This document shows positions 1 through 64,000 of a stretch of 64,000 bases of DNA, one piece after another. Within the stretch, counting starts at the first letter, position 1; each line of letters starts with the position of its first letter. Source of the DNA: a phage. The position numbers were made by a program, and so were the translations under genes. The notes below the pieces were generated by a model. That model ran no database searches, was not told where the DNA came from, and saw nothing but the letters and a program-made list of their open reading frames with translations. The stretch lies in sequence record PZ026127.1. One strand, given 5' to 3'.

Positions 1-1463
1 CGAGTATCATTCGACAAGTGAATATAAGCCCAGAGACCATCGCAGGGACATTCGCTAACGCACCGATACATGAATATATTGCCGGAACAGCTCCGCGTCC
101 TAGCGACACCTACAGTTGCTCTCCTAACGGCATGATGTATTATAAAGACCGTGAAGGTGTGATTCCGACAGAAATCACAAAGGTATTCTTGCAGCGTAAA
201 GAACATAAAGGTTACATGCTTGCAGCTCAGCGTAATGGTGAGTTAATTAAAGAAGCATTGGAAAATCCTAATCTCTCGGTTGATAGTCCACTGGATATCG
301 ATTATCGTTTTGACTTCTCTGACGAAATCAAAGCCCAGATTAAAGCACTGTCAGCGCCTTCTTTAAGAGAAATGTTGAAGAAAGCCGAGCTCACTGAAGT
401 TGCAGGTAACACGGCTCAGATTAACCGTAAGTTGCTTATCAACTCCCTTTATGGTGCACTTGGTAACGTATGGTTCCGTTACTATGACCTCAGGAACGCA
501 ACTGCAATCACATTGTTTGGTCAAATGGCCCTCCAATGGATTGAACGTAAGGTTAACGAATATCTGAATAGCGTGTGTAAGACTGAAAATCAGAAGTTCG
601 TGCTCTATGGTGATACTGACTCCATTTATGTTAAGGCCGATGCAATCATCAATAAAGTAGGCGAAGATAAATTTCGTGACACTAACCACTGGGTCGACTT
701 CTTAGATAAATTTGCACGTGAACGTATGGAACCAGCTATTGATGCAGGCTTCCGTGAGATGTGCGAATACATGAACAACAAACAACACTTGATGTTCATG
801 GACCGAGAAGCTATCGCAGGTCCTCCACTTGGTTCTAAAGGTCTTGGTGGATTCTGGACAGGCAAGAAACGTTATGCACTGAACGTTTGGGACATGGAAG
901 GTACTCGTTATGCCGAACCGCACTTGAAAATCATGGGTCTCGAAACTCAGAAATCAAGTACACCTAAAGCAGTTCAGAAAGCTCTGAAGGAATGTATCCG
1001 TCGTATGCTTCAGGAAGGCGAGGCATCTTTGCAAGAATATTTCAAACAGTTTAATAAGGAATTTAACGAACTCGATTATGTAAGCATTGCAGCAGTATCC
1101 AGTGCTAACAACATCGAGAAATATAATGAAGGTGGATTCCCGGGTTCTAAATGTCCATACCACATCAAAGGTTGCTTAGCTTACATGCGTGCTTCTGCAG
1201 GTGATTTGACTATGCCTCGTATCGTTGATGGTGAAAAGGTATATGTACTGCCACTTAAAGAAGGCAACCCGTTTGGTGAAGCTTGTATGGCATGGCCGTC
1301 AGGTATTGAACTTCCGGTTCAGATTCGTGACCAAGTCCTCCGTTGGATGGACTACAACGTACTGTTCCAAAAGACCTTTATCAAACCTCTGACCGGTTTT
1401 ACTGAGTCTGCTAAAATCGACTACGAGAAAAAAGCAACATTATTTGATATGTTCGACTTTTAA
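1..1463 (+). CDS. 43: DNA polymerase gp43, C-terminal part (5' end lies outside window)
   Basis: ORF runs in frame from window edge; family-B polymerase motif YGDTDS and C-terminal LFDMFDF tail as in T4 gp43. Confidence 0.95.
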   Translation, partial: SIIRQVNISPETIAGTFANAPIHEYIAGTAPRPSDTYSCSPNGMMYYKDREGVIPTEITKVFLQRKEHKGYMLAAQRNGELIKEALENPNLSVDSPLDIDYRFDFSDEIKAQIKALSAPSLREMLKKAELTEVAGNTAQINRKLLINSLYGALGNVWFRYYDLRNATAITLFGQMALQWIERKVNEYLNSVCKTENQKFVLYGDTDSIYVKADAIINKVGEDKFRDTNHWVDFLDKFARERMEPAIDAGFREMCEYMNNKQHLMFMDREAIAGPPLGSKGLGGFWTGKKRYALNVWDMEGTRYAEPHLKIMGLETQKSSTPKAVQKALKECIRRMLQEGEASLQEYFKQFNKEFNELDYVSIAAVSSANNIEKYNEGGFPGSKCPYHIKGCLAYMRASAGDLTMPRIVDGEKVYVLPLKEGNPFGEACMAWPSGIELPVQIRDQVLRWMDYNVLFQKTFIKPLTGFTESAKIDYEKKATLFDMFDF

Positions 1464-1465
1464 GT

Positions 1466-1495
1466 GTTTACATACCACAAGGAACGTGGTAGTAT
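1466..1495 (+). promoter_or_regulatory. early sigma70-type promoter (GTTTAC -35, TAGTAT -10) upstream of imm
   Basis: GTTTAC at 1466-1471, 18 nt spacer, -10-like hexamer, then CCTATCAAC box and GAGGAA RBS. Confidence 0.5.
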
Positions 1496-1525
1496 CCTTC
1501 CTATCAACTACATGAGGAAATTACA

Positions 1526-1762
1526 ATGGAAGCTTTAATCGTTAGTGCTGGTGTTTTAGGATTCGGTTCTCTGGTTATTATGTTCATCGGTTACTTTTTA
1601 CCATGGATTCTGGCTCTTCTGCGAGGCACTCGTAGTAATGTCGGAATTTTCTTCCTTAATCTCCTGTTAGGCTGGACGATGATTGGTTGGGTAGTGGCTT
1701 TAATCTGGGCTATCGTCGCTGAACGTAAATCAAACGCACAAATCATTATTGTTAAGCAATGA
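1526..1762 (+). CDS. imm: Imm superinfection-immunity membrane protein
   Basis: 78 aa, two hydrophobic helices, position directly after gene 43 as in T4; RBS GAGGAA. Confidence 0.85.
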   Translation: MEALIVSAGVLGFGSLVIMFIGYFLPWILALLRGTRSNVGIFFLNLLLGWTMIGWVVALIWAIVAERKSNAQIIIVKQ

Positions 1763-1903
1763 AAATAATTATTTTATTTCTTATAATGACTGCCTTTACC
1801 ATTTATTGGGCAGTGGCAATTCCGCCAATGATTCCGACACTCATCATTGGATGGATTATTCTTATAGCACAAATTAAGTATAACTGTTTTAATTGAGGAT
1901 ATT

Positions 1904-2404
1904 ATGAAAAAGTTAATTATCGCAATGAGTATGCTCCTATCAGGTTGCGCGGTCCAATATGGTGATACAGTTTCGGCCGATGAAGTTGGTAAAGCTCGTA
2001 TCGCAGCTGAACAGAAACAATTCGATGGCGAAATGAAATTCCGTGCAGGTTCTGGACTTGTGTACACCCGAGCTAATAATCAATGCGGTAATAACTGTGC
2101 AAAATATGCTCAACAAGAAATCGAATTCCAACGTGAACAAGAGTCCAAGCGTGAAGCGGTACTAGCCAAACACCAGGCAGAAATGAAGCGTCAAGATGAT
2201 TTGTACAAAAAGCAGAAACTGTATGCGATGTGCGTAAACCATATCAATCTACAGATTTCCATCCACGAGGCTCGTTATTACGAAATGCTCGAAACCGAGA
2301 GCTTCGGTAAAGCTCGTGATTATAAGAAACAAATCGATAAGCTCAAGACCAAAGCACCGGCGGCAATAGAACAGTGTATTGAAATCGGTAAAGATAAGAT
2401 TTAA
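1904..2404 (+). CDS. predicted lipoprotein, function unknown
   Basis: N-terminal MKKLIIAMSMLLSGC lipobox followed by charged coiled-coil-like region; RBS GAGGA. Confidence 0.6.
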   Translation: MKKLIIAMSMLLSGCAVQYGDTVSADEVGKARIAAEQKQFDGEMKFRAGSGLVYTRANNQCGNNCAKYAQQEIEFQREQESKREAVLAKHQAEMKRQDDLYKKQKLYAMCVNHINLQISIHEARYYEMLETESFGKARDYKKQIDKLKTKAPAAIEQCIEIGKDKI

Positions 2405-2464
2405 GCAATACCAATTTATTAAAAATAGTGTATAATGTACCTACATTCACTTGAGGAACAGATA

Positions 2465-4138
2465 ATGAAAAAGGTTGTTATTTTAGGCGCGGGTCTTGGC
2501 TCACGGTTGTATCCAATTACCAACGAAATCCCGAAGGTACTGGTTAACTACAAACAACATACTGTATTAAAACATTTGTATGATTTGTATAGTAATCAAT
2601 CAGATGAAATTATTCTGGTTATTCACAGCAAATTTAACGACCTCGTTAAAGGCTATATTAAATCCATTAACATGATTAATAGTGATAAGCCTAAATTCAC
2701 TATTCGTAACGTTGATGTTGCCAATGGTTCGGCTCATGCTATCGATTGCATTGCCGAAGATATCATTGGGCACAATGTCTTGTTTAACTGGTGTGATATT
2801 ATTCCTGAAGGTCATAAAGTTGAGTGGGATAACGACTACTGTTATACCTATGGGACTGACTGTCGTTTTACATTTGAAGAACCGTACTTGCGTGAAATTG
2901 GTACCGGTGGTGGCGTAGTTGGCTTGTATCAGGTGGCTAATTGGACAGGTTTCGACCGTTCTAATTATGGTGAAGACCTTGCTGACAACCTGGATTCAAT
3001 GGTCCATTTGACTGAACGTAAGTTAGACTTTGTAGTTGATGTTGGTGACAAACTGAAACTGGCTAAGGCCCATGAAGATTCTGAAATTAACCGTGAATTT
3101 AATAAATTAGAGTTCACTGAGAATCTAGCTATTAAAGTACCTACAAACGAATTAGGTAAAGAAATCCAATCTAAAGAAATCAATTGGTACAATTCTATTG
3201 ATTCTGAATTCGTTCCTAGCATTGTAGACTTTGCTCCAGGTGAATTCATTAAAATGGAACGTATCTTTGGTCGAACCATGGCAGATGCCTACCGGTTTAT
3301 GTCTAAAGAAACTAAAGTCCTAATGGTTTATAAGGTTATTAGTGCATTACGTTCGTTCGGTGGAACTATCGATAATCCATCTGATGAGCAATGGTATTCT
3401 GATGTTAAGAAAGAAGTATTGGACAAGGTCCTTATTCGTAATGCTTCTATCGCCGGATTGATTGAAGGCTTTGCTCCACAGGGCATTACCCATGTTAACG
3501 ACTTTAAGGTAGGCGACCCTGAAAAACTTCTTCGCCATGCACTAGAAATTCTGTCTGAACATAAAGAACCGTACCAACTTATTCATGGCGACCCGCACTA
3601 CAGTAATATTATGTTGTCGGACGAAGGTGATATTAAAATCATCGACCCACGTGGTTATTTTGGTAATAGTTCTAAAGGCCCTGCGATTTATGATGAAGCT
3701 AAGGTGCTTTATTCTATCGATGGTTATGACAAATTTAACTCTGACCCTCTATGGGGTGGCTTAACTCGTAACGGAACTCGTGTATTCGTTGATATTGAAA
3801 AGGTTATGCCTTTAGATGATATTCCAATGTGTACATTTAAGCACAAGCTCTGGATTGCTGTTATCTGGATGGCATTGGCAGGTTACTTTAAAAATAACCC
3901 TCTGAAAGCTCTGGGTGCTTATTACAACGGTTTGTACCAACTGAGTGTGCTGCTGAAGCGACATCCTCGTAAGCGTAAGCTTATCACAGGTGAATTCGTT
4001 GATGAAGTTCGCGACCCTATCACGGCTCAAATTATCACTCGTTGTCCTGATAAGTGGGTTTTGCTTGACCAAGAAACTGGTGTAAAATATAAACCTACAG
4101 GTTCTACTGAACTCCACAAACAATGGAAGAAAATTTAA
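2465..4138 (+). CDS. bifunctional nucleotidyltransferase / kinase-like phosphotransferase (N-terminal sugar-1-P or phospho-alcohol nucleotidyltransferase domain, C-terminal APH/choline-kinase-like domain)
   Basis: N-terminus ILGAGLGSRLYPIT...PKVLV matches the G-x-G-[ST]-R-x-x-P-x-T nucleotidyltransferase signature; C-terminal HGDPHYSNIM...IKIIDPRG matches the catalytic loop of aminoglycoside/choline/anomeric-sugar kinases. Start set at ATG 2465 after GAGGAA; the track ATG at 2435 lies inside a TGTATAAT -10 box. Confidence 0.7.
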   Translation: MKKVVILGAGLGSRLYPITNEIPKVLVNYKQHTVLKHLYDLYSNQSDEIILVIHSKFNDLVKGYIKSINMINSDKPKFTIRNVDVANGSAHAIDCIAEDIIGHNVLFNWCDIIPEGHKVEWDNDYCYTYGTDCRFTFEEPYLREIGTGGGVVGLYQVANWTGFDRSNYGEDLADNLDSMVHLTERKLDFVVDVGDKLKLAKAHEDSEINREFNKLEFTENLAIKVPTNELGKEIQSKEINWYNSIDSEFVPSIVDFAPGEFIKMERIFGRTMADAYRFMSKETKVLMVYKVISALRSFGGTIDNPSDEQWYSDVKKEVLDKVLIRNASIAGLIEGFAPQGITHVNDFKVGDPEKLLRHALEILSEHKEPYQLIHGDPHYSNIMLSDEGDIKIIDPRGYFGNSSKGPAIYDEAKVLYSIDGYDKFNSDPLWGGLTRNGTRVFVDIEKVMPLDDIPMCTFKHKLWIAVIWMALAGYFKNNPLKALGAYYNGLYQLSVLLKRHPRKRKLITGEFVDEVRDPITAQIITRCPDKWVLLDQETGVKYKPTGSTELHKQWKKI

Positions 4139-4521
4139 TGTCACATCGAGTAGAAAATAAGCCTCATTTATGTTTTGACATCGATAACACAATCACGATT
4201 TGGAACCATGACCGTGATTATGAAAACTTTAAACCGGACACCGAAATGGTGTCCATGATTAATAAGCTTTATGATGAAGGATGCGAGATTACCTTGTTCA
4301 CTGCCCGTGGTATGACTTCATGCGGTCCAGGTCGAATCTTGGTTGAAGTAGTTCCTGCATTGGTTAAGAATCTTGAAAAGATTGGATTGAAATATCATAA
4401 TCTGCTTACACATAAGCCGAGTTATACTTTTATCATCGATGACCGAGCAATCCGTCCTGACCACTTTAAAGAAATGGTTCGTGAAGGAACTCTTGAAACC
4501 TATAAGGCATATCATCCGTGA
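4138..4521 (+). CDS. HAD-superfamily phosphatase-like protein
   Basis: Motif I FDIDNTIT (DxDxT), motif II TLFTAR, motif IV IIDDR; start ATG overlaps upstream stop (TAATG). Confidence 0.6.
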   Translation: MSHRVENKPHLCFDIDNTITIWNHDRDYENFKPDTEMVSMINKLYDEGCEITLFTARGMTSCGPGRILVEVVPALVKNLEKIGLKYHNLLTHKPSYTFIIDDRAIRPDHFKEMVREGTLETYKAYHP

Positions 4522-5054
4522 AACCAAAAATCATTGTTATCGACGGCCCGGATAATTCCGGGAAGTCTACTTTAATTGAATCGCTTTTATCTGATAAGAA
4601 ATATCGTCTTATCGATTTCCCTAAAAAGATTAATGGTAAGTGCATTTCGATAGGGACTGATAATGACAAGGCTTTAGTCGAGACGTTGTATAAGTTTTTA
4701 GACCCTAATTTTGTCTACATCTTAGACCGTGGATATCCTAGTAATATTGTTTACTCAGGATTCCTTCGTGGTGAAATGGACCCCTATGTAGAACTGGAAG
4801 ATTGGAAAGGGTTTAAATCTGAATTCAATATTATTGAGGTTATTTTAACCCGTAATCCACTGGATAAAGACTTTGAAGATGACCTTATTAAATTAACCAA
4901 AGATGAGTTCAACCTAACTATCCGGCAATATGAAACATGTTTTGAAAACGTGTTTAAAATCTTAAATCACGACGGCCATAATAACTTGCTTAACGTCGAT
5001 ATGGTAGAATTAAAACGTCTGAATGAATATATTGAAAATAAGGTGAATAAATGA
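4518..5054 (+). CDS. P-loop nucleotide kinase, thymidylate-kinase-like
   Basis: Walker A IVIDGPDNSGKST and TMK-like DRGYPSNIVYS motif; GTG start overlapping upstream stop. Confidence 0.6.
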   Translation: MKPKIIVIDGPDNSGKSTLIESLLSDKKYRLIDFPKKINGKCISIGTDNDKALVETLYKFLDPNFVYILDRGYPSNIVYSGFLRGEMDPYVELEDWKGFKSEFNIIEVILTRNPLDKDFEDDLIKLTKDEFNLTIRQYETCFENVFKILNHDGHNNLLNVDMVELKRLNEYIENKVNK

Positions 5055-5749
5055 AACACATTACCGCTGTTAGTTTTGAAAACGCGTTTAAGCAAATGAA
5101 CGAAGAAATCCTGGAAGCTCCACAGTTTGCAGTTGATTCTCGTATCGGCCGTTGTTATGAAATTGGTTCTGCTTCGGTAGAAGTACTGGATGCAAGCACC
5201 TATAAATTCACCGACCCTCGTATTAATCGTATCAACTATGATTATGCCGAATCTTTCTGGAAGTTTATGATTTCTGGTGGTACTGACGCCGCCGAAGCAT
5301 TTAAGGAATACCCTAATGTTGCTAAGTTCATTGATAAGCCGAAAAGTGACGTATTGCCTGCAAACTTCAACACTTTCTATGGACCTAGAATTGTGGCCCA
5401 ACTCCCAGCCTTACTTAAAGAGCTTAAAGAGAAGCCTAACTCAAGACGAGTTGTGTTCCAAATTCTCCAAGAACAAGACCAAGCCCTCCTTGATTCTGAC
5501 GAATCCTTAGAATATCCATGTACCGATTCGGTGACATATTATATTCGTGATGGACGTCTGTATGCACACACTCATATGCGTTCACAGAACTGTGCTATTG
5601 TTATGCAGCTGGATTTCTATCTGCAGGGTAAACTGATGGCCTTTATTGCTGAACAGTGTGGTGTTGGTCTGGGTACGTATTCCCATACTATGGTTAGTGC
5701 ACACGTATTTGAACGTGATTTTGACTACGTTCGAGGATTCCTGAAATGA
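5051..5749 (+). CDS. 42: dCMP hydroxymethylase (thymidylate-synthase fold)
   Basis: 232 aa; motif CTDSVTYYIRDGRLYAHTHMRSQN resembles T4 gp42; position between imm region and uvsX. Confidence 0.85.
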   Translation: MKHITAVSFENAFKQMNEEILEAPQFAVDSRIGRCYEIGSASVEVLDASTYKFTDPRINRINYDYAESFWKFMISGGTDAAEAFKEYPNVAKFIDKPKSDVLPANFNTFYGPRIVAQLPALLKELKEKPNSRRVVFQILQEQDQALLDSDESLEYPCTDSVTYYIRDGRLYAHTHMRSQNCAIVMQLDFYLQGKLMAFIAEQCGVGLGTYSHTMVSAHVFERDFDYVRGFLK

Positions 5750-6639
5750 GTTTGTTTATCGTTCCTATTTTCAGTATGCGTAGTTACGAAACAGGTGAAT
5801 ATGCCGTCCTTAAGGACGGCAATTTTCAACTCCATTTAAACCGTGCTTGCCCAGGTGATTATCTGGCTTATCCTAGAAATTCGAGCGATATCAAAGAATG
5901 CATTGAATTATTTCCTGAACTGAATTTTGTACCTCTTTGGTATAAAGAAAATGCTTATGAAACTCGTAAACATTTTTGGTCTGAAAATGAGTTCGTTGTT
6001 GATTCGTTAATCGAATACTATGACTGCTCAGGATTGGTAACCGATATCACAGGTTATGATGGTGCTCATACCGTACAATTCAACTTTAACATTACAATGG
6101 ACCCTGAAGTTCCTCGTTATTACATCGATGAGTTTATTGATACCGACGTGGGTTCAGTTGAACGTTCGATTTATACTACAGTCTTGAATCAATGTCAGAA
6201 AGACGTCCTGGTGTCACGAGGTGCGTCCTCTGATAAGATTTTTGTAGACCAAAAGGTAATTAATCCTGCAGTAATTGAGCGTTACTCTGAAGGTCTAGCG
6301 CCTATTAAAATTGATGGTATTTTCCATCCATTCCGTATTTCAGATAAATGCTACCAATTCGAAAGAGTTGTAGACCAGGCTGCGGCTGAGGGTTCTCGTC
6401 TTTACATCACCGACCCGAATGATTCATTTAAGCGTGAAGACTATCGTCCTGATGTAGAGATTATTAAATTCAAACCGAGTAAGGTTGAATATTATCAGAT
6501 TCTGAAATCAAGACCTCATATCATTTATCATGAGAATCCCGGTTTAGTATTCCATCCTGGTCTGGCTGAATTCATTTATTTCGGTGCCCACATCCATTCT
6601 GAGCACGAAATGCCAAGTTATGAGGACGTGGTCCTTTAA
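5746..6639 (+). CDS. unknown protein occupying the beta-glucosyltransferase position; candidate hmC-DNA transferase
   Basis: 297-aa ORF translationally coupled to gene 42 (ATGA overlap); no recognisable motif; assignment by synteny only. Confidence 0.4.
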   Translation: MSLFIVPIFSMRSYETGEYAVLKDGNFQLHLNRACPGDYLAYPRNSSDIKECIELFPELNFVPLWYKENAYETRKHFWSENEFVVDSLIEYYDCSGLVTDITGYDGAHTVQFNFNITMDPEVPRYYIDEFIDTDVGSVERSIYTTVLNQCQKDVLVSRGASSDKIFVDQKVINPAVIERYSEGLAPIKIDGIFHPFRISDKCYQFERVVDQAAAEGSRLYITDPNDSFKREDYRPDVEIIKFKPSKVEYYQILKSRPHIIYHENPGLVFHPGLAEFIYFGAHIHSEHEMPSYEDVVL

Positions 6640-6716
6640 CGCTGTAAATGTGAAGTGATATAATTACCCTATCTTAAAACGTGAGTAAAATATAATGATG
6701 CCTATGGAAAAATATA

Positions 6717-7889
6717 ATGTCTGATTTAAAATCCCGTTTGATTAAAGCTTCTACTTCTAAAATGACCGCCGACCTGACCAAATCTAAATTGTTTAATGGT
6801 CGTGACGAAGTTCCTACTCGTATCCCTATGCTGAATATTGCATTGGGCGGTGCGTTGAATGCAGGCTTACAATCAGGTTTGACAATCTTTGCTGCTCCAT
6901 CTAAACACTTTAAAACGTTGTTTGGACTTACCATGGTTGCGGCATATATGAAGAAATATCCAGACGCAATTTGTTTGTTCTATGACTCTGAGTTTGGTGC
7001 TTCAGAATCTTATTTCCGTTCGATGGGTGTTGATTTGGAACGTGTGGTTCATACACCAATCCAGTCAGTCGAACAGCTTAAAGTTGATATGACCAACCAG
7101 TTAGAAGAAATTACTCGTGGCGAAAAGGTTATTATCTTTATCGACTCCATTGGTAACACTGCTTCTAAGAAAGAAACCGAAGATGCTTTGAACGAGAAAG
7201 TTGTAGGTGATATGACTCGTGCTAAATCACTGAAATCTCTGTTCCGTATCGTAACACCTTATCTGACTATCAAAGATATCCCTTGTGTAGCAATCAACCA
7301 CACGGCTATGGAAATTGGTGGAATGTATCCTAAAGAGATTATGGGTGGTGGTACTGGTATTCTGTACTCTGCTTCTACCGTGTTCTTTATCTCTAAACGT
7401 CAGGTTAAAGATGGTACCGAGCTCACTGGTTATGACTTCACACTGAAGGCTGAGAAATCTCGTACGGTTAAAGAGAAATCAACGTTCCCTATCACCGTTA
7501 ACTTCGAAGGTGGTATCGACCCATTCAGTGGATTGCTTGAAATGGCTACTGATATTGGCTTTGTCGTGAAACCTAAAGCTGGCTGGTATAATCGTGCATT
7601 CCTTGACGAAACCACAGGCGAAATGGTTCAAGAAGAAAAAGCATGGCGTGCTAAAGCTACCGATTGTGTCGAGTTCTGGGGACCGCTGTTTAAACATGCC
7701 CCGTTCCGTGAAGCAATCGAGAATAAGTATAAGCTCGGTGCAATTAATTCTATTAAAGAAGTTGACGATGCAGTGAACGACCTTATTAACTCTCGTGTCT
7801 CTAAGAACGTTGCTGTTAAATTAGGTGGTAATGCCCAAAGCGCCGCTGATATCGAAAACGATTTGGAAGAGATGGATTTAGATGACTGA
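6717..7889 (+). CDS. uvsX: UvsX recombinase (RecA-like)
   Basis: 390 aa, N-terminus MSDLKSRLIKASTSK and overall strong match to T4 UvsX. Confidence 0.95.
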   Translation: MSDLKSRLIKASTSKMTADLTKSKLFNGRDEVPTRIPMLNIALGGALNAGLQSGLTIFAAPSKHFKTLFGLTMVAAYMKKYPDAICLFYDSEFGASESYFRSMGVDLERVVHTPIQSVEQLKVDMTNQLEEITRGEKVIIFIDSIGNTASKKETEDALNEKVVGDMTRAKSLKSLFRIVTPYLTIKDIPCVAINHTAMEIGGMYPKEIMGGGTGILYSASTVFFISKRQVKDGTELTGYDFTLKAEKSRTVKEKSTFPITVNFEGGIDPFSGLLEMATDIGFVVKPKAGWYNRAFLDETTGEMVQEEKAWRAKATDCVEFWGPLFKHAPFREAIENKYKLGAINSIKEVDDAVNDLINSRVSKNVAVKLGGNAQSAADIENDLEEMDLDD

Positions 7890-8211
7890 TTTATCTGATT
7901 TAGATAATTTCGTTAAAGATACCGAAGAGGGTCCTAGTGACCCTCGTTATTATGAGAAATCATTAGATATAATCCGTAAGTCAATGGGATCGGTTAAGCA
8001 GGAAATTATGCTTACTTTACCCGATGGCACTGCTCACATCGTTTATGTGATGAATATTGTTATTGAGAAAGATGGAAAAGTGTCGGTTGATTTCGGAACA
8101 CCTTCCGAAGACCGAAAAGAAGAGCTGGCGCTTCATGTAGAAAAATGTGTTACAATGCAAATACAAGAAGAACTGGATAAAATTAAATCTAAGAGGTGGT
8201 GGAAGTGGTAG
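7882..8211 (+). CDS. 40: gp40-like protein (head vertex assembly helper)
   Basis: 109 aa ORF between uvsX and 41, as T4 gene 40. Confidence 0.6.
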   Translation: MTDLSDLDNFVKDTEEGPSDPRYYEKSLDIIRKSMGSVKQEIMLTLPDGTAHIVYVMNIVIEKDGKVSVDFGTPSEDRKEELALHVEKCVTMQIQEELDKIKSKRWWKW

Positions 8212-9635
8212 AAACTATTTTGGCTCAACTGCTAGGCAATAGTGATTATTTCACTAAGGTCTGGCCTTATATGAATGATTCTTATTTTGACCAGGGTCCT
8301 GCAAAGACCCTTTTCAAAGAAATTAAAAAACATGTCAATGAATATAATGCAGTGCCTTCTAAGAACGCATTGAGCATTGCATTAGATAACAGTACGCTTT
8401 CAGAAGTTGAACACCAAGGCGCTAAAGAGCTTTTAAGTTCGCTGAATGCCGGACCTGAAGACCAAGAATGGTTGGTTAAAGAGACGGAGAAATACGTTCA
8501 GAAAGCAGCGATGTATAATGCAACTTCAAAAATCATTGAAATCCAAACTAATGCCGACCTTCCGGTTGAGCAACAAAATAGAAAACTTCCAGGTATTGGT
8601 GCTATTCCGGATATCATGCGTGATGCATTATCGATTTGTTTCGATTCTGAATTAGGTCATGACTGGATGGATGACTATGAAGAACGATTCAAAAGTTATT
8701 CCGATAAAGCACGTAAGGTTCCATTCCGTCTTAATATTCTGAATAAGATTACCAAGGGTGGTGCTGAGTTTGGTACTGAAAACGTATTGTTGGCAGGAAC
8801 AAACGTAGGTAAGTCTCTTGGTCTTTGTTCATTGGCTGCTGATTACCTTCAATCCGGTTACGATGTTCTTTATATCTCCATGGAGATGGCAGAGGAAGTA
8901 TGTGCTAAGCGTATCGATGCCAACCTTCTGGACGTGTCGCTGGATGATATCGATGATGGTCACGTCTCGTGGCCTGAATATAAAGCTAAGATGGATAAAT
9001 GGCGTTCAACTGCTACCTTGGGTCGTTTAAAGATTAAACAGTACCCTACCGGTGGCGCTAATGCCGATACATTCCGTGCATTATTAAACGAATACAAGCT
9101 CAAACAAAACTTTGTCCCACAGGTCGTTATCGTTGACTACTTGGCTATCTGTGCATCGTCTCGTACGAAAGTTTTCTCTGAAAACAGTTACGGATTGATT
9201 AAGATGGTTGCTGAAGAACTACGTGGACTTGCAGTAGAGAAGAAATTACTGTTGTGGACTGCAGCCCAGACTACTCGTGGTGCGAACGTTGCAGCCGAAA
9301 TCGATATGGCCGATATTGCTGAATCCTTTGGTATTGCACATACTGCAGACTTCATGTTGGGTGTGGTCGAGACAGAAGAGTTCGCTCAGATGGGTATGCA
9401 GATGGTTAAGCAGCTTAAATCTCGTTATGGCGATAAGAGCTACTACAACAAATTTAAGATTGGCGTTAAGAAAGGAAATCAACGTTGGTACGAAGTTGAA
9501 GATGATTCCAACCCAGGCCCAGTGAACACTGTTCGTGAGGCTACAGGTGAGATGAATCGCCAGGCCGAGGTCAATCGACAGACGCGTGTTAATAGAAGTG
9601 ATTTGGACGATTTAGCAGCATCTATCAAATTTTAA
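8205..9635 (+). CDS. 41: gp41 replicative DNA helicase (DnaB-like)
   Basis: Matches T4 gp41 from the MVE(T/I)IL N-terminus onwards; Walker A GTNVGKS; GTG start. Confidence 0.95.
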   Translation: MVETILAQLLGNSDYFTKVWPYMNDSYFDQGPAKTLFKEIKKHVNEYNAVPSKNALSIALDNSTLSEVEHQGAKELLSSLNAGPEDQEWLVKETEKYVQKAAMYNATSKIIEIQTNADLPVEQQNRKLPGIGAIPDIMRDALSICFDSELGHDWMDDYEERFKSYSDKARKVPFRLNILNKITKGGAEFGTENVLLAGTNVGKSLGLCSLAADYLQSGYDVLYISMEMAEEVCAKRIDANLLDVSLDDIDDGHVSWPEYKAKMDKWRSTATLGRLKIKQYPTGGANADTFRALLNEYKLKQNFVPQVVIVDYLAICASSRTKVFSENSYGLIKMVAEELRGLAVEKKLLLWTAAQTTRGANVAAEIDMADIAESFGIAHTADFMLGVVETEEFAQMGMQMVKQLKSRYGDKSYYNKFKIGVKKGNQRWYEVEDDSNPGPVNTVREATGEMNRQAEVNRQTRVNRSDLDDLAASIKF

Positions 9636-9656
9636 GGAGCTTCGGCTCCTTTTTTG
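9636..9656 (+). terminator. intrinsic terminator (GGAGC-UUCG-GCUCC hairpin plus U tract)
   Basis: ggagcttcggctcc followed by ttttttgtttt directly after gene 41 stop. Confidence 0.7.
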
Positions 9657-9665
9657 TTTTTAAGG

Positions 9666-9694
9666 GTTTACATCTCCTGTAGGCGTGATACTAT
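9666..9694 (+). promoter_or_regulatory. early promoter (GTTTAC ... TGaTACTAT)
   Basis: -35 GTTTAC, 17 nt spacer, extended -10, followed by CCTATCAAC box. Confidence 0.5.
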
Positions 9695-9718
9695 AGACCT
9701 ATCAACTTGGAGAACAAA

Positions 9719-10036
9719 ATGAAAACCATCGACTGTAAAGCAGAATATAAAGTGTATTACCATGGAAGTTGTAGTGTCGCTAATATCGGTAATATGCTTT
9801 GTCCTCCTGAGGAAACAGGAGTTCTGTCTGAAACCGGTCGTAAGAAAAACCTAAATCGTGTGTTCTTTACTGAAGATATCGGTTTGGCTAAGATTTATGC
9901 TGGACGTGCAGCTCGTTCAGTGGGAGGAGAACCCCGTCTTTATCGTGTAATTGCTCCGGTAGATGTGGTTTGTTTAAATGATACTAAAGGCGCTACAGTT
10001 TATCATGCTGAATGGGCCTTCTGTGAGGAAATCTAA
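9719..10036 (+). CDS. small ADP-ribosyltransferase-like protein (Arr-like candidate)
   Basis: 105 aa; YYHGS near N-terminus, later RVFFTED and RLYRVIAP segments line up by eye with the H-G-T / Y / acidic pattern of rifampin ADP-ribosyltransferase-type enzymes. Confidence 0.4.
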   Translation: MKTIDCKAEYKVYYHGSCSVANIGNMLCPPEETGVLSETGRKKNLNRVFFTEDIGLAKIYAGRAARSVGGEPRLYRVIAPVDVVCLNDTKGATVYHAEWAFCEEI

Positions 10037-10231
10037 ATGTCTGAATCAATTAAAGTAAAATTTGTCGGCCATTTCGCCAACGGTGATACCGCTACCAAAG
10101 AAGCTTCAGTGCGTGAAAACGATATTGTGTGGGTGGCTACCCAATTCGCTGAAGTCAATAGTATTCTAGTCAAGGCCTATGTCGACGACGTAGAAGTTTA
10201 TGAACATGATGCTCGCATTGAGGAAATCTAA
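10037..10231 (+). CDS. hypothetical small early protein
   Basis: 64 aa ORF immediately after upstream stop, early-gene orientation. Confidence 0.5.
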   Translation: MSESIKVKFVGHFANGDTATKEASVRENDIVWVATQFAEVNSILVKAYVDDVEVYEHDARIEEI

Positions 10232-10372
10232 ATGGAAGAATTTGAATGTGTAGTATGTGGTTGTTCAGTCTATGAAGACCAAGCGGTATTTGATGCTTGG
10301 GATAACGCAACCTGTTTAGACTGTGACAGCGAATTCGAAGAAATTGCTCATAAACATGAAGGTGAGGAATAA
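10232..10372 (+). CDS. hypothetical zinc-ribbon peptide
   Basis: 46 aa with CVVCGC ... CLDCD pair of Cys motifs; tightly packed between neighbours. Confidence 0.4.
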   Translation: MEEFECVVCGCSVYEDQAVFDAWDNATCLDCDSEFEEIAHKHEGEE

Positions 10373-10612
10373 ATGAATATTACCTTAATGAAACCAACTC
10401 CTAGTTCTTTTTGGAATAAATCTTTTGGTAAGCATAACATGTTTATCCAACGTACCGTAAACAACTGGGAACTAGTTCTTTCAGCGGGCCACAACGATTA
10501 TGAACAAGAATATGTAGAGTTCTTCGAATTTCCTGTGAAGCCCACTAAGCGTCAGATTCGTCAGACAAAACGTAAATTCCGTAAAATTTATTTGGAAGAT
10601 TCATTAAAATAA
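10373..10612 (+). CDS. hypothetical small early protein
   Basis: 79 aa ORF with GAGGAA RBS. Confidence 0.5.
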   Translation: MNITLMKPTPSSFWNKSFGKHNMFIQRTVNNWELVLSAGHNDYEQEYVEFFEFPVKPTKRQIRQTKRKFRKIYLEDSLK

Positions 10613-10613
10613 A

Positions 10614-10642
10614 GTTTACAACGGTCTATGGTAGTGATACTA
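10614..10642 (+). promoter_or_regulatory. early promoter
   Basis: GTTTAC at 10614, TGATACTAT extended -10, then CCTATCAAC box. Confidence 0.5.
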
Positions 10643-10671
10643 TGGACCTATCAACTACCGAGGAGAACATT

Positions 10672-10965
10672 ATGAAAAAGTTATTAATCGCAGCAATCCT
10701 TACAGTAGCATCATGTGGCACAGCTCCAGTTACGGCTGGATTGGATAAAGACCTTTGTGAATGGTCTATGACTGCAGACCAAGAATCGGTTGAACATCAG
10801 ATTTATGCCGATATCATGAACATCACTAAACGCGACCGCCCTGATATGGCTAAAGAAGTGTCAGACCAATTAGCTTCAGGTGGTGTTATGCAATATAACT
10901 GGAATTTGTATTGTGATGCCAATTTCGATAACAAAAATATCGTTAAAGAGGTGACAGGTGAATAA
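10672..10965 (+). CDS. secreted/lipoprotein-like small protein (possible spackle-type periplasmic protein)
   Basis: 97 aa from ATG 10672 after GAGGAGAA; signal peptide MKKLLIAAILTVASCG; lies in the 41-61 interval where T4 has sp. Confidence 0.5.
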   Translation: MKKLLIAAILTVASCGTAPVTAGLDKDLCEWSMTADQESVEHQIYADIMNITKRDRPDMAKEVSDQLASGGVMQYNWNLYCDANFDNKNIVKEVTGE

Positions 10966-11398
10966 GATTAACAGAAATTTAGTTATCAAAAAACTTCGTT
11001 GTAAAAATCCAAATGCACAAGCATACAGGATGTTTTGGAGCGACGACCACCAATACCTGGGTTATTTTCTTGTTGATAGCGATGATCGAATTACAATGGC
11101 TCATAAACTTCTTAACAGAGAATTAAACCATTGGCAAGAACTTATCGCGGTGAGGTCTAAATTATTTTCGTGCAATACAATGCACCAATTGGTTTATTTT
11201 TTCGCTGAAGGTATTCCTGACAAGGTTGAGTTTGATGGATTCGAATTTAAAGACATCCTCCCAGACAACGAATTGAACGACCGCGTTAATATGGACATCC
11301 CTAGCAAGTATATCAAAAACAGTCTGTTGAAAATTCTGGAAGCTCCGGTTTATTCAATAGATGACCAGATTTTTAATGCCTTTATGAATCGAGGTTAA
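10958..11398 (+). CDS. hypothetical protein
   Basis: 146 aa ORF, GTG start overlapping upstream gene. Confidence 0.5.
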   Translation: MNKINRNLVIKKLRCKNPNAQAYRMFWSDDHQYLGYFLVDSDDRITMAHKLLNRELNHWQELIAVRSKLFSCNTMHQLVYFFAEGIPDKVEFDGFEFKDILPDNELNDRVNMDIPSKYIKNSLLKILEAPVYSIDDQIFNAFMNRG

Positions 11399-11399
11399 T

Positions 11400-11621
11400 A
11401 TGTTTGTCTTAACTCAATTCTCTAAAGCGGTGTATAGTTACTCTTGTCAGTGGGAAGTCTTTATCGATTCTCCTTCACCTAAGTACGGTGTTTTTGGTCG
11501 AGTAACTACTCAAGCTTATGTTGCACGGCCAACTAAGCGCCAGCTTCGTAAACTTAAAAAGGCCCATCGCCAACTGATTGAGAGAAGGGAACAATATGAC
11601 TGCAATGTGTACGGGCTCTAA
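11400..11621 (+). CDS. hypothetical small basic protein
   Basis: 73 aa ORF directly after upstream stop. Confidence 0.45.
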   Translation: MFVLTQFSKAVYSYSCQWEVFIDSPSPKYGVFGRVTTQAYVARPTKRQLRKLKKAHRQLIERREQYDCNVYGL

Positions 11622-11787
11622 GATTTCTGTATTCGAGTTATTCGAAGAATATGAAATCATATCAAAAGACCAAGAAGCTATCCATATTATTGCCGGTGAT
11701 GGGGTGACTTGGATTATTCCACTTTACCACGAAGATACGTACGAAGTCACTGATGCAAATGGTGATAAAGCTATTTTCGTAATATAA
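11596..11787 (+). CDS. hypothetical small protein
   Basis: 63 aa from ATG 11596 preceded by GAGAAGGGAA. Confidence 0.4.
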   Translation: MTAMCTGSKISVFELFEEYEIISKDQEAIHIIAGDGVTWIIPLYHEDTYEVTDANGDKAIFVI

Positions 11788-11803
11788 ATAAGGCCAGGAG
11801 CCT

Positions 11804-11965
11804 ATGAAATCTTTTAAAGAAGTTATGAACGAAGATATGGTCGCAGGCGATGCAGGTGGTAACCCATCTAATATTGCCTCCGGAACTACCTCAGGCGCGG
11901 TCGTCAACAAAGGGCCTGAACAAATCCCATCTAAAAAGCGTAAAGAAAAATCCGAAAACGAATGA
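11804..11965 (+). CDS. hypothetical small basic peptide
   Basis: 53 aa, RBS AGGAG, Gly/Ser-rich with KKRKEK tail. Confidence 0.35.
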   Translation: MKSFKEVMNEDMVAGDAGGNPSNIASGTTSGAVVNKGPEQIPSKKRKEKSENE

Positions 11966-12003
11966 TATAATGGCTCTATTAATTTAGAGCCCAAGGAAAA
12001 ATA

Positions 12004-13032
12004 ATGTCATATGTCGATAGAGAATTTGCTGTACGTGCCTTGAATTACCAACCTAAATTCAGACAAGTAACTGGTAGTGATTTTAAATTAAACTGTCGTT
12101 GTCGTGTATGTGGCGACTCCCTAAAAGATGAGAACAAAGCTCGTTTTTGGGCCTATCCGGCCAATGACGGCTCCGTAATGCTGCACTGTTTTAACTGTGA
12201 CTATTCAGCAGGAATTAAGAAGTATCTATACGAATATGAGCCTGATTTATATCGAGAATATATTCTTGAGAAACATAAAGAGCAATCGTTCGGGAGACAA
12301 GCTGCACCTAAGGTGGAGATATCAGAAAAGATTAAAGCCAAGATGCCTGTCATCGAAAAGCTTAATTTCTGTGAACGTCTGGATAGAATGCCAAAGGACC
12401 ATCCTATTATCAAATATGTGACGTTACGTTGCATTCCTGAAAACAAATGGAACCGGCTGTGGTTTACTAAAGAATGGCCGGCATTGGTGAACTCTGTCAA
12501 TCCAGGGACCTATTCTAAAGAAATGCCTGAGCCTCGTTTGGTTATTCCAATTTTCAATAAGAATAAACAAATTGAAAGTTTTCAGGGTCGAGCCTTACGT
12601 AAAGATGCTCCACAAAAATATATTACAATAAAAGCTCATGACCAAGCTACAAAAATATATGGAATGGATACAGTTGACGAACGTCAGTTGGTGTGGGTAA
12701 TGGAAGGCCCTATTGACTCTTTGTTTGTTCCGAATGCAATAGCAATTACTGGCGGGTCGTTGGACTTGGCTATGGTTCCATGTAAAGAAACTCGTGCCTG
12801 GGTAATGGACAATGAACCCCGCCATCCTGACACAATTAAGCGTATGCAACGATTAGTTGATGCTGGCGAAAGGGTTCTATTCTGGGACAAGGCTCCATGG
12901 CCTTCTAAAGATATAAATGATATGATTATGAAAGATAAAGCTGATATAAATGATGTACTGGCATATATGAAAGCTAATATAGCCCAAGGTTTAATGGCAA
13001 AAATGAGACTTTCAAAATATTCTAAAATTTAG
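12004..13032 (+). CDS. 61: DNA primase gp61
   Basis: 342 aa; N-terminal zinc-binding CRCRVCGD ... HCFNCD and overall match to T4 primase. Confidence 0.9.
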   Translation: MSYVDREFAVRALNYQPKFRQVTGSDFKLNCRCRVCGDSLKDENKARFWAYPANDGSVMLHCFNCDYSAGIKKYLYEYEPDLYREYILEKHKEQSFGRQAAPKVEISEKIKAKMPVIEKLNFCERLDRMPKDHPIIKYVTLRCIPENKWNRLWFTKEWPALVNSVNPGTYSKEMPEPRLVIPIFNKNKQIESFQGRALRKDAPQKYITIKAHDQATKIYGMDTVDERQLVWVMEGPIDSLFVPNAIAITGGSLDLAMVPCKETRAWVMDNEPRHPDTIKRMQRLVDAGERVLFWDKAPWPSKDINDMIMKDKADINDVLAYMKANIAQGLMAKMRLSKYSKI

Positions 13033-13229
13033 GCAGGAACTCCGCTAAAGAATCCAATTATGCTTAATACGTGTTCCATTGTAACCGCTGGTAAAATTAT
13101 CCCTTGGCTAGCGGCTACAGGGACTACTAGAAGATTCCAAAGGAATACGTCTAGCGCAAGAAAACCTAACATCATTTTCTTGTCTTTCTTTTCGGCCAAT
13201 TTCCAGATTTGGTAAAAAATACTGCCCAT
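13029..13229 (-). CDS. small hydrophobic membrane protein on opposite strand
   Basis: 66 aa ORF; on - strand a near-perfect SD (AGGAGGATAAC-ATG) precedes the start; hydrophobic C-terminal half. Confidence 0.45.
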   Translation of the reverse strand: MGSIFYQIWKLAEKKDKKMMLGFLALDVFLWNLLVVPVAASQGIILPAVTMEHVLSIIGFFSGVPA

Positions 13230-13320
13230 GTTATCCTCCTGTTAAATTAATATTTATTCGCTTTAATCTAACAGTTTATAATTATCTAACTTACTAATGA
13301 ATTGAAAAGGAAAAAATATA

Positions 13321-13839
13321 ATGGCATACTTTAACGAATGCGCAAACCTGATTGATGGTGTTGATAAAGCTGAGGAAGCTTATTTTAATGCTCTGATTCA
13401 TGAAGATAAAGACCCTCTGCAAGTTATGCTTGATATGCAGAAATCTTTACAGGTTCGTTTGGCTAATGACCGTGAATATTGTTACCATCCGGACAAATTA
13501 GCGACAGCCGGTGATGTTGTTGCTTGGATGCGTGAACAGAAAGATTGTATTGACGATGAATTCCGTGAACTTCTGACTTCCCTCGGTGAAATGTCTAAAG
13601 GTGAGAAAGATGCATCTGCTGTATGGAAAAAATGGAAAGCCCGTTACCCGGAAGCACAAGCCAAACCTATTTCAGAAATGTCTCCTGAAGACCAGCTTGA
13701 AATTAAATTTGAACTCATTGATATTATGCACTTCGTATTCAATATGGCTATTGGCCTGAATATGTCGGCTGAAGAAATGTTTAAACTTTATTATCTGAAG
13801 AATGCTGAAAACTTTGCAAGGCAGGACCGTGGCTATTAA
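13321..13839 (+). CDS. 56: dCTP pyrophosphatase (dCTPase/dUTPase, MazG-like)
   Basis: 172 aa, matches T4 gp56 size and sequence character; located between 61 and soc. Confidence 0.85.
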   Translation: MAYFNECANLIDGVDKAEEAYFNALIHEDKDPLQVMLDMQKSLQVRLANDREYCYHPDKLATAGDVVAWMREQKDCIDDEFRELLTSLGEMSKGEKDASAVWKKWKARYPEAQAKPISEMSPEDQLEIKFELIDIMHFVFNMAIGLNMSAEEMFKLYYLKNAENFARQDRGY

Positions 13840-14497
13840 GGCTAAGTTTTATAGAACTTATTTGATAAAAATTAGGACGCCGAAAGGTGTCTTTTGGTAT
13901 GGTGGTAAACATGAAACCTTTATACTAAATCCAAATAAAGATAGATATCCAGGTTCTGGCAAAATCTTATGGAATATGTATAAAAAGTATGGTCTAAAAT
14001 ATAAAATACGTTGGTTTGTAGGCCACCAAAATTTAGAAGAATCTTTTAATCATGAAAGACTTTTAATAGCCAAAATAAGAGAAAAGCATCCTAACGAATG
14101 CTTGAATATATTACCAGGTGGCGCTGGCAGCGAAGGACATAAATGGACTGAAGAACAGTGTATAGAGCACAAGCTTAGATTAAATAAACCTGAAACTAAG
14201 ATTAAAATGAGGAAGGCTCAAGCTATAGCTCAGAATAGGCCTGAACGTAAAGCTCGTCAATCAGAAATAATGAAAGAGTTTTATGAGAATGGTGGGAATA
14301 AATTAATATCTGAAGCCACTTCTAAAGCTCAACGAACTGCTCCTCATTGGCATGAACCATTGAAAAGCGAAATCTATAATATTTGGCTTTCATTAGGTAA
14401 ACCAACTACAGGTCCTGTAGTCAAAGAACTTAAAGGTAAATATGACGTTACCGCAAGTGCTCTCAAAAATTTAATATACTCTTTTAGAGATATATAA
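13802..14497 (+). mobile_element. segF: free-standing homing endonuclease-like gene (SegF-like, GIY-YIG-type)
   Basis: 231 aa ORF overlapping 3' end of gene 56, at the position where T4 carries segF; N-terminal Y-x-x-Y-L-I-K ... F-W-Y-G-G-K resembles a GIY-YIG module; basic helix-rich C-terminus. Confidence 0.55.
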
Positions 14498-14531
14498 ATA
14501 CACCTGTAATTAAACAACAAAGGAGTTAATT

Positions 14532-14765
14532 ATGGGTGGTTTCGTTAATATCAAAACCTTTACACATCCAGCTGGTGAAGGTAAAGAAGTTAAAGGTACT
14601 GAGGTTTCGGTTCCGTTTGAGATTTATTCAAACGAGCACCGTATTGCAGACTCTCATTATCAGACTTTCCCTTCGGCCGTTGCAGCCTATACTACTGTAG
14701 TGACTGATGCAGCCGATTGGCGAACTAAGAACGCAGCAATGTTCACGCCGACCCCAGTAGTTTAA
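14532..14765 (+). CDS. soc: small outer capsid protein Soc
   Basis: 77 aa; VNIKTF ... HYQTFPS motifs match T4 Soc. Confidence 0.85.
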   Translation: MGGFVNIKTFTHPAGEGKEVKGTEVSVPFEIYSNEHRIADSHYQTFPSAVAAYTTVVTDAADWRTKNAAMFTPTPVV

Positions 14766-14770
14766 TTATA

Positions 14771-14794
14771 AGGAACCTTCGGGTTCCTTTTTTG
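14771..14794 (+). terminator. intrinsic terminator (GGAACC-UUCG-GGUUCC plus U tract)
   Basis: aggaaccttcgggttcc followed by ttttttgg after soc. Confidence 0.8.
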
Positions 14795-14859
14795 GTTTTA
14801 AGGGTTTACTTTCTAAGAAGGTTATGTTAAGATGGTCTTATCTTATAGAGGAGAACACT

Positions 14860-15069
14860 ATGTTAAATCGTTGGATTAAACCAAATAAAACTTTAGATGA
14901 AATTATCGCTAACCACGTATTGAAAAAGTACTTTTATACGCCTTGGTATACCGAAGTTATTGTCCATTCATTTATGATGCATGAAGACGGTTCTATCGAA
15001 TTTAATGCCGAAATCCGTCACGAGACTGATGATATTGATAAAGTTGAATTTAAACGAGGTTTCCTATGA
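14860..15069 (+). CDS. hypothetical small protein
   Basis: 69 aa from ATG 14860 after GAGGAGAA. Confidence 0.5.
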   Translation: MLNRWIKPNKTLDEIIANHVLKKYFYTPWYTEVIVHSFMMHEDGSIEFNAEIRHETDDIDKVEFKRGFL

Positions 15070-15389
15070 TTCGTTGGCTTAAGAATTTTTTCAAGACCAA
15101 ACCTGGTGAAGGGGTGGTTCCTATCTCAGGTCTGAAGGAATATGTTTATGTGGGCGATGGTATGATGGAAGAAGTTATCCGTCAACCTGAAAAAGCCGGT
15201 AATGTAGGCCCGGGTGCCCTTCCTTTGAATTCTAAAAAGTTTAAAGAGCATCTAGAAGCTCGTCGCACAAGCCATATTGATACTACTCCTATTATGGTTG
15301 CGGCTGCTGTCAGTTCTTGGACTGGTGATTCTTCTTATTCGTCTTATGACTCAGGAAGCTGTGACTCATCGTCCGGCTCGTGTGATTAA
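15066..15389 (+). CDS. hypothetical protein with Ser/Cys-rich low-complexity C-terminus
   Basis: 107 aa, ATGA start/stop coupling; C-terminal SSWTGDSSYSSYDSGSCDSSSGSCD. Confidence 0.5.
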   Translation: MIRWLKNFFKTKPGEGVVPISGLKEYVYVGDGMMEEVIRQPEKAGNVGPGALPLNSKKFKEHLEARRTSHIDTTPIMVAAAVSSWTGDSSYSSYDSGSCDSSSGSCD

Positions 15390-15589
15390 TGAAACCTTTA
15401 TCATGGCTTAAAGATTGGCTGGACCGTCCTGGTGATTATCTTGATGACGGGTGGTTGGACCAAGCTAATGCAGAAATGAAACGCGAGTCCGAAGAATGGA
15501 TTCTTAAAGGTATCCGTGAAGAACGCGAAAAGAAATTAGAACGCGAAGCTCTTAGAATTATGCGTGACATCTATGGGGATAAATCATGA
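15389..15589 (+). CDS. hypothetical small protein
   Basis: 66 aa, coupled to upstream gene. Confidence 0.45.
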
Positions 15590-15753
15590 CTACTGAAGAG
15601 GCCGAAAAACAAGCTAAAGAGGCACTGGATTTGCTTCTTAAAATTGGTAGTAAAATGATGAAAGAAAACGAGAAATACATCCAAGAAAATAAAATTCCGG
15701 ATGGTCCTTTAGTAGGTAAACTAAGAAGAGGAAATCATAATGAAAGTTTATGA
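15586..15753 (+). CDS. hypothetical small protein
   Basis: 55 aa ORF, ATGA coupling to upstream gene. Confidence 0.35.
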
Positions 15754-16228
15754 ACTAGAATTCCATGTACGTGATTCATCTGGACAGACACGTCCTTATG
15801 ATGCTACGGTGTGTCTTATCTTTGTCGACAATGGTACGAATTCTATAACCCAGTTAGAAACACGATTAAAAGATATTAAGCTTCCAGAAAATATTATGAT
15901 GAAGGCTTACCATAACAAAAATGTTGATGTTGCTGAAGATTGTCCTTTTAGCCTGGCTGAAGCATTACATATCAAGGGTTATCGCCATCCGGACCCGTAT
16001 GGCGAAGGAACAATGGACATTTTCTATAAAGATACCGATAGAATGTCCAACGAACGTCTTAAAGGTCGTACTTATCTTATTTCCGCTACCGAAGACCTTA
16101 TTGAAGTTGAACGTCAGATTTGGAAGCACTTTGATATTGGATTGCGCTTTACCATGACTGAAGACGCTATTCGTGATGCTAAGGTACGAGCTCGTATGTA
16201 CGAGTACGGTCCTATCGGTGGTTACTAA
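15740..16228 (+). CDS. hypothetical early protein
   Basis: 162 aa ORF with RBS AGAGGAAA. Confidence 0.5.
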
Positions 16229-16416
16229 TGGACTTATTTGATATGTTTGTCATTCCGGACCCTGAGCCTGAAACAACTCAGGAGCCGCCTGTTGACCTTG
16301 TCAATGAACTTGATATGATTATACAGAAGCACGGTTTTAAGTTGCCTAAAGATGCTCTTAGCGACCTTGCTTCTTATTACTTAGACCCTCCACCCTGGGC
16401 CCCTTGGGTAAAATAA
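16228..16416 (+). CDS. hypothetical small acidic protein
   Basis: 62 aa, coupled start. Confidence 0.45.
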   Translation: MDLFDMFVIPDPEPETTQEPPVDLVNELDMIIQKHGFKLPKDALSDLASYYLDPPPWAPWVK

Positions 16417-16471
16417 AGTTTTACACCTCCTCCCTTCATGTTATAATGACCTCTAAATCACCGGAGGTCAT

Positions 16472-17041
16472 ATGAACATCGAACAAAAATGTCTTTATCA
16501 AGACCGAATCAATTCCAAATTCTCAAAACACGAACAGAATCTTTTAGAAAAATGTCTGGATGCTAAAAAAGACCCTAACTTCCATTACGACCTTGACAAA
16601 CTGGTTCGCAAGCATGTTACTTCAGCGGTTCCAGTAGAGTTGTATCGTGGGATTACCACCAGAGAACTTGAGCAATTAGAGCTCCTTTCAGTAGGTTGTC
16701 AATGGTCTCCTGGTCGAGTTACTTCTTTTAGTACACAATACTCTCAGGCTCGTCAATTCGCAGGGGCATGGGAATATGGAACCAAAACCATTTTAAGTCT
16801 CAGGAATGCACCGTTCATTTTCGACTACTACAATCATGCTATCGACCTTGTTCTTGCAGGGAATGTGGATGAGCTTGAAATAGATGAAACCCGTATTGAC
16901 CTCTATGATATGGTTGAAACTGAATGTGAGTTCATGGTCTCCAGCCTATCAAGATTTGAGATTGTTGAAATCGAAACCGTCAAAAGGGACCCGTACGAAA
17001 TCGAGTACAAAACAATTCATTTAAAAATGTTGGATTTTTAG
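16472..17041 (+). CDS. ADP-ribosyltransferase, ModA/ModB family (R-S-E class)
   Basis: 189 aa; LYRG (Arg), SFSTQ (STS) and ECEF (E-x-E) motifs in the expected order. Confidence 0.7.
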   Translation: MNIEQKCLYQDRINSKFSKHEQNLLEKCLDAKKDPNFHYDLDKLVRKHVTSAVPVELYRGITTRELEQLELLSVGCQWSPGRVTSFSTQYSQARQFAGAWEYGTKTILSLRNAPFIFDYYNHAIDLVLAGNVDELEIDETRIDLYDMVETECEFMVSSLSRFEIVEIETVKRDPYEIEYKTIHLKMLDF

Positions 17042-17095
17042 TTTACAGGCAAGGAAGCTTGTGGTACTATCTTTCTATCAACTGAGGAGAATAAT

Positions 17096-17710
17096 ATGTT
17101 ATATCCAAGCCATAAATTAGCAGAATTTATCAACAATGCCAAATGCGATGATTTCCGTGAGAATACTCAGATAGAAATTGATGAGGTGTATTCTGATTTA
17201 GAACAGAGTACCCTCTGGCAGTGTATGGAAAATAAACCGGATACTATCCAGGAAACTCTGAACAAAATTATTCGTAAGAACCTGACTTCTGTAGTGCCTG
17301 ACAAGTTGTACCGTGGGATTTCTAAGAAGACTATGGCATATCTTGAATCTACTATGTGTGTAGGTGCCGTAATTGAATTCGACCGAGTAATGAGCTTCTC
17401 AAAAGATTTCAATGTAGCTCGTAACTTCGCATCTTATAACTTCTACGGCACATTTAATATCTTTTGTATTAATGATGCACCATTTGTGTACAATTATCAG
17501 GAAGAAATCTTTAAAATGTTATGTGCCGCGCCCCCTGAAGAGTTCCCAGGTGCATTTCCTGAATCTACCCGTGTAGCAAACTTACAATTAATCAATGATG
17601 AAGATGAGATGATGTTCCCTGCGGGAACTACGCTGCGCGTAGACTCTATTGAGAGAAATCCTAAATGGAATAATTACACCATTTGGAATCTTTCCGTTCT
17701 TTCTTACTGA
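17096..17710 (+). CDS. ADP-ribosyltransferase, ModA/ModB family paralog
   Basis: 204 aa; LYRG, MSFSKD and EDEMMFPAG motifs; tandem with preceding paralog. Confidence 0.7.
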   Translation: MLYPSHKLAEFINNAKCDDFRENTQIEIDEVYSDLEQSTLWQCMENKPDTIQETLNKIIRKNLTSVVPDKLYRGISKKTMAYLESTMCVGAVIEFDRVMSFSKDFNVARNFASYNFYGTFNIFCINDAPFVYNYQEEIFKMLCAAPPEEFPGAFPESTRVANLQLINDEDEMMFPAGTTLRVDSIERNPKWNNYTIWNLSVLSY

Positions 17711-17778
17711 ACCACCCGGTTTAATTGAAAGGCAAAGTCCTTGATTCATTATACCGTCGAAAATTTAAAGCAAAAAAG

Positions 17779-17808
17779 TGTTTACTTTACCGAGCAACAT
17801 GATACTAT
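17779..17808 (+). promoter_or_regulatory. early promoter
   Basis: GTTTAC ... TGATACTAT with downstream CCTATCAGC box. Confidence 0.5.
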
Positions 17809-17848
17809 AGACCTATCAGCTAATCGTCCGTAAGATGAGAAAAATATT

Positions 17849-18598
17849 ATGCCTACTATTAAAACTAACGATGAATTTGAGTTAAAGGTTTACAAACGTC
17901 GCGAACACACTAAAGCCTCTGCCAAAAAACGTGGTAAGGACTTTAACCTGTCTAGTAAGTACGTTCGTAGACTTCTTGAACAAAAAGTGTGTGCATATTC
18001 AGGCGAGCGCTTTGATGAGAATTCAGATAAAGATAAGATTTCGTTTGAACGCTTTAACAACGATATAGGTTATATCGAAGGTAATGTAATCCCGGTTAAA
18101 GTTAAGTACAACGGGTTGCGAGCTGATTTGTCTTTAGATGAATTGAAACGTGCACAGACTCGTTTAGCGTCCCGTATTTCAGGTGGTTCTAAAATGCCTA
18201 ATAGTTTTAAAGTTACCCCAGATAATTATTATAAAATTCGTAAAATAGTTAAAAATATTAAAGATACCCAAAGAGGTCTTAAAAAGCGTGAAAAACGTCT
18301 TAAGGACCTTATTAAATCAGGAGCCACTGATAATACCCCTTCTGTCATCGCGGTTAAGGCCCGTATCCATGGTTCTAACGCTTCAATAGGTACTATGGAA
18401 AAGGGTCTTAAATCTTTAATTGGTGGGCCTGATTGGCGTGTCAAGTTTAAATTGTCTGAAGCAGAAACGCGTTACGATATGTATGATAAAATTATTCAAG
18501 GTCTGGAGCGTTTAGAACACCTTTCTTTTATTGACAAAATGAAGTTGAAAAAAGGTCTTCCGCTGAATGCTTCAATTTTTTCACTGATTAGAGGTTAA
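17849..18598 (+). CDS. hypothetical basic protein at the position of T4 srd; contains degenerate HNH-like segment
   Basis: 249 aa; CAYSGERF ... GYIEGNVIPV resembles an HNH core with catalytic residues substituted. Confidence 0.45.
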   Translation: MPTIKTNDEFELKVYKRREHTKASAKKRGKDFNLSSKYVRRLLEQKVCAYSGERFDENSDKDKISFERFNNDIGYIEGNVIPVKVKYNGLRADLSLDELKRAQTRLASRISGGSKMPNSFKVTPDNYYKIRKIVKNIKDTQRGLKKREKRLKDLIKSGATDNTPSVIAVKARIHGSNASIGTMEKGLKSLIGGPDWRVKFKLSEAETRYDMYDKIIQGLERLEHLSFIDKMKLKKGLPLNASIFSLIRG

Positions 18599-18599
18599 C

Positions 18600-18899
18600 G
18601 TGATGTACTATGCATACGTATTAGTTCACAAGGACAAAGACGGGTACGAAATTCCATTAGAAGAGGCCGGTGAGGTGACTTTGTATTCGACAAAGATTGG
18701 AGCCGATACCGCTCTATCCGTTTATGAAATGTCAACAAAAAGATATCTTCGGCTTGGACGCCTTGAAACGGTGTGCACACCTAGAAAATGGTGGTTTGAT
18801 AAGTGGGAAACTAAAACAGTATATCCTACCGAAGAACGAGCCCGAGAACTTAAATTAGTTTTAGACACTTTATATGTTAAGCGAGTAAAATTGGCATGA
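18600..18899 (+). CDS. hypothetical protein
   Basis: 99 aa ORF between srd-position gene and dda. Confidence 0.45.
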   Translation: MMYYAYVLVHKDKDGYEIPLEEAGEVTLYSTKIGADTALSVYEMSTKRYLRLGRLETVCTPRKWWFDKWETKTVYPTEERARELKLVLDTLYVKRVKLA

Positions 18900-20227
18900 T
18901 TACATTTGAAGACTTGAACATCGGCCAGAGGACGGCCTTTAAAGAAATCATTGAAGCTATTAAACGACGTAAGGGCGAATGGATTACATTGAACGGCCCT
19001 GCTGGTACGGGTAAAACAACCCTTACCAAATTTATTCTTGACCATCTAGTCAAGAATGGTGAACTCGGAGTTATTTTGACTGCACCTACCCATGCGGCCA
19101 AAAAGGTGTTGTCGAAACTCGCAGGTCAAGAAGCATCAACAATTCATAGAATTCTAAAAATTAACCCTACTACGTACGAAGACCAGGACATCTTTGAACA
19201 ACGCGAAGCTCCTGACTTGAGCAAATGTAATGTTCTAGTTGTTGACGAAGGCTCGATGATTGACGGTAAGCTGTTTAAGATTATTGAATCCTCCGTGCCA
19301 CCATGGTGTACTGTATTAGGGATTGGCGACAGAGCTCAGCTACAGCCAGTGGAACCTGGAAGTGATGGTAGTCCGCAGTTGTCTCCATTCTTTACACATC
19401 CAAAAATCAAGCAATTGCATTTGACCGAAGTAATGCGTAGTAATGCTCCTATCATTGAGGTTGCTACCGAAATCCGTAATGGTGGGTGGTTTAGAGATTG
19501 TATATTCGAAGGACATGGTGTCCATGGTTTTAAATCTCAAACTGCTTTAAAAGATTTTATGATGAATTATTTTTCCATTGTAAAAGACGCGGATGCCTTA
19601 TTTGAAAATAGGATGTTTGCTTATACAAATAAATCGGTTGAAAAGCTGAATAGCATTATTCGTAAAAAGCTTTATGAAACCGATGCACCTTATATCAAGG
19701 GCGAAATCCTAGTGATGCAAGAGCCTTTTATGAAGGAACTTGAATACGATGGTAAGAAATTCTCTGAAACCATTTTTAATAATGGACAAATGGTTCGTAT
19801 TCTGGATGTGAACCATACCTCGTTGTTTTTGTCTGCTAAGGATGTAGGCACTCGTCAAATGATTAATTACTGGGACCTGCAAGTAGAATCTATCGATGAA
19901 GATGATGAGTATTATGTAGAGCATTTAAAGGTTATCGATGAGGCTTCAGTTGAGAAGTTCCATTATTTCTTGGCTAAGGTTGCTACTGAATACAAAGCCA
20001 TGCGTGGAACGGGTAAGAAACCTAAGTGGGCTGATTTCTGGAAAGCCAAGCGAATGTTCAGTAAGGTTCGAGCTCTTCCTGTGAGCACTGTTCATAAATC
20101 CCAAGGACTTACAGTCCAAAACAGTTTCATCTATACTCCATGCATGCATATGGCTGATGCGAATTTAGCTTCACAGCTGGCTTATGTTAGTATTACTCGT
20201 GCTCGTACTGACGCCTACTACGTTTGA
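18896..20227 (+). CDS. dda: Dda DNA helicase (SF1B)
   Basis: 443 aa; Walker A GPAGTGKTT and strong overall match to T4 Dda. Confidence 0.9.
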   Translation: MITFEDLNIGQRTAFKEIIEAIKRRKGEWITLNGPAGTGKTTLTKFILDHLVKNGELGVILTAPTHAAKKVLSKLAGQEASTIHRILKINPTTYEDQDIFEQREAPDLSKCNVLVVDEGSMIDGKLFKIIESSVPPWCTVLGIGDRAQLQPVEPGSDGSPQLSPFFTHPKIKQLHLTEVMRSNAPIIEVATEIRNGGWFRDCIFEGHGVHGFKSQTALKDFMMNYFSIVKDADALFENRMFAYTNKSVEKLNSIIRKKLYETDAPYIKGEILVMQEPFMKELEYDGKKFSETIFNNGQMVRILDVNHTSLFLSAKDVGTRQMINYWDLQVESIDEDDEYYVEHLKVIDEASVEKFHYFLAKVATEYKAMRGTGKKPKWADFWKAKRMFSKVRALPVSTVHKSQGLTVQNSFIYTPCMHMADANLASQLAYVSITRARTDAYYV

Positions 20228-20234
20228 GGAAAAT

Positions 20235-20474
20235 ATGATTAAAGTAACTAAAGACCAATTTTATAAGTTGAAATTCGAAACCGAACATATTATTAAAGTC
20301 AACCAAAATAATATCAGCATTAGGCAAAAGGCCCATACTGTCCTGAACTCTCTTAAAGAGATTGAAAGTGATTTTATTGCAGTACAAAATCTGATGGACG
20401 ACAATATCTCTTCGGTTTATATTGAAGACTACACCGTTGGCCAAATCCGAGACCTTATGAGGTACGTTAAATGA
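20235..20474 (+). CDS. hypothetical small protein
   Basis: 79 aa from ATG 20235 after GAGGAAAA. Confidence 0.45.
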   Translation: MIKVTKDQFYKLKFETEHIIKVNQNNISIRQKAHTVLNSLKEIESDFIAVQNLMDDNISSVYIEDYTVGQIRDLMRYVK

Positions 20475-21145
20475 AAGATATAATTATTGACTTTGAAACC
20501 TTTGCCACTACTCAAAATGCAGCGGTTATCGACCTAGCCGTAATTGCTTACGACCCTAATCCAGAGGTTGTAGAAACGTTTGAAGAGCTTACTCAACGAG
20601 GCCTTCGTATTAAATTTGACCTCGCTTCTCAACGTGATAAACGACTGTTTTCTAAAAGCACGTTGCAGTGGTGGAAAGAGCAAGGGCCTGAAGCGCGTAA
20701 AAACCTGGCTCCATCTGAAATTGATGTGTCCACTTCTATTGGTCTCGGTAATTTCCTGGAATACTGCCGTAAAAACGAAGTAGACCAATGGAAATCCCAG
20801 ATGTGGTGTCGTGGAATGTCCTTTGACTTTCCTATCTTAGTCGACCTTATTCGTGATGCTTATCGTTCTGAAGGGGTTCCTGAGAATGAAATCGATACCA
20901 GTAAATTAGAACCGGTTAAATTCTGGAACCAACGTGACATCCGTACAGCTATTGAAGCATATTCACTAACTCGTGGATTGAGCATGTGTCCTCTGCCTAA
21001 CGGAACATTGAACGGCTTTGTTGCTCATGACTCCATCCATGACTGTGCTAAGGATATCTTGATGCTGAAATATGCCCAACGTTATGCCTTAGGCCTGGAA
21101 GATGTCCCTGAGAATCCGGACCCATTAAGTATAAAAAATCGATAA
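20471..21145 (+). CDS. dexA: exonuclease A (DnaQ-like 3'-5' exonuclease)
   Basis: 224 aa, N-terminal DFET exonuclease motif; position after dda as in T4. Confidence 0.8.
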   Translation: MKDIIIDFETFATTQNAAVIDLAVIAYDPNPEVVETFEELTQRGLRIKFDLASQRDKRLFSKSTLQWWKEQGPEARKNLAPSEIDVSTSIGLGNFLEYCRKNEVDQWKSQMWCRGMSFDFPILVDLIRDAYRSEGVPENEIDTSKLEPVKFWNQRDIRTAIEAYSLTRGLSMCPLPNGTLNGFVAHDSIHDCAKDILMLKYAQRYALGLEDVPENPDPLSIKNR

Positions 21146-21148
21146 AAG

Positions 21149-21179
21149 TGTTTACTTCTCCTCATGACATGATATTATC
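21149..21179 (+). promoter_or_regulatory. early promoter with embedded inverted repeat
   Basis: GTTTAC, TGATATTAT; CTCCTCATG in spacer pairs with CATGAGGAG at the RBS. Confidence 0.5.
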
Positions 21180-21205
21180 TACCCTATCAACATGAGGAGA
21201 ACAAA

Positions 21206-21715
21206 ATGAAAATTTATCGAGTGGAGTCATCGTTCAGTATCTTAGATAACAGCGATGTTATAGCAATCACTCACCAACAGTGCCGCCAATTAACACCGTA
21301 TAGAGGCTCGTTTGATGAATGGAGCGAAGGTTGGTTATTAGAAGTAGGTTTCGACAAACCTAATTTTAGACACCACCATACCAATAATAAAAATATTCCA
21401 CTACCAGGTCAAGACAAGTTGTTGGTGGAAAATTCTAATAAAACCATTCGAACTAAGTGGAACCAGCCTGATTATGAAGGCTGTGATGATTATATTCCAG
21501 GTTGGTTTGTTAATCTCTACCATTTTGCTTTTGCCAGTGAGTATGATATGATGCGCTGGTTCACTCGTGAAGAGCGTGAAGAATTATCTTCTAAAGGATT
21601 CTATCTTGCCGTTTACGAAATCCCTGAAGATGAGGTTGTCATTGGTGGCCGCCAAGTAATGTTCCGCAAATCCCATGCTGAACTCGTAGATTTTATTGAA
21701 TTGAGAACAATATGA
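21206..21715 (+). CDS. hypothetical protein
   Basis: 169 aa ORF with GAGGAGAA RBS. Confidence 0.5.
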   Translation: MKIYRVESSFSILDNSDVIAITHQQCRQLTPYRGSFDEWSEGWLLEVGFDKPNFRHHHTNNKNIPLPGQDKLLVENSNKTIRTKWNQPDYEGCDDYIPGWFVNLYHFAFASEYDMMRWFTREEREELSSKGFYLAVYEIPEDEVVIGGRQVMFRKSHAELVDFIELRTI

Positions 21716-22260
21716 AATTTAATTACAACCCTAAATACACCCCGAATCCGGCAGCTAAACTGATTGATTTTGATGTTTTAAGCACTTATGTATGCCCTGT
21801 TAAACCACTGGAAATTAAGGAACCTGCTATGAATACTCAGACTATCGAAATCGGCAAAACCTACAAACTGGTTGAACCTGAAATTAAAACTAAGGCCTTG
21901 ATTTCTGGCCATAAAACTCTGACTGAGGTTTTTGGCGAAGGCGAATTTATTGTTGAAGAATTTACCAAAAGTGACTGGTTTACTAAATCTTACGTCATCC
22001 ACGGCCGTCGATTAGATAATAACAAAATAGAGAAAATCTTGGTTTATGAAGATGAGTTCATCCTGTTCCAAGAAGTTGAAGAACAAGACCCTACCGACCT
22101 TCTGTGTGCTGCTGTGTCTATCCGTCGTCCTTTTGATAATCCTATCTGTGGTTGGGTAACAGACCAGTGGGTTGAAGACGGTGTTGAGCTGCTGAACGTT
22201 GTACATGCTGGTGATTTTAGCGTAGTACCTCGTAGTGCAGTGGTTAATGTATTGAATTAG
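21712..22260 (+). CDS. hypothetical protein, paralog A
   Basis: 182 aa; C-terminal GWVTDQWVEDGVELLNVVHAGDFSVVP shared with next gene. Confidence 0.5.
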   Translation: MKFNYNPKYTPNPAAKLIDFDVLSTYVCPVKPLEIKEPAMNTQTIEIGKTYKLVEPEIKTKALISGHKTLTEVFGEGEFIVEEFTKSDWFTKSYVIHGRRLDNNKIEKILVYEDEFILFQEVEEQDPTDLLCAAVSIRRPFDNPICGWVTDQWVEDGVELLNVVHAGDFSVVPRSAVVNVLN

Positions 22261-22333
22261 TAGTTTACTTTATCGAGAGCCATGTTATAATGGCTCTCAT
22301 GGAGAATAAACTTATTAACCAAGAGAGAAAATT

Positions 22334-22885
22334 ATGATTACTATCGGTGAAATTGTTCGTGTATCCAAAGAATCTCGCTCAAAAGCCGCGGGTCGTTTTG
22401 TTGAAGTTGCTGGTATTCGTACTAATTTAGTAGGTGGAATTAAAGAAGTTAAAGTGCGTATTATTCCTAAAAATGGCCAGACTGAAACTCAATTCGCTTA
22501 TGTGCATCCTAAATTCCTGGAATCAACTGAATTCACTGGACACATCGCTCCTGTAGTTGAAGAAGTTGAATCCCATGATGGGTATGTATGTGAAAGCAAT
22601 GATATCCGTGGCGTAGTAGCTCAAGACGTTGAAACTATTGACCAATCTCATGTTGGTGTTGATTTCAAATGGAAATTAGGTAAAGGTGTCTTTTTCGTTT
22701 CACCTAAACCGTTTGAATACAATTGCAAGTATGGTCCGACTTATGAAACCACTAGTATGTCCGGTTACATCACAGACCAATGGGTTGAAGAAGGTGTTAA
22801 GCTGTATAACATCGTGTTCCTTGGCACCTTTAAAGTAGTTCCTGAAAGTTTTATTGTTGAGTACGCTGATATTCATTTTGCATAA
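22334..22885 (+). CDS. hypothetical protein, paralog B
   Basis: 183 aa; C-terminal GYITDQWVEEGVKLYNIVFLGTFKVVP. Confidence 0.5.
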   Translation: MITIGEIVRVSKESRSKAAGRFVEVAGIRTNLVGGIKEVKVRIIPKNGQTETQFAYVHPKFLESTEFTGHIAPVVEEVESHDGYVCESNDIRGVVAQDVETIDQSHVGVDFKWKLGKGVFFVSPKPFEYNCKYGPTYETTSMSGYITDQWVEEGVKLYNIVFLGTFKVVPESFIVEYADIHFA

Positions 22886-22957
22886 AGTTTAAAAACAGTA
22901 TACAACAGGGTAGTAGTGTGATACTATTACCCTATCAACAAATGAGAGGAAAATAAA

Positions 22958-23176
22958 ATGGCTAAAGTTACTGTGAACTCGACTCGTGAAGAATTTGAAG
23001 ATGTTCTGTTCAACCCTGATTTAATCGTGGTTCAAAAGGAACATTCTGATACGTTTTCTCATTTATCGTCGGTTTATGTATACGAAAACCAAGGTGATGA
23101 AAACCCTATCTATGCGGTGTTCCGTGAAATCACTGCTGAAGGCACCGACTTCTGGAAGGAAACTTATAATGCTTAA
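22958..23176 (+). CDS. hypothetical small protein
   Basis: 72 aa, RBS GAGAGGAAAA. Confidence 0.5.
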   Translation: MAKVTVNSTREEFEDVLFNPDLIVVQKEHSDTFSHLSSVYVYENQGDENPIYAVFREITAEGTDFWKETYNA

Positions 23177-23606
23177 TCAAGAACTTGAATTTGAAAAAGG
23201 TAAATGGTACTATTTTAAAGATGATGCGGCAGAAGCTGAATTCCGTAAGCTGAATTCCCATAATATTAGGAATCCTAATAATTCTTCTATAGCAGATATC
23301 ATTGTCAATTCTGAAGGTTTTTGCCCTGTTAGATTAGCGGCAGGTTATGTGATGAACGTGGACTTGGCTTATGGTGATAACACTGATATGGTTTTATATC
23401 CAAGCGAGCGTAAATTCTTTACGGAAATGGTTGTAGTTGACAGTGAAGACGAATGGGCCGAAGATGGTTTCTCTGAAGACGAAGACACGTCTGAAGATGC
23501 AGCTCCATTCGAACCGAGTGATTTTCCTTTAACTAAAATCACTATCTCTAATAATTCTGAAGCCTGGTCAGTTTTCCAGATGTTGAAAGCTCACTTTAAG
23601 GAATAA
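23169..23606 (+). CDS. hypothetical acidic protein
   Basis: 145 aa from ATG 23169 overlapping upstream stop; acidic C-terminal stretch. Confidence 0.45.
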   Translation: MLNQELEFEKGKWYYFKDDAAEAEFRKLNSHNIRNPNNSSIADIIVNSEGFCPVRLAAGYVMNVDLAYGDNTDMVLYPSERKFFTEMVVVDSEDEWAEDGFSEDEDTSEDAAPFEPSDFPLTKITISNNSEAWSVFQMLKAHFKE

Positions 23607-23607
23607 T

Positions 23608-23784
23608 ATGCCACTTTATGATTACAAATGCCAATCTGAAGACTGTGCAAAAGAATACGAAAAAATCAAGAAAATCTCTGAAAGAGATAATGATGTTTGT
23701 CCTGATTGCCATCGGCTGGCTGTTCGGTTAGTCTCGGCTCCTAAACATGTTAATGGCGGTTTTTACGACCTGCTGACTAAGTGA
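23608..23784 (+). CDS. zinc-ribbon protein (FmdB-like MPxYxYxC family)
   Basis: 58 aa; MPLYDYKCQSEDC ... CPDCH two Cys pairs. Confidence 0.45.
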   Translation: MPLYDYKCQSEDCAKEYEKIKKISERDNDVCPDCHRLAVRLVSAPKHVNGGFYDLLTK

Positions 23785-23790
23785 GAAATT

Positions 23791-24051
23791 ATGAAATATA
23801 TTAATCGTTCTATTGCAGCTCTCGTATTAGCAGTTTCTTTGGTTGGATGTACTGATGCCGATAATGCTACCCGTGTATTGGATGCAAATGGCTACGAACA
23901 AATCCAAATCACAGGATACAACCTATTTGGCTGCTCTGAAGATGATTTCCAACGTACAGGCTTTATTGCTGTGGGTCCGACAGGTAAAAGGGTTGAAGGA
24001 ACTGTTTGTTCTGGATTATTCTTTAAAAAGTCGACCATTCGATTTGATTAA
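23791..24051 (+). CDS. predicted lipoprotein
   Basis: 86 aa; signal and lipobox LAVSLVGC. Confidence 0.5.
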   Translation: MKYINRSIAALVLAVSLVGCTDADNATRVLDANGYEQIQITGYNLFGCSEDDFQRTGFIAVGPTGKRVEGTVCSGLFFKKSTIRFD

Positions 24052-24067
24052 GGGCTTCGGCCCTTTT
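24052..24067 (+). terminator. intrinsic terminator (GGGC-UUCG-GCCC plus U tract)
   Basis: gggcttcggccc tttt before gene 39. Confidence 0.6.
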
Positions 24068-24117
24068 ATGCTTTAAGTGAAATGGGATAATATTCTCCTA
24101 CTACATGAGGAAATAAC

Positions 24118-25935
24118 ATGATTAAGAATGAAATTAAAGTACTGTCCGACATTGAACATATCAAAAAACGTAGTGGGATGTATATTGGCTCAAGTGCTAA
24201 TGAAGCTCACAGTCGATTCCTGTTTGGTAATTTTACACAGGTAAACTATGTTCCTGGACTGGTTAAATTAATTGATGAAATCATTGATAACTCTGTCGAT
24301 GAAGCTATTCGTACCAATTTTAAATTCGCAAATAAAATTGATGTTCAAATTAAGAATAACCAGGTTTCAGTTTCTGATAATGGTCGTGGTATTCCACAAG
24401 CAATGGTCACCGACCAAAATGGTGAACAGATTCCAGGTCCTGTAGCTGCATGGACTATTCCAAAGGCAGGTGGTAACTTTGGAGATGACGCTGAGCGTAA
24501 GACAGGCGGCATGAATGGTGTCGGTAGTAGTTTAACTAATATCTTCTCTGTTTTGTTCACAGGCATCACCTCTGATGGTGAGAATGAGATTACTGTTAAC
24601 TGTTCAAACGGAATGGAAAACAAAGGTTGGTCTACTAAGAAATCTAAAGGTAAGGGTACTTCGGTTATATTCACCCCAGACTTTAATCATTTCGAAGAAA
24701 ATAGCCTGTCACAAATTTATCTGGATATTACATTAGACCGATTGCAAACTCTGGCCGTAGTTTATCCTGATATTCAATTTACTTTTAATGGTAAAAAAGT
24801 AGATGGCAACTTTAAAAAGTATGCTAAGCAATTTGGTGAAGACTTTGTAATCCAAGAAACCGATAATGTTTCGATGGCATTTACTCCTTCTCCGGATGGA
24901 TTCCGTCAACTGACTTATGTAAACAATATCCACACCAAGAATGGTGGCCACCACGTTGAATGCGTATTCGATGATATTTGTGAACACCTTCTGCCAGGCA
25001 TTAAAAAGAAATACCGTGGAATTGAAGTAACTAAAGCTCGTGTTAAAGAATGCCTTACGATGGTGATGTTCATTCGTGATATGAGCAACATGCGTTTTGA
25101 TTCACAGACTAAAGAACGTTTGACCTCTCCTTTTGGTGAGATTCGCAATCATATCCAAATTGATGCTAAGAAAATTGCTCAAGCCATTCTTAAAGTTGAT
25201 GGGTTGATTATGCCTATCGTTGAAGCTGCTTTAGCACGTAAATTAGCAGCTGAAAAGGCTGCCGAAACTAAAGCCGCTAAGAAAGCTTCTAAAGCCAAGG
25301 TCCATAAGCATATTAAAGCTAACCTATACGGCAAAGATGCTGATACAACCCTGTTCCTAACCGAAGGTGATTCCGCTATGGGTCCTTTCATTGAAGTTCG
25401 TAATAAAGACCTTCAAGGTGGTTACCCATTGCGTGGTAAGGTTATGAATACCTGGGGAATGACAGCAACAGATATCATGAAGAACAAGGAACTATTTGAT
25501 ATCTGTGCAATCACTGGACTTGTTATTGGCGAACCTGCAGAGAAAACTAACTATCGTAATATCGCTATTATGACTGATGCTGATGTGGATGGTACTGGTT
25601 CGATTTATCCATCATTGCTAGCCTTCTTTAGTCAATGGCCCGAATTGTTCGAACAAGGCCGAGTACGGTTCTGTAAAACTCCGGTGATTATTGCCCAGGT
25701 TGGTAAAGAACAGGAATGGTTCTATGACGTTCCTAGTTATACCAAAGCTAAGGACTCTCTACCAAAACATTCTATTCGGTACATCAAAGGACTAGGTTCT
25801 CTTGAGAAAGCTGAATATCGTCGAATGATTCAAGACCCTAAATTTGATGTGGTTCAATTACCTGAAGATTGGAAAGAACAGTTCGAAATGCTCCTTGGTA
25901 ATGACCCACAACTCCGTAAGGCCTGGATGTCGTAA
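24118..25935 (+). CDS. 39: DNA topoisomerase II large subunit (GyrB-like ATPase), uninterrupted 39/60-equivalent
   Basis: 605 aa single ORF with GHKL ATPase N-terminus and Toprim-like C-terminal half. Confidence 0.9.
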   Translation: MIKNEIKVLSDIEHIKKRSGMYIGSSANEAHSRFLFGNFTQVNYVPGLVKLIDEIIDNSVDEAIRTNFKFANKIDVQIKNNQVSVSDNGRGIPQAMVTDQNGEQIPGPVAAWTIPKAGGNFGDDAERKTGGMNGVGSSLTNIFSVLFTGITSDGENEITVNCSNGMENKGWSTKKSKGKGTSVIFTPDFNHFEENSLSQIYLDITLDRLQTLAVVYPDIQFTFNGKKVDGNFKKYAKQFGEDFVIQETDNVSMAFTPSPDGFRQLTYVNNIHTKNGGHHVECVFDDICEHLLPGIKKKYRGIEVTKARVKECLTMVMFIRDMSNMRFDSQTKERLTSPFGEIRNHIQIDAKKIAQAILKVDGLIMPIVEAALARKLAAEKAAETKAAKKASKAKVHKHIKANLYGKDADTTLFLTEGDSAMGPFIEVRNKDLQGGYPLRGKVMNTWGMTATDIMKNKELFDICAITGLVIGEPAEKTNYRNIAIMTDADVDGTGSIYPSLLAFFSQWPELFEQGRVRFCKTPVIIAQVGKEQEWFYDVPSYTKAKDSLPKHSIRYIKGLGSLEKAEYRRMIQDPKFDVVQLPEDWKEQFEMLLGNDPQLRKAWMS

Positions 25936-25979
25936 TAAATATGTATGGTACTAATTGGTGCCATACAAAAGGAGACTTT

Positions 25980-26141
25980 ATGAGAAAGTACTGGGTTACG
26001 CTCGTCACCGGTGAATACGGTTATATCTGGACTGATACTAGACCTCAGTTTGCAGAATACGTGACTATTACAGTCGAGACATGGGACGGCGAAGTTTACC
26101 AAACCCGCGGACAAGTCTATAAGGTCGATTCAAGTAACTAA
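25980..26141 (+). CDS. hypothetical small protein
   Basis: 53 aa from ATG 25980 after AGGAG. Confidence 0.4.
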   Translation: MRKYWVTLVTGEYGYIWTDTRPQFAEYVTITVETWDGEVYQTRGQVYKVDSSN

Positions 26142-26144
26142 TAA

Positions 26145-26164
26145 GGGCCTTCGGGCCCTTTTCG
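26145..26164 (+). terminator. intrinsic terminator (GGGCC-UUCG-GGCCC plus U tract)
   Basis: gggccttcgggccc tttt. Confidence 0.7.
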
Positions 26165-26213
26165 GGGTTTACAAAGACCTGTGGTTATGATAGGATTATT
26201 TAGAGGTGAGAAT

Positions 26214-26537
26214 ATGATTATGCAAGATAACAGTATAGTGAACACTGACAACCTGGCTCTATCCTTTATGGAAACAGCCATTCGTAACTGTAAGGACGAA
26301 GGAGTAGTGACTACAAGCGGTAAGGGACTTGAATACCTTAAGGCTGTAAAATCTATTGCCTTAAAGATTAAAGATAACCAGGCGCTCTCTCCTGTTGTCC
26401 AGGAAAAGGTTTTAGAGATAATGTATCGCCACAGAGAGCACAAAAGTACAATGGGTTCTATGAGAAGAATTCTGGCTGAACTAGGTTCTACCAGAGAATA
26501 TGTTCAACATGAGGTAGTTAAAAATGACAAACTTTAA
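26214..26537 (+). CDS. hypothetical protein
   Basis: 108 aa from ATG 26214 after GAGGTGAGAA. Confidence 0.45.
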   Translation: MIMQDNSIVNTDNLALSFMETAIRNCKDEGVVTTSGKGLEYLKAVKSIALKIKDNQALSPVVQEKVLEIMYRHREHKSTMGSMRRILAELGSTREYVQHEVVKNDKL

Positions 26538-26727
26538 AGTGAATATTGATTTGTTCGATAAAGCCGTCCATAAAGAATTCCGGTTAATCCAACGATTTTT
26601 TGATATCAATGCGGCTGAGGATTTTAAAGAACGCTTTAAAGAAATCAGATATAAAATACTCAACGACATCGCTACTAAGGACGAGCTCCTTGAAGTGGCA
26701 GACATTTTTAAACGTAACCTGAATTGA
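26524..26727 (+). CDS. small protein upstream of rIIA (rIIA.1 position)
   Basis: 67 aa ORF. Confidence 0.45.
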   Translation: MTNFKVNIDLFDKAVHKEFRLIQRFFDINAAEDFKERFKEIRYKILNDIATKDELLEVADIFKRNLN

Positions 26728-26734
26728 GAAAAAT

Positions 26735-28945
26735 ATGATTATTGAAACCGAAAAAGAACAAATCATTGGTAATGGTGCTAAGTCCACAGGCTTTACTATT
26801 CAGGCATCGCCTAAGGTCTTTAAAATTTTGTCATCAGACCTTTATAGTAATAAAGTACGTGCCGTAGTTCGTGAACTAATTACCAACATGATTGATGCCC
26901 ATATTCTAAATGGTAATAAAGAACGTTGGAAAGTACAGGTTCCTGGTAAACTAGACCCTCGCTTTGTATGTCGTGATTTCGGTCCGGGTATGAGTGATTT
27001 CCAAATTCGTGGTGATGAAAACGAAACAGGTTTGTACAACTCTTATTTCGCATCATCCAAAACGGCTTCTAACGATTTCATCGGTGGCTTTGGCCTTGGT
27101 TCAAAATCTCCGTTCAGTTATACCGAAACGTTTAATATCACCTCATGGCACAATGGCGAAGTTCGCGGTTATGTAGCATATATGGATGGTGATGGCCCGC
27201 AGATTAAACCTACTTTCGTAGAACCTATGCAGCCAGGTGATAAAACAGGTATCGAAATCACGGTTCCTGTTGATGAAGAAGATTTCCGTAAGTTTGAAAC
27301 TGAAGTTCGTTATATCATGCGGCCTTTCATTGGTCTTGGTGATGTAGACGGTGTTGAAGTTGATTATTTCCCTGAATTTGACGATTACCATCCTGTAACC
27401 ACTACAAATTATGGCAGCTTCGAACGTTCAGGACTTTATGCAGTTTATGGTGGTATTGTTTATCCATTGGATTCTGCCTATAATAAAGGCACATGGATGC
27501 GTACTCGCCATGATGTAGTTTATATTAAGTTCCCTATGGGTTCACTGGATATTGCTCCGTCTCGTGAAGTGTTGTCTCTTGATAAACGTACGATGGAAAA
27601 TATTGCAACCCGTATCGAAGCACTGGATGCAGTGGTCTTTAAAAACGATACACAGGAATGGGTTGAATCTGATAATCCACGCCATGTTTATCGTGACCTT
27701 TCTAACCTTGGTTACAGTGCTCGTGACTATCTTACCAAAAAAGGTGGAACTAGCCTGTTTACTACAGAAAAATTGACATATGAGAAATTATACCAGCGTT
27801 ATACCCTTCAAAACGACCTTATTAATTTAGGTGTGGTTTACGAAGTCGTTTCAGACCCACGTTTGAAACGAATTAAGTCAAGTGGTAATACTTCTTCGGT
27901 AGCAGGACTTAGTAATTTATTAGGCATTAATAAGAAAGAAATCCATGTTGTTTATGATGATGAAAAAGGTCGTGTGCCATTAGTTCGAGGTCTTTGGGCT
28001 CTGGCAATGGACAACAGTGCTTCGGCTAAGAAAATTGTTAAAGAGAACAATATTCCTAAATACGGAACTGACCTTATTTTTGTCGACCCAAATTCAATGT
28101 TGCAAATGCAACAACTTGAAAAGGTTAAAGAACTTTTTAAAGGTGACACAATTCATTTTTATAAAGTCTCTGAACTGAATAAAATTGTTAAGCCATGGAT
28201 TCCGGTTACTGTCCGTTCATCAGAACCGCGTCCTAAAACACCGAGTGCTTATCGTTGGTTCATTAAAGACGGGCGCTGGCAACAAGAGACCATGTATTTG
28301 ACTGCTGCCGAAGCAGAAGAAATTACAGGTTATGTTCTGTTTGGCAGTCGTTCTGATATTATGGGAATGGATGAAGCTTATGGTATCTTTGACATCAATA
28401 CCACTACCATGTGTCGTATGGCTAATTTGATTGGTGCTACCGAATTCCATATCATTCGCCCTCAGATTGCCAAAAAGATTAAAAAGTTAGGCCAATGCGA
28501 ATGCTTGATGGAAGCTACATTAGAAGCTTATGCTGAAGCCTTAGACGCGGTAGATGTTGATGACTACCTTGGTAGCAATACTCGAGCTCGGTATTACCTT
28601 GAAATCATTGCTAAGTTCCCTCAGCTTAATTTCATGACCAAGTATTTCAGTGATAAGCCGGTAACTGAAGCATATACTCGTCTGAGTAATTTCTATGATA
28701 TATTCCGTTATATGAATTTCCATGGTTATATCACTGATGATAAGCTTTCCGTTATCAAGAAAATTTGTAACAATACTTTTTTTAAGTTGACTGATAATGC
28801 TTCAAGCAACAATGATAAAATGACTGTACAGTTTGAATCTGATTACCATTTAGTTTCGGACTACATGTATCGTCGTGGAACATCCATTACCGAGGCTTCT
28901 GTAGCTCAAATTGTTAAATTCATGAAAGCCGTGGAAGCGGCTTAA
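26735..28945 (+). CDS. rIIA: RIIA lysis-inhibition/membrane integrity protein
   Basis: 736 aa; N-terminal GHKL-like segment; size and order as T4 rIIA. Confidence 0.9.
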   Translation: MIIETEKEQIIGNGAKSTGFTIQASPKVFKILSSDLYSNKVRAVVRELITNMIDAHILNGNKERWKVQVPGKLDPRFVCRDFGPGMSDFQIRGDENETGLYNSYFASSKTASNDFIGGFGLGSKSPFSYTETFNITSWHNGEVRGYVAYMDGDGPQIKPTFVEPMQPGDKTGIEITVPVDEEDFRKFETEVRYIMRPFIGLGDVDGVEVDYFPEFDDYHPVTTTNYGSFERSGLYAVYGGIVYPLDSAYNKGTWMRTRHDVVYIKFPMGSLDIAPSREVLSLDKRTMENIATRIEALDAVVFKNDTQEWVESDNPRHVYRDLSNLGYSARDYLTKKGGTSLFTTEKLTYEKLYQRYTLQNDLINLGVVYEVVSDPRLKRIKSSGNTSSVAGLSNLLGINKKEIHVVYDDEKGRVPLVRGLWALAMDNSASAKKIVKENNIPKYGTDLIFVDPNSMLQMQQLEKVKELFKGDTIHFYKVSELNKIVKPWIPVTVRSSEPRPKTPSAYRWFIKDGRWQQETMYLTAAEAEEITGYVLFGSRSDIMGMDEAYGIFDINTTTMCRMANLIGATEFHIIRPQIAKKIKKLGQCECLMEATLEAYAEALDAVDVDDYLGSNTRARYYLEIIAKFPQLNFMTKYFSDKPVTEAYTRLSNFYDIFRYMNFHGYITDDKLSVIKKICNNTFFKLTDNASSNNDKMTVQFESDYHLVSDYMYRRGTSITEASVAQIVKFMKAVEAA

Positions 28946-28959
28946 TCTAAGGAAATATT

Positions 28960-29928
28960 ATGTACAATATTAAGTGTTTGACCTCCGCTGAGCAAGTTGA
29001 AATCGTTAAGTTATATATTTCTGGTAATTATACTCAGAATGAGTTGGCTGACTGGTACAGTGTATCAGTTGATACAATCCGTAAAGTCCTGAAAAATGCT
29101 AAAGGAGCTGGACAGGCCCAGGTAGTTATTACCGGAAATATCAAAGTAACAGTTCCTAACGAGCCTAGTGAAGTTCCCGTTGAAGTTACTATTGGCGGCT
29201 CTCGCCCTGAAATTATCTGGAACGCGAGTTCTAAATTCGTATCCATCACTGAAGGTCGTACAGTATGGAACACCACTAATAAGAACAAACATTTTGATGC
29301 CATCGTACAGGCTCTTAAAGAATCTCGTTTCGATGACGCGATTAAACTGATTTCCATTAAAGAAGCCGTTAAGGCCTTTGTTAAAGGCAACGTTCGTATT
29401 GAAGGTGGACGTCTGGTTTACCAAGGCATTGAATTGCGTTCAGGGTTGATTGACCGTATTATCACTTCAATGGAAAACGGTGAAGACTTCGAATTCTACC
29501 TGCCGTTCCTTGAGAACCTGTTAGAAAACCCAAGCGAAAAAGCTGTACAACGTTTGTTCGACTTCTTGGTGGCAAACGACATCAAAATTACTGAAGATGG
29601 TCACTTTATTACGTGGAAGGTGGTTAACTCCGATTACACCGACTGCCGTACCGGTACGTTTGATAACTCGCCAGGCAAACCTGTTAAAATGCCTCGTTCA
29701 CGTGTGAATGATGACGACGAAGTAACTTGTTCAAGTGGTCTGCACGTTTGCTCTCGTAGTTATATCGGTCATTTTGGCAACTCAAGCTGTAAAGTAGTTT
29801 CATGTAAAGTTAACCCACGTGATGTTGTTAGTATTCCGGTCGATTACGGTGATGCTAAAATGCGTGTATGTTATTATGAAGTTCTGGAAGACGTCACCGA
29901 ACAGTTCGCAAACGAATACAAATACTAA
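28960..29928 (+). CDS. rIIB: RIIB protein
   Basis: 322 aa directly after rIIA. Confidence 0.9.
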   Translation: MYNIKCLTSAEQVEIVKLYISGNYTQNELADWYSVSVDTIRKVLKNAKGAGQAQVVITGNIKVTVPNEPSEVPVEVTIGGSRPEIIWNASSKFVSITEGRTVWNTTNKNKHFDAIVQALKESRFDDAIKLISIKEAVKAFVKGNVRIEGGRLVYQGIELRSGLIDRIITSMENGEDFEFYLPFLENLLENPSEKAVQRLFDFLVANDIKITEDGHFITWKVVNSDYTDCRTGTFDNSPGKPVKMPRSRVNDDDEVTCSSGLHVCSRSYIGHFGNSSCKVVSCKVNPRDVVSIPVDYGDAKMRVCYYEVLEDVTEQFANEYKY

Positions 29929-29965
29929 ATCAATAACGGAGGCTTCGGCCTCCTAATGAGGAATT

Positions 29966-30163
29966 ATGTTAGGTTACCAAGCACGTGTAGTTGAAGAATA
30001 CGACCAGTTAGTTCTTAAAATTAATGCACTAGAAACCTTTATTGAAGGTGGTGTTTTTGAAACTCTTGATATCCGTCAACAAGGGTTACTGATTGCCCAA
30101 CTGGACGCGATGGGTGCTTATGCTCATTGTTTAGAAGTTCGTATTTCTTATTTCGGTGAGTAA
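29966..30163 (+). CDS. hypothetical small protein
   Basis: 65 aa, RBS GAGGAA. Confidence 0.45.
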   Translation: MLGYQARVVEEYDQLVLKINALETFIEGGVFETLDIRQQGLLIAQLDAMGAYAHCLEVRISYFGE

Positions 30164-30164
30164 A

Positions 30165-30482
30165 ATGATTAATTATATGAATGTTGGCGACGAAGATATC
30201 AAAAATTCATATCTCCAAGGTAACCATGTGGTAGATAAGGTTTATTGTGTAGATGTAATCAAATCCGATAAAGCCACGGGCCATCTTTTCGCCGCAGACG
30301 TGATTTTTGATTCAATTGAAAACCTTAAAAAATTAGACCACAGTAAATTGAGTGAAAACTCTCGTATCTATTTTGGTAATGTTCACGTCGAAGAATTGTA
30401 TATTGGTGGTGATTATGAATCCGTCAAATCCGGGACTAGTTCGACTGTCGAAGATGCCGACATTTACCCTGAAGACATCTGA
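30165..30482 (+). CDS. hypothetical protein
   Basis: 105 aa from ATG 30165. Confidence 0.45.
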   Translation: MINYMNVGDEDIKNSYLQGNHVVDKVYCVDVIKSDKATGHLFAADVIFDSIENLKKLDHSKLSENSRIYFGNVHVEELYIGGDYESVKSGTSSTVEDADIYPEDI

Positions 30483-30495
30483 TTTAACAGGTGAA

Positions 30496-30972
30496 ATGAA
30501 GGTCAAGATTAAGGACACCGTATTGTATTCCTTAAGCCAAGACCCGTCCCAAGATAAGAAAGAAGTATTGACTCGGTGTGTCATTGCAACGTATGCCGAG
30601 TATATGGTGGCTGATTGGTTGAAAGGATACGTTAACAGTGGTCTGGAAGACCATGATGACCCTTATACCTATGCCTGGGATGTTTTAGCGCATCCTATGT
30701 ACTGTGGACTTCGTGTAGAGGTTAAGACCCACCAATCAGATTCTAAGTGGATTTCCTGCACTACAGGATACTCTGGTGACTTCCCGTATGGAACAGGGAT
30801 TAACCTGGGACCGCTCCTGAATCATAAAGTTGCAGACTGTATAATTATATTCGACACTTCAGTAAATGAGGCAGGCGACGTCCTGTTCACTCCTAAGTTC
30901 TCTGGTGACAGAGAAGCCATCACAAAGCTAGTCCGTAAGAGTAATTACAACGGCTGGTATCTCGCCTTATAA
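30496..30972 (+). CDS. PD-(D/E)xK-type nuclease candidate at the denB (endonuclease IV) position
   Basis: ATG 30496 after AGGTGA; D ... EVK motif (WDVLAH ... RVEVKT); lies between rIIB and ndd. Confidence 0.45.
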   Translation: MKVKIKDTVLYSLSQDPSQDKKEVLTRCVIATYAEYMVADWLKGYVNSGLEDHDDPYTYAWDVLAHPMYCGLRVEVKTHQSDSKWISCTTGYSGDFPYGTGINLGPLLNHKVADCIIIFDTSVNEAGDVLFTPKFSGDREAITKLVRKSNYNGWYLAL

Positions 30973-31044
30973 ATTTTTAAAATAGTATTTACATACGCCA
31001 TGGATGGTGTTACTATCTTCCTATCAACTAATGAGGAGAACAAA

Positions 31045-31311
31045 ATGGATATCAAATTATATTACGCTAAACACAAAGTTACAGGTATGGTTGTTGCCGC
31101 TATGTATGATGCATCAGGTGAAGGTGGTGATGTTACTACAGAGTTATCTCTTTCTGAATGTAAATTTCTCCGTCCCTTAATCGCATCAAAGGAAGATTTA
31201 GAAAAGCTTATTGATGGAAAACTGGATAATGTTGACGGCATAGATATTCTTTATGACCTCCGCACGGCATTGTACAGGGGATTGATTGAGATAAAAGAGG
31301 TGGTGTTTTGA
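31045..31311 (+). CDS. hypothetical small protein
   Basis: 88 aa from ATG 31045 after GAGGAGAA. Confidence 0.45.
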   Translation: MDIKLYYAKHKVTGMVVAAMYDASGEGGDVTTELSLSECKFLRPLIASKEDLEKLIDGKLDNVDGIDILYDLRTALYRGLIEIKEVVF

Positions 31312-31578
31312 GTAGCAAAATGTGGTGCCTTATTTGGATGGCCTGTATCCCAGTGATTTGCGTATGTTTTAGTTTATTGTTGTGGAAATTGGCATAAATC
31401 AGTATACATCTCCATTAATCATGATATTATAGACCTATCAACTAATGGAGATGATTATGAAAAACTTACTTAAAGCAATTTGGAACATGTTTGTGTTGTT
31501 AATGGTATTGAGCATTTTCCCAATCGTTTTTATGATTGACCATGTACGTGTATTCTTTAACTTCTGAGGAAAATATTA

Positions 31579-31790
31579 TGAAACTTTTTAAAGATGTGGT
31601 AGTCGGCGAGAGCTTTGTATTGCATAATGGCCAACAACTGATTCGCATTTCTCCTTTGCAAGTTGGGACTGAATTACAACCTGTTAATGCTACAGACCTT
31701 TATGATTCAACTAAGCGTTTTTGTGTAGGCCCTAGTGTGCAATGCCTTACTGTTGATGAACTGATGGCTATTTCTGTTGACGCTGAATAA
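31579..31790 (+). CDS. hypothetical small protein
   Basis: 70 aa from ATG 31579 after GAGGAAAA. Confidence 0.45.
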
Positions 31791-31800
31791 GGAAAATATT

Positions 31801-32145
31801 ATGTCTAAATTATTTTTTGGTAATCGCAACATTATGTTCTTTAAACAGATTAGCATGTCAGAAACATTTGATTTAAGTTATTCAGGCGACACAAAAGCTG
31901 TTAACCTTAAAAATTTAGCGTCTGCAGAATTTGCATTCTATCAGGACCCTGAAACTGGTTTCTACAAATTTATTAAGTTCCGCATGACTATGGACCGCGA
32001 TTATCGTGACGTTTATTATACAAGTTATGAAAGTGTTATCAATGCAATTCGTGAAGCTTATGGATTGGATTCGTTATCTCTTGACCGCCTGTATAATGCA
32101 AGCCTTTACACCAGCGGATTTATTTTAGAACAGCTACAAAAATAG
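31801..32145 (+). CDS. hypothetical protein
   Basis: 114 aa from ATG 31801 after GGAAAA. Confidence 0.45.
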   Translation: MSKLFFGNRNIMFFKQISMSETFDLSYSGDTKAVNLKNLASAEFAFYQDPETGFYKFIKFRMTMDRDYRDVYYTSYESVINAIREAYGLDSLSLDRLYNASLYTSGFILEQLQK

Positions 32146-32173
32146 TTTACAACCTCGAGAATCATGTTATAAT
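32145..32173 (+). promoter_or_regulatory. early promoter with inverted repeat flanking -10
   Basis: GTTTAC, TGTTATAAT; GAGAATCAT / ATGGTTCTC flank the -10. Confidence 0.5.
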
Positions 32174-32222
32174 GGTTCTCGTTGACTGGATAACAAACCA
32201 TTAATCTACTGAGGAAATTGAT

Positions 32223-32672
32223 ATGAATACTTATATGACTCGCCGTAACGTTCTGTCTGCTGGTGCTACTACTGTTGCTTATGTTAAGAACGGTGAATAC
32301 CAAAATGGTAAACCTTCTAAAGAAATCTCTGCTCAGCCAGGCTTCTACTTCTTTGTTAAAGGTGGAGCTGATTCTCGTGTCGTAGCGGCTCGTTTTTATG
32401 TCGGTAATCAACGTTCGGCCCAAGGGCTCGACGGTATCGTGGCTAACATTCGTAAGAAACGTTCTCAATCAGCTCGCACTATGGCAGTGAACGGTGTTGT
32501 GTATGAAGTTCTTTATGTACCGGCTTCTAAGATGAAACCTCTGACTACCGGTTTTGGTAAGGGTCAAATTGCAATGGCTTTCACTCGCAATCATAGTTCC
32601 GACCTCCAGACACTGGAAGAAATGAACCGTATGTTGGCTGATAACTTTAAATTCATCCTGCAGGCTTACTAA
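32223..32672 (+). CDS. ndd: nucleoid disruption protein Ndd
   Basis: 149 aa; C-terminal half ([10 protein letters not shown] ... [14 protein letters not shown]) nearly identical to T4 Ndd. Confidence 0.9.
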
Positions 32673-32845
32673 TGAAATCTCTATTTGTAATGGGTTACCT
32701 ATTAGTTTTAGCCTTATTCACATCGACCGGAGCCTTTATGGCTTTAGGTCTACCTCTTAATGATAATGTGGCTGTCGTTATGTGTGTAGGTGGTGGATTT
32801 ATTTGTTTTGAACGTTTATGCAAAATGTGTGGTGTGTATGAGTAA
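32672..32845 (+). CDS. small hydrophobic peptide
   Basis: 57 aa membrane-like ORF overlapping ndd stop (TAATG). Confidence 0.35.
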
Positions 32846-32925
32846 TTTCCATAACGAACATGTGATGCAGTTCTATCGTAACAATCTTAAAACTAAAGGC
32901 GTCTTCGGACGCTAATGAGGAAAAT

Positions 32926-33087
32926 ATGGTTATCCTAGTTTTTATTGAACTTATTATGGCTATAGTCTGTTCAGTTTGCTTCTTTTTAGGTGTGTGGACC
33001 CCTGGTCCAATATTCTTAAGTTTTCTGCTTATTGGCTGGGTTCTTTCTACTTCTGTCGGTTTACTTAAGACGATTAAAAATGATTAA
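32926..33087 (+). CDS. small hydrophobic peptide
   Basis: 53 aa, RBS GAGGAAAA. Confidence 0.35.
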   Translation: MVILVFIELIMAIVCSVCFFLGVWTPGPIFLSFLLIGWVLSTSVGLLKTIKND

Positions 33088-33220
33088 TAAAATCTTGGGC
33101 TACTCGTTAGCCCTTGCTGCTTTATTAGTAGCGCTGTATTATGGAGTAATGTTCGGACTTATCCAAGTTGTGCTTTTTATTTCCGATGTTATTATGGCTA
33201 TTCATTCACTAGTATGGTAA
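33080..33220 (+). CDS. small hydrophobic peptide
   Basis: 46 aa transmembrane-like ORF. Confidence 0.35.
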   Translation: MINKILGYSLALAALLVALYYGVMFGLIQVVLFISDVIMAIHSLVW

Positions 33221-33224
33221 AATT

Positions 33225-34553
33225 ATGGAATTAACATCTCGTGGTTTAAAAAGTATTATCGACAACGAAGCATTGGCTTATGCAATGTATACTGTCGAAA
33301 ACCGAGCCATTCCAAATATGATTGATGGCTTTAAACCTGTACAACGTTTTGTAGTTGCTCGTTGTCTTGATATGGCTCGTGGTAATAAAGAAAAATTCCA
33401 CAAACTAGCTTCTATTGCAGGTGGCGTAGCCGACCTTGGATATCACCACGGTGAAGGTTCTGCTCAGGAAGCTGGCGCTTTGATGGCTAACACGTGGAAT
33501 AACAACTATCCACTGTTAGATGGTCAGGGTAACTTTGGTTCCCGATTGGTTCAAAAAGCTGCGGCCTCTCGTTATATCTTTGCACGCATTGGAAGTAACT
33601 TTGCAAAAGTTTATAAGGACACAGAATATGCTCCGGTTCATGCTGATGTCGAACATAAGCCACCGGCTTTTTATCTGCCTATTATTCCTACTGTTCTTCT
33701 TAATGGCGTTTCCGGTATTGCAACTGGTTATGCAACTAATATTCTTCCTCATAGTTTTGATTCTGTTAAGAAAGCTGTATTGCAAGTTCTTCAGGAAAAA
33801 CGAGTAACCAAACCTAAAGTGGCTTATCCTGAATTCCGCGGTGATGTTGTTGAGATTGAACCAGGTAGTTATGAGATTCGTGGAACGTATAAGTTCACGT
33901 CTCGAACCCAAATGCATATCACAGAAATCCCATACAAATACGACCGTGAAACATATGTGGCCAAGATATTAGACCCTCTGGAAGAAAAAGGGTATATCAC
34001 ATATGATGATGACTGTGACGAGAACGGTTTCGGCTTCAAGGTTAAGATTCGTAAAGAATACGAATTGCCTACTGATGAAGATAAGAAGCATGAAAAAATC
34101 ATGAAGGACTTCGGGTTAATCGAACGTCGTTCACAAAACCTGACCGTCATTAATGAGAAAGGTAAACTTAAGGTTTACGAAGATGCAGTTGAACTGATTC
34201 GTGATTTCGTTGAGGTCCGTAAGACCTTTGTACAGAAACGTATTGATGGTAAAATCATCGAAACTGAAGAAGCTTTCAAACTGGCATTGGCTAAAGCCAC
34301 ATTTATCAAAGATGTTATTGATGGTGTAGTGGTTATCCAAGGTAAGACTCGTAAGGTTTTAACCGAAGAATTGGCCGGTAATAAAGTCTATGGCGAATAT
34401 GCCGATAAACTAGTGGCCATGAACATTTTCCATATCACTTCTGATGAAGCTAAGAAACTGGCTTTGGAAGCCAAGGCTAAGAAAGAAGAGCATCAATATT
34501 GGAAAACCACTGATGTGGTAACTGAGTATGTTAAAGATTTGGAGGCTCTATGA
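33225..34553 (+). CDS. 52: DNA topoisomerase II medium subunit (GyrA-like)
   Basis: 442 aa; N-terminus with NMIDGFKPVQRF and catalytic-Tyr region. Confidence 0.9.
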   Translation: MELTSRGLKSIIDNEALAYAMYTVENRAIPNMIDGFKPVQRFVVARCLDMARGNKEKFHKLASIAGGVADLGYHHGEGSAQEAGALMANTWNNNYPLLDGQGNFGSRLVQKAAASRYIFARIGSNFAKVYKDTEYAPVHADVEHKPPAFYLPIIPTVLLNGVSGIATGYATNILPHSFDSVKKAVLQVLQEKRVTKPKVAYPEFRGDVVEIEPGSYEIRGTYKFTSRTQMHITEIPYKYDRETYVAKILDPLEEKGYITYDDDCDENGFGFKVKIRKEYELPTDEDKKHEKIMKDFGLIERRSQNLTVINEKGKLKVYEDAVELIRDFVEVRKTFVQKRIDGKIIETEEAFKLALAKATFIKDVIDGVVVIQGKTRKVLTEELAGNKVYGEYADKLVAMNIFHITSDEAKKLALEAKAKKEEHQYWKTTDVVTEYVKDLEAL

Positions 34554-34653
34554 GCCTTGGAGTCGAGTTCTTGTTACTCTGTATCTTTGCTGTTATCCTA
34601 GGCCTGGCGACAGGCTTAGCTATAGGTTTAATAGCAGCCCACTTTAAAAAGTA
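34549..34653 (+). CDS. small hydrophobic peptide
   Basis: 34 aa transmembrane ORF coupled to gene 52 stop. Confidence 0.3.
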
Positions 34654-34655
34654 AG

Positions 34656-34682
34656 GAACCTTCGGGTTCCTTTTTTTGGGTT
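34656..34682 (+). terminator. intrinsic terminator (GGAACC-UUCG-GGUUCC plus U tract)
   Basis: ggaaccttcgggttcc ttttttt. Confidence 0.8.
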
Positions 34683-34696
34683 TAGTGCAAAAAAGT

Positions 34697-34736
34697 GTTT
34701 ACATCTGCTTTAAACATGATACTATAGACCTATCAA
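34697..34736 (+). promoter_or_regulatory. early promoter
   Basis: GTTTAC ... CATGATACTATAGACCTATCAA cassette. Confidence 0.5.
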
Positions 34737-34763
34737 ATAAATGAACTGAAACGGAGATACAAA

Positions 34764-35399
34764 ATGTCTAAAATTACTTATATCATCAAAGCTTCTGAAG
34801 ACGTCCTGAATGAAAAAACTGCTTCGATCTTAGTACATATCATCAAGCATAACTTCATCACTTCAGGCGAAGTCCGTGAAGCCCTGAGTGAGCAATTTAG
34901 TGCAGCAGTGGTTAACTCTAACATCGGTGTATTGATTAAGAAAGGATTCATCGAAAAATCTGGTGACGGTTTAGTGGCTACAGGTGAAGCAATGGACCTG
35001 GTTCAAAAAGCTGCCGACCTGTTCGCTTCTGAAAATGCTCCAGAGATGTTGGAAAAACGTAAAACGCGTAGTTCACGTGGTGTTACTCCTGAAATGGTAA
35101 CACTGGCTGATGAAGTTAAAGCTTTATTAGAAGACCGTATCGAGATTCGTGAAATTGCTGAAAACCGTAGCAACCTTGAAGTTCGATTCGCTAAACGTAC
35201 CAATGGTATTCGTCAAATTGAAGTCCGTCGTGATGGAATGATGCGTATCTTCGGTTATAATATGACTGATAAAGAAAAACAAGTGTTTACTTCCTTGAAT
35301 CTTGATGTTAAGATTAAGACTGGTGGTAAGAATACTTATATCGACTTCCAAAACGTATCATCTGAAGTTATCAAAACCGTAACCAACGCAATTATCTGA
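34764..35399 (+). CDS. motA: MotA middle-transcription activator
   Basis: 211 aa; N-terminus MSKITYIIKAS and VVNSNIGVLIKKG closely match T4 MotA. Confidence 0.9.
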   Translation: MSKITYIIKASEDVLNEKTASILVHIIKHNFITSGEVREALSEQFSAAVVNSNIGVLIKKGFIEKSGDGLVATGEAMDLVQKAADLFASENAPEMLEKRKTRSSRGVTPEMVTLADEVKALLEDRIEIREIAENRSNLEVRFAKRTNGIRQIEVRRDGMMRIFGYNMTDKEKQVFTSLNLDVKIKTGGKNTYIDFQNVSSEVIKTVTNAII

Positions 35400-35413
35400 C
35401 TGAGGAAATTATT

Positions 35414-35743
35414 ATGAACAAGCTGAATATTGTTAATGAACTTCGTCGTTGTGCAGAACCTACTCAAGAAGGTTGGGATATTTGGTACCACGGTGCTTAC
35501 CTCGGCACTATTGTTAAGATTAAAGCAGGTAAATACTTAATCATCCGTGGTGGTTCTGAAGCTTCTATGGGTATTCGCAAAAACTTTATGGCAGCAATCA
35601 GCACCTTTGTTCCGGCGGCCTACGAAGTTTATAAAGCGGACTACAAAGAATACCAGGAATCACAGCCGGTTATTCGTTCAATTGGTGTTAATAAAGCTCA
35701 ACAGAAAACTTTATGGCAACGTGTTAAAGGATGGTTCAAATGA
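35414..35743 (+). CDS. hypothetical protein
   Basis: 109 aa, RBS GAGGAAA. Confidence 0.5.
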   Translation: MNKLNIVNELRRCAEPTQEGWDIWYHGAYLGTIVKIKAGKYLIIRGGSEASMGIRKNFMAAISTFVPAAYEVYKADYKEYQESQPVIRSIGVNKAQQKTLWQRVKGWFK

Positions 35744-36078
35744 TTCCGATGGAACTTGACTGGGACGGCGAAGGCCATTCCCTTAAATTAATCGAAGAGC
35801 AGCGTAATGATTGGGACGAGCGTGTAGCTCTGGTAAACGGTATTAAGAAAATTTATCAACTCAATCTCCAGATTGATAACGTTCATCTTGAATTTGGTAT
35901 GCAGTTATTACGATTTCTTGAGATTATTTTTATTGAAAAGGTAAATATAACTTCGTATGGCGAGGGCCAAACAGTTGATATTAAATTATCATCCTATTAT
36001 AAAGGTGATTTAATTGAAACTGCCACCAAAATTCAAGAATTTGCTAAAGATAATGGCCATAAGGTGATTTTCAAATGA
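35731..36078 (+). CDS. hypothetical protein
   Basis: 115 aa, coupled start. Confidence 0.45.
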
Positions 36079-36563
36079 ATCCATTAAAAGCTAAAGAATT
36101 ATCCTTTAAACACCGTCTGGCTTTATTAGATAAAGCACTTTCTCGTGAGACGCCCGAAAGTCTAGCAGCTAAATTACAGGCCTATGGCGACTACACCGAA
36201 TATACGGAAGAGGATGTTCTGGAAGAGGTTCCTGAAATCTGTTGGCAGATTGCTCATTGGAACAACAATGAAAAATATCAGCGTCGGATTGTGTGTGCAG
36301 CCAACCGCTTTAAGTTAAAAGACGGTGGGACTCTGGTTATTCCTGGTGCTCGTCATTATTCTAAAGATATGGCTGAAGTTCTCGACCAGGTAAGTGATAA
36401 ACTTGTATCAGACCATGTTTGTGGTGATGACCAAGGATTTATTGACCAATATTCAAACTATTGGACTCGCGAAGAAGCAATGATTATTGCAACTTATGCT
36501 AATCAAGTTCGTATTGAACGTGGCGGTAGTGAAAAAGAACTTTACTCTGAGGACCTTTACTAA
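36075..36563 (+). CDS. hypothetical protein
   Basis: 162 aa, ATGA coupling. Confidence 0.5.
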
Positions 36564-36844
36564 TGAATCTTAAACAACTCCAAATTGATGCAATCGAAGC
36601 CCATATTAATCATGTTAAACGTCTGAATGTCATGGTGGAAGATAATTGGGGAACTTATGTGAACCAACCAGCTTGGGATGCCTTAGACCATGAATATATA
36701 AAGAATATTAGTTCTAAGACAATCCATGGTAATATGGAAGGGTTGAAGCCGTTCCTACGTGATATGTATATTGCAACTAATAAAGAAATTATCAGCTCTC
36801 TTGAATATCAATTAAGGAAATTACGTGAACAATCTGGTAGCTAA
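36563..36844 (+). CDS. hypothetical protein
   Basis: 93 aa, coupled start. Confidence 0.45.
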   Translation: MNLKQLQIDAIEAHINHVKRLNVMVEDNWGTYVNQPAWDALDHEYIKNISSKTIHGNMEGLKPFLRDMYIATNKEIISSLEYQLRKLREQSGS

Positions 36845-36933
36845 GCACGATTTCAATAAGGCTTCTGTCCATAAGGACAAGAAGAAAAATCTTAAAGAGT
36901 CTAAACGTAAGCAGAAACATAAGGGTAAAGGCT

Positions 36934-37218
36934 ATGATTACTAAGCTCCACACACATAAAGTAACGGAACTGGTTATTCTCATCGATGAGCTTTTTAAAA
37001 TCTATGCTTCTGTACCAGCGGAAATCTTTACAGAAATTCTTTGCGATTTGGATAGTAGCTTTGCCTATATCCAGCCAGAATACGTCATTCAGTTCTTTGG
37101 TGAACGTCCCGGTTATGCTAAAGTAGTTTTTGGCCCCGGATTAGATGAAGAACAAGTTTTAAGAGAAATCCAAGAAGAAATTGATGACTTTGGATTAGAA
37201 GATTACATTGAGGAATAA
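36934..37218 (+). CDS. hypothetical acidic protein (arn position; possible DNA-mimic anti-restriction protein)
   Basis: 94 aa, strongly acidic C-terminus; lies between motA region and asiA. Confidence 0.4.
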   Translation: MITKLHTHKVTELVILIDELFKIYASVPAEIFTEILCDLDSSFAYIQPEYVIQFFGERPGYAKVVFGPGLDEEQVLREIQEEIDDFGLEDYIEE

Positions 37219-37220
37219 TT

Positions 37221-37379
37221 ATGAGTCATAACTTAGAGAATACCGTAACAGGCATGCGTACACGTGAGCAGGAGTGCTTTGAGGAATTCCTGGGAGCTGA
37301 TTTTAAGTTCCAGGAACCAATAGAAGAGATGTATCAGGAATATGTTAAAAAGAACGAAGGACATGTTTACAATCCCTAA
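37221..37379 (+). CDS. hypothetical small acidic protein
   Basis: 52 aa ORF after AGGAATAA. Confidence 0.35.
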   Translation: MSHNLENTVTGMRTREQECFEEFLGADFKFQEPIEEMYQEYVKKNEGHVYNP

Positions 37380-37434
37380 GGATATGTTAGTATAGCCATA
37401 TCAGATAATGTCGTACTGAATTGAAGAGAATATT

Positions 37435-37710
37435 ATGACTAAAATTGAAATCGTTTCCGAAATTGCCACTATTGTTTCCATTTTGATTAAAACGGATTGT
37501 GAAGACATCATGCAACGTCGTGATGAGTTTATTGCCTTTTTGAATGAGTTAGGTATTCGTAATGAACATGGAAAGGAACTTAATGGTTTGTCTTATAACA
37601 AATTATTTAAGTCTTTAACTGAAGATGAGCGTGAAACTCTTATTGAGCAATTTAATGAAGGGTATGAAGATATACACCGTTATTTAATGATGTATACCTC
37701 CAATTTCTAA
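37435..37710 (+). CDS. asiA: AsiA anti-sigma70 factor
   Basis: 91 aa; IVSILIK ... FIAFLNE ... FNEG ... YRYL pattern matches T4 AsiA. Confidence 0.9.
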   Translation: MTKIEIVSEIATIVSILIKTDCEDIMQRRDEFIAFLNELGIRNEHGKELNGLSYNKLFKSLTEDERETLIEQFNEGYEDIHRYLMMYTSNF

Positions 37711-38360
37711 CGTGTTCGACCTAATGTCCTCCCGGCTTGACCACACATAGACGAAAGTCTAGGAAATCCTAAATCCGGTTTGATATCATACCAGTACAAC
37801 GATATCGAGCCGGCGTAGACGTTATCCAAATTAAAAAACGGGCATGAAAACATATACGTGAATTGTGTTTTCTTCTTTGTAGGGAGAAACACTGATTCAG
37901 TACTTGATTCAAAATAGTTCCCGTTAACTCCCGCCATATATTCTACTGACGTTTTGTCAATTGGAAACCCTCCCGTGTTTTTTGCGTCTACCGTTTCCGG
38001 TAATTTACCCTCGTAAGCCACCATATCCACAAAATAATTCATGTTGGTTGGTCTAAAAGAATATATTGCTGTGAAGTCTGCGCCTGAAGAAGAATGCACT
38101 ATTCGGAGCTGCTCGATAGCCGCAATTTTAAATCTATTGTCCTGGTCTTGTCTAATCATTTCAGTATAAGAGGCATAAGTTGTCTCTTTGTAAAAGTTTA
38201 GAATATACTCGCCTTTATACCAAACCAATGCCATAAAGAACAATAATATTACGACTAGGACCCGGGAAAAAACAACTTTCCCGGAAGAAGTATCTTTAAA
38301 AATTCTATCAAGAAGTCCAAAAAGTAGGTCTGATAATGATATTCCTACTTTTGGTTCCAT
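37707..38360 (-). CDS. t: holin T
   Basis: 217 aa; SDLLFGLLDRIFKD N-terminus, one TM helix, large periplasmic domain, matches T4 holin; SD AAGGAG. Confidence 0.9.
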   Translation of the reverse strand: MEPKVGISLSDLLFGLLDRIFKDTSSGKVVFSRVLVVILLFFMALVWYKGEYILNFYKETTYASYTEMIRQDQDNRFKIAAIEQLRIVHSSSGADFTAIYSFRPTNMNYFVDMVAYEGKLPETVDAKNTGGFPIDKTSVEYMAGVNGNYFESSTESVFLPTKKKTQFTYMFSCPFFNLDNVYAGSISLYWYDIKPDLGFPRLSSMCGQAGRTLGRTR

Positions 38361-38378
38361 ACTTTTCTCCTTTAAAGA

Positions 38379-38386
38379 TATTTATA
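38379..38386 (-). promoter_or_regulatory. late promoter TATAAATA for t
   Basis: Exact TATAAATA on - strand about 19 nt upstream of holin ATG. Confidence 0.55.
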
Positions 38387-38391
38387 AATTC

Positions 38392-39189
38392 TTAACTAAG
38401 CCAAGGGCCGTAAATCGTACCGGTCGCGCCCCATGCAGGAGCAGAAACGGCAACAGCAGCTCCAGAACCGCCCGCTGCCCCAACTTTAAGAACTTTACCA
38501 CCATCATTCCATGCGTTCTGGCCTGCGGCGCCAGCATCACCGCCATGACCTGAGTGGGCGTTACCATAATTGTATCCACCGCCAGGGCTTTCATAAGAAG
38601 CACCACCACCGGAGTATCCACCACCGCCACCAGGACCAAATGGACGTCCACCACCACCACCGATATCTTGCCAGTTAGCACCTGAGTGAGGACGATACGC
38701 AATGCCACCACCGCCACCACCACCGCCACAGATAACCCCATAGTTCCAAATACGTAGTCTATGACCTATATGGTTGACTATACAATCACCGCCCCATTGA
38801 CCGTTACCGTCGCCACCTGAATGGGTCCACCCACCGTGGCCGCCTCGGCCCCACATATGCACGCCTCCATGAATAGTCAAATTGACATATTCATTAGGTG
38901 TGTCGGCATTCATAAAGAACAATGGAACATTACGGTCGTAAGATACTATATCGCCTGTGATATTAAACACAATAGGTGCGCTGCCTGCTTCAAAACAGCG
39001 GTCGCGGAACCACTGGCCATTAAAATTATGGTTTGCTGTTATGGTGTGAATTACTTCAACAGACCGACCGTTCATATTACTCATCCAAAATGGGACACCC
39101 ATTCTTAATCTTACAGCGGCTCCTGCCATCCAAGGGTCTCCTGTCTGCGCCCTTGCAGAAGTTCCTATCCACGGTCCTGCTACTGCCAT
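38392..39189 (-). CDS. 38: gp38 receptor-binding adhesin, T2-type with glycine-rich motifs
   Basis: Poly-Gly blocks separated by variable segments; start set at ATG 39189 after GGAGG. Confidence 0.8.
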
Positions 39190-39220
39190 ATAAACCTCCA
39201 AGGGGCCGAAGCCCCTCTTA

Positions 39221-42200
39221 TTATTTTAACAATGATTTAATTAATGCTTTAAGTTCTTCAATCTCTGATTTCAATTCTGCTATTTCTGCAGTGTGCTCAT
39301 TGATTGCAGCTGTATTTAAACCAATTACACCGTTATAGTTCAAACGAAGTAAAGCTTCACCATCAGGGTCGCCTTCAACCAATTCAGGTAAAATAGCTTG
39401 AACTTCTTGAGCAATTAAACCAGCGTTAGGTTCCCATTTCTGATTACCTTCTTCATCCAGGCCACGTTTCTGCATATAAGTGTAGCCGTTAATTTTAGAA
39501 AGCTTCTCAGAAGCATTTTCAAATTTAACAAGGTCTTTTTTAACACGAATATCAGAACGAACATAAACGTCACGGACAAATGTTGAATAGGCATCGCTTT
39601 GTTGGATTAAATGACCAAAAGAAATAATAGCTCTTCCTGTTTCAGTCCACAAAGCACCAGTGGTATCCCAAAGACCTTCATGGATATGGTAAGAACTAGA
39701 CCATGAAGCAATATGCATACCATTGGCAACCATATTGATTCGGCCGTCACCACCATGCGATAATCCTGTGTCGTTATCACCAATAGCAATACTAGGAGAG
39801 CCTAATCCATTAACAGTACCAACACCAATTGCAGGAGTCTGGACTAAAGACGGGGCGTAAAATAAACCACTAGAGTGGAATTCGAAAATACCTGCAGGAT
39901 CGTTGCCATTTTCCTGGTTACCAACACGGATAATAGCTTGGGCCCATGTATTAGTAATACGACGCATACCGAAATCAACACCCGATACATATCCTTCATT
40001 AGTAATACCAGATTTTCCTTTGATAATCGGATAATAACTATCATTACCAACATTACCAAAATCTACAAACACCGGAGCTTCTTGCTTCCATTGGTTTCCC
40101 CAATCGCCAGCCTGGTGCGCAGCCCATTGTGTACCCTTTATATAAAGACGGTCCTTATTAAAATAAAAAGTATCCGACCCTTGAGGAGCTAAACCAATTT
40201 CCCCACTATTATGAATATTAAAACCTGAATTAGTTTGGAAACTATAAAACGATAAGGCATTATCAGCGCCGCCATTACCTACATACCAGTTATTAACGCC
40301 GGCTTTTTGCCCTTTAACATAACCGGATTCGGTTGCAGCACTGTTAATAACAATAGCATCCGAGTTTGCATTAAGAGTTAAGCGGCCGGTCATCGTGTCG
40401 CCTTCTTTAGAAACACGGCTATAGACAGCACCAAGAAGATTGGTTACATCACCGGCAGAAGTAAACGTTTTCCAGATATCAGACCAGATGTTACCATTTT
40501 TGCTAATAGTAGCTTCACCACCGCCAACCTGCACGTTATCCGGGAAATTAACTGTACCATCAGCATTAAATCTTGATGTATGACCTTGGGTCCCGTCTTC
40601 TTTGTAATGATGCAAAACAAAAGTCCCGGAATTAATTTCAGTACCTAAAGACCAAACAGCTTTTCCTTGTAAGAATTTCTGCTTAACAATAGGATAATAT
40701 TTACTTACCGCGTCATCATCAATTTCTTGGAAAACAGGAGCTGCTTGTGCATATTGAATATCGTAACCGCCTGCACCTGCACCATGTCCACCGAATTTAA
40801 TATAGCCGTTCGCAGTGATCGTATTGTATCTTGACTGTAAATCTGGAATACTTACTTTACCGGTATCTAAAGCCATACTAAATGGGCGAAGTGGTCCGAT
40901 ATCACCGGACATGCCTTCACCGAATGCAGTAGGAATAATATGAAGACTTCCTTCCGAACGTCTAAAAATGACCCCGTAATCGTTGTTCCAGATGCGGAGC
41001 CCGTTAACAGCATTTGTAGTAATTTCGCCTGCGGTATGGACCGCTCTATCAACCAAAATATCTTTTTTAACAACAAGATTTTCGTTAATAGTTTGTTGTC
41101 CATTTAATACGGCCTCAACGGTATTATCTTTATTGCGCTGGATATAATGCATCCAACTTACGGCATCAGATATTTCCATCACGTTTTTACGGGTGCCGCC
41201 TACTGTATTAAATGTGTTACCCCATACGGCAATAGACATATTATCAACAGAGCTCTGACCAGTGGTATAACCTTTAAAAAGCAAAACTGAGTTGTTATTT
41301 CGGCCATCAATATTAACCGAACCACCAACAACATCAATATTACCAGGAGTAACTAACAAACCACCAGCGGTGTTAACGTTTGTAGTACCCTTACCACGGA
41401 AATAGTGGTGATAATTACCGCCTTGATAATACCCTAAAAGAGTTTGTCCGTCGCCGTAAGCATTATTATCATGATAAGTGACAACTGTAGCCAAAGCATA
41501 GTTTTCCGACGGAGGTGTTGTCATAAGAACCCCGTCCGGAGAATAACCCATAACCATTTTTCTAAGGCTTTGTGTTTCCGTAGGTCCGTAAATGAAAGTT
41601 CTTGTTCCGTTGTTTACTGTATGGAAATATCCATCCTGATGCCATTTTAACCCGGTGTCATTATCACCAAGAGCAATTGAAGCAGTTCCTAATTCAGAAT
41701 ATCCTTTAGAGTTACCTGGGGTGCCTACAGAAATAGAATGACCGGCTTTCAATCCACCAGACCAAGTAAATGACCAAAGATAGGCGTCTAATCCATCTCC
41801 AGCATACCAGGTTATCCCGTCATTATCTTTAACTTCATGGAAAATGCTCGAACTAACTGCATTTCGCATAACACGGAGATGGTTAATAGCTGTTTCACTT
41901 TCTGCCAATGGGCTATTATCGGCCATTGAATAGATATCATAATCGCCTATCTTCTTCCCGTTTGTAATAACTTTATCGGTCAGAATTTGTGGAGATGAAA
42001 TAGATTTCCATGCTGATACTTCAGGTGAAGTAAATAGTCCACTGCCTGAAAATGCATAAGTGCTTTCGCTTCCTGCAGCATAATCTTGAACGCGAATATT
42101 AACTACTTGATTGGTCAAACCCGCATTGTTAGGAGAAAAGATAATACCACGCTCACGGTCATCGCCATCAAAGAAACGAAGATGAGAAGTTGAGGCGCTC

Positions 42201-42541
42201 TTAGAAATAAGTTCTCCACCTTCGGTCATTATCCGACCTGCAGCAATAATATCACGAGTTACGCGAGCAATCCCTGTTAAATTAAAATCACCTGTTTGGG
42301 TAAAGGTACCATTTAAGGTATAATCGCCGGTCTGGTTGTAATTTCCTTTATGAATAACGTTACCGTCAATATTACCACCTTTAGCAAAGCCAAGGTCGAT
42401 GATAGCGCCAGAGTCGTCTTTAGTAAAAAGTAATCGGTCCTTTAAGTTAATAGCCAGTTCGCCTTCAGCCAACTGGGCCGGTGTTGGACGTACACCGGCT
42501 ACTTTACTTCTTTTAAATTGGATTTGCTTTAAAGTAGCCAT
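39221..42541 (-). CDS. 37: long tail fibre distal subunit gp37 with C-terminal intramolecular-chaperone domain
   Basis: 1106 aa; C-terminal SDIRVKKDL ... GLIAQEVQ ... coiled-coil tail typical of autoproteolytic chaperone domains. Confidence 0.9.
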
Positions 42542-42549
42542 AATGCCTC

Positions 42550-43197
42550 TTAATAATAACCAAAATCTTGAATAGAATCTTTAATAACAATCTGGTCAAA
42601 ACGAGGAACGTGTCCTGCGTCAGAGGCCGGATTCAGCGAAATAAAGTTAGGAGCAGCAAGTACTCCGGTCATTGTTTGCATGTTAGTATTATTTATTTGG
42701 ACTTGTTTTGCGTTATCTACTAACGATAATCCTACTTGAGCTTTAGTAGGGGTGTTGCCTGGGCTGAATACACGACCTGATTCGTCATAAACTTGACGGA
42801 ATAATGAATCACCCATTACTGTGAGGCGTTTAGCACCCACTACTGTACTTGGGTCAAATATAACGAACGGTGTACCATCTTCCGTTTCATATCCAAAAGC
42901 ACCTTTAATACGGAAAGAAGCTGTGAACGGGGCTCCGCCAGTTCTTGCTCCTAATTTAATACCGTATCCATTGGTATCATTAAAGGTCAGCCCTTTTTCA
43001 AAATACACGTTATTCTTATAATTACCACCATCTGCTTTTGAAACAAAATCGTTATCAGTGGCTTGTGGTTTATTATATTCGGTGTAAACTTTATATGTTT
43101 TGTAAAGAAGGTCATTTGATACAGGCGTTAAGGGAAAATTACCTTGGTGCCATAATACCGAACCTCCTGCTGTAGAACCTAATTTTAAATCTGCCAT
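42550..43197 (-). CDS. 36: long tail fibre distal connector gp36
   Basis: 215 aa; position and size as T4 gp36. Confidence 0.85.
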   Translation of the reverse strand: MADLKLGSTAGGSVLWHQGNFPLTPVSNDLLYKTYKVYTEYNKPQATDNDFVSKADGGNYKNNVYFEKGLTFNDTNGYGIKLGARTGGAPFTASFRIKGAFGYETEDGTPFVIFDPSTVVGAKRLTVMGDSLFRQVYDESGRVFSPGNTPTKAQVGLSLVDNAKQVQINNTNMQTMTGVLAAPNFISLNPASDAGHVPRFDQIVIKDSIQDFGYY

Positions 43198-43245
43198 TTG
43201 AGTTTCCTTTGGGAGTTATAGCCTTTTATATATTTATGGCTGTAA

Positions 43246-43264
43246 AAACGAAAAAGGAACCCGA
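43246..43264 (-). terminator. intrinsic terminator on - strand after gene 35
   Basis: - strand reads ggaaccttcgggttcc followed by tttttcgttttt. Confidence 0.7.
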
Positions 43265-43271
43265 AGGTTCC

Positions 43272-44393
43272 TTAATATTTTTCTCTAAATTCAGCGACCC
43301 AAACCTGACCAGGTTTAGTGCCTGTTTTATCATATAGCTGGGCTATGGTAGTACCCATATTTTTAGTTTCCGTACCAAAGTTCATACGAATACCGTTAAC
43401 ACCAAATTCAGCAGGTTTTGGCTGAGGTTCTGATTCAGATATCTCACCGAACATAACATTTCGAACTCCGCCTTGGCCAGCCGAAGCTGTTTTTCTGGCA
43501 TAAAGAGTAAAGTCTGTAGTACCTTCAGGAACCATTACTACCCGTTCAAATGTCATCCATGCACCAGCAGGAACGTTGGAAGGAACGTCCATATTAACTG
43601 TCCCAGTTAAAGCACCTGAGGCATTAAAAAATCTAACAGACATCTGAGAAGTCCCTACGTCTTTTAAAGCTTGGTCGCGCATTAATTGAAACTTAAGGTA
43701 AAAGAATTCACCTGGTTTCATATTATAATCTGTTAATGGGGTGGTAGGAGATTCGGTAGGAAATCGCTTAATTTCATCTCCATCATTGCTTAGATAAGTG
43801 CTTTCGTCTTCAACAATTCTGACAGGATATCCTGTACCACCGACATCACTGATATCATCAAATACCACTTCCAATGGAGTAGAAACATCTTCGACCAATA
43901 CCCCATCATTATAAAGCACATGTTCCATTACTATAGCATTCCTTCCTGAAACATAAAATGCCGAATAAGACGGCTCGAAGCGGTCTATTAGCCATTTAGA
44001 TGGAAATGCGGTACTTCCTGCTGCACGGAACCAATCGATAAGTTTTTGTGAAGCATTTAATCTACCAGAAGATACTAAACAAACTATTCTATTAGCCGGT
44101 ATAGAATTTATATACGTTATAAAAGCTTCAGAAATAACATCAAAATCTTTTGTAAAACTATAAGTTTTGTTAGCCACTATTTTGGGTTCAGCACTAACAT
44201 CAATTTCTATAAGGTTTAATCCATTTTGAAAATTCTGGGAACCGAAGTTCCCATCTTGAAATTTAACATATGCTTTTGTGGTAGACTTAGTACAACTACC
44301 CGCTATACTAAGTTTATACCTTACAGCATTGTTTTCAGATAATGTAGGAACCTGGACATATCCTTGTCCAAATTCTGCCATAAATCTTTCCAT
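43272..44393 (-). CDS. 35: long tail fibre hinge protein gp35
   Basis: 373 aa; position between 34 and 36. Confidence 0.85.
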   Translation of the reverse strand: MERFMAEFGQGYVQVPTLSENNAVRYKLSIAGSCTKSTTKAYVKFQDGNFGSQNFQNGLNLIEIDVSAEPKIVANKTYSFTKDFDVISEAFITYINSIPANRIVCLVSSGRLNASQKLIDWFRAAGSTAFPSKWLIDRFEPSYSAFYVSGRNAIVMEHVLYNDGVLVEDVSTPLEVVFDDISDVGGTGYPVRIVEDESTYLSNDGDEIKRFPTESPTTPLTDYNMKPGEFFYLKFQLMRDQALKDVGTSQMSVRFFNASGALTGTVNMDVPSNVPAGAWMTFERVVMVPEGTTDFTLYARKTASAGQGGVRNVMFGEISESEPQPKPAEFGVNGIRMNFGTETKNMGTTIAQLYDKTGTKPGQVWVAEFREKY

Positions 44394-44401
44394 AATACCT
44401 C

Positions 44402-47400
44402 TTATTCAATCCACTCAAACTTAACGGATTTAGTGACCGGGTCAGGAATAATACGCACGTTACCAATACGTAACCAATCAAGGATTGTAATGTTTTTCAT
44501 GGTAGCATTATCTGCAGGTAAAGCACCCACGTCATTGGCTGTAGGCGGGTTAGCTGCTGTATAAACCATAGCAAAATCCGTCCACTCATTTTTATTTTTC
44601 TGCCAAGTACGTGTATAACGAATAGTACCACCATTCAGTCCTGTAGGGTAACATATCCAATCTTGATAACATGAATCCAAGGTATTGCCAAACTGGGTTA
44701 ACGTACCAGGGTATTTAATTTCATTTTTATCTCTATCAAAGAAATCAAACCATTGGCCTCTAAGCTTTTCATCATTAGAGCCTAAAACTGGGGCTCCTTC
44801 AGTACCATCCTCATTCAGATAATGTATTTCAGGCGAATCAAAAGTTCCATCTAACGTCAACCAACCTGTAGCTTTCCAATCTCCATCCGTTACTGAAGGC
44901 GGCTTGGTCTGAATTGTATCAATAGTTATATGACGACGTAATATCATTCTATGATAACCCGGGAACTTACTATAAGTAGCCTCGTCACTGATATCAACAG
45001 ACCAGAAGCCAACTGTTTCTGCAGTAGGAGCTTGCTCGATAAGACTTGGCTTAGTACCAAATGCACGAACTGGAGCATTAACACGGAGAACACCTGTCAT
45101 TGTGTCGCCGGCCTGGTTAACAAAGTTCCGGTCTACAATTTCTACAGCGTTTTTCTCGGTCAGAACTTTATAAGCACCGCCACCATTAGCTACGATATTT
45201 CCTGCATCTAATGTTTTAAGAACCAAATTCTGAGAATTATCGCCTAAAGACAATGTAGCACCAGAAGATTCACCTGTGGTGGTTGCGATGGTTCTTCCAT
45301 TCAGGACAAAGTTATTTTTGGCCTGGACATCATTCCCAGCACTAAGGTTATTCAGAGCAGCCACATTACCTGTAGCGGTGTTCATAGTCAATACGTTAGT
45401 CGTATCACCAATGGTTAATGTAGTTCCTGTAGATGGAGCTGTTATTTTCCATTTATTGGTTCCGTTAACAACGTTCACTGTGCCAAAGGTAGAATTCGTA
45501 GCTGTAACATCCGTAAATGTAGCAGTACTAGAAGACACCAGAGGAGCTGCCAGGTTCAATTGTTTGGTCAGGGTTAAAGAACCATTAACCGTTTGGTCGA
45601 CGTCTCTACGAATGAACTGGAGTGAATCTAGGCCATCCAATTTCTCGGAGTTCACAGCCGTAGCATTTATAGGTAAAAAGTTCTGTAAAGTTTTATTCAT
45701 CTCGTAAGATGAAACCGCATAACCCGTTTTAGGGTAGTTAGCTGCGTTCAGAACAGTATCATCGTTCTCGTAAAGGCCTGTGCCTGAGTTAAATTTAACA
45801 CCGGAACCGGTAACTTTATTTCCTGAATGGGTTAAAGCACCTTCGGTTAGTTTAACAAATCCACGACGAAGTGCAGTAGCTTCCCAAGTGGTTTCGGTCT
45901 GTACTACATATTTTAAACCAGAAGGGCTTACAGCCAGAACTTTAGAAGTTCCTGCAGTTGTTTCGGTATTCGTTGCAACACGAATAATACCTTCAGAACT
46001 TTCAGTAGATTTTTTAGAATGCAATTTCAAAGGAGTGATGATAGTTTTATCATCGGTACCAACGTTGACTTCGGTCTGGGTTGCCAGGCGAGCAGTACCA
46101 CGTTGAGTCTCATTTGCTTCTCTAATATCTAGTGTATAATGGTTCCATAAGGTTCCTGATTCAACCAAACCACTGGCTGCTGAGACAGAAGTTCTAGCAG
46201 TATCATTAAATCTTGTTTTAACTTTCAACGGAGTTGAAATAACATTATCTAACGTACCAGCATCAAATTCTACCTGTGTTGCAATTCTAGCAATACCAGT
46301 CAATCCTTCCGTAGCTTTCCTATCATTTAACGTTTTAGGCGTTACTGCACGAGTATAATCTGTTCCAGTATCAGTTTCCTGTTGCGTAGCAATTTCAATT
46401 AACCCTGTACGAGTATCAAGAGCCACACGAGCATGTAATGTTTCAGGAGAAACAGCACTGTTGGCAAATCCACTTGCAGTTTGACCTGCGTTAACTTCAG
46501 ATTGGTTAGAAAGATATACCGTACCCTGTTGAACTTGGGTAGCTTTATACTGGTCAAGAGCTTTAGGAGAAATAACCAAATTGCCTACGTTCTTATTATA
46601 AACGTTAGTACCTACGGTGTCCCTAGCAGTCGCAGGAGCGGTTCCTACAGTAGAGGTATATGTTACAATACCTGAAAGACTTTCCGAACCCTGGCGCGCT
46701 TGTAGCTTCTTAGGAGTGATGATTGTAGTATCATCTGTACCCGTGTTAGTTTCAACTTGCGTAGCAATTTCAGCAACACCACGACGAGTTTCGGTTGCAG
46801 TACGTTCGTTTAATTTCTTAGGAGAAATAATCAAATCGTCCTGGAATGCGAAGGTTGTGTCCTGGTTCACCTGAGCAGTAGTAGCAATACGAGCAATACC
46901 ACGACGAGATTCAGTCGCCACACGATTAGCTAAAGTCTGCGGAGTAATTGCCAGTTCTTTTTCAGGATTATTTTCATGGTCAACGTTTGCTTGAGTCTGG
47001 GACGCAAGGGCAATAACACCTAAACGAGCACGAGTTAAATCATCTTTAGAATCCACACGTTCTATAGTAGGAACGTTCTGGGCAACAACCCAATATTTGC
47101 CACCTGTAGTGGTGTCTTCGATATAACTCAGTTCAATAACCGGAGTATAACTTATATTGCCATTAAAGGTCAGTACGTCATTCAATACCCATTCGGTTTC
47201 TGGTGGATATTCTGAACGTTTAGGGAATTGAAGCAACTGGACGGATGAAGCAATCTTATCTCCTACGGCAGCCTTAATATTTACTGTCTGAGCTTTACGG
47301 AGATAGTTCAGAGCAATCTTAACGACATCACCCTGGGCCACACCGGTAGGTAATGTGATATTAATTGTCTGGGGTGTCGTGTTATTAGGACCAAAAACAA

Positions 47401-48373
47401 TAACACTTTCGTTAGCCAAGAGTTCAACATCGTCACGAATTACACGTAAACGAGTTTGAAGGTCGCCGTCCCAAACATACCATAATTTTTCGTTAGAGTT
47501 ATAAACGAAGAATCCATCGCCTGAGGTACGGAATTCCATGCTATGCTGATCAGGTTTACCTAATGCAGACGAAGCATCAAACGTTTCAACGATTAAGTGG
47601 AACTTACTTCCTAAACCATCGATATCAACGGTTTTAATCATATCACCTTGGTTCGCATACTTAGGAAGAGTAAACTTAATTACTGCACCTGAAGTATAAC
47701 GACGGAGAACATTATCACCGGCTTGAGCTTGGAACTGAGCGGTGTTCGGTTCTACACGAATACCACGTTCTTCGTTACCAGCTTCCCAGAAATGCCAAAG
47801 ACGGTTAGCAAAGATAAGCATGTTATAAGAAAAAGGCTTCGTAATTAAGGTCTCAGTAAACTGATTACCAAAACGAACAATTTTCTGGTTACCGCCACCA
47901 GGAGCAGAACTAGACTGAACCTTTATTTCGTTATAACCAACACGTCCACCGATATCTTTAATTACAACGGTATCGCCGTCTGTAGGGTTAGGAGGCAAGG
48001 TAAATGTAGTAAAGCTAGCAGCGGAATCCACCGCAATATATTCACCAGAAGCCAGTTGGCGTGTAGGAGATGCTACGGTAATCCATTTAGGGTCCGTACG
48101 GGTAGCGGTCCAATAACCAGGTACAAAGGTTCCTGCCGGAGCATCGATATCACGTTGAGCAACCCAGATACGTTGGTCATGGATTACGGCGAACCCTTTC
48201 TTATATCCACGCGTCTCGTCGTACGCCTGGATGGTGTTCTCATCTATAAAGAATTCAACGTTGACGCCGTCGTCTAATACATTGTAATCGGCTTTGGCAA
48301 CATTGATAACTTTCTCGCCTGCAGCATCGAGTCCGGATGTAGCACGGAAGGCAGGTTTTAAAATATCGGCCAT
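44402..48373 (-). CDS. 34: long tail fibre proximal subunit gp34
   Basis: 1323 aa; long collinear match to T4 gp34 including repeated RRG(I/V)A(R/E)IAT segments and C-terminal FEW(I/V)E. Confidence 0.9.
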   Translation of the reverse strand: MADILKPAFRATSGLDAAGEKVINVAKADYNVLDDGVNVEFFIDENTIQAYDETRGYKKGFAVIHDQRIWVAQRDIDAPAGTFVPGYWTATRTDPKWITVASPTRQLASGEYIAVDSAASFTTFTLPPNPTDGDTVVIKDIGGRVGYNEIKVQSSSAPGGGNQKIVRFGNQFTETLITKPFSYNMLIFANRLWHFWEAGNEERGIRVEPNTAQFQAQAGDNVLRRYTSGAVIKFTLPKYANQGDMIKTVDIDGLGSKFHLIVETFDASSALGKPDQHSMEFRTSGDGFFVYNSNEKLWYVWDGDLQTRLRVIRDDVELLANESVIVFGPNNTTPQTINITLPTGVAQGDVVKIALNYLRKAQTVNIKAAVGDKIASSVQLLQFPKRSEYPPETEWVLNDVLTFNGNISYTPVIELSYIEDTTTGGKYWVVAQNVPTIERVDSKDDLTRARLGVIALASQTQANVDHENNPEKELAITPQTLANRVATESRRGIARIATTAQVNQDTTFAFQDDLIISPKKLNERTATETRRGVAEIATQVETNTGTDDTTIITPKKLQARQGSESLSGIVTYTSTVGTAPATARDTVGTNVYNKNVGNLVISPKALDQYKATQVQQGTVYLSNQSEVNAGQTASGFANSAVSPETLHARVALDTRTGLIEIATQQETDTGTDYTRAVTPKTLNDRKATEGLTGIARIATQVEFDAGTLDNVISTPLKVKTRFNDTARTSVSAASGLVESGTLWNHYTLDIREANETQRGTARLATQTEVNVGTDDKTIITPLKLHSKKSTESSEGIIRVATNTETTAGTSKVLAVSPSGLKYVVQTETTWEATALRRGFVKLTEGALTHSGNKVTGSGVKFNSGTGLYENDDTVLNAANYPKTGYAVSSYEMNKTLQNFLPINATAVNSEKLDGLDSLQFIRRDVDQTVNGSLTLTKQLNLAAPLVSSSTATFTDVTATNSTFGTVNVVNGTNKWKITAPSTGTTLTIGDTTNVLTMNTATGNVAALNNLSAGNDVQAKNNFVLNGRTIATTTGESSGATLSLGDNSQNLVLKTLDAGNIVANGGGAYKVLTEKNAVEIVDRNFVNQAGDTMTGVLRVNAPVRAFGTKPSLIEQAPTAETVGFWSVDISDEATYSKFPGYHRMILRRHITIDTIQTKPPSVTDGDWKATGWLTLDGTFDSPEIHYLNEDGTEGAPVLGSNDEKLRGQWFDFFDRDKNEIKYPGTLTQFGNTLDSCYQDWICYPTGLNGGTIRYTRTWQKNKNEWTDFAMVYTAANPPTANDVGALPADNATMKNITILDWLRIGNVRIIPDPVTKSVKFEWIE

Positions 48374-48405
48374 TTTATTTCCTTTTCGTTTTCAGGGTAT
48401 AGAAC

Positions 48406-48413
48406 TATTTATA
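48406..48413 (-). promoter_or_regulatory. late promoter TATAAATA for gene 34
   Basis: Exact TATAAATA on - strand about 33 nt upstream of gene 34 start. Confidence 0.5.
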
Positions 48414-48420
48414 GCAAGAT

Positions 48421-48449
48421 GTTTACTTCCTTAAAACCCATGATATAAT
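48421..48449 (+). promoter_or_regulatory. early promoter for rnh
   Basis: GTTTAC, 14 nt, TGATATAAT; followed by GACCTCT / AGAGGTT inverted repeat. Confidence 0.55.
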
Positions 48450-48480
48450 GGACCTCTCAACTACTTGAACAGAGGTTCAT

Positions 48481-49428
48481 ATGAACGATTTAGATTTTTT
48501 ACTTCCTGAAGAAGACCAACAAAAAGATGGATTTTTACTCCTAGATTTCAGCCAAATCATTATGGCTGCGGCTTTCCAAGAGTTTGGTGAGAATGCTGGA
48601 TTTCCTAAAGTAACTACAGCAATGCTTCGACACCTCGTGTTGAATTCAATTAAGAAAAACATTAAAGACTTTAAAAAACAAGGTTACAGCCAACTGGTTA
48701 TTTGTGTTGACAACTCTAAATCAGGTTATTGGCGTCGTCGCTATTCACCTTATTATAAGAAAAACCGTGCTAAGGCTCGTGAAGAATCATTATTTGATTG
48801 GGAAGGCTTATTTACGGCAATGCATATTATTGTTGATGAGCTTGAACATAACATGCCTTATATTGTTATGAACATCGATACTGTCGAGGCCGATGACCAT
48901 ATTGCTGTTTTAACCCGAATCCTCACGGCTTTAGGCCATCCTGTTATGATCGGTTCTTCGGATGGTGACTTTACCCAGCTCCATAAATTCCCTGGGGTAA
49001 AACAATGGTCTCCAATGCAGAAAAAATTCGTCAAAACAAAATCTGGCGATTCATTGCTTGATTGCGTGACTAAGGTTGTTAAAGGTGACCGTAAAGATAA
49101 CGTCGCGAGTATTAAAGTTCGTGGTGATTACTGGTTGACGATGGTTGAAGGCGAACGTACTCCTAGCACTCGTGCCAAGGAACTTGAAGCAATTGCTCTG
49201 AATTATTATGACCATGATATAATTAAAACACTTCTTACTGAAGAACAATATGAACGTTTCTGTGAAAACCAAATCTTAATTGATATGGACTTTATTCCAG
49301 ATGATATTGTTGCTTTAATTACTGAAAGATATAATACGTATAACAAACCTTCGAAATCTAAAGTCTATCCTTATTTCGTTAAATCTGGTTTGTCTAAACT
49401 AACCGCTACAGTAGCTGATTTTTATTAA
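48481..49428 (+). CDS. rnh: RNase H (5'-3' exonuclease, FEN family)
   Basis: 315 aa; collinear match to T4 RNase H (CIDNAKSGYWRR-like, SSDGDFTQLHK). Confidence 0.9.
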   Translation: MNDLDFLLPEEDQQKDGFLLLDFSQIIMAAAFQEFGENAGFPKVTTAMLRHLVLNSIKKNIKDFKKQGYSQLVICVDNSKSGYWRRRYSPYYKKNRAKAREESLFDWEGLFTAMHIIVDELEHNMPYIVMNIDTVEADDHIAVLTRILTALGHPVMIGSSDGDFTQLHKFPGVKQWSPMQKKFVKTKSGDSLLDCVTKVVKGDRKDNVASIKVRGDYWLTMVEGERTPSTRAKELEAIALNYYDHDIIKTLLTEEQYERFCENQILIDMDFIPDDIVALITERYNTYNKPSKSKVYPYFVKSGLSKLTATVADFY

Positions 49429-49438
49429 GGTGAATATA

Positions 49439-49708
49439 ATGGCTAAAGAAAAAGTGAAAGTTGAATTCAATCAAGAAGAACATGGTAACACATTGGCACA
49501 ACTGATTAAGTCGGCTTCTGATACTAAATTAAAAATGGAAGCTTACGGTGACGAAATTAAAGATATCAAAGACCGTGCTAAGACTGAACTTGGTGTAGAC
49601 GGTAAAATGTTTAACCAACTGTTCTCTCTGTACCATAAAGGCACTCGTGAACGTTTCGAAGACGAAAAAACTGAAGTGGTAGAACTGTATGACACAATCT
49701 TTGAATGA
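49439..49708 (+). CDS. dsbA: DsbA double-stranded DNA-binding protein
   Basis: 89 aa from ATG 49439; position between rnh and 33. Confidence 0.7.
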   Translation: MAKEKVKVEFNQEEHGNTLAQLIKSASDTKLKMEAYGDEIKDIKDRAKTELGVDGKMFNQLFSLYHKGTRERFEDEKTEVVELYDTIFE

Positions 49709-49991
49709 TTTTGATGGAGCGGTTAATACCGCTTCCGAACCTGTCCATGTGCTCGTAAACAAACAACAGAATGGCCTTGATATTGAGGCCTTTGTTGAAG
49801 CTGAAGGTTGTAGTTACCTCGAAGCGGCTACCGCATGGTTGGAAGAGAACAGCATCCCTGAAGGTAACTTTGCTCGTTATTTGCCTGCAGGAATTATTGA
49901 TAAAATTATGAACGAAGCCATTGATGATAACTTGCTTCGACCTTCAATGGCTCGAACGCAAAAAACTAATACTCTGGATTTCTTGTTATGA
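49689..49991 (+). CDS. 33: late transcription co-activator gp33
   Basis: 100 aa acidic protein between dsbA and 59. Confidence 0.7.
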   Translation: MTQSLNDFDGAVNTASEPVHVLVNKQQNGLDIEAFVEAEGCSYLEAATAWLEENSIPEGNFARYLPAGIIDKIMNEAIDDNLLRPSMARTQKTNTLDFLL

Positions 49992-50641
49992 TTAAGATTC
50001 GCATGCCACCAAACAATAACCGTATGGTGAATGGTAAGAGCGTATATTCACTATACTTAATGCTCAAACATCACTTCAATGCCAAATACGACGTTATAAA
50101 ATATAACTGGGTCATGCGAATCTCTGATACGGCTTATCAAAAACGTCGTGACAAATATTTCTTTGAGAAATTGAGTGATAAATACACTTTGAAAGAGCTT
50201 GCTCTTATTTTCATGAGTAACTTGGTGGCTAACCAAGACGCATGGATTGGCGACATCAGTGATGCCGACGCCTTAGTCTTTTACCGAGAATATATCGGTA
50301 GACTTAAAAGAATAAAACAAGTTTTTGAGGATGATATCAAAAACATCTATTATTTCAGTAAGAAAGTGGAAGTTAAAGCGCTTTCTGAAATTTTTGATTA
50401 TAATAAAAAAGTTAACTCGAGCTATATTTTTAAGCTCCTTCAATCGAATGTTATTTCATTCGAAACGTTTATTTTGCTTGATTCATTTATGGATATAATT
50501 GATAAACATGATGAACAGACCAACGATTTAGTGTGGTCTAAGTATTCGACTAAATTAAATGCTTATAAGAAAATTCTTATAATCGATAATTTAGAAGCTC
50601 GTAAATTGTTCATTGAAACTATCAAATCTTGTAAGTTTTAA
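49988..50641 (+). CDS. 59: gp59 helicase loader
   Basis: 217 aa; near-identical to T4 gp59 across most of its length. Confidence 0.9.
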   Translation: MIKIRMPPNNNRMVNGKSVYSLYLMLKHHFNAKYDVIKYNWVMRISDTAYQKRRDKYFFEKLSDKYTLKELALIFMSNLVANQDAWIGDISDADALVFYREYIGRLKRIKQVFEDDIKNIYYFSKKVEVKALSEIFDYNKKVNSSYIFKLLQSNVISFETFILLDSFMDIIDKHDEQTNDLVWSKYSTKLNAYKKILIIDNLEARKLFIETIKSCKF

Positions 50642-50730
50642 TGCTTCAAACCAACTGTGTTAATATACTAACTCAATCTGTTAAAAACTGTTAATAAAAT
50701 ATAACTGCTAAATCTGCTAAGGTAAATAAT
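50642..50730 (+). promoter_or_regulatory. gene 32 mRNA leader / candidate autogenous translational operator
   Basis: AU-rich leader with iterated CTG(T/C)TAA units immediately upstream of gene 32 start. Confidence 0.45.
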
Positions 50731-51636
50731 ATGTTTAAACGTAAAGACCCTTCCCAACTGGCTGCTCAACTGTCTGCAATGAAAGGTGGTTCTTCTTTCT
50801 CTTCCGATGATAAAGCTGAATGGAAATTGAAAGATGACAATGGCGTTGGTACTGCGGTAATTCGTTTCCTACCTTCGAAAAACGAAGAAAATCCATCTCC
50901 ATTCATTAAGCTCGTTAACCACGGCTTTAAGAAAAATGGTCAATGGTACATTGAAAACTGTACGTCTACACACGGTGATTTCGATTCATGTCCTGTATGT
51001 AAATACATGAACCAGAATGATACCTTTAATACTAATAATGCCGAATACAAACTGATGAAACGTAAAACTTCCTTCTGGGCTAACATCCTTGTTATTAAGG
51101 ATAGTGCAGTGCCTGCTAACGAAGGTAAAGTGTTTAAATTCCGTTTCGGTCAGAAAATTATGGATAAAATCAACCAGATGGTTGAAGTTGATACCGATAT
51201 TGGTGAAGTGCCGGTTGACGTAACATGTCCGTTTGATGGTGCGAACTTCGTACTGAAATCTAAGAAAGTTGGCGACTTCAAGAACTATGACGATTCCAAA
51301 TTCATGGGTCAGTCTGAAATTCCTAACATCAATGATGAAGCTTACCAAGCTAAATTGATGGAAGAAATGCACGACCTTTCTAAACTGCTCGATTTCAAAT
51401 CATTCGAAACTAACGAAGCCAAGTTTAAGAAAGTTGTTGGTACAGCTGCTCTTGGTGGTGCTGCCGCTAAAGCTTCTGCAGCCGCTGATAAGATTGGTGA
51501 TGACCTGGACGCATTCAGTGCAGACCTTGATGCATATGATTCTAAACCATCTACACCGACTCGTTCCACTACTCCTGAGCCGTCAGTAAGTCCTTCTGAT
51601 GACGATGGTCTGGACGACCTGTTAGCTGGTCTATAA
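50731..51636 (+). CDS. 32: gp32 single-stranded DNA-binding protein
   Basis: 301 aa; Zn-binding [14 protein letters not shown] and acidic C-terminal tail. Confidence 0.95.
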
Positions 51637-51652
51637 GTTATTGATTTATAAT

Positions 51653-51678
51653 GGGAAGACTTCGGTCTTCCCTTTTTG
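51653..51678 (+). terminator. intrinsic terminator (8-bp stem, UUCG loop, U tract)
   Basis: gggaagacttcggtcttccc ttttt after gene 32. Confidence 0.85.
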
Positions 51679-51688
51679 GCATTTAATG

Positions 51689-51731
51689 GTTTACAACGCC
51701 TTTAAACATGATACTATAGACCTATCAACTA
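51689..51731 (+). repeat. early-promoter cassette copy 1 (identical 43-nt promoter-plus-box unit)
   Basis: gtttacaacgcctttaaacatgatactatagacctatcaacta, identical to copy at 52401. Confidence 0.7.
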
Positions 51732-51746
51732 CATGAGGAAATAAAA

Positions 51747-52136
51747 ATGGAAATCGGTAAAACTTATGAACTTCGTCCTGAATGCATTAAAGACTTTATT
51801 GAAATGGACGAATATGAAAATAATAAAAGCATGGTCGGCCTTATCCAAGACAACGGCGGTTGGTTTGAAGTAAAGGATATGGTGACTATGGATGGCGACA
51901 AATTTGTGACTGAAATCGAATGCGCCAACGGCGAGATTTATAATGAAGTTGGGTTGGTGCCAAATTATTTTGAGTTGCATGAAGACGAGTTCTATTGCTT
52001 CCGTGAATATGTTGTGGAAGATAAAGAAATCGATGAGCCTATTGCTAAGGCCGGTGTGACTCAAATCCATTGCATTGTCACCGAACAGAACGTTGACCAA
52101 ATCATTGAACTTTTGCAAAAAACTTTTAAGGCCTAA
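51747..52136 (+). CDS. hypothetical protein
   Basis: 129 aa, RBS GAGGAAA. Confidence 0.5.
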   Translation: MEIGKTYELRPECIKDFIEMDEYENNKSMVGLIQDNGGWFEVKDMVTMDGDKFVTEIECANGEIYNEVGLVPNYFELHEDEFYCFREYVVEDKEIDEPIAKAGVTQIHCIVTEQNVDQIIELLQKTFKA

Positions 52137-52137
52137 T

Positions 52138-52398
52138 ATGACTAAAGATGATTTCCTGGATGCAGTAGAAAAAGCCAGTGAGAAATTTGAAGTGATGGGT
52201 GTACGAGTTCATAAAGACCGAAATTACGGGCTCGATATCCAAACTTATTCATTATGGCTTGTAGGTGAACATAGTCTTGTAACCACCTTAGTTATGGGTG
52301 TTGATGCCCAACCTTTACTGGTTAAATTTAGAAGTATGGAAAAAGCTACCAAAGAAATGATTAAACTTGGTAAATGGCTTGATAAAATTCAAAAATAA
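52138..52398 (+). CDS. hypothetical protein
   Basis: 86 aa from ATG 52138. Confidence 0.45.
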   Translation: MTKDDFLDAVEKASEKFEVMGVRVHKDRNYGLDIQTYSLWLVGEHSLVTTLVMGVDAQPLLVKFRSMEKATKEMIKLGKWLDKIQK

Positions 52399-52400
52399 AT

Positions 52401-52443
52401 GTTTACAACGCCTTTAAACATGATACTATAGACCTATCAACTA
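52401..52443 (+). repeat. early-promoter cassette copy 2
   Basis: 43-nt exact repeat of 51689-51731. Confidence 0.7.
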
Positions 52444-52461
52444 ATGAGTGAGGAAAATAAA

Positions 52462-52689
52462 ATGGCTAAGGTTAATATTGATATCGTTGATTTTGAATAC
52501 ACTTACGAAGTTATCCGTAATCGTTATCCTTCTTTAGTTATGACCCATATTAAAGATACTCAATTCTGTAGTATGCAAATTGAAGTCCAAGGTCCTCTTG
52601 AAGACCTTACCCGCTTTATGGCTGACGAGTATTGTGACGGTATGCACCCGGAAGACGCTAAATTTTATATGGGCTTAATTCAAAAATAA
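52462..52689 (+). CDS. hypothetical small protein
   Basis: 75 aa from ATG 52462 after GAGGAAAA. Confidence 0.45.
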
Positions 52690-52744
52690 GTTTACACCAG
52701 GCTATGGTAGTGATACTATAGCCTTATCAACTAAGGAGAATAAA

Positions 52745-54433
<1,689 letters not shown>

Positions 54434-54494
54434 AAATTCAAATAATCTGTACTCTGTTTTTGGTTATTATGGTCGGGCTGAATTTGGTGCTATA

Positions 54495-54788
54495 ATGAGA
54501 GTCTGTAGAGTTGTTAACAAGTATAAAGAAGATTTTGATGTCAACATCCAACGTGGAACTATGTGGGGTAATCCATTTAAAGATGGAACCCGCGAGGAAA
54601 ACATCAAGAACTTTAAAGAATACTTTATTGCTAAAATAAAATCGGGCGAAATTAAAAGAGAACATCTTGAAACCCTTAGAGGTATGCGTATAGCGTGTAC
54701 CTGTAAACCTAAGGACTGTCATGGGGATGTGATAGCCTTGATTGTTAACAAACTTTTCAAAGACACGTTCTCATTAGAAGACCTATAA
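54495..54788 (+). CDS. hypothetical protein with GNPF ... CHGDV motif (DUF4326-like)
   Basis: 97 aa ORF between td and nrdA. Confidence 0.45.
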   Translation: MRVCRVVNKYKEDFDVNIQRGTMWGNPFKDGTREENIKNFKEYFIAKIKSGEIKREHLETLRGMRIACTCKPKDCHGDVIALIVNKLFKDTFSLEDL

Positions 54789-54854
54789 ATATCAGTCCAT
54801 GCTTAACAGGTTCTATGATAGAATAATTGTAGAACCTAACATATTGAGGAAATT

Positions 54855-57110
54855 ATGCAAGTACAAAAAAGTAGTGGTGTATCCCAAGATTTTGACGCAC
54901 AAAAAATTATTAAAGTTCTGACTTGGGGCTGTGAAGGAACCCAAATCGACCCCTATGAATTATACGAAGAAATCAAATCTCATCTTCGTGATGGTATGAC
55001 TACCAAAGATATCCAAAATCTGACTGTTAAGGTAGCAGCCAACCTTATTTCAGTTGAAGAGCCTGATTACCAATATGTTGCTGCAAAGCAATTGATGTTT
55101 GCACTGCGTAAAGAAGTTTATGGCCAGTTCGAACCACGTAGCTTTATCGACCATATTTCCTATTGTGTTAACGAAGGTAAATATGACCCTGAATTGCTGT
55201 CTCGATATTCTGCAGAAGAAATTACTTTCTTAGAATCTCATATCAAGCATGAACGTGACTTTGAATTGACCTATGCAGGTGCGATGCAGCTGAAAGAGAA
55301 ATATCTGGTTAAAGATAAGACTACGGGTAAAATCTACGAAACCCCTCAGTTCGCTATCATGTGTATTGGCATGGCCTTACACCAAGAAGAGCCAGGTAAT
55401 CGTTTGGCACATATTATTCGTTTTTATGATGCTGTAAGTACCCGTCAGGTTTCATTACCAACTCCTATTATGGCTGGAGCACGTACACCTACCCGTCAAT
55501 TTAGTTCTTGTGTGGTTATTGAAGCAGGCGACTCACTGAAATCTATTAACAAAACTGCTAACTCAATAATTGAATACATTTCTAAACGTGCAGGTATTGG
55601 TATCAACGTTGGTATGATTCGTGCTGAAGGTTCTCGTATTGGCATGGGTGAAGTCAAACATACTGGCGTTATTCCATTCTGGAAACATTTCCAGACTGCT
55701 GTTAAATCATGTTCACAAGGTGGAATCCGTGGCGGCGCTGCTACTGCTTATTATCCTATTTGGCATTTGGAAGTTGAAAATCTGCTCGTTCTGAAAAACA
55801 ACAAAGGCGTAGATGAGAACCGTATTCGTCATATGGACTACGGAATCCAGATGAACGACCTTATGATGGAACGTTTCGGTAAAAATGATTACATCACGCT
55901 GTTTAGTCCTCATGAAATGGGTGGTGAGCTTTATTATTCTTATTTCGAAGACCAAGACCGTTTCCGTGAATTGTATGAAGCAGCTGAAAAAGACCCTAGT
56001 ATTCGTAAGAAACGTATTAAAGCACGTGACCTCTTCGAATTGTTCATGACCGAACGTTCAGGCACTGCACGAATTTATCCTCAGTTCGTTGATAACACTA
56101 ACAACTTCACACCATTTATTCGTGAAAAAGCTCCTATTCGACAGAGCAACTTGTGTTGTGAAATTGCTATCCCGACTACTGACGTGAATAGTCCGGACGC
56201 TGAAATTGGTTTGTGTACGTTGTCTGCATTCGTATTGGATAACTTCGATTGGCAGGACCAAGACAAAATCAACGAGCTCGCTGAAGTCCAGGTACGTGCA
56301 CTTGATAACCTATTGGACTACCAAGATTATCCTGTTCCTGAAGCTCTGAAGGCCAAGAAACGTCGTAATCTAGGTGTTGGTGTTACTAACTACGCCGCTT
56401 GGTTGGCAAGCAACTTTGCTTCTTATGAAGACGCTAATGATTTAACTCATGAACTGTTTGAGAGATTACAATATGGACTTATCCGAGCATCAATCAAGTT
56501 GGCCGAAGAAAAAGGACCTTGCGAGTATTATTCAGACACTAAATGGTCTCGAGGCGAATTACCTATCGACTGGTACAATAAAAAGATTGACCAAATCGCA
56601 GCCCCTAACTATGTTTGTGACTGGACGTCGTTGCGGGAAGACTTGGCTAAACATGGCATCCGTAATAGCACATTATCAGCACTTATGCCGTGTGAATCAA
56701 GCAGCCAGGTTTCCAACTCTACAAACGGTATCGAACCTCCACGTGGTCCGGTAAGTATTAAAGAATCTAAAGAAGGTAACTTCCGTCAGGTAGTTCCTAA
56801 TGTAGAACATAACCAAGGACTCTACGATTACGCTTGGAGCCTCGCTAAGAAAGGTAATAAACCTTATCTTACCCAAGTGGCAATAGCGTTGAAATGGGTG
56901 TGTCAATCAGCATCAGCGAATACATATTACGACCCGCAGATTTTCCCAAAAGGAAAAGTTCCGATGTCGGTAATGCTTGATGACCTGCTGTATTTCTGGT
57001 ACTACGGCGGTAAGAACCTTTACTATCATAACACCCGTGATGGCTCTGGTACTGATGACTACGAAATCGAAACTCCTAAAGCCGACGATTGTGCAGCTTG
57101 TAAGCTTTAA
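54855..57110 (+). CDS. nrdA: aerobic ribonucleotide reductase large subunit
   Basis: 751 aa; ATP-cone N-terminus and class I RNR active-site region. Confidence 0.95.
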   Translation: MQVQKSSGVSQDFDAQKIIKVLTWGCEGTQIDPYELYEEIKSHLRDGMTTKDIQNLTVKVAANLISVEEPDYQYVAAKQLMFALRKEVYGQFEPRSFIDHISYCVNEGKYDPELLSRYSAEEITFLESHIKHERDFELTYAGAMQLKEKYLVKDKTTGKIYETPQFAIMCIGMALHQEEPGNRLAHIIRFYDAVSTRQVSLPTPIMAGARTPTRQFSSCVVIEAGDSLKSINKTANSIIEYISKRAGIGINVGMIRAEGSRIGMGEVKHTGVIPFWKHFQTAVKSCSQGGIRGGAATAYYPIWHLEVENLLVLKNNKGVDENRIRHMDYGIQMNDLMMERFGKNDYITLFSPHEMGGELYYSYFEDQDRFRELYEAAEKDPSIRKKRIKARDLFELFMTERSGTARIYPQFVDNTNNFTPFIREKAPIRQSNLCCEIAIPTTDVNSPDAEIGLCTLSAFVLDNFDWQDQDKINELAEVQVRALDNLLDYQDYPVPEALKAKKRRNLGVGVTNYAAWLASNFASYEDANDLTHELFERLQYGLIRASIKLAEEKGPCEYYSDTKWSRGELPIDWYNKKIDQIAAPNYVCDWTSLREDLAKHGIRNSTLSALMPCESSSQVSNSTNGIEPPRGPVSIKESKEGNFRQVVPNVEHNQGLYDYAWSLAKKGNKPYLTQVAIALKWVCQSASANTYYDPQIFPKGKVPMSVMLDDLLYFWYYGGKNLYYHNTRDGSGTDDYEIETPKADDCAACKL

Positions 57111-57163
57111 TAAAATCTGATTATAATTGACTCATGGATGAGTCACTAACAAATGAGAATAAC

Positions 57164-58342
57164 ATGTCTACAGTTTTTAATACCACCCCAGTTGATGTTT
57201 TAGTCGAACCGATGTTCTTTGGTTCAGGATTGGGTATTGCCCGTTATGATATCCAACGTCATAAAGTATTCGAAGAGCTTTGTGAAAAGCAGTTGAGTTT
57301 TTTCTGGCGTCCAGAAGAAGTCAACTTGATGATGGATGCTGCTCAATTTAATAAGCTTCCACAATTCCAACAAAATATTTTTACCAATAACCTGAAGTAT
57401 CAATCACTTCTGGATAGTATCCAAGGACGTGCTCCTTCTGCTGCACTTCAAGCCTTGATTTCAGACCCTAGCCTTGATACATGGGTGGCTACATGGACCT
57501 TTAGTGAGACTATTCACTCTCGTTCATATACCCATATCATGCGTAACCTCTATACAGACCCGTCAAAGGTATTTGATGAAATTCTGTTAGATGACGCTAT
57601 TATGAAACGTGCCGAATCTATTGGTCGTTATTACGACGACGTTATTGAGAAAACTCGCTATTGGCAGAATGCTAAAGCTGATATCGAATACCAAAAAGAA
57701 ATTAATGCAGACGAAGACGATATTGAAGATGCTATTGAGCATGAGATGTATTGGAAGCGTGAGCTAATGAAATCCCTTTACCTTTGCCTTCATGTAATCA
57801 ACGCATTGGAAGCTATTCGTTTTTATGTATCTTTCGCATGCACCTTTAACTTCCATAAAAACATGGAAATCATGGAAGGTAATGCTAAGATTATGAAGTT
57901 CATTGCACGTGATGAACAGCTTCACCTTAAAGGTACTCAGTACATTATTCGTCAACTCCAACTTGGTACTGACGGTGACGAATGGGTTAAAATTGCTCAA
58001 GAGTGTGAACAAGAAGCAGTTGATATTTTCATGGAAGTTAACCGTCAAGAAAAAGAATGGGCTGCTCATCTGTTCAAAGATGGTACTTGCCCTGGATTAA
58101 ATACTCAGAACATGGGTGCTTTTGTCGATTACCTGACAGTTTCTCGTATGAAGCAATGTGGCTTACCGTGTCCTATTACTGATGCTCCTGCCCGCCATCC
58201 TTATCCTTGGATTCGCGAATACCTGAACTCTGATGCTGTACAGGCTGCTCCTCAGGAAGTGGAAATCAGTTCTTACCTTGTAGCACAAATTGATAACGAT
58301 GTCGATGAAAAAGTAATGGCATCGTACAAGAAATATTTTTAA
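57164..58342 (+). CDS. nrdB: ribonucleotide reductase small subunit, uninterrupted (no intron)
   Basis: 392 aa from MSTVFNT; di-iron ligand pattern; continuous ORF. Confidence 0.9.
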   Translation: MSTVFNTTPVDVLVEPMFFGSGLGIARYDIQRHKVFEELCEKQLSFFWRPEEVNLMMDAAQFNKLPQFQQNIFTNNLKYQSLLDSIQGRAPSAALQALISDPSLDTWVATWTFSETIHSRSYTHIMRNLYTDPSKVFDEILLDDAIMKRAESIGRYYDDVIEKTRYWQNAKADIEYQKEINADEDDIEDAIEHEMYWKRELMKSLYLCLHVINALEAIRFYVSFACTFNFHKNMEIMEGNAKIMKFIARDEQLHLKGTQYIIRQLQLGTDGDEWVKIAQECEQEAVDIFMEVNRQEKEWAAHLFKDGTCPGLNTQNMGAFVDYLTVSRMKQCGLPCPITDAPARHPYPWIREYLNSDAVQAAPQEVEISSYLVAQIDNDVDEKVMASYKKYF

Positions 58343-58369
58343 GGAATGGGGCTTCGGCCCCTTATTGCT

Positions 58370-58783
58370 ATGAAAGAAATCGCAGACGAATTTAGCTTTA
58401 TCAAGTACGTCACCCTAGAACTCCAAGATGACGCCAGCATTGCTCCACTCACAGTACCAAATAAACAAAATGTCATATATGCTATAGCGGTTGATGATAT
58501 ACTAGTCTACATCGGGAAGACTAAAAATCTTCGTAAGCGCATCAACTACTACCGAACCGCTATTAATCGTAAGGACCAAACGTCAGATTCGACCAAGTCC
58601 ATTCTGATTCATGAAGCATTAATGGCAGGTAAAAAGGTAGAGTTCTATGCACGGCAGTGCTTTAATCTGTCGATGACTAACGAACTTGGAACTATGTCAG
58701 TTGAGACCATGTCTCTTGAAGAGCCAATGTTCATAAAGAAATTTAATCCACCTTGGAATACCCAACATAGGATAAAGCAATGA
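58370..58783 (+). CDS. denA: endonuclease II (GIY-YIG nuclease)
   Basis: 137 aa; VIYAIAVDDILVYIGKTKNLRKRINYY core, close to T4 DenA. Confidence 0.9.
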   Translation: MKEIADEFSFIKYVTLELQDDASIAPLTVPNKQNVIYAIAVDDILVYIGKTKNLRKRINYYRTAINRKDQTSDSTKSILIHEALMAGKKVEFYARQCFNLSMTNELGTMSVETMSLEEPMFIKKFNPPWNTQHRIKQ

Positions 58784-59928
58784 TTGAATTATATGATAAC
58801 TTGATGGCCCTGGTTAAAAACTCGACTAAATCTAAGTTCTTCTTTAAAGACTTTCAGAGTGCGCTAGGAGTCAACTATCGCATCTTTAGTTATAACTATG
58901 CATCGTACAGTGATTGGTTGGAAGACGGCGCACTAGAGTGCCGAGGCATTATGTTTGAAATGGACGAGAACGGTCCAGTACGTATTGCTGCTCGTCCTAT
59001 GCAAAAGTTCTTTAACCTTGACGAAAACCCTCTGACCATCGGTCTAGATTTGTCACCAGAAAATATTGACCTCGTAATGGCTAAGGAAGATGGTTCTCTG
59101 ATTTCTACATTCATGGACCGACAGTATCTTTCTGTTAAATCTAAAGGCTCTATCCATTCATCAATGGTGCATGATTCTTTACGGTTCCTTCGTCTCCCTG
59201 AGAACGAGGCTTTTGCCGCACGTCTAGAAGAAATCACCAAAGCTGGGTATACCTGCAACCTTGAATATGTTGCACCTACCAACCGTATCGTGCTGGCTTA
59301 CCAAGAAACAAATCTCATCCTGTTGAACGTTCGTAATAATGAAACCGGTGAATATATTCCATATGCGGAATTGTTTAAGGACGGCGCACTGCGTAAGCAT
59401 TTGGTTGAAAGCTATGAGCTCGCTGAGGGCGATTTCGTAGAAAACATCCGTAAGCAGGAAGGCATTGAAGGTTTCATCTTTGTACTGAAAGATGGTACGT
59501 TCTTTAAACTCAAAACCGCCTGGTACAGTGCACTGCATCATACCAAAGATTCCATTAACAACAACGAACGTTTGTTTGAAGTTGTAGTGGCTGGTGGAAC
59601 TGATGACCTTCGTGGTCTGTTCAGTACAGATTCCTTTGCTATCGAGAAAATCGATGCCTTTGAACGCATCCATTTAGATTACCTAGAACAATCATTAGCC
59701 TTGTTAGAAGCAGCTTACTCTCAACTCAAAGGTCGCGACCGTAAAGACTATGCCGTTACTGGACAGCTAATCCTTAAGGACTTCCCAGGGTTGTTCTCTA
59801 TTCTTATGCAGGCGTACGTAGGCGGTATTAATTATGATACGGTCATGGACCAGATTAACTCTGTGTTCTTGAAAAATCATAAGGCCCAAATCCCTGAAAA
59901 ATATTTGAAAGAAATTGTGGTAGAGTAG
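58780..59928 (+). CDS. rnlA: RNA ligase 1
   Basis: 382 aa; YRIFSYNYASYSDW and ECRGIMFE motifs match T4 Rnl1 (gene 63). Confidence 0.9.
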   Translation: MIELYDNLMALVKNSTKSKFFFKDFQSALGVNYRIFSYNYASYSDWLEDGALECRGIMFEMDENGPVRIAARPMQKFFNLDENPLTIGLDLSPENIDLVMAKEDGSLISTFMDRQYLSVKSKGSIHSSMVHDSLRFLRLPENEAFAARLEEITKAGYTCNLEYVAPTNRIVLAYQETNLILLNVRNNETGEYIPYAELFKDGALRKHLVESYELAEGDFVENIRKQEGIEGFIFVLKDGTFFKLKTAWYSALHHTKDSINNNERLFEVVVAGGTDDLRGLFSTDSFAIEKIDAFERIHLDYLEQSLALLEAAYSQLKGRDRKDYAVTGQLILKDFPGLFSILMQAYVGGINYDTVMDQINSVFLKNHKAQIPEKYLKEIVVE

Positions 59929-59956
59929 TTTACATCTCCTCATGACGTGTTAGTAT
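59928..59956 (+). promoter_or_regulatory. early promoter with TCTCCTCAT / ATGAGGAGA inverted repeat
   Basis: GTTTAC, GTTAGTAT -10-like; spacer sequence pairs with the RBS. Confidence 0.5.
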
Positions 59957-59986
59957 AGACTTACCAACTAATGAGGAGAAAACAAA

Positions 59987-60487
59987 ATGAATATGCAAAT
60001 GATTACTAACGAAATGGTTGTTAAGGCTTTTGGTGACTCTACTGACGGCATCCAAGTTTTTAAAGGTTCTCGTGCAGTAGGTTACCTGACCGATCTTCGT
60101 GTCACTTTAGCTAAAAATGCTAAAAAGAAAATCAAGCAAAAAGAATACTCTACCCGTTATGCAGAAGAAAAGCGTGAAGCCATGCCGGAAGCTGTTAACT
60201 CTATGGTTGAGTTTCTCCAAAATAACCTTTCCAAGTACGATGCCGAGGTATTCATTAATATTAGCCAACCTAATGTTAAAATCTCAGGCATCACTTTCTA
60301 TTTGATTTGTGACCCATTAAGCGACAAGTTTAATCGCCTTGGCATTTCAAGTCCTTACCATACTGCTGAAGAATTATGTTTTATGTTTGAAACGTATAAA
60401 ATTCAGTGTGAAAATCCTAAAACGGTTCTTATTAATTCCCTGTCACGTGATGACATCATCGAGATTATTACCAAATGTCTAAATTAA
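59987..60487 (+). CDS. alc: Alc-like protein (transcription termination on cytosine DNA)
   Basis: 166 aa in the position and size of T4 alc. Confidence 0.65.
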   Translation: MNMQMITNEMVVKAFGDSTDGIQVFKGSRAVGYLTDLRVTLAKNAKKKIKQKEYSTRYAEEKREAMPEAVNSMVEFLQNNLSKYDAEVFINISQPNVKISGITFYLICDPLSDKFNRLGISSPYHTAEELCFMFETYKIQCENPKTVLINSLSRDDIIEIITKCLN

Positions 60488-60828
60488 GTATTTACCTTTT
60501 AGCTGGAGCCATTGCAGTAGGTGCTTATGGTTTTATTTCGTATCAATCAAGTCGTATTGATACCCTTACTGAAGAACTGAAAACAACCCAGCAAACGGCC
60601 AAACAGAATGCCGAAGCCGTAGATGACCTACGTGGCCAATACTCTGATATTGAATTCCGTACTACTGAAATGAATGCCCGAATGGATAAAATTAAGGTAG
60701 AAAATGAAAAGCTCCGTAAAGATTCGAAGAAGGCGCACGTGGTGGCAAGTAAGCCAGGATTGGTCGAAAAACAAATCAACAAGTCCTTCGATTCCTTTAC
60801 AGAAGACTTCAGGAGCATTACAGAATGA
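60475..60828 (+). CDS. membrane-anchored coiled-coil protein
   Basis: 117 aa; N-terminal TM helix then coiled coil. Confidence 0.5.
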   Translation: MSKLSIYLLAGAIAVGAYGFISYQSSRIDTLTEELKTTQQTAKQNAEAVDDLRGQYSDIEFRTTEMNARMDKIKVENEKLRKDSKKAHVVASKPGLVEKQINKSFDSFTEDFRSITE

Positions 60829-61115
60829 TTAAATTATCTGTGGTAGTATTATCTATTGGCTTGTTAGTTGGATGTGCCCAGGACATCCCTGTAGTGCCTA
60901 AGCAACAACTACATCCTTCATGGCCACAACCTATTGCCAAACATAATGTTAAATGGCAGGTTAAGGTAATCGATGGTAAAGCTTGGGTTGGAATGCCATT
61001 TGAAGATTCCCAAGAACATCGTATTTGGTTGAATGACGTAAAAAGATATGTACAAGACCAGAAATCTATGTTATGTTATTATCGTTCTGGACTAAAAGAG
61101 GAGAAGTGCAAATGA
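60825..61115 (+). CDS. predicted lipoprotein
   Basis: 96 aa; lipobox LLVGC. Confidence 0.5.
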   Translation: MIKLSVVVLSIGLLVGCAQDIPVVPKQQLHPSWPQPIAKHNVKWQVKVIDGKAWVGMPFEDSQEHRIWLNDVKRYVQDQKSMLCYYRSGLKEEKCK

Positions 61116-61282
61116 TTGAAGCGTGTACTGATGGATGGGATATCGTTCGATTCGGTTTTGTCTGCTTTTGTTTTGGAATTCTGATTAGTATATGTATTGG
61201 CGGTCTTTTCGGAAAGTAGTTTACAAACTCATGGGAGCAGAGTATAATGCTCCTACGGATTATAAAAATCGAGGAAATTATT

Positions 61283-61761
61283 ATGACTTTACGTGATAAC
61301 AGTTTTGTGGCTAAGCCTGAATACATTTCAGGCGTTAAATCTCCTGTATTACAAAAGCTCTTAAAATTAGGGTCCTGTGCAAGTACACCAATTGAAAAGA
61401 AGGCAACTTTCGATTTTGCTTGGGCTATGGTAGACGGTATTGATGTAGTAAGACAGGTATCTTTTTATGCTCCAGGGTCTATTGAGCCTTCGCAGATTAT
61501 TAATTTGAATGGAAGTAATTATATTACCGTCCAACAGTGGTATCGTATGATGCGCCCGGTTTGGGAATACCCTGAATTCATTGAAGAGTACAATGAAAAA
61601 GAACGTATTCGCGAGCTAGTAAAAAGTTTTGAATATGCGGCTAAACGCCATGGACAAATGCAATCCGCAGTAACCCTCGGTGATGTTCCTGAAAGTGTTG
61701 CTTACGAATCAGGTAAAACCCTTAAAACTTGCCGTGAAGAACTTTATAAGGAACTTGGTGT

Positions 61762-61765
<4 letters not shown>
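61283..61765 (+). CDS. hypothetical protein
   Basis: 160 aa from ATG 61283 after GAGGAAA; the upstream track ATG lies inside the promoter -10. Confidence 0.5.
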
Positions 61766-62965
<1,200 letters not shown>

Positions 62966-62966
<1 letters not shown>

Positions 62967-63163
62967 TGAATAATATCGAAAAGATTTTTCGTACAATCGA
63001 AGAAATTGAAAAACGTAAATGCTTTTTCTTCGGTGTATGGCCTTTAACTGATGGACGTATTGGCCTGGATGTTATGGACTATAAAGATGAAGACAAGGTC
63101 GATGGTGGTATTTTTAAATCCGCTCCTGAACTCCTTGCCTTCTTGGAAGAACATTATGTATAA
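62966..63163 (+). CDS. hypothetical small protein
   Basis: 65 aa from ATG 62966 overlapping pseT stop. Confidence 0.4.
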
Positions 63164-63371
63164 CAAACACCACGAAGTTGAAGAAGAAGCTTATAAAGAG
63201 CTTCAGAAACTGGTAGGTCAGAATATGTCTCCTACCCTCATTAACTCACTAGCAGCCCTTCGTAATGACCTCAATGAACGTTACAAAGGCGAGTACTATG
63301 TTGAGTTCGTTCCTCTGACTGAAGTCGTTGACCGGTTTATTGTTAACGTGAAGGTCCATACAGTACACTGA
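63156..63371 (+). CDS. hypothetical small protein
   Basis: 71 aa from ATG 63156. Confidence 0.4.
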   Translation: MYNKHHEVEEEAYKELQKLVGQNMSPTLINSLAALRNDLNERYKGEYYVEFVPLTEVVDRFIVNVKVHTVH

Positions 63372-63378
63372 GGTAATT

Positions 63379-63657
63379 ATGTTCCCTACTTATTCTGAAA
63401 TTGTTAAAGTAGTTTTTAGTCAGATTGTATCTGATTACCTATACGAACCCGTCGACACGTCGACTGAACTAAAGGTGCATGGTCGTTTGTCTGCTATTCT
63501 GGAAATCATGTTCCCGGATGCAGTTGATGCAATCACTGTTCAACTCACGCCTGGTGCAGCAATTGCAATTGTCCCATTTAAAATTGATAACCACATTTTG
63601 GCTATTTCATGCAAAATGGACTTCCAGAAACAAACGGTAGTTGTCGAAGCAATTTAA
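63379..63657 (+). CDS. hypothetical protein
   Basis: 92 aa, RBS GAGGTAA. Confidence 0.45.
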   Translation: MFPTYSEIVKVVFSQIVSDYLYEPVDTSTELKVHGRLSAILEIMFPDAVDAITVQLTPGAAIAIVPFKIDNHILAISCKMDFQKQTVVVEAI

Positions 63658-63659
63658 GT

Positions 63660-63699
63660 GTTTACACTATGGTAGGACTGTGGTATAGTAGTCCTACCG
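63660..63699 (+). promoter_or_regulatory. early promoter with inverted repeat flanking -10
   Basis: GTTTAC; GGTAGGACT / AGTCCTACC flank TGGTATAGT. Confidence 0.5.
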
Positions 63700-63720
63700 A
63701 AACAAATGAGGAAATCGAAA

Positions 63721-64000
63721 TGAGCCAGTTCTTTGAAGAGCGTAAGTTTTATAAGTTCGTTGGTGAATACACTAAAAACAAATTCACTAATAACGGTGCT
63801 TATGGCCTCAATACAGCTTTTGCTAAGTATGTGGGTATGAATCCGTTTGAAGTTGAAATTGATTACCATAACGGGAAGCCACGTGTAAGCCGAATTCGTG
63901 TATATGACGAGATGATGTTTGTCGACCCGAGCAAAATGACAGGTAATCCTAATGATGCAAATAGTGTTCTTTTTAATTCATCAGGCTTTTTTAGCCATGA
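63721..64000 (+). CDS. hypothetical protein, 3' end outside window
   Basis: ORF starting at ATG 63721 after GAGGAAA and running to window edge. Confidence 0.45.

Follow-up and report, generated by a model that had tools for sequence, protein, structure and literature searches.

A conserved small gene convergent with the primase gene of T-even phages probably encodes a late-type membrane protein

The 64,000-nucleotide stretch of DNA analysed here (record PZ026127.1, hereafter the window) comes from a phage of the genus Dhakavirus and shows 97.6% identity to phage AnYang. Its genes for DNA primase (gene 61) and dCTPase/dUTPase (gene 56) are separated by 288 nt, and this interval is largely occupied by an open reading frame of 66 amino acids on the minus strand, which starts with ATG and ends with TAA at 13029–13031 (Table 1). 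The sole large block of minus-strand ORFs in the window extends from 37.7 to 48.4 kb and the surroundings of the small ORF otherwise read on the plus strand, so that an earlier note made from the bare sequence had correctly described both the 66-aa ORF and the left-to-right direction of the region around it. The small gene and gene 61 converge and overlap by their stop codons, TAA and TAG, respectively. The same 4-nt overlap is annotated in WG01, T6, T4, RB69, Entb_45, CF1, MX01 and fPS-65, but there are exceptions, with a gap of 17 nt in JD18 and an overlap of 21 nt in PM2.

Table 1. Features at and around the small gene between genes 61 and 56 (window coordinates).
Feature	Position	Strand	Basis
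Gene 61 (DNA primase), conserved convergent neighbour	12004..13032	+	ORF listing; annotation of WG01 and AnYang
Stop-codon overlap of 4 nt, TTAG (small gene TAA, gene 61 TAG)	13029..13032	convergent	
CDS of the 66-aa small membrane protein (phrog_2024)	13029..13229	-	ORF listing, sequence, profile match, dN/dS
Codons 42-66, conserved loop followed by short hydrophobic C-terminal helix	13032..13106	-	Alignments, charge count, AlphaFold2
Codons 20-41, predicted transmembrane helix	13107..13172	-	Hydropathy windows; AlphaFold2 helix 14-41
Codons 1-19, basic amphipathic N-terminal segment	13173..13229	-	Charge count; AlphaFold2 helix 2-11
Shine-Dalgarno AGGAGG, 5 nt before ATG	13235..13240	-	Sequence
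T4 late-promoter-type box	13251..13258	-	Sequence; conserved in orthologous loci
Putative MotA-dependent middle promoter of gene 56	13256..13282	+	Sequence against published consensus
Gene 56 (dCTPase/dUTPase), far edge of the variable interval	13321..13839	+	Annotation of WG01 and AnYang

The profile of the PHROG family phrog_2024 matches the window protein with an E value of 5.8e-28 (residues 1–64 on positions 1–64 of 65) and the syntenic ORF of T4 with an E value of 1.5e-31. The latter is an unannotated ORF (NC_000866, 17738–17938); the RB69 homologue, in the same place, is RB69ORF029w, and ORF29 of WG01, annotated as hypothetical, is 100% identical to the window protein in amino acid sequence. 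Dhaka-type copies occur in 139 phage records and T4-type copies in 693, at full length in 687 of them. The ORF stands in convergent orientation at the 3' end of gene 61 in at least eight Tevenvirinae genera: it is syntenic in Dhakavirus, Tequatrovirus (T4, T6), Mosigvirus, Slopekvirus and Jiaodavirus, as well as in Moonvirus, Kanagawavirus, Mosugukvirus and VR25-type phages, the last of which carry tandem paralogues. The synteny was followed phage by phage in WG01, T4, T6, RB69, PM2, Entb_45, JD18, CF1, MX01 and metagenomic T4-like contigs. The conservation in related phages that the earlier note had named as a check on the ORF is thus found. The family core motif, W-N-x4-P-x-A-x3-G-x2-(L/I)-P-x4-(E/D), is complete in the window protein (W31, N32, P37, A39, G43, P47 and E52). 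The family is nevertheless narrow, since a profile search across 1.84 billion representative proteins returned only 16 matches. Neither Pfam (E up to 10) nor NCBIfam (E up to 1) matched the window protein, nothing meaningful came from PADLOC or from sequence searches of the PDB, and a Foldseek comparison of its AlphaFold2 model with viral structures recovered family members only. At the T4 locus, no ORF and no late promoter is annotated in either the 1984 record X01416 or the T4 RefSeq record, and nothing on the gene was found in literature on RB69ORF029w or phrog_2024, on late or antisense transcription of T4 around gene 61/dam, or on T4 ribosome profiling; no transcript, peptide or ribosome footprint of the gene came to light.

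An ORF that is short, AT-rich and without annotation in T4 RefSeq, JS98 and AnYang could be a chance reading frame, the productless shadow of a signal on the plus strand. The alignments, however, bear the marks of a protein-coding gene. The dN/dS of the small ORF ranges from 0.09 to 0.34 (window versus Marfa: pS 0.79, pN 0.13), synonymous sites are saturated between genera, and variable alignment columns are distributed over codon positions 1, 2 and 3 as 37, 20 and 61. In the set of 15 loci used for reading frames, the frame of the small ORF is the only one open in all 15, the antisense frames being interrupted. A broad alignment of 15 sequences proved too divergent for pattern scans. The protein sequence is thus under purifying selection, and because this coincides with a frame open at every locus examined we regard the gene as genuine. 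With dN/dS well below 1 and a PHROG family that has members in unrelated phage types, a chance ORF has next to no probability and was rejected.

The interval between genes 61 and 56 is a known variable spot, and the earlier note had placed dam of T4 there, rightly according to the T4 annotation. It had also stated that the interval in this phage holds no methyltransferase-sized ORF, which agrees both with the 288-nt gap and with a tblastn search of the whole window with T4 Dam, where no homologue appeared (best E value 2.3). It took the small ORF for a locally acquired or rearranged gene, which would stand here in place of dam, present in T4 and in MX01, itself a Dhakavirus. Comparison of the 61–56 interval across T-even phages argues for the opposite. 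T4 and MX01 keep dam and the small ORF together, with dam always on the far side of the ORF; what differs among phages is the cargo between the small ORF and gene 56 (dam, small ORFs), while the ORF itself is the conserved, syntenic part. Synteny in at least eight genera combined with saturated synonymous divergence is what vertical descent predicts. Because the ORF is syntenic across T-even genera, we reject local acquisition, which retains only a very slight probability. As judged from these comparisons, the small gene is an ancestral Tevenvirinae gene, an old fixture of the locus that nearly all T-even-type phages have behind the primase gene. This corrects the idea of the small ORF as strain-specific cargo and places the true insertion hot spot on its promoter side, between the small ORF and gene 56.

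Upstream of the ATG, the minus strand reads gAATAAATAttaatttaacAGGAGGataacATG. It comprises a Shine-Dalgarno sequence whose GGAG(G) recurs at the same spacing in every T4-like homologous locus, and the box AATAAATA, which departs from TATAAATA by an A at -13, with 21 nt between the end of the box and the ATG. Both the near-perfect Shine-Dalgarno and a late-promoter-like box with one mismatch about 20 nt further up had been pointed out in the earlier note. A transcript from this box would start near 13245 on the minus strand, which would put the box at about -13 to -6. The replacement of T by A at -13 is the commonest natural variant of T4 late promoters, seen at 9 of 50 sites (PMC2988020). Of the 13 T4-like loci compared, 11 have a NATAAATA box 12–22 nt before the start. 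Three of these boxes, from two genera (Marfa, L011 and Entb_45; Slopekvirus and Kanagawavirus), match TATAAATA perfectly, and those of RB69 and T6 read AATAAATA. The T4 copy, GATAAATA, differs by the less common G at -13; a transcript from it would begin on the plus strand near 17720, about 6 nt past the box. A well-placed box is missing in the two remaining loci: CF1 has TATTAAATA, and in L020 the box lies 33 nt upstream. The heptamer ATAAATA occurs 10 times on the two strands of the window against 24.3 +/- 5.1 expected, a 2.4-fold depletion, and seven of the ten NATAAATA sites are located 13–38 nt before an ORF start with a Shine-Dalgarno-like sequence, the late gene soc being one of these. 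Since the heptamer is depleted and mostly precedes ORF starts, the promoter-like box AATAAATA is, by this count, more than a chance occurrence. Late expression of the small gene would follow. The ATG also falls within one weak sigma-70-like match (13245–13216) that agrees at 9 of 12 positions, and such matches are no more frequent here than in shuffled sequence.

The plus strand carries the MotA-like box ATTcGCTTTA (13256–13265), which shares 3 nt with the late box and points away from it; an 11-bp spacer and the -10 element TATAAT (13277–13282) follow. Published MotA boxes have the consensus (a/t)(a/t)(a/t)TGCTTtA and a distance of 12 +/- 1 bp to the -10 element (PMC2988021), and this arrangement may constitute a middle promoter for gene 56. 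Two genes that converge with a 4-nt overlap, with no terminator-like site found on either strand between 11800 and 14000, could also suggest an antisense device, in which the late promoter would shut off early and middle expression of gene 61 by transcriptional interference and the peptide would be incidental. T4 provides a precedent, both strands being transcribed at different times at several of its sites (PMC2988020). Such a device would not account for the strong purifying selection on the amino acid sequence or the conservation of start and Shine-Dalgarno, and neither the siphovirus homologues described below, which keep the protein without a convergent primase gene, nor the tandem paralogues of VR25-type phages fit it. 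We consider it improbable as the reason for the gene, interference being at most an additional effect.

Codons 1–19 of the predicted protein contain five K/R and two D/E, and charge counts give four to seven K/R ahead of the hydrophobic core and none or one behind it. The last 25–28 residues contain no K/R and a single D/E. By the positive-inside rule, the N-terminal segment is predicted to be cytoplasmic; the tail, because it is without K/R, is predicted to be periplasmic or interfacial. AlphaFold2 (mean pLDDT 74.6) models helices at residues 2–11, 14–41 and 51–62 and a loop at 42–50, the helix 14–41 having block pLDDT values of 83–86. Invariant W31-N32 and P37-x-A39 lie within the predicted transmembrane helix, and the loop bears the conserved motif G43-x-x-(L/I)-P47-x-V-T50-x-(E/D). 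We infer an N-in/C-out topology with one transmembrane helix, although this topology is not secure, as a crude estimate of the free energy of membrane insertion comes out marginal, at +3.6 kcal/mol in the window protein. A lipoprotein can be discarded, as the protein has no cysteine. The late membrane peptide suggested by the earlier note is therefore supported in silico, by the late-type box, the hydropathy and the AlphaFold2 helix; the part in lysis timing or exclusion that the note gave it is a guess. Taken with the selection and synteny data, we think it quite probable that the locus holds a genuine gene, conserved and of late type, whose product is a small membrane protein.

The same architecture might be read differently, residues 1–41 being a long signal peptide whose cleavage would deliver a short hydrophobic peptide (about 25 aa) to the periplasm or outer leaflet. 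The N-region is basic, and P37-x-A39-x-(S/A/T)41 obeys the -3/-1 rule of signal peptidase I in most members (with the cut at the slash, AAS/Q in the window, AIA/H in T4, ASA/H in JD18 and ALA/Y in CF1), though P0076 (SPW/F) and RB69 (LVA/H) fit it poorly. Signal peptides usually have a shorter hydrophobic core than the 16–19 residues seen here, the model has one continuous helix from 14 to 41, and the invariant W-N inside the core suggests that the helix itself is functional. Cleavage therefore seems to us decidedly unlikely compared with an intact membrane protein.

Divergent members of phrog_2024 were detected in T5-like siphovirus contigs (E values of 6e-11 and 1e-9), where they have tail-tip and endonuclease VII genes as neighbours. 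In the lineage of L022, L026 and L034 the member heads an operon of four genes that ends in a T4-lysozyme-type gene and adjoins an Rz-like transmembrane and coiled-coil protein; this linkage to lysozyme is present in one of three non-T4 contexts. In L019 and L029 the member lies directly downstream of endonuclease VII, and in L019, L022 and L034 it overlaps the start of a 180-aa protein with a weak match to phrog_1924, 'minor tail protein'. A search of viral contigs for siphovirus-type members added only the lineage of L022, and a search of bacterial and archaeal genome contigs yielded no relative and hence no prophage lysis-cassette context. Such surroundings could indicate a membrane-anchored morphogenesis factor, that is, a late inner-membrane helper of virion assembly (head, tail or packaging) and not a lysis protein. 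The neighbouring structural and late genes, with endonuclease VII and an adjacent tail-tip gene, and the overlap with the phrog_1924-like protein are in its favour, and late timing fits it equally well. By contrast, sequence and profile searches gave no similarity to known assembly factors, the phrog_1924 matches are weak (E values of 6e-4 and 7e-8), and in T4-like phages the small gene is far from the structural clusters. A role in morphogenesis thus looks unlikely.

The reading that we prefer is that of a late envelope protein. The small gene would be transcribed late from its gp55-type promoter AATAAATA, on the strand opposite to the surrounding early and middle genes, and translated from its strong Shine-Dalgarno sequence. 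Its product would be a 66-aa inner-membrane microprotein whose basic N-terminus lies in the cytoplasm, followed by a single transmembrane helix at about residues 19–41 and, on the periplasmic side, a hydrophobic, acidic tail of 25 residues with the G-x-x-L-P-x-x-x-x-E/D motif. More speculatively, because the gene converges with gene 61 and is antisense to early read-through transcripts, early transcription might keep it silent until the late phase. As for function, we guess with low confidence that the protein does its work at the cell envelope in the late phase of infection. Its most likely part there, as an accessory to lysis or to lysis timing, is a tentative proposal, possible but doubtful. 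The late genes around the siphovirus members, and in one lineage the lysozyme-type gene, are in favour of this reading. We put forward with more reserve a wider conjecture, namely that phrog_2024 represents a near-universal, overlooked late inner-membrane component of T-even phages, serving lysis control or another late envelope process, with paralogous T4- and Dhaka-type subtypes that stand in tandem in VR25-type phages, with distant relatives in T5-like siphoviruses, and with a silence reinforced by its antisense position. Few viruses are as well annotated as T4, yet its RefSeq record lacks this gene of 66 codons. Should the protein turn out to serve the timing or inhibition of lysis, or a different late step at the envelope, a textbook system would gain a new component. 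The comparison also speaks for adding the ORF to the annotation of T4, JS98 and AnYang.

Among known systems, type I toxin-like hydrophobic peptides under antisense control have a dedicated antisense RNA gene that overlaps the toxin mRNA; at 12700–13500 no Rfam match was found, and the only antisense RNA to be expected would be read-through from gene 61. The small envelope-targeted T-even proteins RI (the antiholin), Imm and Spackle are likewise encoded by scattered single genes, and Spackle (in RB69 also imm) lies about 2–3 kb from the small gene, as a separate gene upstream in the gene 41–56 region. The window protein has no sequence similarity to them, and Pfam families for holins, RI, Imm and Spackle gave no match to it, the library including the Spackle model PF25676. 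Superinfection exclusion needs expression within minutes of infection, and the neighbouring Spackle and imm genes are expressed early, or early and late. They lie on the strand of early and middle direction, whereas the small gene has a late-type box and lies on the opposite strand.

Small phage holins (class II holins and pinholins such as S21-68 of phage 21, and gp17.5 of T7) are late membrane proteins of about 65–70 aa. The window protein is similar in size, is of membrane type, has a hydrophobic segment followed by a weakly hydrophobic second one and is preceded by a late-type box; hydropathy and the AlphaFold2 helix 14–41 support a transmembrane domain, and one UniProt entry of the family has been automatically named 'Holin'. 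Its charged domain is N-terminal, unlike the hydrophilic, highly charged C-terminal domain of holins, and endolysin adjacency or co-transcription was found neither in the window nor in any T4-like locus, but solely in the L022/L026/L034 lineage. T-even phages, moreover, already have holin T. With an uncharged C-terminus and no profile match, the protein is not a member of a known holin family.

There is also a likeness to T4 late units (gp55/gp33/gp45, TATAAATA), such as that of soc, 1.3 kb away. With its putative promoter the small gene shares with them the 8-bp box, here with A(-13), an AT-rich segment downstream of it, a short leader and a strong Shine-Dalgarno, and its box-to-ATG spacing falls within the 13–38 nt of the other boxes in the window. 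The nearest known system is the phrog_2024/RB69ORF029w family itself, which has neither a Pfam or NCBIfam model nor a solved structure. As a hypothetical protein, the gene product has thus already been catalogued. Length, position and the W-N...P-x-A...G-x-x-L-P...E core are the same, nothing substantive differs, and the window protein is a member of this family.

Over positions 12000-14600 the window is 97.6% identical, at full length, to the Escherichia phage AnYang; its identity to other Dhakavirus phages, JS98 and WG01 among them, is ~90-94%. The small gene studied here lies exactly where the earlier note had placed it; its stop codon and that of the primase gene 61 share 4 nt, and its upstream sequence on the minus strand reads gAATAAATAttaatttaacAGGAGGataacATG (see table). 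Among the early ORFs preceding gene 61, the spackle homologue is preceded by an in-frame extension, past which it starts with MKKLLIAAILTVASCG; this start looks like a signal peptide with a possible lipobox (VASC) at its end.

Genes and putative signals around the small gene in the window
Feature	Position	Strand	Remarks
Helicase gene 41	8196-9635	+	
Small early ORFs, including dmd, 61.4 and spackle homologues	between gene 41 and gene 61	+	
Spackle homologue	10642-10965	+	
Perfect TATAAATA box	11783-11790	+	13 nt before gp61.1-like ORF
gp61.1-like ORF	11804-11965	+	53 aa
Primase gene 61	12004-13032	+	
Small gene	13029-13229	-	66 codons, ATG start, TAA stop
Shine-Dalgarno AGGAGG	13235-13240	-	5 nt before small gene's ATG
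Late-promoter-type box AATAAATA	13251-13258	-	box end 21 nt before small gene's ATG
MotA-box-like ATTcGCTTTA and TATAAT	13256-13282	+	11 bp apart; putative middle promoter
dCTPase gene 56	13321-13839	+	
SegF-like homing endonuclease	13802-14497	+	231 aa
soc	14532-14765	+	

On sequence grounds, the small ORF is a real gene. Its product was matched by tblastn (E < 0.01) in 139 phage records. Within Dhakavirus the matches are 95-100% identical, and those from T4-like Klebsiella, Enterobacter, Citrobacter and Pectobacterium phages 59-77%; of the gene's two subtypes, the T4-type copy occurs in 693 phage records and is full length in 687. The proposed frame alone is open across all 15 of 15 loci, the antisense frames being broken, and variable alignment columns number 37, 20 and 61 at codon positions 1, 2 and 3, respectively. 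Inside subtypes, dN/dS is 0.09-0.34 (Nei-Gojobori); between genera, synonymous sites are saturated and the protein is 73-80% identical (window versus Marfa: pS 0.79, pN 0.13). The gene was already catalogued as a hypothetical protein, namely RB69ORF029w, WG01 ORF29 and phrog_2024, a PHROG family of unknown function common to the window protein (E 5.8e-28) and the syntenic 66-aa ORF of T4 (E 1.5e-31). This T4 homologue, preceded by GATAAATA and AGGAGG, lies on the plus strand at 17738-17938 of NC_000866 (3239-3439 of our comparison locus L004), within the 309 nt that separate dam from gene 61, where the RefSeq record has no feature; the gene is also without annotation in the 1984 record X01416 and in the JS98 and AnYang records. 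What remains of interest is a very widely conserved, uncharacterised and putatively late microprotein omitted from the T4 reference annotation.

A convergent arrangement, with the small gene on the opposite strand and facing the gene 61 3' end, is shared by WG01 and MX01 (Dhakavirus), T4 and T6 (Tequatrovirus), RB69 (Mosigvirus), Marfa (Slopekvirus), JD18 (Jiaodavirus), CF1 (Moonvirus), Entb_45 (Kanagawavirus), PM2 (Mosugukvirus), VR25-type phages and several metagenomic T4-like contigs. This shared position across genera rules out the local acquisition proposed in the earlier note. In one metagenomic T4-like lineage an additional 124-aa ORF separates the small gene from the primase gene (loci L020, 3204-3578, and L021, 515-889), so that its link to the gene 61 3' end is common, not absolute; in RB49 (Krischvirus, outside Tevenvirinae) genes 61 and 56 abut and the small ORF is absent. 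Two VR25-type loci (L013 and L014) carry tandem paralogues (2295-2492 and 2501-2701), first one of T4 type, which has a CATAAATA box, and 8 nt further on one of Dhaka type; T4 has kept the former subtype and Dhakavirus the latter. T6 has ATT (locus L002, 2471-2473) where the T4 start codon has ATG, with AAGGAGG and the AATAAATA box intact upstream, and RefSeq begins the gene at the following in-frame ATG (61 aa); the T6 copy may be ATT-initiated or encode an N-terminally shortened protein.

In 11 of 13 T4-like loci a NATAAATA box ends 12-22 nt before the start of the small gene. The box is a perfect TATAAATA in Marfa, locus L011 and Entb_45, AATAAATA in the window, WG01, RB69 and T6, GATAAATA in T4 and PM2, and CATAAATA in VR25-type phages and JD18. 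Geiduschek and Kassavetis list 50 T4 late promoters, 32 of them perfect and 9 with A replacing T at -13, the variant found in the window; they also note that late transcription can run in either direction (PMC2988020). Over both strands of the window the heptamer ATAAATA is ~2.4-fold depleted (10 observed versus 24.3 +/- 5.1 expected), and 7 of 10 NATAAATA sites precede, by 13-38 nt, an ORF start that has a Shine-Dalgarno-like sequence; among these ORFs are soc and, in the block at 37.7-48.4 kb, minus-strand ORFs of 215, 217 and 1323 aa. The motif therefore seems avoided except where it is used, a pattern that suggests selection against stray late promoters. From these signals we infer a late timing for the small gene. 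The perfect TATAAATA just upstream of gene 61, in the early direction, could be a late promoter feeding 61.1 and 61.

The MotA-like element is well placed as a putative middle promoter of gene 56 and overlaps the late box by 3 nt, forming a putative back-to-back pair in the 91-nt intergenic gap. Because no terminator was detected for gene 61 transcripts at 11800-14000, early read-through would be expected to pass antisense over the small gene, and the late transcript of the latter would pass antisense into gene 61; more speculatively, this mutual antisense transcription might sharpen the early-to-late switch of both genes. The Yersinia phage fPS-65 has an annotated early-strand terminator within the opening codons of this ORF (locus L028, 605-645), where T4 has a comparable short hairpin and then a T-run, read by eye, and the window no terminator-like site.

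The small protein has a basic N-terminus (4-7 K/R in 16-22 residues), a hydrophobic core of ~19-22 residues and a final stretch of 25-28 residues with 0-1 K/R and 1-2 D/E. AlphaFold2, run on a 14-sequence alignment, predicts helices at 2-11, 14-41 and 51-62 and a loop at 42-50 (mean pLDDT 74.6); W31, N32, P37, A39, G43, P47, T50 and an acidic residue at 52 are invariant or nearly so. According to the positive-inside rule, the protein would be single-pass, N-in/C-out, with its short tail periplasmic or interfacial, the transmembrane free energy of the window protein being marginal in a crude estimate (+3.6 kcal/mol). Pfam, NCBIfam, PADLOC and PDB gave no match, and a fold search returned family members alone. 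The core, the basic N-terminus and the conserved box lend in silico support to the idea of a late membrane peptide. The AATAAATA box would direct gp55-modified RNA polymerase to a transcript start near 13245, the strong Shine-Dalgarno would drive translation, and the product would enter the inner membrane. As to its role, the most likely reading, which we hold tentatively, is that of an accessory to lysis or to its timing, acting at the envelope; a cleaved peptide is a main rival, kept because a P-x-A-x-(A/S/T) motif resembles a signal peptidase I site.

The other main rival, a membrane-anchored role in assembly, can be considered together with relatives outside the T4-like phages. A profile search (E up to 1e-3) gave 16 matches among 1.84 billion representative proteins; three distant ones (P0074, P0076 and P0077) come from metagenomic contigs whose features are those of T5-like siphoviruses (lambda-J-type tail tip, pb9-like domain, endonuclease VII), P0074 and P0077 matching phrog_2024 (E 6e-11 and 1e-9) and P0076 having the profile match alone (E 5.6e-4). 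In an uncultured T5-like siphovirus lineage (loci L022, 3001-4610; L026, 10001-11610; L034, 5874-7483), a family member of 82 aa heads a tight four-gene operon, followed by proteins of 180 aa, 109 aa and a T4-lysozyme-type 161 aa, with an Rz-like transmembrane and coiled-coil protein convergent to it and a lambda-J-type tail-tip gene adjoining; in loci L019 and L029 the member comes after endonuclease VII. These siphovirus contexts are late regions; one is suggestive of lysis and others of morphogenesis, none being decisive. We do not label the small protein a holin, because it lacks one hallmark of holins, the charged C-terminus, and belongs to none of the described holin families.

The variable part of these genomes is the stretch from the small gene's promoter to gene 56. 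It is empty of cargo in the window, WG01 and RB69; T4 has dam there, MX01 has dam and an ORF of 186 aa, and 1-3 small ORFs occupy it in Entb_45, CF1 and loci L020 and L030. The earlier note was right that T4 has dam between 61 and 56 and that no methyltransferase is present here; the 61-56 interval of the window measures 288 nt, and a T4 Dam query against the entire window found no homologue (best E 2.3). Beyond gene 56, whose 3' end is overlapped by 38 nt by the start of the SegF-like gene, the latter occurs in AnYang and ABTNLsp5. Most other Dhakavirus genomes, including WG01 and JS98, do not have it, and their alignment to the window splits in two. The SegF-like gene is a mobile insertion, as is segF in T4.

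Follow-up and report, generated by a model that had tools for sequence, protein, structure and literature searches.

An early promoter probably built into a hairpin that hides the motB.2 ribosome-binding site in a T4-like coliphage

Genomic context of the motB.2 cassette

The gap between dexA and motB.2 raises the question of why the spacer of an early promoter should carry the reverse complement of the Shine-Dalgarno (SD) sequence of the gene behind it, and whether translation of that gene could depend on which promoter produced the mRNA. The window, meaning the whole stretch of DNA analysed (64,000 nucleotides, sequence record PZ026127.1), belongs to a JS98/IME08-type T4-like coliphage (Dhakavirus), and Escherichia phage vB_EcoM-E33 showed 99.5% identity to it when compared over 4 kb. 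The gene order modB-modA-srd-dda-dexA-motB.2-motB.1-motB-cef-goF-39-rIIA-rIIB was shared with IME08 and T4. The dexA gene ended at 21145 and motB.2 started at 21206, and the 60-nt gap between them holds the focal hairpin. The T4 early-promoter pattern GTTTAC-N17/18-TAnnAT was present in 21 copies on the forward strand of the 64-kb window, all of them with an SD and a start codon downstream. Start sites were placed at the end of the -10 plus 7 nt, which agrees with the T4 RefSeq promoter name Pe133295 (cd.3), a position exactly 7 nt past its -10. Two cassettes of the window, at 51689 and 52401, were paralogous (43/45 identical).

A first-pass annotation had named six inverted repeats (21149, 59928, 16425, 22264, 61218, and 63660), some tying promoter-proximal sequence to the ribosome-binding site (RBS) and others flanking the -10, and all six could be located in the sequence. 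Read in order, the motB.2 cassette consisted of GTTTAC, the spacer TTCTCCTCATGACATGA, TATTAT, CTACCCTATCAA, CATGAGGAGAA, CAAA, and ATG. Its parts were as follows.

21150–21155, forward strand: -35 hexamer GTTTAC of the motB.2 early promoter (T4-type motif GTTTAC-N17-TATTAT), conserved in all relatives
21156–21166, forward strand: 5' arm TTCTCCTCATG (anti-SD), within the promoter spacer, pairing with 21191–21201
21173–21178, forward strand: -10 hexamer TATTAT, with the inferred start site at about 21185–21186
21191–21201, forward strand: 3' arm CATGAGGAGAA, including the motB.2 Shine-Dalgarno GAGGAG
21206–21715, forward strand: motB.2 ORF (169 aa), the gene controlled
21139–21146, forward strand: 5' strand TCGATAAA of an outer helix, over the dexA stop codon, in the MFE structure of the long RNA
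21213–21220, forward strand: 3' strand TTTATCGA of the outer helix, motB.2 codons 3–5, pairing with TCGATAAA

The two arms were complementary over 11 bp, all perfect, and the 24-nt loop between them contained the -10 and the start site. The promoter was of the sigma-70 early type GTTTAC-N17-TATTAT and not of the late gp55-dependent TATAAATA type. The T4 outer helix at motB.2 (ACGATAAA/TTTATCGT) represented a compensated change relative to the window.

Other cassettes with promoter–SD pairing

Hairpins linking a promoter to the SD were designated class A, and the cassettes were folded from the -35 to the ATG. Within the window, class A could be assigned to the cassettes at 16419 (modB), 21150 (motB.2), 31402, and 59928 (alc). 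The cassette at 31402, which the first-pass annotation had missed, stands before a gene for a small, ndd.4-like membrane protein. The elements outside motB.2, together with a weaker candidate at the rnh promoter, are listed below.

16419–16471, forward strand: modB cassette, with -35 TTTTAC at 16419–16424 and -10 at 16442–16447
16446–16454 and 16463–16471, forward strand: modB 5' arm ATGACCTCT and 3' arm GGAGGTCAT, the 3' arm being the SD up to the AUG
31402–31459, forward strand: additional cassette, with a degenerate -35-like GTATAC at 31402–31407 and -10 at 31425–31430
31407–31417 and 31443–31453, forward strand: 5' arm CATCTCCATTA and 3' arm TAATGGAGATG of this cassette, with the start codon at 31457
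59928–59979, forward strand: alc cassette, with -35 at 59928–59933 and -10 at 59951–59956, before the alc ORF at 59987–60487
59935–59943 and 59971–59979, forward strand: alc 5' arm TCTCCTCAT and 3' arm ATGAGGAGA, 9 bp, perfect
48448–48480, forward strand: weak class A-like pairing of ATGGACCTC (48448–48456) with GAGGTTCAT (48472–48480) at the rnh promoter (48421)

The repeat noted earlier at 16425 is real, but ACCTCC (16425–16430) provides only an alternative partner for GGAGGT (16463–16468), the main modB pairing being that of 16446–16454 with 16463–16471. The T4 counterpart of the 31402 cassette, at ndd.4 (N-terminus MKKIIKAIWNV; promoter 166807), was also class A, with the arms GTTCTTCC/GGAGGAAC. 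An identical spacer arm and SD (TCTCCTCAT / ATGAGGAGA) could be seen in the motB.2 and alc cassettes of the window phage. In the class A cassettes the predicted start site falls between the arms, with the 5' arm lying in the spacer or over the -10/discriminator, and only transcripts initiated farther upstream than the local promoter carry both arms, as the first-pass annotation had argued.

Predicted accessibility of the ribosome-binding site

The RBS opening energy, defined as the free-energy cost of unpairing the stretch from the SD to the AUG, was compared between a long RNA beginning 40 nt upstream of the -35 and a local RNA beginning at the inferred start of the local promoter. The z values are against shuffles of the upstream part, and the folding ignores co-transcriptional kinetics and ribosomes. 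For motB.2, the predicted opening energy was 19.6 kcal/mol in the long RNA and 3.3 kcal/mol in the local RNA (z = 7.2). The corresponding long and local values were 15.2 and 2.5 kcal/mol for modB (ddG 12.7; z = 4.6), 11.1 and 1.0 kcal/mol for alc (ddG 10.1; z = 3.8), and 14.8 and 1.8 kcal/mol for the 31402 cassette (ddG 13.0; z = 3.1). The comparison of long and promoter-proximal transcripts that the first-pass annotation had called for thus came out in its favour for class A, the predicted cost of opening the RBS being 10–16 kcal/mol higher in the long form. In a separate fold of the long motB.2 RNA (z = -5.0) the centroid structure included the helix, and the short RNA was unstructured.

A large difference between long and local RNA was seen in just 3 of the 21 GTTTAC cassettes, those of motB.2, modB, and alc, while the promoters at 48421 (rnh, ddG 5.5) and 9666 were marginal, at about 5. 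The rnh promoter was downgraded as a class A candidate, with a ddG of only 5.5, no such pairing at T4 rnh, and no co-directional upstream gene; the gene upstream of rnh is divergent, and little read-through is therefore expected there. When the 58 SD-bearing gene starts of the window were ranked by RBS sequestration, motB.2 came first and modB second, with alc within the top five and rnh within the top seven.

Perfect inverted repeats with stems of 9 bp or longer and loops of 3–40 nt were no commoner in the window as a whole than in shuffled sequence (12 against 10 ± 2.5). Four of these 12 repeats lay within the roughly 2% of the sequence made up by the 21 GTTTAC cassettes, and a fifth in the degenerate -35 cassette at 31402. 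Among the 22 cassettes of the window, 4 paired the promoter with the SD, 6 had a hairpin flanking the -10, and 12 had neither (apart from the weak pairing at 48421). Promoter–SD pairing is not general among the cassettes.

Conservation of the pairing among related phages

The motB.2 arms were TCTCCTCATG / CATGAGGAGA in Dhakavirus, TCCTCGGTTAG / CTACTGAGGA in T4, T6, AR1, and RB7, and TTCTCCTCTGGTT / AACCAGAGGAGAA in RB69, where the helix had 13 bp (ddG 18.3) and the upstream gene differs. In Kanagawavirus-like and other phages, the arms were GATGACCTC / GAGGTCATC, ATGACCTCCT / AGGAGGTCAT, and TATGCCTTCCTA / TAGGAGGGTATA, and the 5' arm was shifted to the -10/discriminator. Among the Dhakavirus relatives the motB.2 arms were invariant while the identity of the flanking coding DNA fell to 77–82%. 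RNAalifold returned no helix for the motB.2 cassettes, in which MAFFT misaligns the arms and the position of the 5' arm varies by genus; the comparison of motB.2 across genera was therefore made by per-sequence folds and manual comparison.

In T4, class A could be assigned to modB (ddG 14.0), motB.2 (11.5), alc (16.5), ndd.4 (13.5), and the gene 30.8 promoter (11.1). RB69 modB was likewise class A (ddG 14.2), and the modB arms of T4 and RB69 differ from those of the window. At alc, an SD helix of 9–14 bp was found in T4, Dhakavirus, Citrobacter phage Moon, Serratia phage CHI14, Enterobacter phage CIP9, and Salmonella phage STML-198. Seven alc cassettes, including four further genera, were aligned; the helix consisted of 13 pairs with 96.7% of cells paired, compared with 33–53% in slid registers. 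Four pairs had changed on both sides, and one position occurred as G-C, U-A, and C-G. The percentage paired, the number of both-side-changed cells, and the covariation score were matched in 0/500 shuffles, and the number of both-side-changed pairs in 77/500. Judging from these alignments, the SD pairing is under selection, being kept by compensatory change across genera.

The arrangement before alc was not class A everywhere. A hairpin flanking the -10 was present in L085 (Kanagawavirus group) and in L027 and L029 (T4 group), and a terminator precedes alc in the relatives L026, L028, and L030. In a comparison meant to tell constraint at the RNA level from constraint at the DNA level, G.U and A.C substitutions numbered 8 and 5, respectively, too even a split to decide, with many of the events in doubtful helices. 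The sense strand folded 1.6 kcal/mol better than the antisense strand, a difference for which base composition could account.

Hairpins flanking the -10 and upstream terminators

The second type of hairpin, class B, was found in the window at the promoters 10614, 22263 (motB), 32145, 52690, 61219, and 63660. It is a hairpin of 9–14 bp with one arm in the spacer and the other overlapping the -10 or immediately following it, and it ends at about the start site.

10623–10648, forward strand: GGTCTATGGTA / TACTATGGACC, overlapping the -10
22275–22283 and 22290–22298, forward strand: GAGAGCCAT / ATGGCTCTC at the motB promoter, 9 bp, enclosing the -10 (22286–22291)
32156–32181, forward strand: CGAGAATCAT / ATGGTTCTCG, enclosing the -10
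52699–52724, forward strand: AGGCTATGGTA / TACTATAGCCT, overlapping the -10
61229–61258, forward strand: hairpin with the core GGAGCA (61234–61239) / TGCTCC (61248–61253), 6 bp, enclosing the -10
63671–63698, forward strand: GGTAGGACT (63671–63679) / AGTCCTACC (63690–63698), 9 bp, enclosing the -10

Phages of the T4 group carry GGGACC/GGTCC(C/T) at the position of the motB hairpin, and the counterpart at the T4 cd.3 promoter has the arms GGTAGAGTT/AGCTCTACC. The class B repeats were conserved and did not touch the RBS (ddG about 0), and the translational role that the first-pass annotation had extended to them therefore cannot apply to class B. Sequestration of the RBS, as originally proposed, was upheld for the SD-pairing cassettes, in silico and by comparison, and had to be given up for the repeats flanking the -10.

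The class B repeats match the published promoter-early stem-loops (PeSLs), which have been described in RB49/phi1, T4/PST, and KVP40/nt-1 (PMC2839356, PMC4122927). Five stem-loop positions were reported for PeSLs, namely upstream of the -35, over the -35, between the boxes, over the -10, and from the -10 to the start site, with those of the T4/PST set described just upstream of the promoter (PMC2839356, PMC4122927). The class B hairpins at 22263, 61219, 63660, 10614, 32145, and 52690 lie in described positions, and the cassettes in the window resemble PeSLs in being compact units in which a strong sigma-70-like promoter, with AT-rich DNA upstream of it, is combined with a stem-loop, an SD, and a start codon. 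Unlike PeSL stem-loops, which at all five described positions end before the start site and do not have the SD as an arm, class A hairpins have a 3' arm that is the SD within the transcribed leader.

The two classes were further surveyed in 145 unique cassettes from the window, T4, RB69, and 33 related loci, with class A defined as a ddG of at least 8 and with chimeras joining real promoters to the real RBSs of other cassettes as the control. Sorting by the pairs of the MFE structure proved far too permissive, placing 85/145 cassettes in class A, and energy criteria were used instead. Class A accounted for 19% of the 145 cassettes compared with 2.9% of the chimeras (Fisher p = 1.5e-10), and class B for 29% compared with 5.3% (p = 5e-14); no cassette (0/145) belonged to both. 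By gene, class A was found in 7/7 motB.2 and 12/14 alc cassettes, and all 12 orthologous cassettes (12/12) of the gene behind the 52690 promoter were class B, with five different arm sequences. Homogeneity in class was observed in 12/16 ortholog groups; class goes with the gene.

An intrinsic terminator lay no more than 80 nt upstream in 31/75 cassettes without a hairpin, in 1/28 of class A, and in 0/42 of class B (odds ratio 49, p = 6e-10). The two hairpin classes and the upstream terminator are thus almost mutually exclusive, and they therefore look like alternative insulators against read-through, that is, alternative answers to incoming upstream transcription. In the window, terminators stand before the promoters 9666, 14804, 26167, 34697, and 51689. 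No U-tract followed any class A or class B hairpin, and the terminator scan, which finds true terminators at 14770 and 24050, called none of them; what comes after the 3' arms is AACAAAATG and sequences like it. The reading of the hairpins themselves as intrinsic terminators was set aside for want of a U-tract. Between the srd promoter at 17780 and the motB.2 promoter at 21150, the sole match of the scan was a minimal 5-bp stem at 19511, inside dda. Read-through into motB.2 is expected, since the hairpin is not terminator-like and this stretch holds only the minimal match. For alc, some of the read-through may already be stopped by a terminator-like hairpin at 58348.

Proposed mechanism and alternative explanations

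The folding and the comparison among phages suggest that the motB.2 early promoter is probably built inside a hairpin that hides the RBS, so that translation would be tied to RNA made from the gene's own promoter. The 5' arm sits in the promoter spacer, which is not itself transcribed from this promoter, and the 3' arm is the motB.2 SD. Polymerase arriving from upstream early or middle promoters would copy both arms into the read-through RNA, in which the 11-bp helix and the outer helix would bury the motB.2 SD and AUG, and 30S initiation on such mRNA would be poor. RNA started locally would begin about 5 nt before the 3' arm, lack the 5' arm, and leave the RBS open. Translation of motB.2 would thus depend on the firing of its own immediate-early promoter, and the same may apply to modB, alc, and the ndd.4-like gene. 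The gated genes would be insulated from transcripts accumulating from upstream and from later read-through. In addition, untranslated read-through RNA may become a target of Rho, with polarity as the result, and the exposed GGAG of the short mRNA is a candidate RegB site. We infer the position of the start site, as we do every effect on translation or timing and any action of Rho or RegB. Even after a shift in position, the 5' arm pairs with the SD in all cases, which argues for a translational target over a generic hairpin.

Translational coupling is the most serious rival to this gate, though an unlikely one. It holds that the RBS is shut unless a ribosome terminating at dexA or rnlA melts the 5' arm, and in that case the translation of read-through transcripts would scale with that of the upstream gene, without silencing. 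In many phages, the 5' arm of the motB.2 and alc cassettes starts 2–16 nt past the stop codon of the gene upstream, and at motB.2 the dexA stop codon even falls within the outer helix. A ribosome terminating at such a site could partly melt the helix, coupling translation instead of blocking it. The modB 5' arm, however, lies 25–38 nt beyond the stop, out of reach of a terminating ribosome, and its pairing is kept in three genera. The Kanagawavirus-like motB.2 arm, which has moved to the -10/discriminator region, also argues against coupling, as do the established T4 cases (e, I-TevI), in which translation is blocked and not coupled.

It is improbable that the class A hairpin is a PeSL-type module, serving mainly to attenuate transcription from upstream and/or to provide a recombination site at which cassettes are shuffled, with the SD pairing incidental. 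One published PeSL stem-loop lowered lacZ expression as strongly as rrnB T1 (PMC2839356), and PeSLs have been interpreted in terms of termination or attenuation and recombination, not translational control (PMC2839356, PMC4122927). Such a module would fit with the published PeSLs being early promoters with stem-loops between or over the -35 and -10 boxes, with the mutual exclusivity of class A, class B, and upstream terminators, with the arm and SD shared by the motB.2 and alc cassettes, and with the variation in cassette type before alc between related phages. Against it, the hairpins of both classes lack the U-tract and are passed over by the terminator scan, and all class A lineages use the SD as the 3' partner though the 5' arm moves between spacer and discriminator. 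Moreover, class stays constant per gene while the arm sequences turn over, which argues for gene-specific selection and not random shuffling. The PeSL reading fits class B well and leaves the constant SD targeting of class A unexplained.

A function in RNA processing or stability, as an RNase III site, a RegB shield for the GGAG of the SD, or a barrier at the 3' end of the upstream mRNA, appears quite improbable. The long motB.2 RNA folds into an interrupted helix of about 24 bp, and RegB is known to cut GGAG in early SDs and to be blocked by secondary structure (PMC3014915). The core helices of 9–13 bp are, however, short for RNase III (about two turns, 20 bp or more, mostly continuous), and nothing was found in support of the processing site that the first-pass annotation had suggested. 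RB69, with another gene upstream of motB.2, cannot share the outer helix, and any shielding from RegB would come along with the structure that occludes the RBS, as a side effect and not as an alternative to occlusion. A scan against Rfam matched no family.

Chance complementarity of pyrimidine-rich spacers to purine-rich SDs is highly improbable: all SDs are GAGGA-like, any CTCC in a spacer pairs with them, and the window holds no overall excess of inverted repeats, yet the native cassettes reach the class A threshold far more often than the chimeras, the helices extend well past the SD core with compensatory changes, and the repeats are concentrated in the cassettes.

Relation to known systems and significance

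In T4, the genes e, soc, 49, and I-TevI carry a late promoter inside an RBS-sequestering hairpin, a feature conserved in related phages; experiments have established that transcripts from this promoter, lacking the 5' strand, are translated, and translation of e from long transcripts is about 100-fold lower (PMC3014915). The predicted structures described here are similar in that the SD and/or AUG is held in a helix, the 5' strand of which precedes the start site of an internal promoter. They differ in that the T4 promoters are of the late gp55 TATAAATA type and delay translation until late, whereas those in the window are sigma-70 early promoters (GTTTAC-N17-TAnnAT), and in that the genes are motB.2, modB, alc, and the ndd.4-like gene. 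The RBS is likewise sequestered in upstream-promoter transcripts by the hairpins of Aeromonas phage Aeh1 mobE and other homing-endonuclease genes (PMC3014915), which, unlike the conserved host-takeover early set of the window, are mobile endonuclease genes with late promoters. A 2010 review of translational control in T4 lists just the late-promoter cases and the homing endonucleases (PMC3014915).

The literature that our searches turned up consisted of the reviews and the PeSL papers, with no account of RBS hairpins around the early promoters of alc, modB, motB.2, or ndd.4, and an older mention is possible. The gating principle and the T4-type early-promoter stem-loops are already known, and we judge the early-promoter RBS hairpin to be a variant of the known gating. 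In RNA phages such as MS2, the RBS of the replicase and lysis genes is closed by upstream pairing that upstream translation can open. Unlike the phage studied here, these phages have no choice of promoter, and the opening depends on ribosomes and not on the start site; they are the model for the coupling rival.

It is quite possible, if short of probable, that T4-type phages conserve an own-promoter-only translation gate for a fixed set of host-takeover genes (alc, modB, motB.2, and ndd.4), and that many early promoters are protected from upstream transcription by one of three interchangeable insulators, namely an intrinsic terminator ahead of the promoter, a hairpin around the -10, or one linking promoter and SD. 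The prediction is easily testable in T4, since T4 has the same structures at alc, modB, motB.2, and ndd.4, and the cassettes offer natural promoter–RBS insulator parts for phage engineering. If the gate is real, it would mirror the late-only gating of e, soc, 49, and I-TevI, and the stem-loops of PeSLs would gain a second, translational role. Translation of selected genes would be uncoupled from upstream transcripts within compact operons, and one promoter alone would set both the dose and the timing of toxic host-takeover proteins such as Alc and ModB. It would also provide a sequence-level explanation for the strictly immediate-early behaviour of some early genes, refine the distinction between immediate-early and delayed-early expression in T4, and extend a textbook mechanism of late genes to early genes.

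Promoter and ribosome-binding-site hairpins in the window

A fourth promoter-to-Shine-Dalgarno (SD) hairpin, missing from the list of the first-pass annotation, was located in the window, and the RNA structure at the motB.2 ribosome-binding site (RBS) was found to be lengthened by an outer helix. The two features were as follows.

31402-31459: promoter-to-SD hairpin, arms CATCTCCATTA/TAATGGAGATG
21139-21146 with 21213-21220: outer helix TCGATAAA/TTTATCGA, pairing the dexA stop codon with motB.2 codons 3-5

The -35 element of the 31402 cassette was degenerate (GTATAC), and three in-frame ATGs (31445, 31451 and 31457) were present. The gene behind it encodes a membrane protein of 37-40 aa resembling T4 ndd.4; T4 carries an equivalent hairpin at ndd.4, although its arm sequences differ from those of the window. 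The T4 counterpart of the motB.2 outer helix, ACGATAAA/TTTATCGT, represented a compensated change that was synonymous in motB.2.

Further hairpins near promoters or RBSs were as follows.

11966-11991: GGCTCTA/TAGAGCC hairpin directly after TATAAT, adjoining the primase SD upstream of gene 61 (start 12004)
22898-22960: promoter with -35 GTATAC and a class B hairpin (flanking the -10 and leaving the RBS untouched), AGGGTA/TACCCT around TACTAT
25930-25985: hairpin GTATGGTAC...GTGCCATAC immediately preceding the SD of an ORF of 53 aa (start 25980)

The computed energy required to open the gene 61 RBS was 12.4 kcal/mol, the third highest in the window, and the promoter/RBS-hairpin theme may recur at this site in a middle-promoter form. 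The promoter at 22898-22960, which closely resembled the T4 promoter at 146143, preceded a small ORF (start 22958) at the cef position. The RBS of the 53-aa ORF had an opening energy of 12.1 kcal/mol, and the early promoter motif was absent at the 25930-25985 hairpin. Gene 39 (24118-25935) was one unbroken ORF of 605 aa, whereas the T4 topoisomerase subunit is divided into genes 39 and 60; the gene-60 bypass element is therefore missing here.

The SD hairpin was not universal at alc among the related-phage loci. Three of these (L026, L028 and L030) lacked the GTTTAC promoter and carried an intrinsic terminator; in two T4-group loci (L027 and L029) and one Kanagawavirus-group locus (L085) an 11-bp hairpin around the -10 replaced it.

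Possible cassette duplication and exchange

An identical 20-nt terminator hairpin, AAGGAACCTTCGGGTTCCTT, followed by a T-run, occurred upstream of two different early promoters (14770-14809 and 34653-34702). A variant was also present.

43254-43273: variant terminator hairpin AAGGAACCCGAAGGTTCCTT, between tail-fibre genes

The promoter at 51689 matched that at 52401 at 43 of 45 positions. The repeated terminator hairpin, its variant and these near-identical promoters suggest that cassettes have been duplicated or shuffled, as is described for the published promoter-early stem-loop cassettes of T4-type phages. Furthermore, the T4 motB promoter (T4 7215-7180; AAACTCTTGGGACCAGAGTATAATGGTCCC; locus L044) and the window promoter at 61219-61258 (AAACTCATGGGAGCAGAGTATAATGCTCCT) were almost identical cassettes, apart from a compensated replacement of C-G by G-C in the stem. 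Because this near-identical cassette precedes a different gene in T4 and in the window, the likeness suggests cassette exchange in which the hairpin was kept.

Follow-up and report, generated by a model that had tools for sequence, protein, structure and literature searches.

The gene 37–gene 38 locus of the window (the whole stretch of 64,000 nucleotides from phage sequence record PZ026127.1 that was analysed) very probably encodes a standard long-tail-fibre tip of the T2/S16 type in a Dhakavirus genome (T-even, Straboviridae), including the maturation and docking mechanism proposed below. Published work on T2, S16, PP01 and close relatives in Dhakavirus already covers the architecture, the fold, the cleavage and what the hypervariable loops do, and nothing that we met contradicts this architecture in the window. 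Novelty is confined to the allele, a natural mosaic of an E33-type attachment domain and a WG01-type body. The features of the locus are as follows.

39221..42541, minus strand: gene 37, encoding the distal subunit of the long tail fibre (1106 aa with the C-terminal chaperone; coordinates extend through the stop codon).
39557..39754, minus strand: mature distal tip of gp37 (approximately aa 930–995), ending in ...FVRDVYVR; predicted gp38 docking surface.
39224..39556, minus strand: intramolecular chaperone/Peptidase S74 domain of gp37 (S996–K1106; 111 aa, 12.3 kDa), with predicted autocleavage at R995/S996.
39224..39319, minus strand: heptad-repeat C-terminal helix of gp37 (aa 1075–1106), with seven of nine a/d positions hydrophobic.
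39195..39216, minus strand: gp37/gp38 spacer, with a hairpin GGGGC-UUCG-GCCCC (39201–39216) adjoining the Shine–Dalgarno sequence GGAGG (39195–39199).
38392..39189, minus strand: gene 38, encoding the receptor-recognising adhesin of 265 aa and 27.0 kDa (coordinates extend through the stop codon).
39070..39189, minus strand: N-terminal attachment domain of gp38 (aa 1–40) with W7, W20 and W35; E33-type, unlike the remainder of the gene.
38461..38850, minus strand: glycine-rich motif and hypervariable-segment (HVS) region of gp38 (aa 114–243), a predicted polyglycine-II sandwich with receptor-contacting loops; R166 and D218 lie inside.

As far as the sequence can tell, the gene structure, the family membership, the conservation of the key residues and the near-identity to annotated phage genes are established. 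On the minus strand gp37 (39221–42541) is followed by gp38 (38392–39189) and the holin gene t (37707–38360), within the order 34-35-36-37-38-t-asiA of the T-even phages. Gene 38 also lies between gene 37 and t in T2 and in the Dhakavirus phages vB_EcoM_FB (FB), KIT01, WG01 and QL01, to which the locus DNA is 95–96% identical. The region 38392–39560 delimited in the earlier note is right to within a few bases: position 39560 falls in the codon of V994 and the codon of S996 is 39554–39556. The start of gp38 was set at the ATG at 39189 rather than at TTG 39201, the start of the longest ORF, because the ATG is located 5 nt past the GGAGG Shine–Dalgarno sequence and the annotations of FB, KIT01, WG01 and QL01 all begin the gene there. 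The stem of the spacer hairpin is kept in six relatives. When the entire window was scanned for tRNAs and, at the gathering threshold, for Rfam families, there was no match, and the hairpin thus falls outside any curated RNA family. A scan of the region for sigma-70 promoters returned 15 sites compared with 13.5 ± 3.7 in shuffled sequence; this lack of an excess is as expected for late genes.

Glycine accounts for 24.5% of the residues of gp38 and for 34.6% from residue 110 onwards, with runs at G155–162, G177–181, G187–191, G194–196 and G203–205. The poly-glycine blocks separated by variable segments (G8, G5 and G5 being the longest) are therefore as described in the earlier note. In the 21 other large ORFs of the window that were checked, the glycine content is 3–12% and no run exceeds three residues. 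The local GC content rises to 0.53–0.55 across the glycine stretch from about 0.39 in the surroundings as a result of the GGT/GGC glycine codons.

The protein was also proposed to be an adhesin that caps the fibre, and both its sequence and its predicted fold bear this out. Pfam GP38 (PF05268) matches aa 45–264 with 212 bits (cutoff 25; model positions 1–218 of 218) and Gp38_N (PF21721) matches aa 1–39 with 68.1 bits (cutoff 25), while the comparison with phrog_2056 ('tail fiber protein; host specificity') gives E = 4.7e-103. An NCBIfam scan of gp38 and the gp37 C-terminal fragment assigned no family, the library being without models for these phage proteins. A sequence search of the PDB retrieves PP01 gp38 (9v85, E = 1.6e-60) and, over the full length, S16 gp38 (6f45_D, E = 4.9e-44). 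The AlphaFold model of gp38 (pLDDT 90.4, pTM 0.82) leads Foldseek to the same two entries (9V85, E = 9e-23, TM 0.86 normalised to the target; 6F45_D, E = 3e-21, TM 0.78/0.83), which are the only significant ones, the third-best match having E = 4. The model predicts a three-domain fold with a helical attachment domain, a β-helix and a polyglycine-II sandwich. Three short helices (8–16, 21–27 and 36–39) form in the attachment segment, and W7, W20 and W35 are nearly invariant in the homologue alignment. The role of such tryptophans and attachment helices in docking has been described (PMC6851490). Among 61 gp38 homologues 36 columns are invariant, and the invariant glycine columns alternate with variable segments. 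Presence at the fibre tip of virions and binding of the host receptor have been demonstrated for the homologues from S16, PP01 and LHE83 (PMC6851490, PMC12892980, PMC10987938).

Two further ORFs, 38382–38741(−) and 38511–38678(+), overlap gp38 and were rejected as out-of-frame readings of the GGT/GGC runs. Together with the extreme composition and a Bp7 database homologue that appears to be frameshifted, they could be taken to mean that the glycine-rich ORF is itself a low-complexity artefact or a pseudogene. Its frame, however, remains intact through all 265 residues behind a Shine–Dalgarno sequence and an ATG, and the invariant columns, the confident structure model and the Pfam score all speak for a genuine protein. 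This alternative retains next to no probability and is effectively refuted.

gp37 matches phrog_1699 ('long tail fiber protein distal subunit') along its full length. Homologues are annotated in FB, KIT01, WG01 and QL01, and compared with its relatives the window gp37 is a mosaic. The tip aligns with the solved tip of S16 gp37 (6F45_A), its end DVYVR being placed opposite DLNVS of S16 and NVYIR of T2; a tip of this kind has been described as the docking surface of gp38 (PMC7917993, PMC6851490).

The last 110 or so residues of gp37 had been suggested to be a self-cleaving chaperone, and the motifs SDIRVKKDL and GLIAQEVQ and the heptad tail that were named in support are all found at the C-terminus. 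Consistent with a domain of this type, Peptidase_S74 (PF13884) matches aa 996–1055 with 48.5 bits (cutoff 22; model positions 1–57 of 58), gp37 ending at residue 1106. Searching the PDB with tip and chaperone together identifies S16 gp37 (6f45_A, E = 9.7e-47), and the chaperone alone matches the same chain from end to end (E = 6.7e-34) and the MyRF ICA domain weakly. Ser996 and Lys1001, five residues further on, are the putative catalytic pair. The two columns are kept in S16, T2, LHE83 and all matches, SDIRVK of the window aligning with S^SDRRIK of S16, SDIRLK of T2, SDIRCK of LHE83 and (A)DLRAK of MyRF. In the 147-residue fragment of the gp37 tail that was used for modelling, S37, D38 and K42 are nearly invariant among homologues.

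The helical part is recognizable in sequence and in the model. In the best register of the last 32 residues the hydrophobic a/d positions are occupied by Ile, Leu, Val, Met or Phe, and AlphaFold predicts a single long helix (fragment residues 110–146, pLDDT 78–94). A word-indexed homologue search with the fragment found 11 short proteins, all 11 with PF13884; the alignment is consequently shallow and the chaperone model mediocre. Its mean pLDDT is 65, with values below 50 for the first 45 residues and of 75–94 inside the chaperone. A fold search of the PDB with this monomer model gives MyRF ICA (7dc3; E = 1.7e-5, probability 1.0, TM 0.47–0.50) followed by the endosialidase chaperone (3gw6; E = 0.09, probability 0.6), both with an r.m.s.d. 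of 13–22 Å, which is high because a domain-swapped trimer was modelled as a monomer. The families retrieved are thus those to be expected although the superposition is poor, and the fold comparison counts as supportive evidence only.

The chaperones of the K1F endosialidase (3GW6) and MyRF (7DC3) share PF13884, a Ser-x4-Lys motif at the N-terminal boundary and a helical C-terminal part with that of the window. Sequence identity to the latter is just 10–25%, and the domain upstream of the chaperone differs: the window has a T-even fibre tip as passenger, the endosialidase a sialidase tailspike and MyRF a transcription factor. In the K1F endosialidase, Ser and Lys are reportedly the catalytic dyad of MEROPS family S74.

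A close counterpart of the tip is the gp37–gp38 complex of S16 (PDB entry 6F45; Dunne et al. 2018). The gp38 proteins align over their full length with 46% identity and have the three tryptophans and the G8/G5 motifs in common. In gp37 both tip and chaperone align, the latter with about 60% identity, and the Ser at the cleavage site, the Lys at +5 and the coiled-coil tail are all shared. The differences are found in the hypervariable loops of gp38, which are longer in the window (265 aa for the whole protein versus 249 aa), in a 12-residue insertion in the window gp37 tip and in the host, which is Salmonella for S16. The self-cleavage site given for S16 gp37 in PMC7917993, DLNVS^SDRRIKK, aligns to DVYVR^SDIRVKK in the window.

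Autoproteolytic release of the gp37 chaperone is documented for S16 and T2 in PMC7917993, PMC3157838 and PMC7289586, and PMC3157838 (citing Drexler 1986) has gp37 of T2 and T6 processed and then capped by gp38. Taking over cleavage, 3:1 stoichiometry and docking mode by analogy with homologues, we propose the following assembly. gp37 would be produced as a precursor of 119.5 kDa, in which the S74-type chaperone (S996–K1106) would nucleate trimerization of the β-helical fibre through its helical, coiled-coil tail. The Ser996/Lys1001 pair would then excise the chaperone between R995 and S996, splitting the precursor into products of 107.2 and 12.3 kDa and uncovering a flat trimeric tip that ends in ...DVYVR. 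Onto this tip a single gp38 may dock by way of the three helices at its N-terminus, whose tryptophans W7, W20 and W35 would enter three equivalent pockets. The glycine-rich motifs of gp38 would form the polyglycine-II sandwich, from which the hypervariable loops would point distally and bind the host receptor, most likely OmpA as judged from loop similarity to characterized adhesins.

T2, the prototype, has the same Pfam architecture, with S74 at the C-terminus of gp37 and GP38 plus Gp38_N in gp38, and its gp37 carries the SDIRxK motif after ...VYIR. Its gp38, however, is only 43% identical to that of the window and has different loops; its gp37 is longer (1341 aa versus 1106 aa), with a shorter C-terminal helix in the chaperone. 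T4 has genes 37, 38 and t in the same positions as the window, but the homology of gp37 is confined to the N-terminal two-thirds (34% identity over aa 1–661, the only part that aligns) and its gp38 is unrelated (BLASTP E = 6.9). T4 gp37 ends in receptor-binding domains, PF07484 (Collar) and PF03335 (fibre repeat), and has no PF13884, and the reverse is true of the window gp37. This direct comparison rules out a T4-type arrangement, in which gp38 is an assembly chaperone and gp37 forms the receptor-binding tip; the contrast with T4 drawn in the earlier note holds.

A related alternative is that the C-terminal domain of gp37 is an uncleaved remnant that stays on the fibre and that gp38 acts only as a transient, T4-style assembly factor. 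We consider this very unlikely. In several database records the label of gp38 homologues is 'distal long tail fiber assembly catalyst', but this is a name transferred from T4, to whose gp38 the window protein has no similarity. gp38 instead matches crystallized, fibre-bound adhesins over its full length, and adsorption is blocked by an antibody raised to its LHE83 counterpart (PMC10987938). In gp37 the S74 domain as a whole, with its Ser/Lys pair, is intact and conserved. Cleavage has been documented for S16 and T2, where it is needed to expose the docking face (PMC7917993, PMC3157838).

Receptor identity is the weakest step of the explanation. That the variable segments determine host range, as had been suggested, agrees with the published model and with experiments in relatives (PMC3157838, PMC12032242, bioRxiv 10.64898/2026.04.02.716166) and is probable by analogy for the window gp38. 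Its sequence points to OmpA as the likely receptor, since the loops match those of the OmpA binders FL08/AV119 and LHE83 GP213. gp38 is 79–80% identical to the FL08 and AV119 proteins, and residues 111–265 are 84% identical to LHE83 GP213. HVS1–4 are near-identical in these proteins, including IAYRxHSGANWxDI and YSGGxASYxxPGGGYxYGNAHSGx. FL08 and AV119 carry OmpA-dependent 'type 1' adhesins with R165 and D217 as key residues, and belong to a Tequatrovirus comparison group, not to Dhakavirus (PMC12032242). Both residues are kept in the window gp38, as R166 and D218. The C-terminal strand is AVIGSAPTWQNVGVIYGPRV in FL08/AV119 compared with a different 21-residue strand in the window. LHE83 GP213 is a receptor-binding protein that can be blocked by antibody and whose receptor is OmpA (PMC10987938); it has a Bp7/T2-like attachment domain and is paired with a different gp37 tip.

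We also considered the same architecture combined with a receptor other than OmpA, namely OmpC, Tsx, OmpF, FadL or LPS, or with OmpA plus a second receptor. A single HVS substitution can switch porin specificity, as Q206L does in RB68 (OmpF to OmpW; bioRxiv 10.64898/2026.04.02.716166), and the window allele has five HVS3/4 substitutions relative to the WG01 group. Adsorption of LHE83 on BL21 ΔompA is still about 50% (PMC10987938), and the gp38 of PP01, the closest solved relative by sequence, binds OmpC (PMC12892980). PP01, however, shares the conserved β-helix region and differs in the loops, whereas the loops of the window gp38, R166 and D218 included, are near-identical to those of the experimentally OmpA-dependent FL08, AV119 and LHE83 (PMC12032242). 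For WG01 and QL01, which are the closest relatives, no receptor data were found. A receptor other than, or additional to, OmpA is somewhat unlikely, yet a possibility to be taken seriously.

In FB, KIT01, WG01 and QL01 the gene order is the same, gp38 is of equal length (265 aa) and 94–95% identical, and the gp37 chaperone is 96–100% identical to that of the window; the annotations of their genes read tail fiber adhesin for gp38 and long tail fiber distal subunit for gp37. FB gp37 is identical to the window gp37 over aa 601–750 and 901–1106. Compared with the nearest relatives, gp38 has N207, H215, A221, Q224 and A239 as substitutions in HVS3/4. The first four are E33-type and A239 occurs in none of the relatives compared. 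The allele is a natural three-way mosaic: the gp37 tip is FB-type, the gp38 attachment domain is E33-type, as the patchwork of the DNA shows, and the β-helix with its loops is WG01-type. Neither the exact gp37 nor the exact gp38 sequence is present in a collection of 15 billion proteins, which amounts to novelty at the level of the allele only. It is improbable that the mosaic departs from all characterized relatives in its receptor or in the OmpA variants that it can use, with the conserved spacer hairpin and the poly-glycine DNA then acting as recombination joints; if true, this would be module shuffling in nature on a small scale and would involve no new mechanism.

The analysis yields a prediction of OmpA as receptor, a predicted gp37 maturation site at R995^S996 and the product masses to be expected from it. 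The window adds a further natural case of gp38 module shuffling and opens no new question. Host range in this phage is determined primarily by the locus, which is thus the place at which to predict or engineer the range of E. coli strains, and its weight is practical rather than conceptual.

The tail-fibre genes lie on the minus strand in a T-even late cluster, with asiA, motA and topoisomerase gene 52 to the left of it on the plus strand:

44402-48373, minus strand, gp34
43272-44393, minus strand, gp35
42550-43197, minus strand, gp36
39221-42541, minus strand, gp37 (1106 aa)
38392-39189, minus strand, gp38 (265 aa, ATG at 39189)
37707-38360, minus strand, holin gene t

The interval 38392-39560, where the earlier note placed a T2-type receptor-recognition module, comprises gp38 exactly together with the last 112 codons of gp37. 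An ORF listing starts gp38 at TTG 39201; this was rejected in favour of ATG 39189, which sits 5 nt past GGAGG and is used in all annotated homologues. The Val-rich and His-rich ORFs that overlap gp38 (38382-38741, minus strand, and 38511-38678, plus strand) are not genes and result from runs of GGT/GGC glycine codons being read out of frame or antisense.

The observation that glycine blocks in gp38 are separated by short variable segments is confirmed. Glycine makes up 24.5% of the protein and 34.6% from residue 110 on, with runs of G8, G5, G5, G3 and G3. The 21 further large ORFs of the window used for comparison contain 3-12% glycine and no run longer than three. Because the glycine codons are mostly GGT and GGC, the GC content of this stretch rises to 0.53-0.55 from about 0.39 around it. 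In the alignment of 61 homologues, glycine positions never vary and the stretches separating them do, which is the architecture of glycine-rich motifs and hypervariable segments (HVSs) of Trojet et al. (PMC3157838). The assignment as a T2-type adhesin likewise stands. Pfam detects GP38 (212 bits) and the attachment domain Gp38_N (68 bits), and the PHROGs label is 'tail fiber protein; host specificity'. The sequence matches the PP01 receptor-binding domain (PDB entry 9V85; E = 1.6e-60) and full-length S16 gp38 (6F45_D; E = 4.9e-44). An AlphaFold model built from the 61-homologue alignment (pLDDT 90.4, pTM 0.82) retrieves only these two structures from the whole PDB (E = 1e-21 to 1e-23, TM 0.72-0.86), the next match having E = 4. 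S16 gp38 docks onto the gp37 trimer by inserting three tryptophans (PMC6851490), and their counterparts here are Trp7, Trp20 and Trp35.

Three homologous database proteins are unusual. The Bp7 gp38 record (P0059) resembles the MN04 protein (P0042) except for an aberrant C-terminus (...GGEDGIITYLDLAVVLLVERYSEV...), which looks like a frameshift in the deposited record. A 303-aa protein labelled E. coli (P0086) combines PF13884, Gp38_N and GP38, fusing the gp37-chaperone end to gp38; this may reflect an error in gene calling, or else a prophage-like contig may contain a genuine fusion or read-through. Gp38 of Erwinia phage COW86c (P0104) lacks all three docking tryptophans and has Arg, Ala and Arg in the columns of Trp7, Trp20 and Trp35, suggesting that gp38 attaches to gp37 in a different manner in this lineage.

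The proposal that the last ~110 residues of gp37 act as an autoproteolytic intramolecular chaperone is supported. Peptidase_S74 ('chaperone of endosialidase') is detected at residues 996-1055 (48.5 bits, cutoff 22), and the match begins at model position 1 exactly on Ser996, where the SDIRVKKDL motif starts (codon 39554-39556, 111 residues from the C-terminal end). Ser996, Asp997 and Lys1001 are nearly invariant in homologues, and the Ser-x4-Lys spacing of Ser996 and Lys1001 is that of the S74 catalytic dyad in endosialidases. GLIAQEVQ is present, and seven of the nine a/d heptad positions in the terminal 32 residues are hydrophobic. Over the C-terminal 195 residues gp37 matches the S16 gp37 construct in 6F45 (E = 9.7e-47); with the last 117 alone, S16 gp37 comes first (E = 6.7e-34), ahead of the MyRF ICA domain and a phage tail fibre. 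AlphaFold models the C-terminal 147 residues as a monomer with only moderate confidence (pLDDT 65 overall but 75-94 in the chaperone). The first two distinct PDB matches of this model, MyRF ICA (E = 1.7e-5) and the endosialidase intramolecular chaperone 3GW6 (E = 0.09), are supportive, not decisive. The junction reads DVYVR^SDIRVKK, compared with NVYIR SDIRLKS in T2 and DVYIR SDIRCKS in LHE83. The S16 intramolecular chaperone is described as the C-terminal 113 residues, autocleaved between the two serines of DLNVS^SDRRIKK so that the docking face for gp38 becomes exposed (PMC7917993, citing Dunne 2018; also PMC7289586). That T2 and T6 gp37 is processed proteolytically before gp38 caps it has long been known (PMC3157838, citing Drexler et al. 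1986). By analogy with these homologues, the chaperone would assist gp37 trimerization, gp37 would cleave itself at Arg995^Ser996, monomeric gp38 would then cap it in the virion, and hypervariable loops of the gp38 polyglycine-II sandwich would contact the receptor.

As the earlier note held, this arrangement is unlike that of T4. T4 gp38 has no similarity to the gp38 of the window (E = 6.9), and T4 gp37 aligns over residues 1-661 only (34% identity) and ends in Collar and fibre-repeat domains, without an S74 domain. The Pfam architecture of T2 gp37 and gp38, in contrast, is exactly that found here.

Two elements flank gp38:

39201-39216, GC hairpin GGGGC-UUCG-GCCCC in the spacer that separates the gp37 stop from the gp38 Shine-Dalgarno sequence, directly adjoining the gp38 ribosome-binding site
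38379-38386, minus strand, T4-type late-promoter motif TATAAATA, 6 nt past the gp38 stop and upstream of holin gene t

The hairpin stem is kept in six relatives, with UUCG or UUAG as the loop. On the coding strand it lacks a downstream T run; on the opposite (plus) strand it has a terminator-like score, with the tail CTTATTATTT. Possible roles are stabilization of the late mRNA, adjustment of gp38 translation or termination of early antisense transcription. The late-promoter motif is kept in all relatives, even where the flanks differ. The window holds five copies, not above chance, and the argument for a late promoter is therefore its position, not the count.

The system is already known, and close relatives are annotated and partly studied by experiment. 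The 1169 bp region is 96.2% identical to vB_EcoM_FB and 94.8-95.8% to KIT01, WG01 and QL01, all Dhakavirus, whose annotations label the two genes 'tail fiber adhesin' and 'long tail fiber distal subunit'; a 24 kb stretch is ∼95% identical to E33, LHE83 and Bp7. Gp38 protein identity is 94-95% to FB, KIT01, WG01 and QL01, 89% to E33, 79-80% to FL08 and AV119, 78% to LHE83, 58% to T6, 46% to S16 and 43% to T2. A collection of 15 billion proteins contains neither the gp37 nor the gp38 sequence in exactly this form, and the allele is therefore new although the gene is known.

Two gp38 loops (26 and 24 residues) are nearly identical to their counterparts in FL08 and AV119, 'type 1' adhesins whose OmpA requirement was shown by deletion and complementation (PMC12032242); their modelled contact residues Arg165 and Asp217 are kept as Arg166 and Asp218. 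The loops also match LHE83 GP213 (WEY10218.1; 84% identity over residues 111-265), whose antiserum blocks adsorption and whose receptor was mapped to OmpA; partial adsorption of LHE83 persists without OmpA (PMC10987938). A reservation is that single HVS changes can switch porins, as with Q206L in RB68 (bioRxiv 10.64898/2026.04.02.716166). Judged from these loops, OmpA is probably the receptor.

At the DNA level the gp38 allele is a patchwork:

Mismatches per 60 nt against E33 and the WG01 group
39061-39180, attachment-domain segment: 0-1 against E33, 7-23 against the WG01 group; E33-like
38701-39060, gp38 segment: 12-15 against E33, 0-5 against the WG01 group; WG01-group-like
38340-38460, gp38 3' end and spacer before t: 6-22 against E33, 0-2 against the WG01 group; WG01-group-like

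Over the compared range 38340-39600 the joints in gp38 appear to fall close to the conserved spacer and close to the poly-Gly runs. Gp37 is also mosaic with respect to all relatives, being identical to FB at residues 601-750 and 901-1106 and only 62-84% identical at residues 401-600; identity to QL01 gp37 is 24-76% for most of the shaft (residues 51-950), yet reaches 94-100% in the tip and chaperone. LHE83 (1033-5141 of its locus) has a T2-like short gp37 tip (...YVRDNIDVNDVYIR) and a Bp7/T2-like gp38 N-terminal subtype (IPGW...), a pairing that fits the published lock-and-key scheme (PMC3157838). Both differ from those of the window, whereas the receptor-binding half of gp38 is 84% identical. 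The attachment and receptor modules have therefore been exchanged independently within Dhakavirus.

Follow-up and report, generated by a model that had tools for sequence, protein, structure and literature searches.

The window, a 64,000-nt stretch of phage DNA, was analysed around a gap of 89 nt that the open reading frame coordinates placed at exactly 50642-50730, between the stop codon of gene 59 (TAA, 50639-50641) and gene 32; the features of the locus are collected in Table 1. The downstream gene had been predicted from the sequence to be gene 32, and this was confirmed by a match to PF08804 and by 64% identity of its product to T4 gp32. The N-terminal cooperativity segment MFKRK was kept, and the zinc ligands H64, C77, C87 and C90 were invariant in a comparison across 8 lineages. 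The locus was 100% identical over 1.76 kb to that of Salmonella phage vB_SalD_ABTNLS3 and 97-99% identical to those of WG01, QL01, IME08, JS98 and JS10 (all Dhakavirus, Tevenvirinae), and the region is the gene 59–gene 32 intergenic region of a JS98/WG01-type Dhakavirus. Relative to its best-match record, OR756449, the window was mosaic, and not collinear before about 45.6 kb. The A+T content was 74% in the gap versus 60% in the whole window, and reached 77% in the final 60 nt of the gap. A scan of 50400-50900 with Rfam 15 returned chance-level matches alone (E ≥ 2, far below the gathering scores).

Table 1. Features of the gene 59–gene 32 junction and of the gene 32 transcription unit, in window coordinates
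Feature	Position	Strand	Remarks
Gene 59, helicase loader gp59	49988-50641	+	Open reading frame; Pfam T4_Gp59_N and T4_Gp59_C (PF08993, PF08994)
MotA box TGCTTCA (-30 element)	50642-50648	+	A/T-rich TTTTAA directly 5′
Promoter spacer, 12 nt	50649-50660	+	Most variable stretch of the Dhakavirus alignment
Degenerate unit CTGTGTTAA	50655-50663	+	In promoter spacer and -10 element
-10 element TAATAT	50661-50666	+	12-nt spacing fits the MotA-promoter pattern
Predicted 5′ untranslated leader, ~57 nt; putative pseudoknot-less gp32 operator	50674-50730	+	77% A+U, unstructured
Unit 1, CTGTTAA (extended, AAUCUGUUAA)	50678-50684	+	Invariant in 11 Dhakaviruses
Unit 2, CTGTTAA (extended, AAACUGUUAAUA)	50688-50694	+	Matches the single-stranded 3′ flank of the T4-type pseudoknot
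Unit 3, CTGCTAA	50705-50711	+	Invariant in 11 Dhakaviruses; aligns with intergenic AACTGTAAA of L006 and Q7622
Unit 4, CTGCTAA	50714-50720	+	Invariant in 11 Dhakaviruses; last bases overlap Shine-Dalgarno UAAGGU
Shine-Dalgarno UAAGGU	50718-50723	+	8 nt 5′ of AUG; without GGAG
Gene 32, gp32	50731-51636	+	Pfam PF08804, E = 2.7e-52
Intrinsic terminator-like hairpin GGGAAGAC-TTCG-GTCTTCCC and T run	51653-51680	+	Closes the gene 32 transcription unit

Promoter, leader and pseudoknot search

A MotA-type middle promoter sequence, TAATGCTTCA followed after 12 nt by TAATAT, lay across 50639-50666. Promoters of this type were taken to consist of (a/t)(a/t)(a/t)TGCTT(t/c)A near -30, located 11-13 nt 5′ of a TAnnnT -10 element, without a -35 element. 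Matches to TGCTTYA-N11-13-TANNNT numbered 8 in the window against 1.4 expected (approximately sixfold enrichment), one of them at 50642-50666, and MotA and AsiA are encoded in the window (PF09114 and PF09158 at 34764-35399; PF09010 at 37435-37710). Across 11 aligned Dhakaviruses, both promoter boxes (-30 and -10) were conserved and the spacer was variable, the MotA box showing a single T-to-C change, in IME08, and the block 50657-50680 being invariant. In phage NC-G, a homing-endonuclease open reading frame was inserted exactly 5′ of TGCTTCA, with the promoter-leader module intact. A sigma-70 scan returned no plus-strand -35/-10 promoter at the gap, and no late promoter TATAAATA was found near gene 32. 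The spacer was observed to hold the first part of the degenerate unit CTGTGTTAA, which resembles the T4 ACCAACTGTTAAT box with a TG insertion.

From consensus spacing, which places the start about 7 nt 3′ of the -10 element, transcription would start at about 50673-50675. Because the first ~30 nt (50642-50673) match a MotA-dependent middle promoter, they would not belong to the leader RNA of a monocistronic transcript, and the original prediction, which took the whole 89-nt region as leader, was narrowed to the ~57 nt from 50674. All four exact heptamer units lie inside this predicted leader, as do four of the six YUAA units of the gap. Folding of 104 nt gave a minimum free energy of -7.1 kcal/mol (z = +0.46), and the -60 to +15 region, with an ensemble energy of -5.5 kcal/mol, ranked fifth for lack of structure among the 104 translation start regions of the window. 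These values, together with 77% A+U, bear out the earlier description of the leader as A/U-rich and essentially unstructured. Structure prediction had been proposed as a check for an unstructured tract preceded by a pseudoknot; the tract was recovered (z = +0.46, rank 5/104), and the pseudoknot was not, either with a covariance model or in a geometric scan.

The pseudoknot search was based on relatives with a T4-type H-pseudoknot. In an alignment of 7 leaders, both stems paired in 100% of cells and compensatory changes were present in 7 of the 11 pseudoknot pairs, and slid controls dropped to 27-49%. A covariance model (R1) built from this alignment recovered the held-out relatives L034 (T2-like) at 40 bits, L030 at 25.6 bits and Dhakavirus MX01 at 46 bits. 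R1, whose sensitivity is limited, as it missed the diverged L020 pseudoknot, gave no match between genes 59 and 32 in either the window or JS98; in five other window-type Dhakaviruses it matched no more than the flank there. With filters off, the best local match in the window scored 9.7 bits and consisted of the 3′ flank AACUGUUAAUA (50686-50696), with the whole stem deleted. In the geometric scan, T4, VR5, L013, L015, L020, L026 and L034 scored 26-30 at the homologous position and the window 18, its candidate being an A/U-rich combination of 3-bp and 5-bp stems inside gene 59. Because shuffles reach the scores of genuine T4 pseudoknots, the geometric score alone is not significant; it was used for geometry and position only, and the test of absence relied on covariation and the covariance model. 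A T4/T2/RB69-type pseudoknot is absent from the window leader, so the "same arrangement" as in T4 that had been claimed for this region does not hold.

Heptamer units and a box shared with other T4-like phages

The repeated CTGTTAA and CTGCTAA units reported for the gap were all located, as two exact copies of each and one degenerate copy. In the 11-phage alignment unit 2 was replaced by CTGTCAA in KIT01 and MN04 and by CTGTGTA in ESCO10, and the degenerate fifth copy, CTGTGTTAA, was not conserved in JS98-type phages. CTGYTAA occurred 35 times in 64 kb counted on both strands (128 kb), so that four copies within 43 nt of the gene 32 leader are far above the genome-wide rate. Local composition accounts for part of this signal: in dinucleotide-preserving shuffles of the 89 nt, a five-copy repetition, defined as five non-overlapping copies with ≤1 mismatch of a four-letter heptamer, arose in 0.4% of cases, and in 4.9% with three-letter seeds. 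Against local dinucleotide composition the repetition was only moderately significant (p 0.004-0.05).

Among the 104 translation start regions in the window, that of gene 32 had the highest repeated-hexamer coverage (33/60 nt) and was alone in having more than one unit within 70 nt upstream. Several other roles for the units were considered and rejected. A general translation signal was ruled out, as one copy within 70 nt upstream was present in just two other genes of the 104. Phasing with the ~7-nt site size of gp32 was ruled out by unit spacings of 10, 17 and 9 nt and by 1-2 nt indels between phages, and long-range pairing with TTARCAG in gene 32 by the lack of any such site in that gene. 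A CUG-initiated mini-ORF at 50678-50704 was without a Shine-Dalgarno sequence.

The T4 operator reads ...UCAUAGC-ACCAACUGUUAAUUAAAUUAAAUUAAAAAGG (the leader is also given as …UGCCAGCUAUGAGGUAAAGUGUCAUAGC-ACCAACUGUUAAUUAAAUUAAAUUAAAAAGGAAAUAAAAAUG) and contains one CUGUUAA (CCAACUGUUAA) directly 3′ of its pseudoknot. The gp32 footprint on this operator extends from G(+3) to U(-70) (PMC535899), and the T4 CUGUUAA falls inside it. The box CACCAACUGUUAA was found 3′ of the pseudoknot in leaders whose gp32 proteins are just ~60-70% identical. A single-stranded box, (CC)AACUGUUAA, defined from the present comparison and not from the literature, is present once in T4, T2 and many other relatives, immediately 3′ of their pseudoknot, and in four copies in the window. 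By this comparison, CUGYUAA is an iteration of the box present once in T4, and not a Dhakavirus substitute for the T4 repeats. In the searchable literature, no mention was found of a CUGUUAA box linked with gp32, of JS98 linked with gene 32 or a pseudoknot, or of the JS98-group leader.

In an unbiased count over 25 non-redundant gene 32 leaders, AACTGT was the most enriched hexamer (17/25 versus 0.85 expected) and ACTGTT the second most enriched word (13/25 versus 0.37 expected), and the Shine-Dalgarno word AAGGTA was less frequent than AACTGT (12/25 versus 0.93 expected); because these leaders share ancestry, P-values for the enrichment overstate their independence. The motif was found in non-coding intergenic leaders and also within the gene 59 3′ end, where it stands in codon phase 1 or 2 (aCT GTT AAa and aaC TGT AAa, encoding …TVKNCK…) and, in more distant phages, in phase 0 (CTG TTA, encoding LL, and CTG TAA, encoding L-stop). 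Its occurrence both in non-coding leaders and, within gene 59, in every codon phase argues for selection on nucleotides and not on the gp59 peptide. ACUGU was missing from some pseudoknot-less leaders (L046, L039-L044, L036).

Repetition was also surveyed irrespective of motif in 50 non-redundant T4-like loci, distant environmental ones included. Median repeated-hexamer coverage was 14 nt in gene 32 leaders versus 0 nt in neighbouring-gene leaders (Mann-Whitney P = 1e-8), and 24% of the former versus 7% of the latter exceeded their own dinucleotide shuffles. The excess persisted against intergenic, A/T-matched controls (P = 4e-6). The repeated unit varied by lineage, being UUAAA in T4, CUGYUAA in the window, AAAGUAAAU in L046, AAUCC in L066 and L089, and four copies of CAAAAUACAU in L071.

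Likely origin of the leader and comparison with known operators

Kanagawavirus Q7622, S16-like and L006-like phages all have gene 59 abutting gene 32, and by blastn and alignment window positions 50674-50745 corresponded to their gene 59 3′ end together with the short gap that follows it. The junction in Kanagawavirus, Gelderlandvirus (S16) and L006-type phages, ACTGTTAAAAACTGT(T)AAT...AACTG(C)TAAAT...TAAGGTAA...ATG, is alignable with this interval and differs from it in that the first two units are gp59 codons (…TVKNCKF/Y*) and the gap is 11-27 nt; in the window, units 1 and 2 are non-coding and are preceded by a middle promoter and, before it, by a distinct gene 59 3′ end. Unit 3 has a counterpart in the intergenic AACTGTAAA of Kanagawavirus and L006-type phages, and unit 4, which has none in the Kanagawavirus/L006 alignment, seems to have arisen by local tandem duplication of unit 3. 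The gene 59 3′ end of the window (…ACTATCAAATCTTGTAAG…, IETIKSCKF*) is homologous to the ends in these relatives but has lost both CTGT motifs, which are retained in the non-coding leader copy. An imperfect direct repeat of 23 nt with 36-nt spacing spans the leader and points to leader growth by duplication.

Two leader types were distinguished within Dhakavirus. The type without a pseudoknot and with four heptamers, represented by the window, JS98, WG01 and IME08, was present in at least 35 phage records, and an alternative arrangement in at least 11 (VR5, MX01, Bp7, AnYang and others). In this arrangement a SegG homologue is accompanied by a middle promoter, a pseudoknot of the T4 type and just one CUGUUAA. 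The SegG homologue of these sister Dhakaviruses, a homing endonuclease, was 58% identical to T4 SegG, the ribosome-binding context …AAUAAGGUAAAUAAUAUG was common to both leader types, and VR5 gp32 was about 95% identical to that of the window. T4 SegG targets gene 32, and co-infections of T4 with T2 pass it on at high frequency (PMC2988022), which makes lateral replacement of the leader together with the seg gene plausible.

The T4 gene 32 operator consists of a pseudoknot and an unstructured tract (PMC3014915, PMC535899), and cooperative binding of gp32 to its leader with self-repression has been shown only for T4 and RB69 (PMC535899). The window leader resembles the T4/T2/RB69 operators in its position immediately 5′ of gene 32, reaching the Shine-Dalgarno sequence and AUG, in the shared AACUGUUAA(U) box, and in the cooperativity and zinc-binding features kept in gp32; like the T4 operator it has an A/U-rich unstructured tract, with four YUAA-containing units versus four UUAA(A) units in T4. 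It differs from the T4/T2/RB69 operators in being without the H-type pseudoknot and in having the box four times versus once. The unstructured tract is also longer: it spans ~57 nt in the window, whereas between the 3′ end of stem 2 and the ATG T4 has 39 nt and VR5 (L005) 48 nt. The promoter abuts the leader, whereas the T4-type promoter lies upstream of the pseudoknot or inside segG (PMC2988022). Since the pseudoknot, one defining feature of the T4 operator, is missing, the region was classed as a variant.

Gene 32 leaders without a pseudoknot have been noted for RB49 and other T4 relatives (PMC535899, PMC3014915). RB49-type leaders, like that of the window, have no pseudoknot and keep UUAA/UUAAA-type units 5′ of gene 32; unlike theirs, the window unit is the longer CUGYUAA, homologous to the box that flanks the T4 pseudoknot, and leaders with and without a pseudoknot coexist within Dhakavirus. 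The region would function like the T4 gene 32 operator, from which it descends, and belongs with the pseudoknot-less leaders noted for RB49. As a functional parallel, the gene V protein of filamentous phages is also a cooperative single-stranded DNA-binding protein, and represses gene II mRNA by coating an unstructured leader. It differs in belonging to an unrelated protein family and in targeting another gene and not its own, and we know of no iterated heptamers in the gene V/gene II system.

A candidate gp32 operator and other explanations

The reading favoured here, with a probability of about 0.55, is that the middle promoter yields a gene 32 message with a ~57-nt unstructured leader that serves as a pseudoknot-less gp32 operator, in which iterated AACUGYUAA boxes replace the pseudoknot-plus-one-box of T4. 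From the MotA/AsiA-dependent promoter, monocistronic gene 32 transcription would begin at about 50674, and free gp32 exceeding the available single-stranded DNA would cooperatively coat the unstructured leader, roughly eight monomers (~7 nt per monomer) extending from the 5′ end to the AUG, so that the Shine-Dalgarno sequence and AUG would be occluded. The heptamers would be multiplied copies of the box (CC)AACUGUUAA in a lineage without the pseudoknot. Autoregulation, suggested earlier for this region, remains a reasonable inference: gp32 would bind the leader and thereby repress translation of its own message, and the units, rather than mere lack of structure, would confer the preference of gp32 for this RNA. 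Several observations count against the operator reading: the spacing of the units is not phased with the ~7-nt site, unit 2 is variable, the repetition stands out just moderately from local dinucleotide composition, the leaders behind the hexamer enrichment share ancestry, and some pseudoknot-less leaders are free of the motif.

How gp32, a sequence-independent single-stranded DNA-binding protein, selects the mRNA that encodes it is a classic problem still without a complete solution; the accepted explanation is based on the T4, T2 and RB69 pseudoknot. Dhakavirus provides a natural paired comparison, with ~95% identical gp32 proteins and either a pseudoknot and one heptamer or no pseudoknot and four; the paired leader types and the conserved box make the requirement for a pseudoknot directly testable. 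If the box AACUGUUAA is the recognition core, the textbook operator model would be revised; if it is not, the region would be an ordinary diverged leader of a well-known autoregulated gene. A broader proposal, offered tentatively and with the odds against it, is that gp32, or a gene-32-specific partner, recognises or nucleates on ACUGU(U)AA in a sequence-specific manner and that this motif forms the operator core in most T4-like phages, the pseudoknot being an accessory of some lineages and multiplication of the heptamer an alternative route to the same specificity; more broadly still, gene 32 operators would be lineage-specific iterated units co-evolving with gp32.

An equally doubtful but possible explanation is that the heptamers have no sequence-specific role and are by-products of duplication or slippage together with the remains of a former gene 59 3′ end, in a leader that is an operator or a plain efficient ribosome-binding region and is under selection for length, A/U richness and lack of structure only. 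It is supported by the alignment of units 1-3, in Kanagawavirus, L006 and S16-like phages, with gene 59 3′ codons (TVKNCK) and the short gap behind them. The apparent tandem duplication of unit 3 as unit 4, the imperfect direct repeat (23 nt, 36-nt spacing), the irregular unit spacing with indels and the variation of unit 2 agree with it, as do the modest shuffle result (p 0.004-0.05 only) and the entirely different repeated units of other lineages. It accounts less well for the retention of ACUGU(U)AA in non-coding leaders across genera with unalignable flanks and in three gene 59 codon phases, for the loss of both motifs from the coding copy in the window while the non-coding copy retains them, and for the invariance of units 1, 3 and 4 while the adjacent spacer drifts. 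The units might instead serve gene 32 mRNA stability, processing of a polycistronic transcript or translational enhancement of a very highly expressed gene, and not repression, which was judged unlikely. Gene 32 mRNAs are the most stable T4 messages and undergo RNase E processing, with a conserved site upstream of the operator (PMC3014915). The window lineage is without the pseudoknot region that adjoins the T4 -71 cleavage site, so that another element may have taken over, and the motif is gene-32 specific in the window. The RNase E consensus takes the forms RAUUW and RN|WUU, however, and CUGYUAA would not appear to fit either. The motif also lies within the region of T4 footprinted by gp32 (PMC535899), and a generic translational signal would not be restricted to one gene of 104.

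Least probable is that the units bind another trans-acting factor, such as the general translational repressor RegA, or act in DNA as MotA-like TGCTAA half-boxes. RegA operators are A/U-rich sites that overlap the AUG, and AAAACUGUUAAUAAA resembles the consensus selected for T4 RegA by SELEX, AAAAUUGUUAUGUAA. UAA triplets were also recovered in RB69 RegA selections (cited in PMC3014915). At the DNA level, the TGCTAA within CTGCTAA differs from the MotA core TGCTT(T/C)A at one or two positions, but its copies are without a usable -10 element upstream of the gene; with one located 12 nt downstream, transcription would begin within the region of the start codon. RegA is not known to target gene 32 in T4. 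The conservation of the motif in coding gene 59 ends and its strand specificity fit an RNA element better.

Relationship to OR756449 and the direct repeat of the gene 32 leader

The window and its best database match, OR756449, were not collinear over positions 1-45600 and were in register only over ~45.6-64 kb of the window. Repeated shifts in the offset between the two (+324 … +426 … -84) point to numerous indels or to mosaic segments.

The leader upstream of gene 32, which encodes the ssDNA-binding protein gp32, contains a 23-nt imperfect direct repeat whose copies are 74% identical at 36-nt spacing, one covering the -10 region and the first CTGYTAA heptamer and the other the third and fourth heptamers. 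This repeat suggests that the leader grew by segmental duplication.

Positions of the features described, in the window unless another locus is named
Feature	Position
Gene 33-like ORF	49689-49991
Gene 59, possible start ATG	49988
Gene 59, start annotated in OR756449	50003
Inverted repeat in gene 59	50563-50582
Direct repeat, copy 1	50662-50684
Direct repeat, copy 2	50698-50720
Terminator-like hairpin	51653-51680
Sigma-70-like promoter	51690-51717
ORF following the promoter	51747
Tandem units, L071	~1430-1500
Leaders of L007-L009	~1440-1500
Endonuclease ORF and the retained promoter and leader, phage NC-G (L103)	293-922 and 901-996

Leaders and insertions at other T4-like loci

Gene 32 leaders with conspicuous iterated units were found in distant T4-like environmental contigs, for example four tandem copies of CAAAATACAT in L071, AAGACCC x 3 in L058, AAAGTAAAT units in L046 and AAUCC units in both L066 and L089. 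The leaders of loci L007-L009, like that of the window, lack a pseudoknot; they contain a middle-promoter-like CGCTTCA-N12-TATAAT and a single CUGUUAA (CUGCUAA in L009) between AAUCAAA-type repeats. In phage NC-G, gene 59 (helicase loader) and gene 32 are separated by an inserted homing-endonuclease ORF whose end falls exactly at the MotA box, with the promoter and four-unit leader kept, an arrangement that differs from the SegG-plus-pseudoknot arrangement of the sister Dhakaviruses VR5 and MX01.

Sequences flanking the leader

The possible start codon of gene 59 overlaps the stop of the preceding gene 33-like ORF and lies 15 nt upstream of the start annotated in OR756449. In the 3′ part of gene 59, TTATAAGAA and TTCTTATAA, 2 nt apart, are the arms of a perfect inverted repeat of 9 bp. 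Similar sequence is present in the T4-like loci L006 and L010, and the repeat may reflect only conserved codons (AYKKIL). Downstream, the gene 32 stop codon is followed after 17 nt by a strong intrinsic-terminator-like hairpin, GGGAAGAC-TTCG-GTCTTCCC with a T run. A sigma-70-like promoter (TTTACA and TACTAT separated by 16 nt, with a TG extension) lies 3′ of the hairpin and precedes an ORF.
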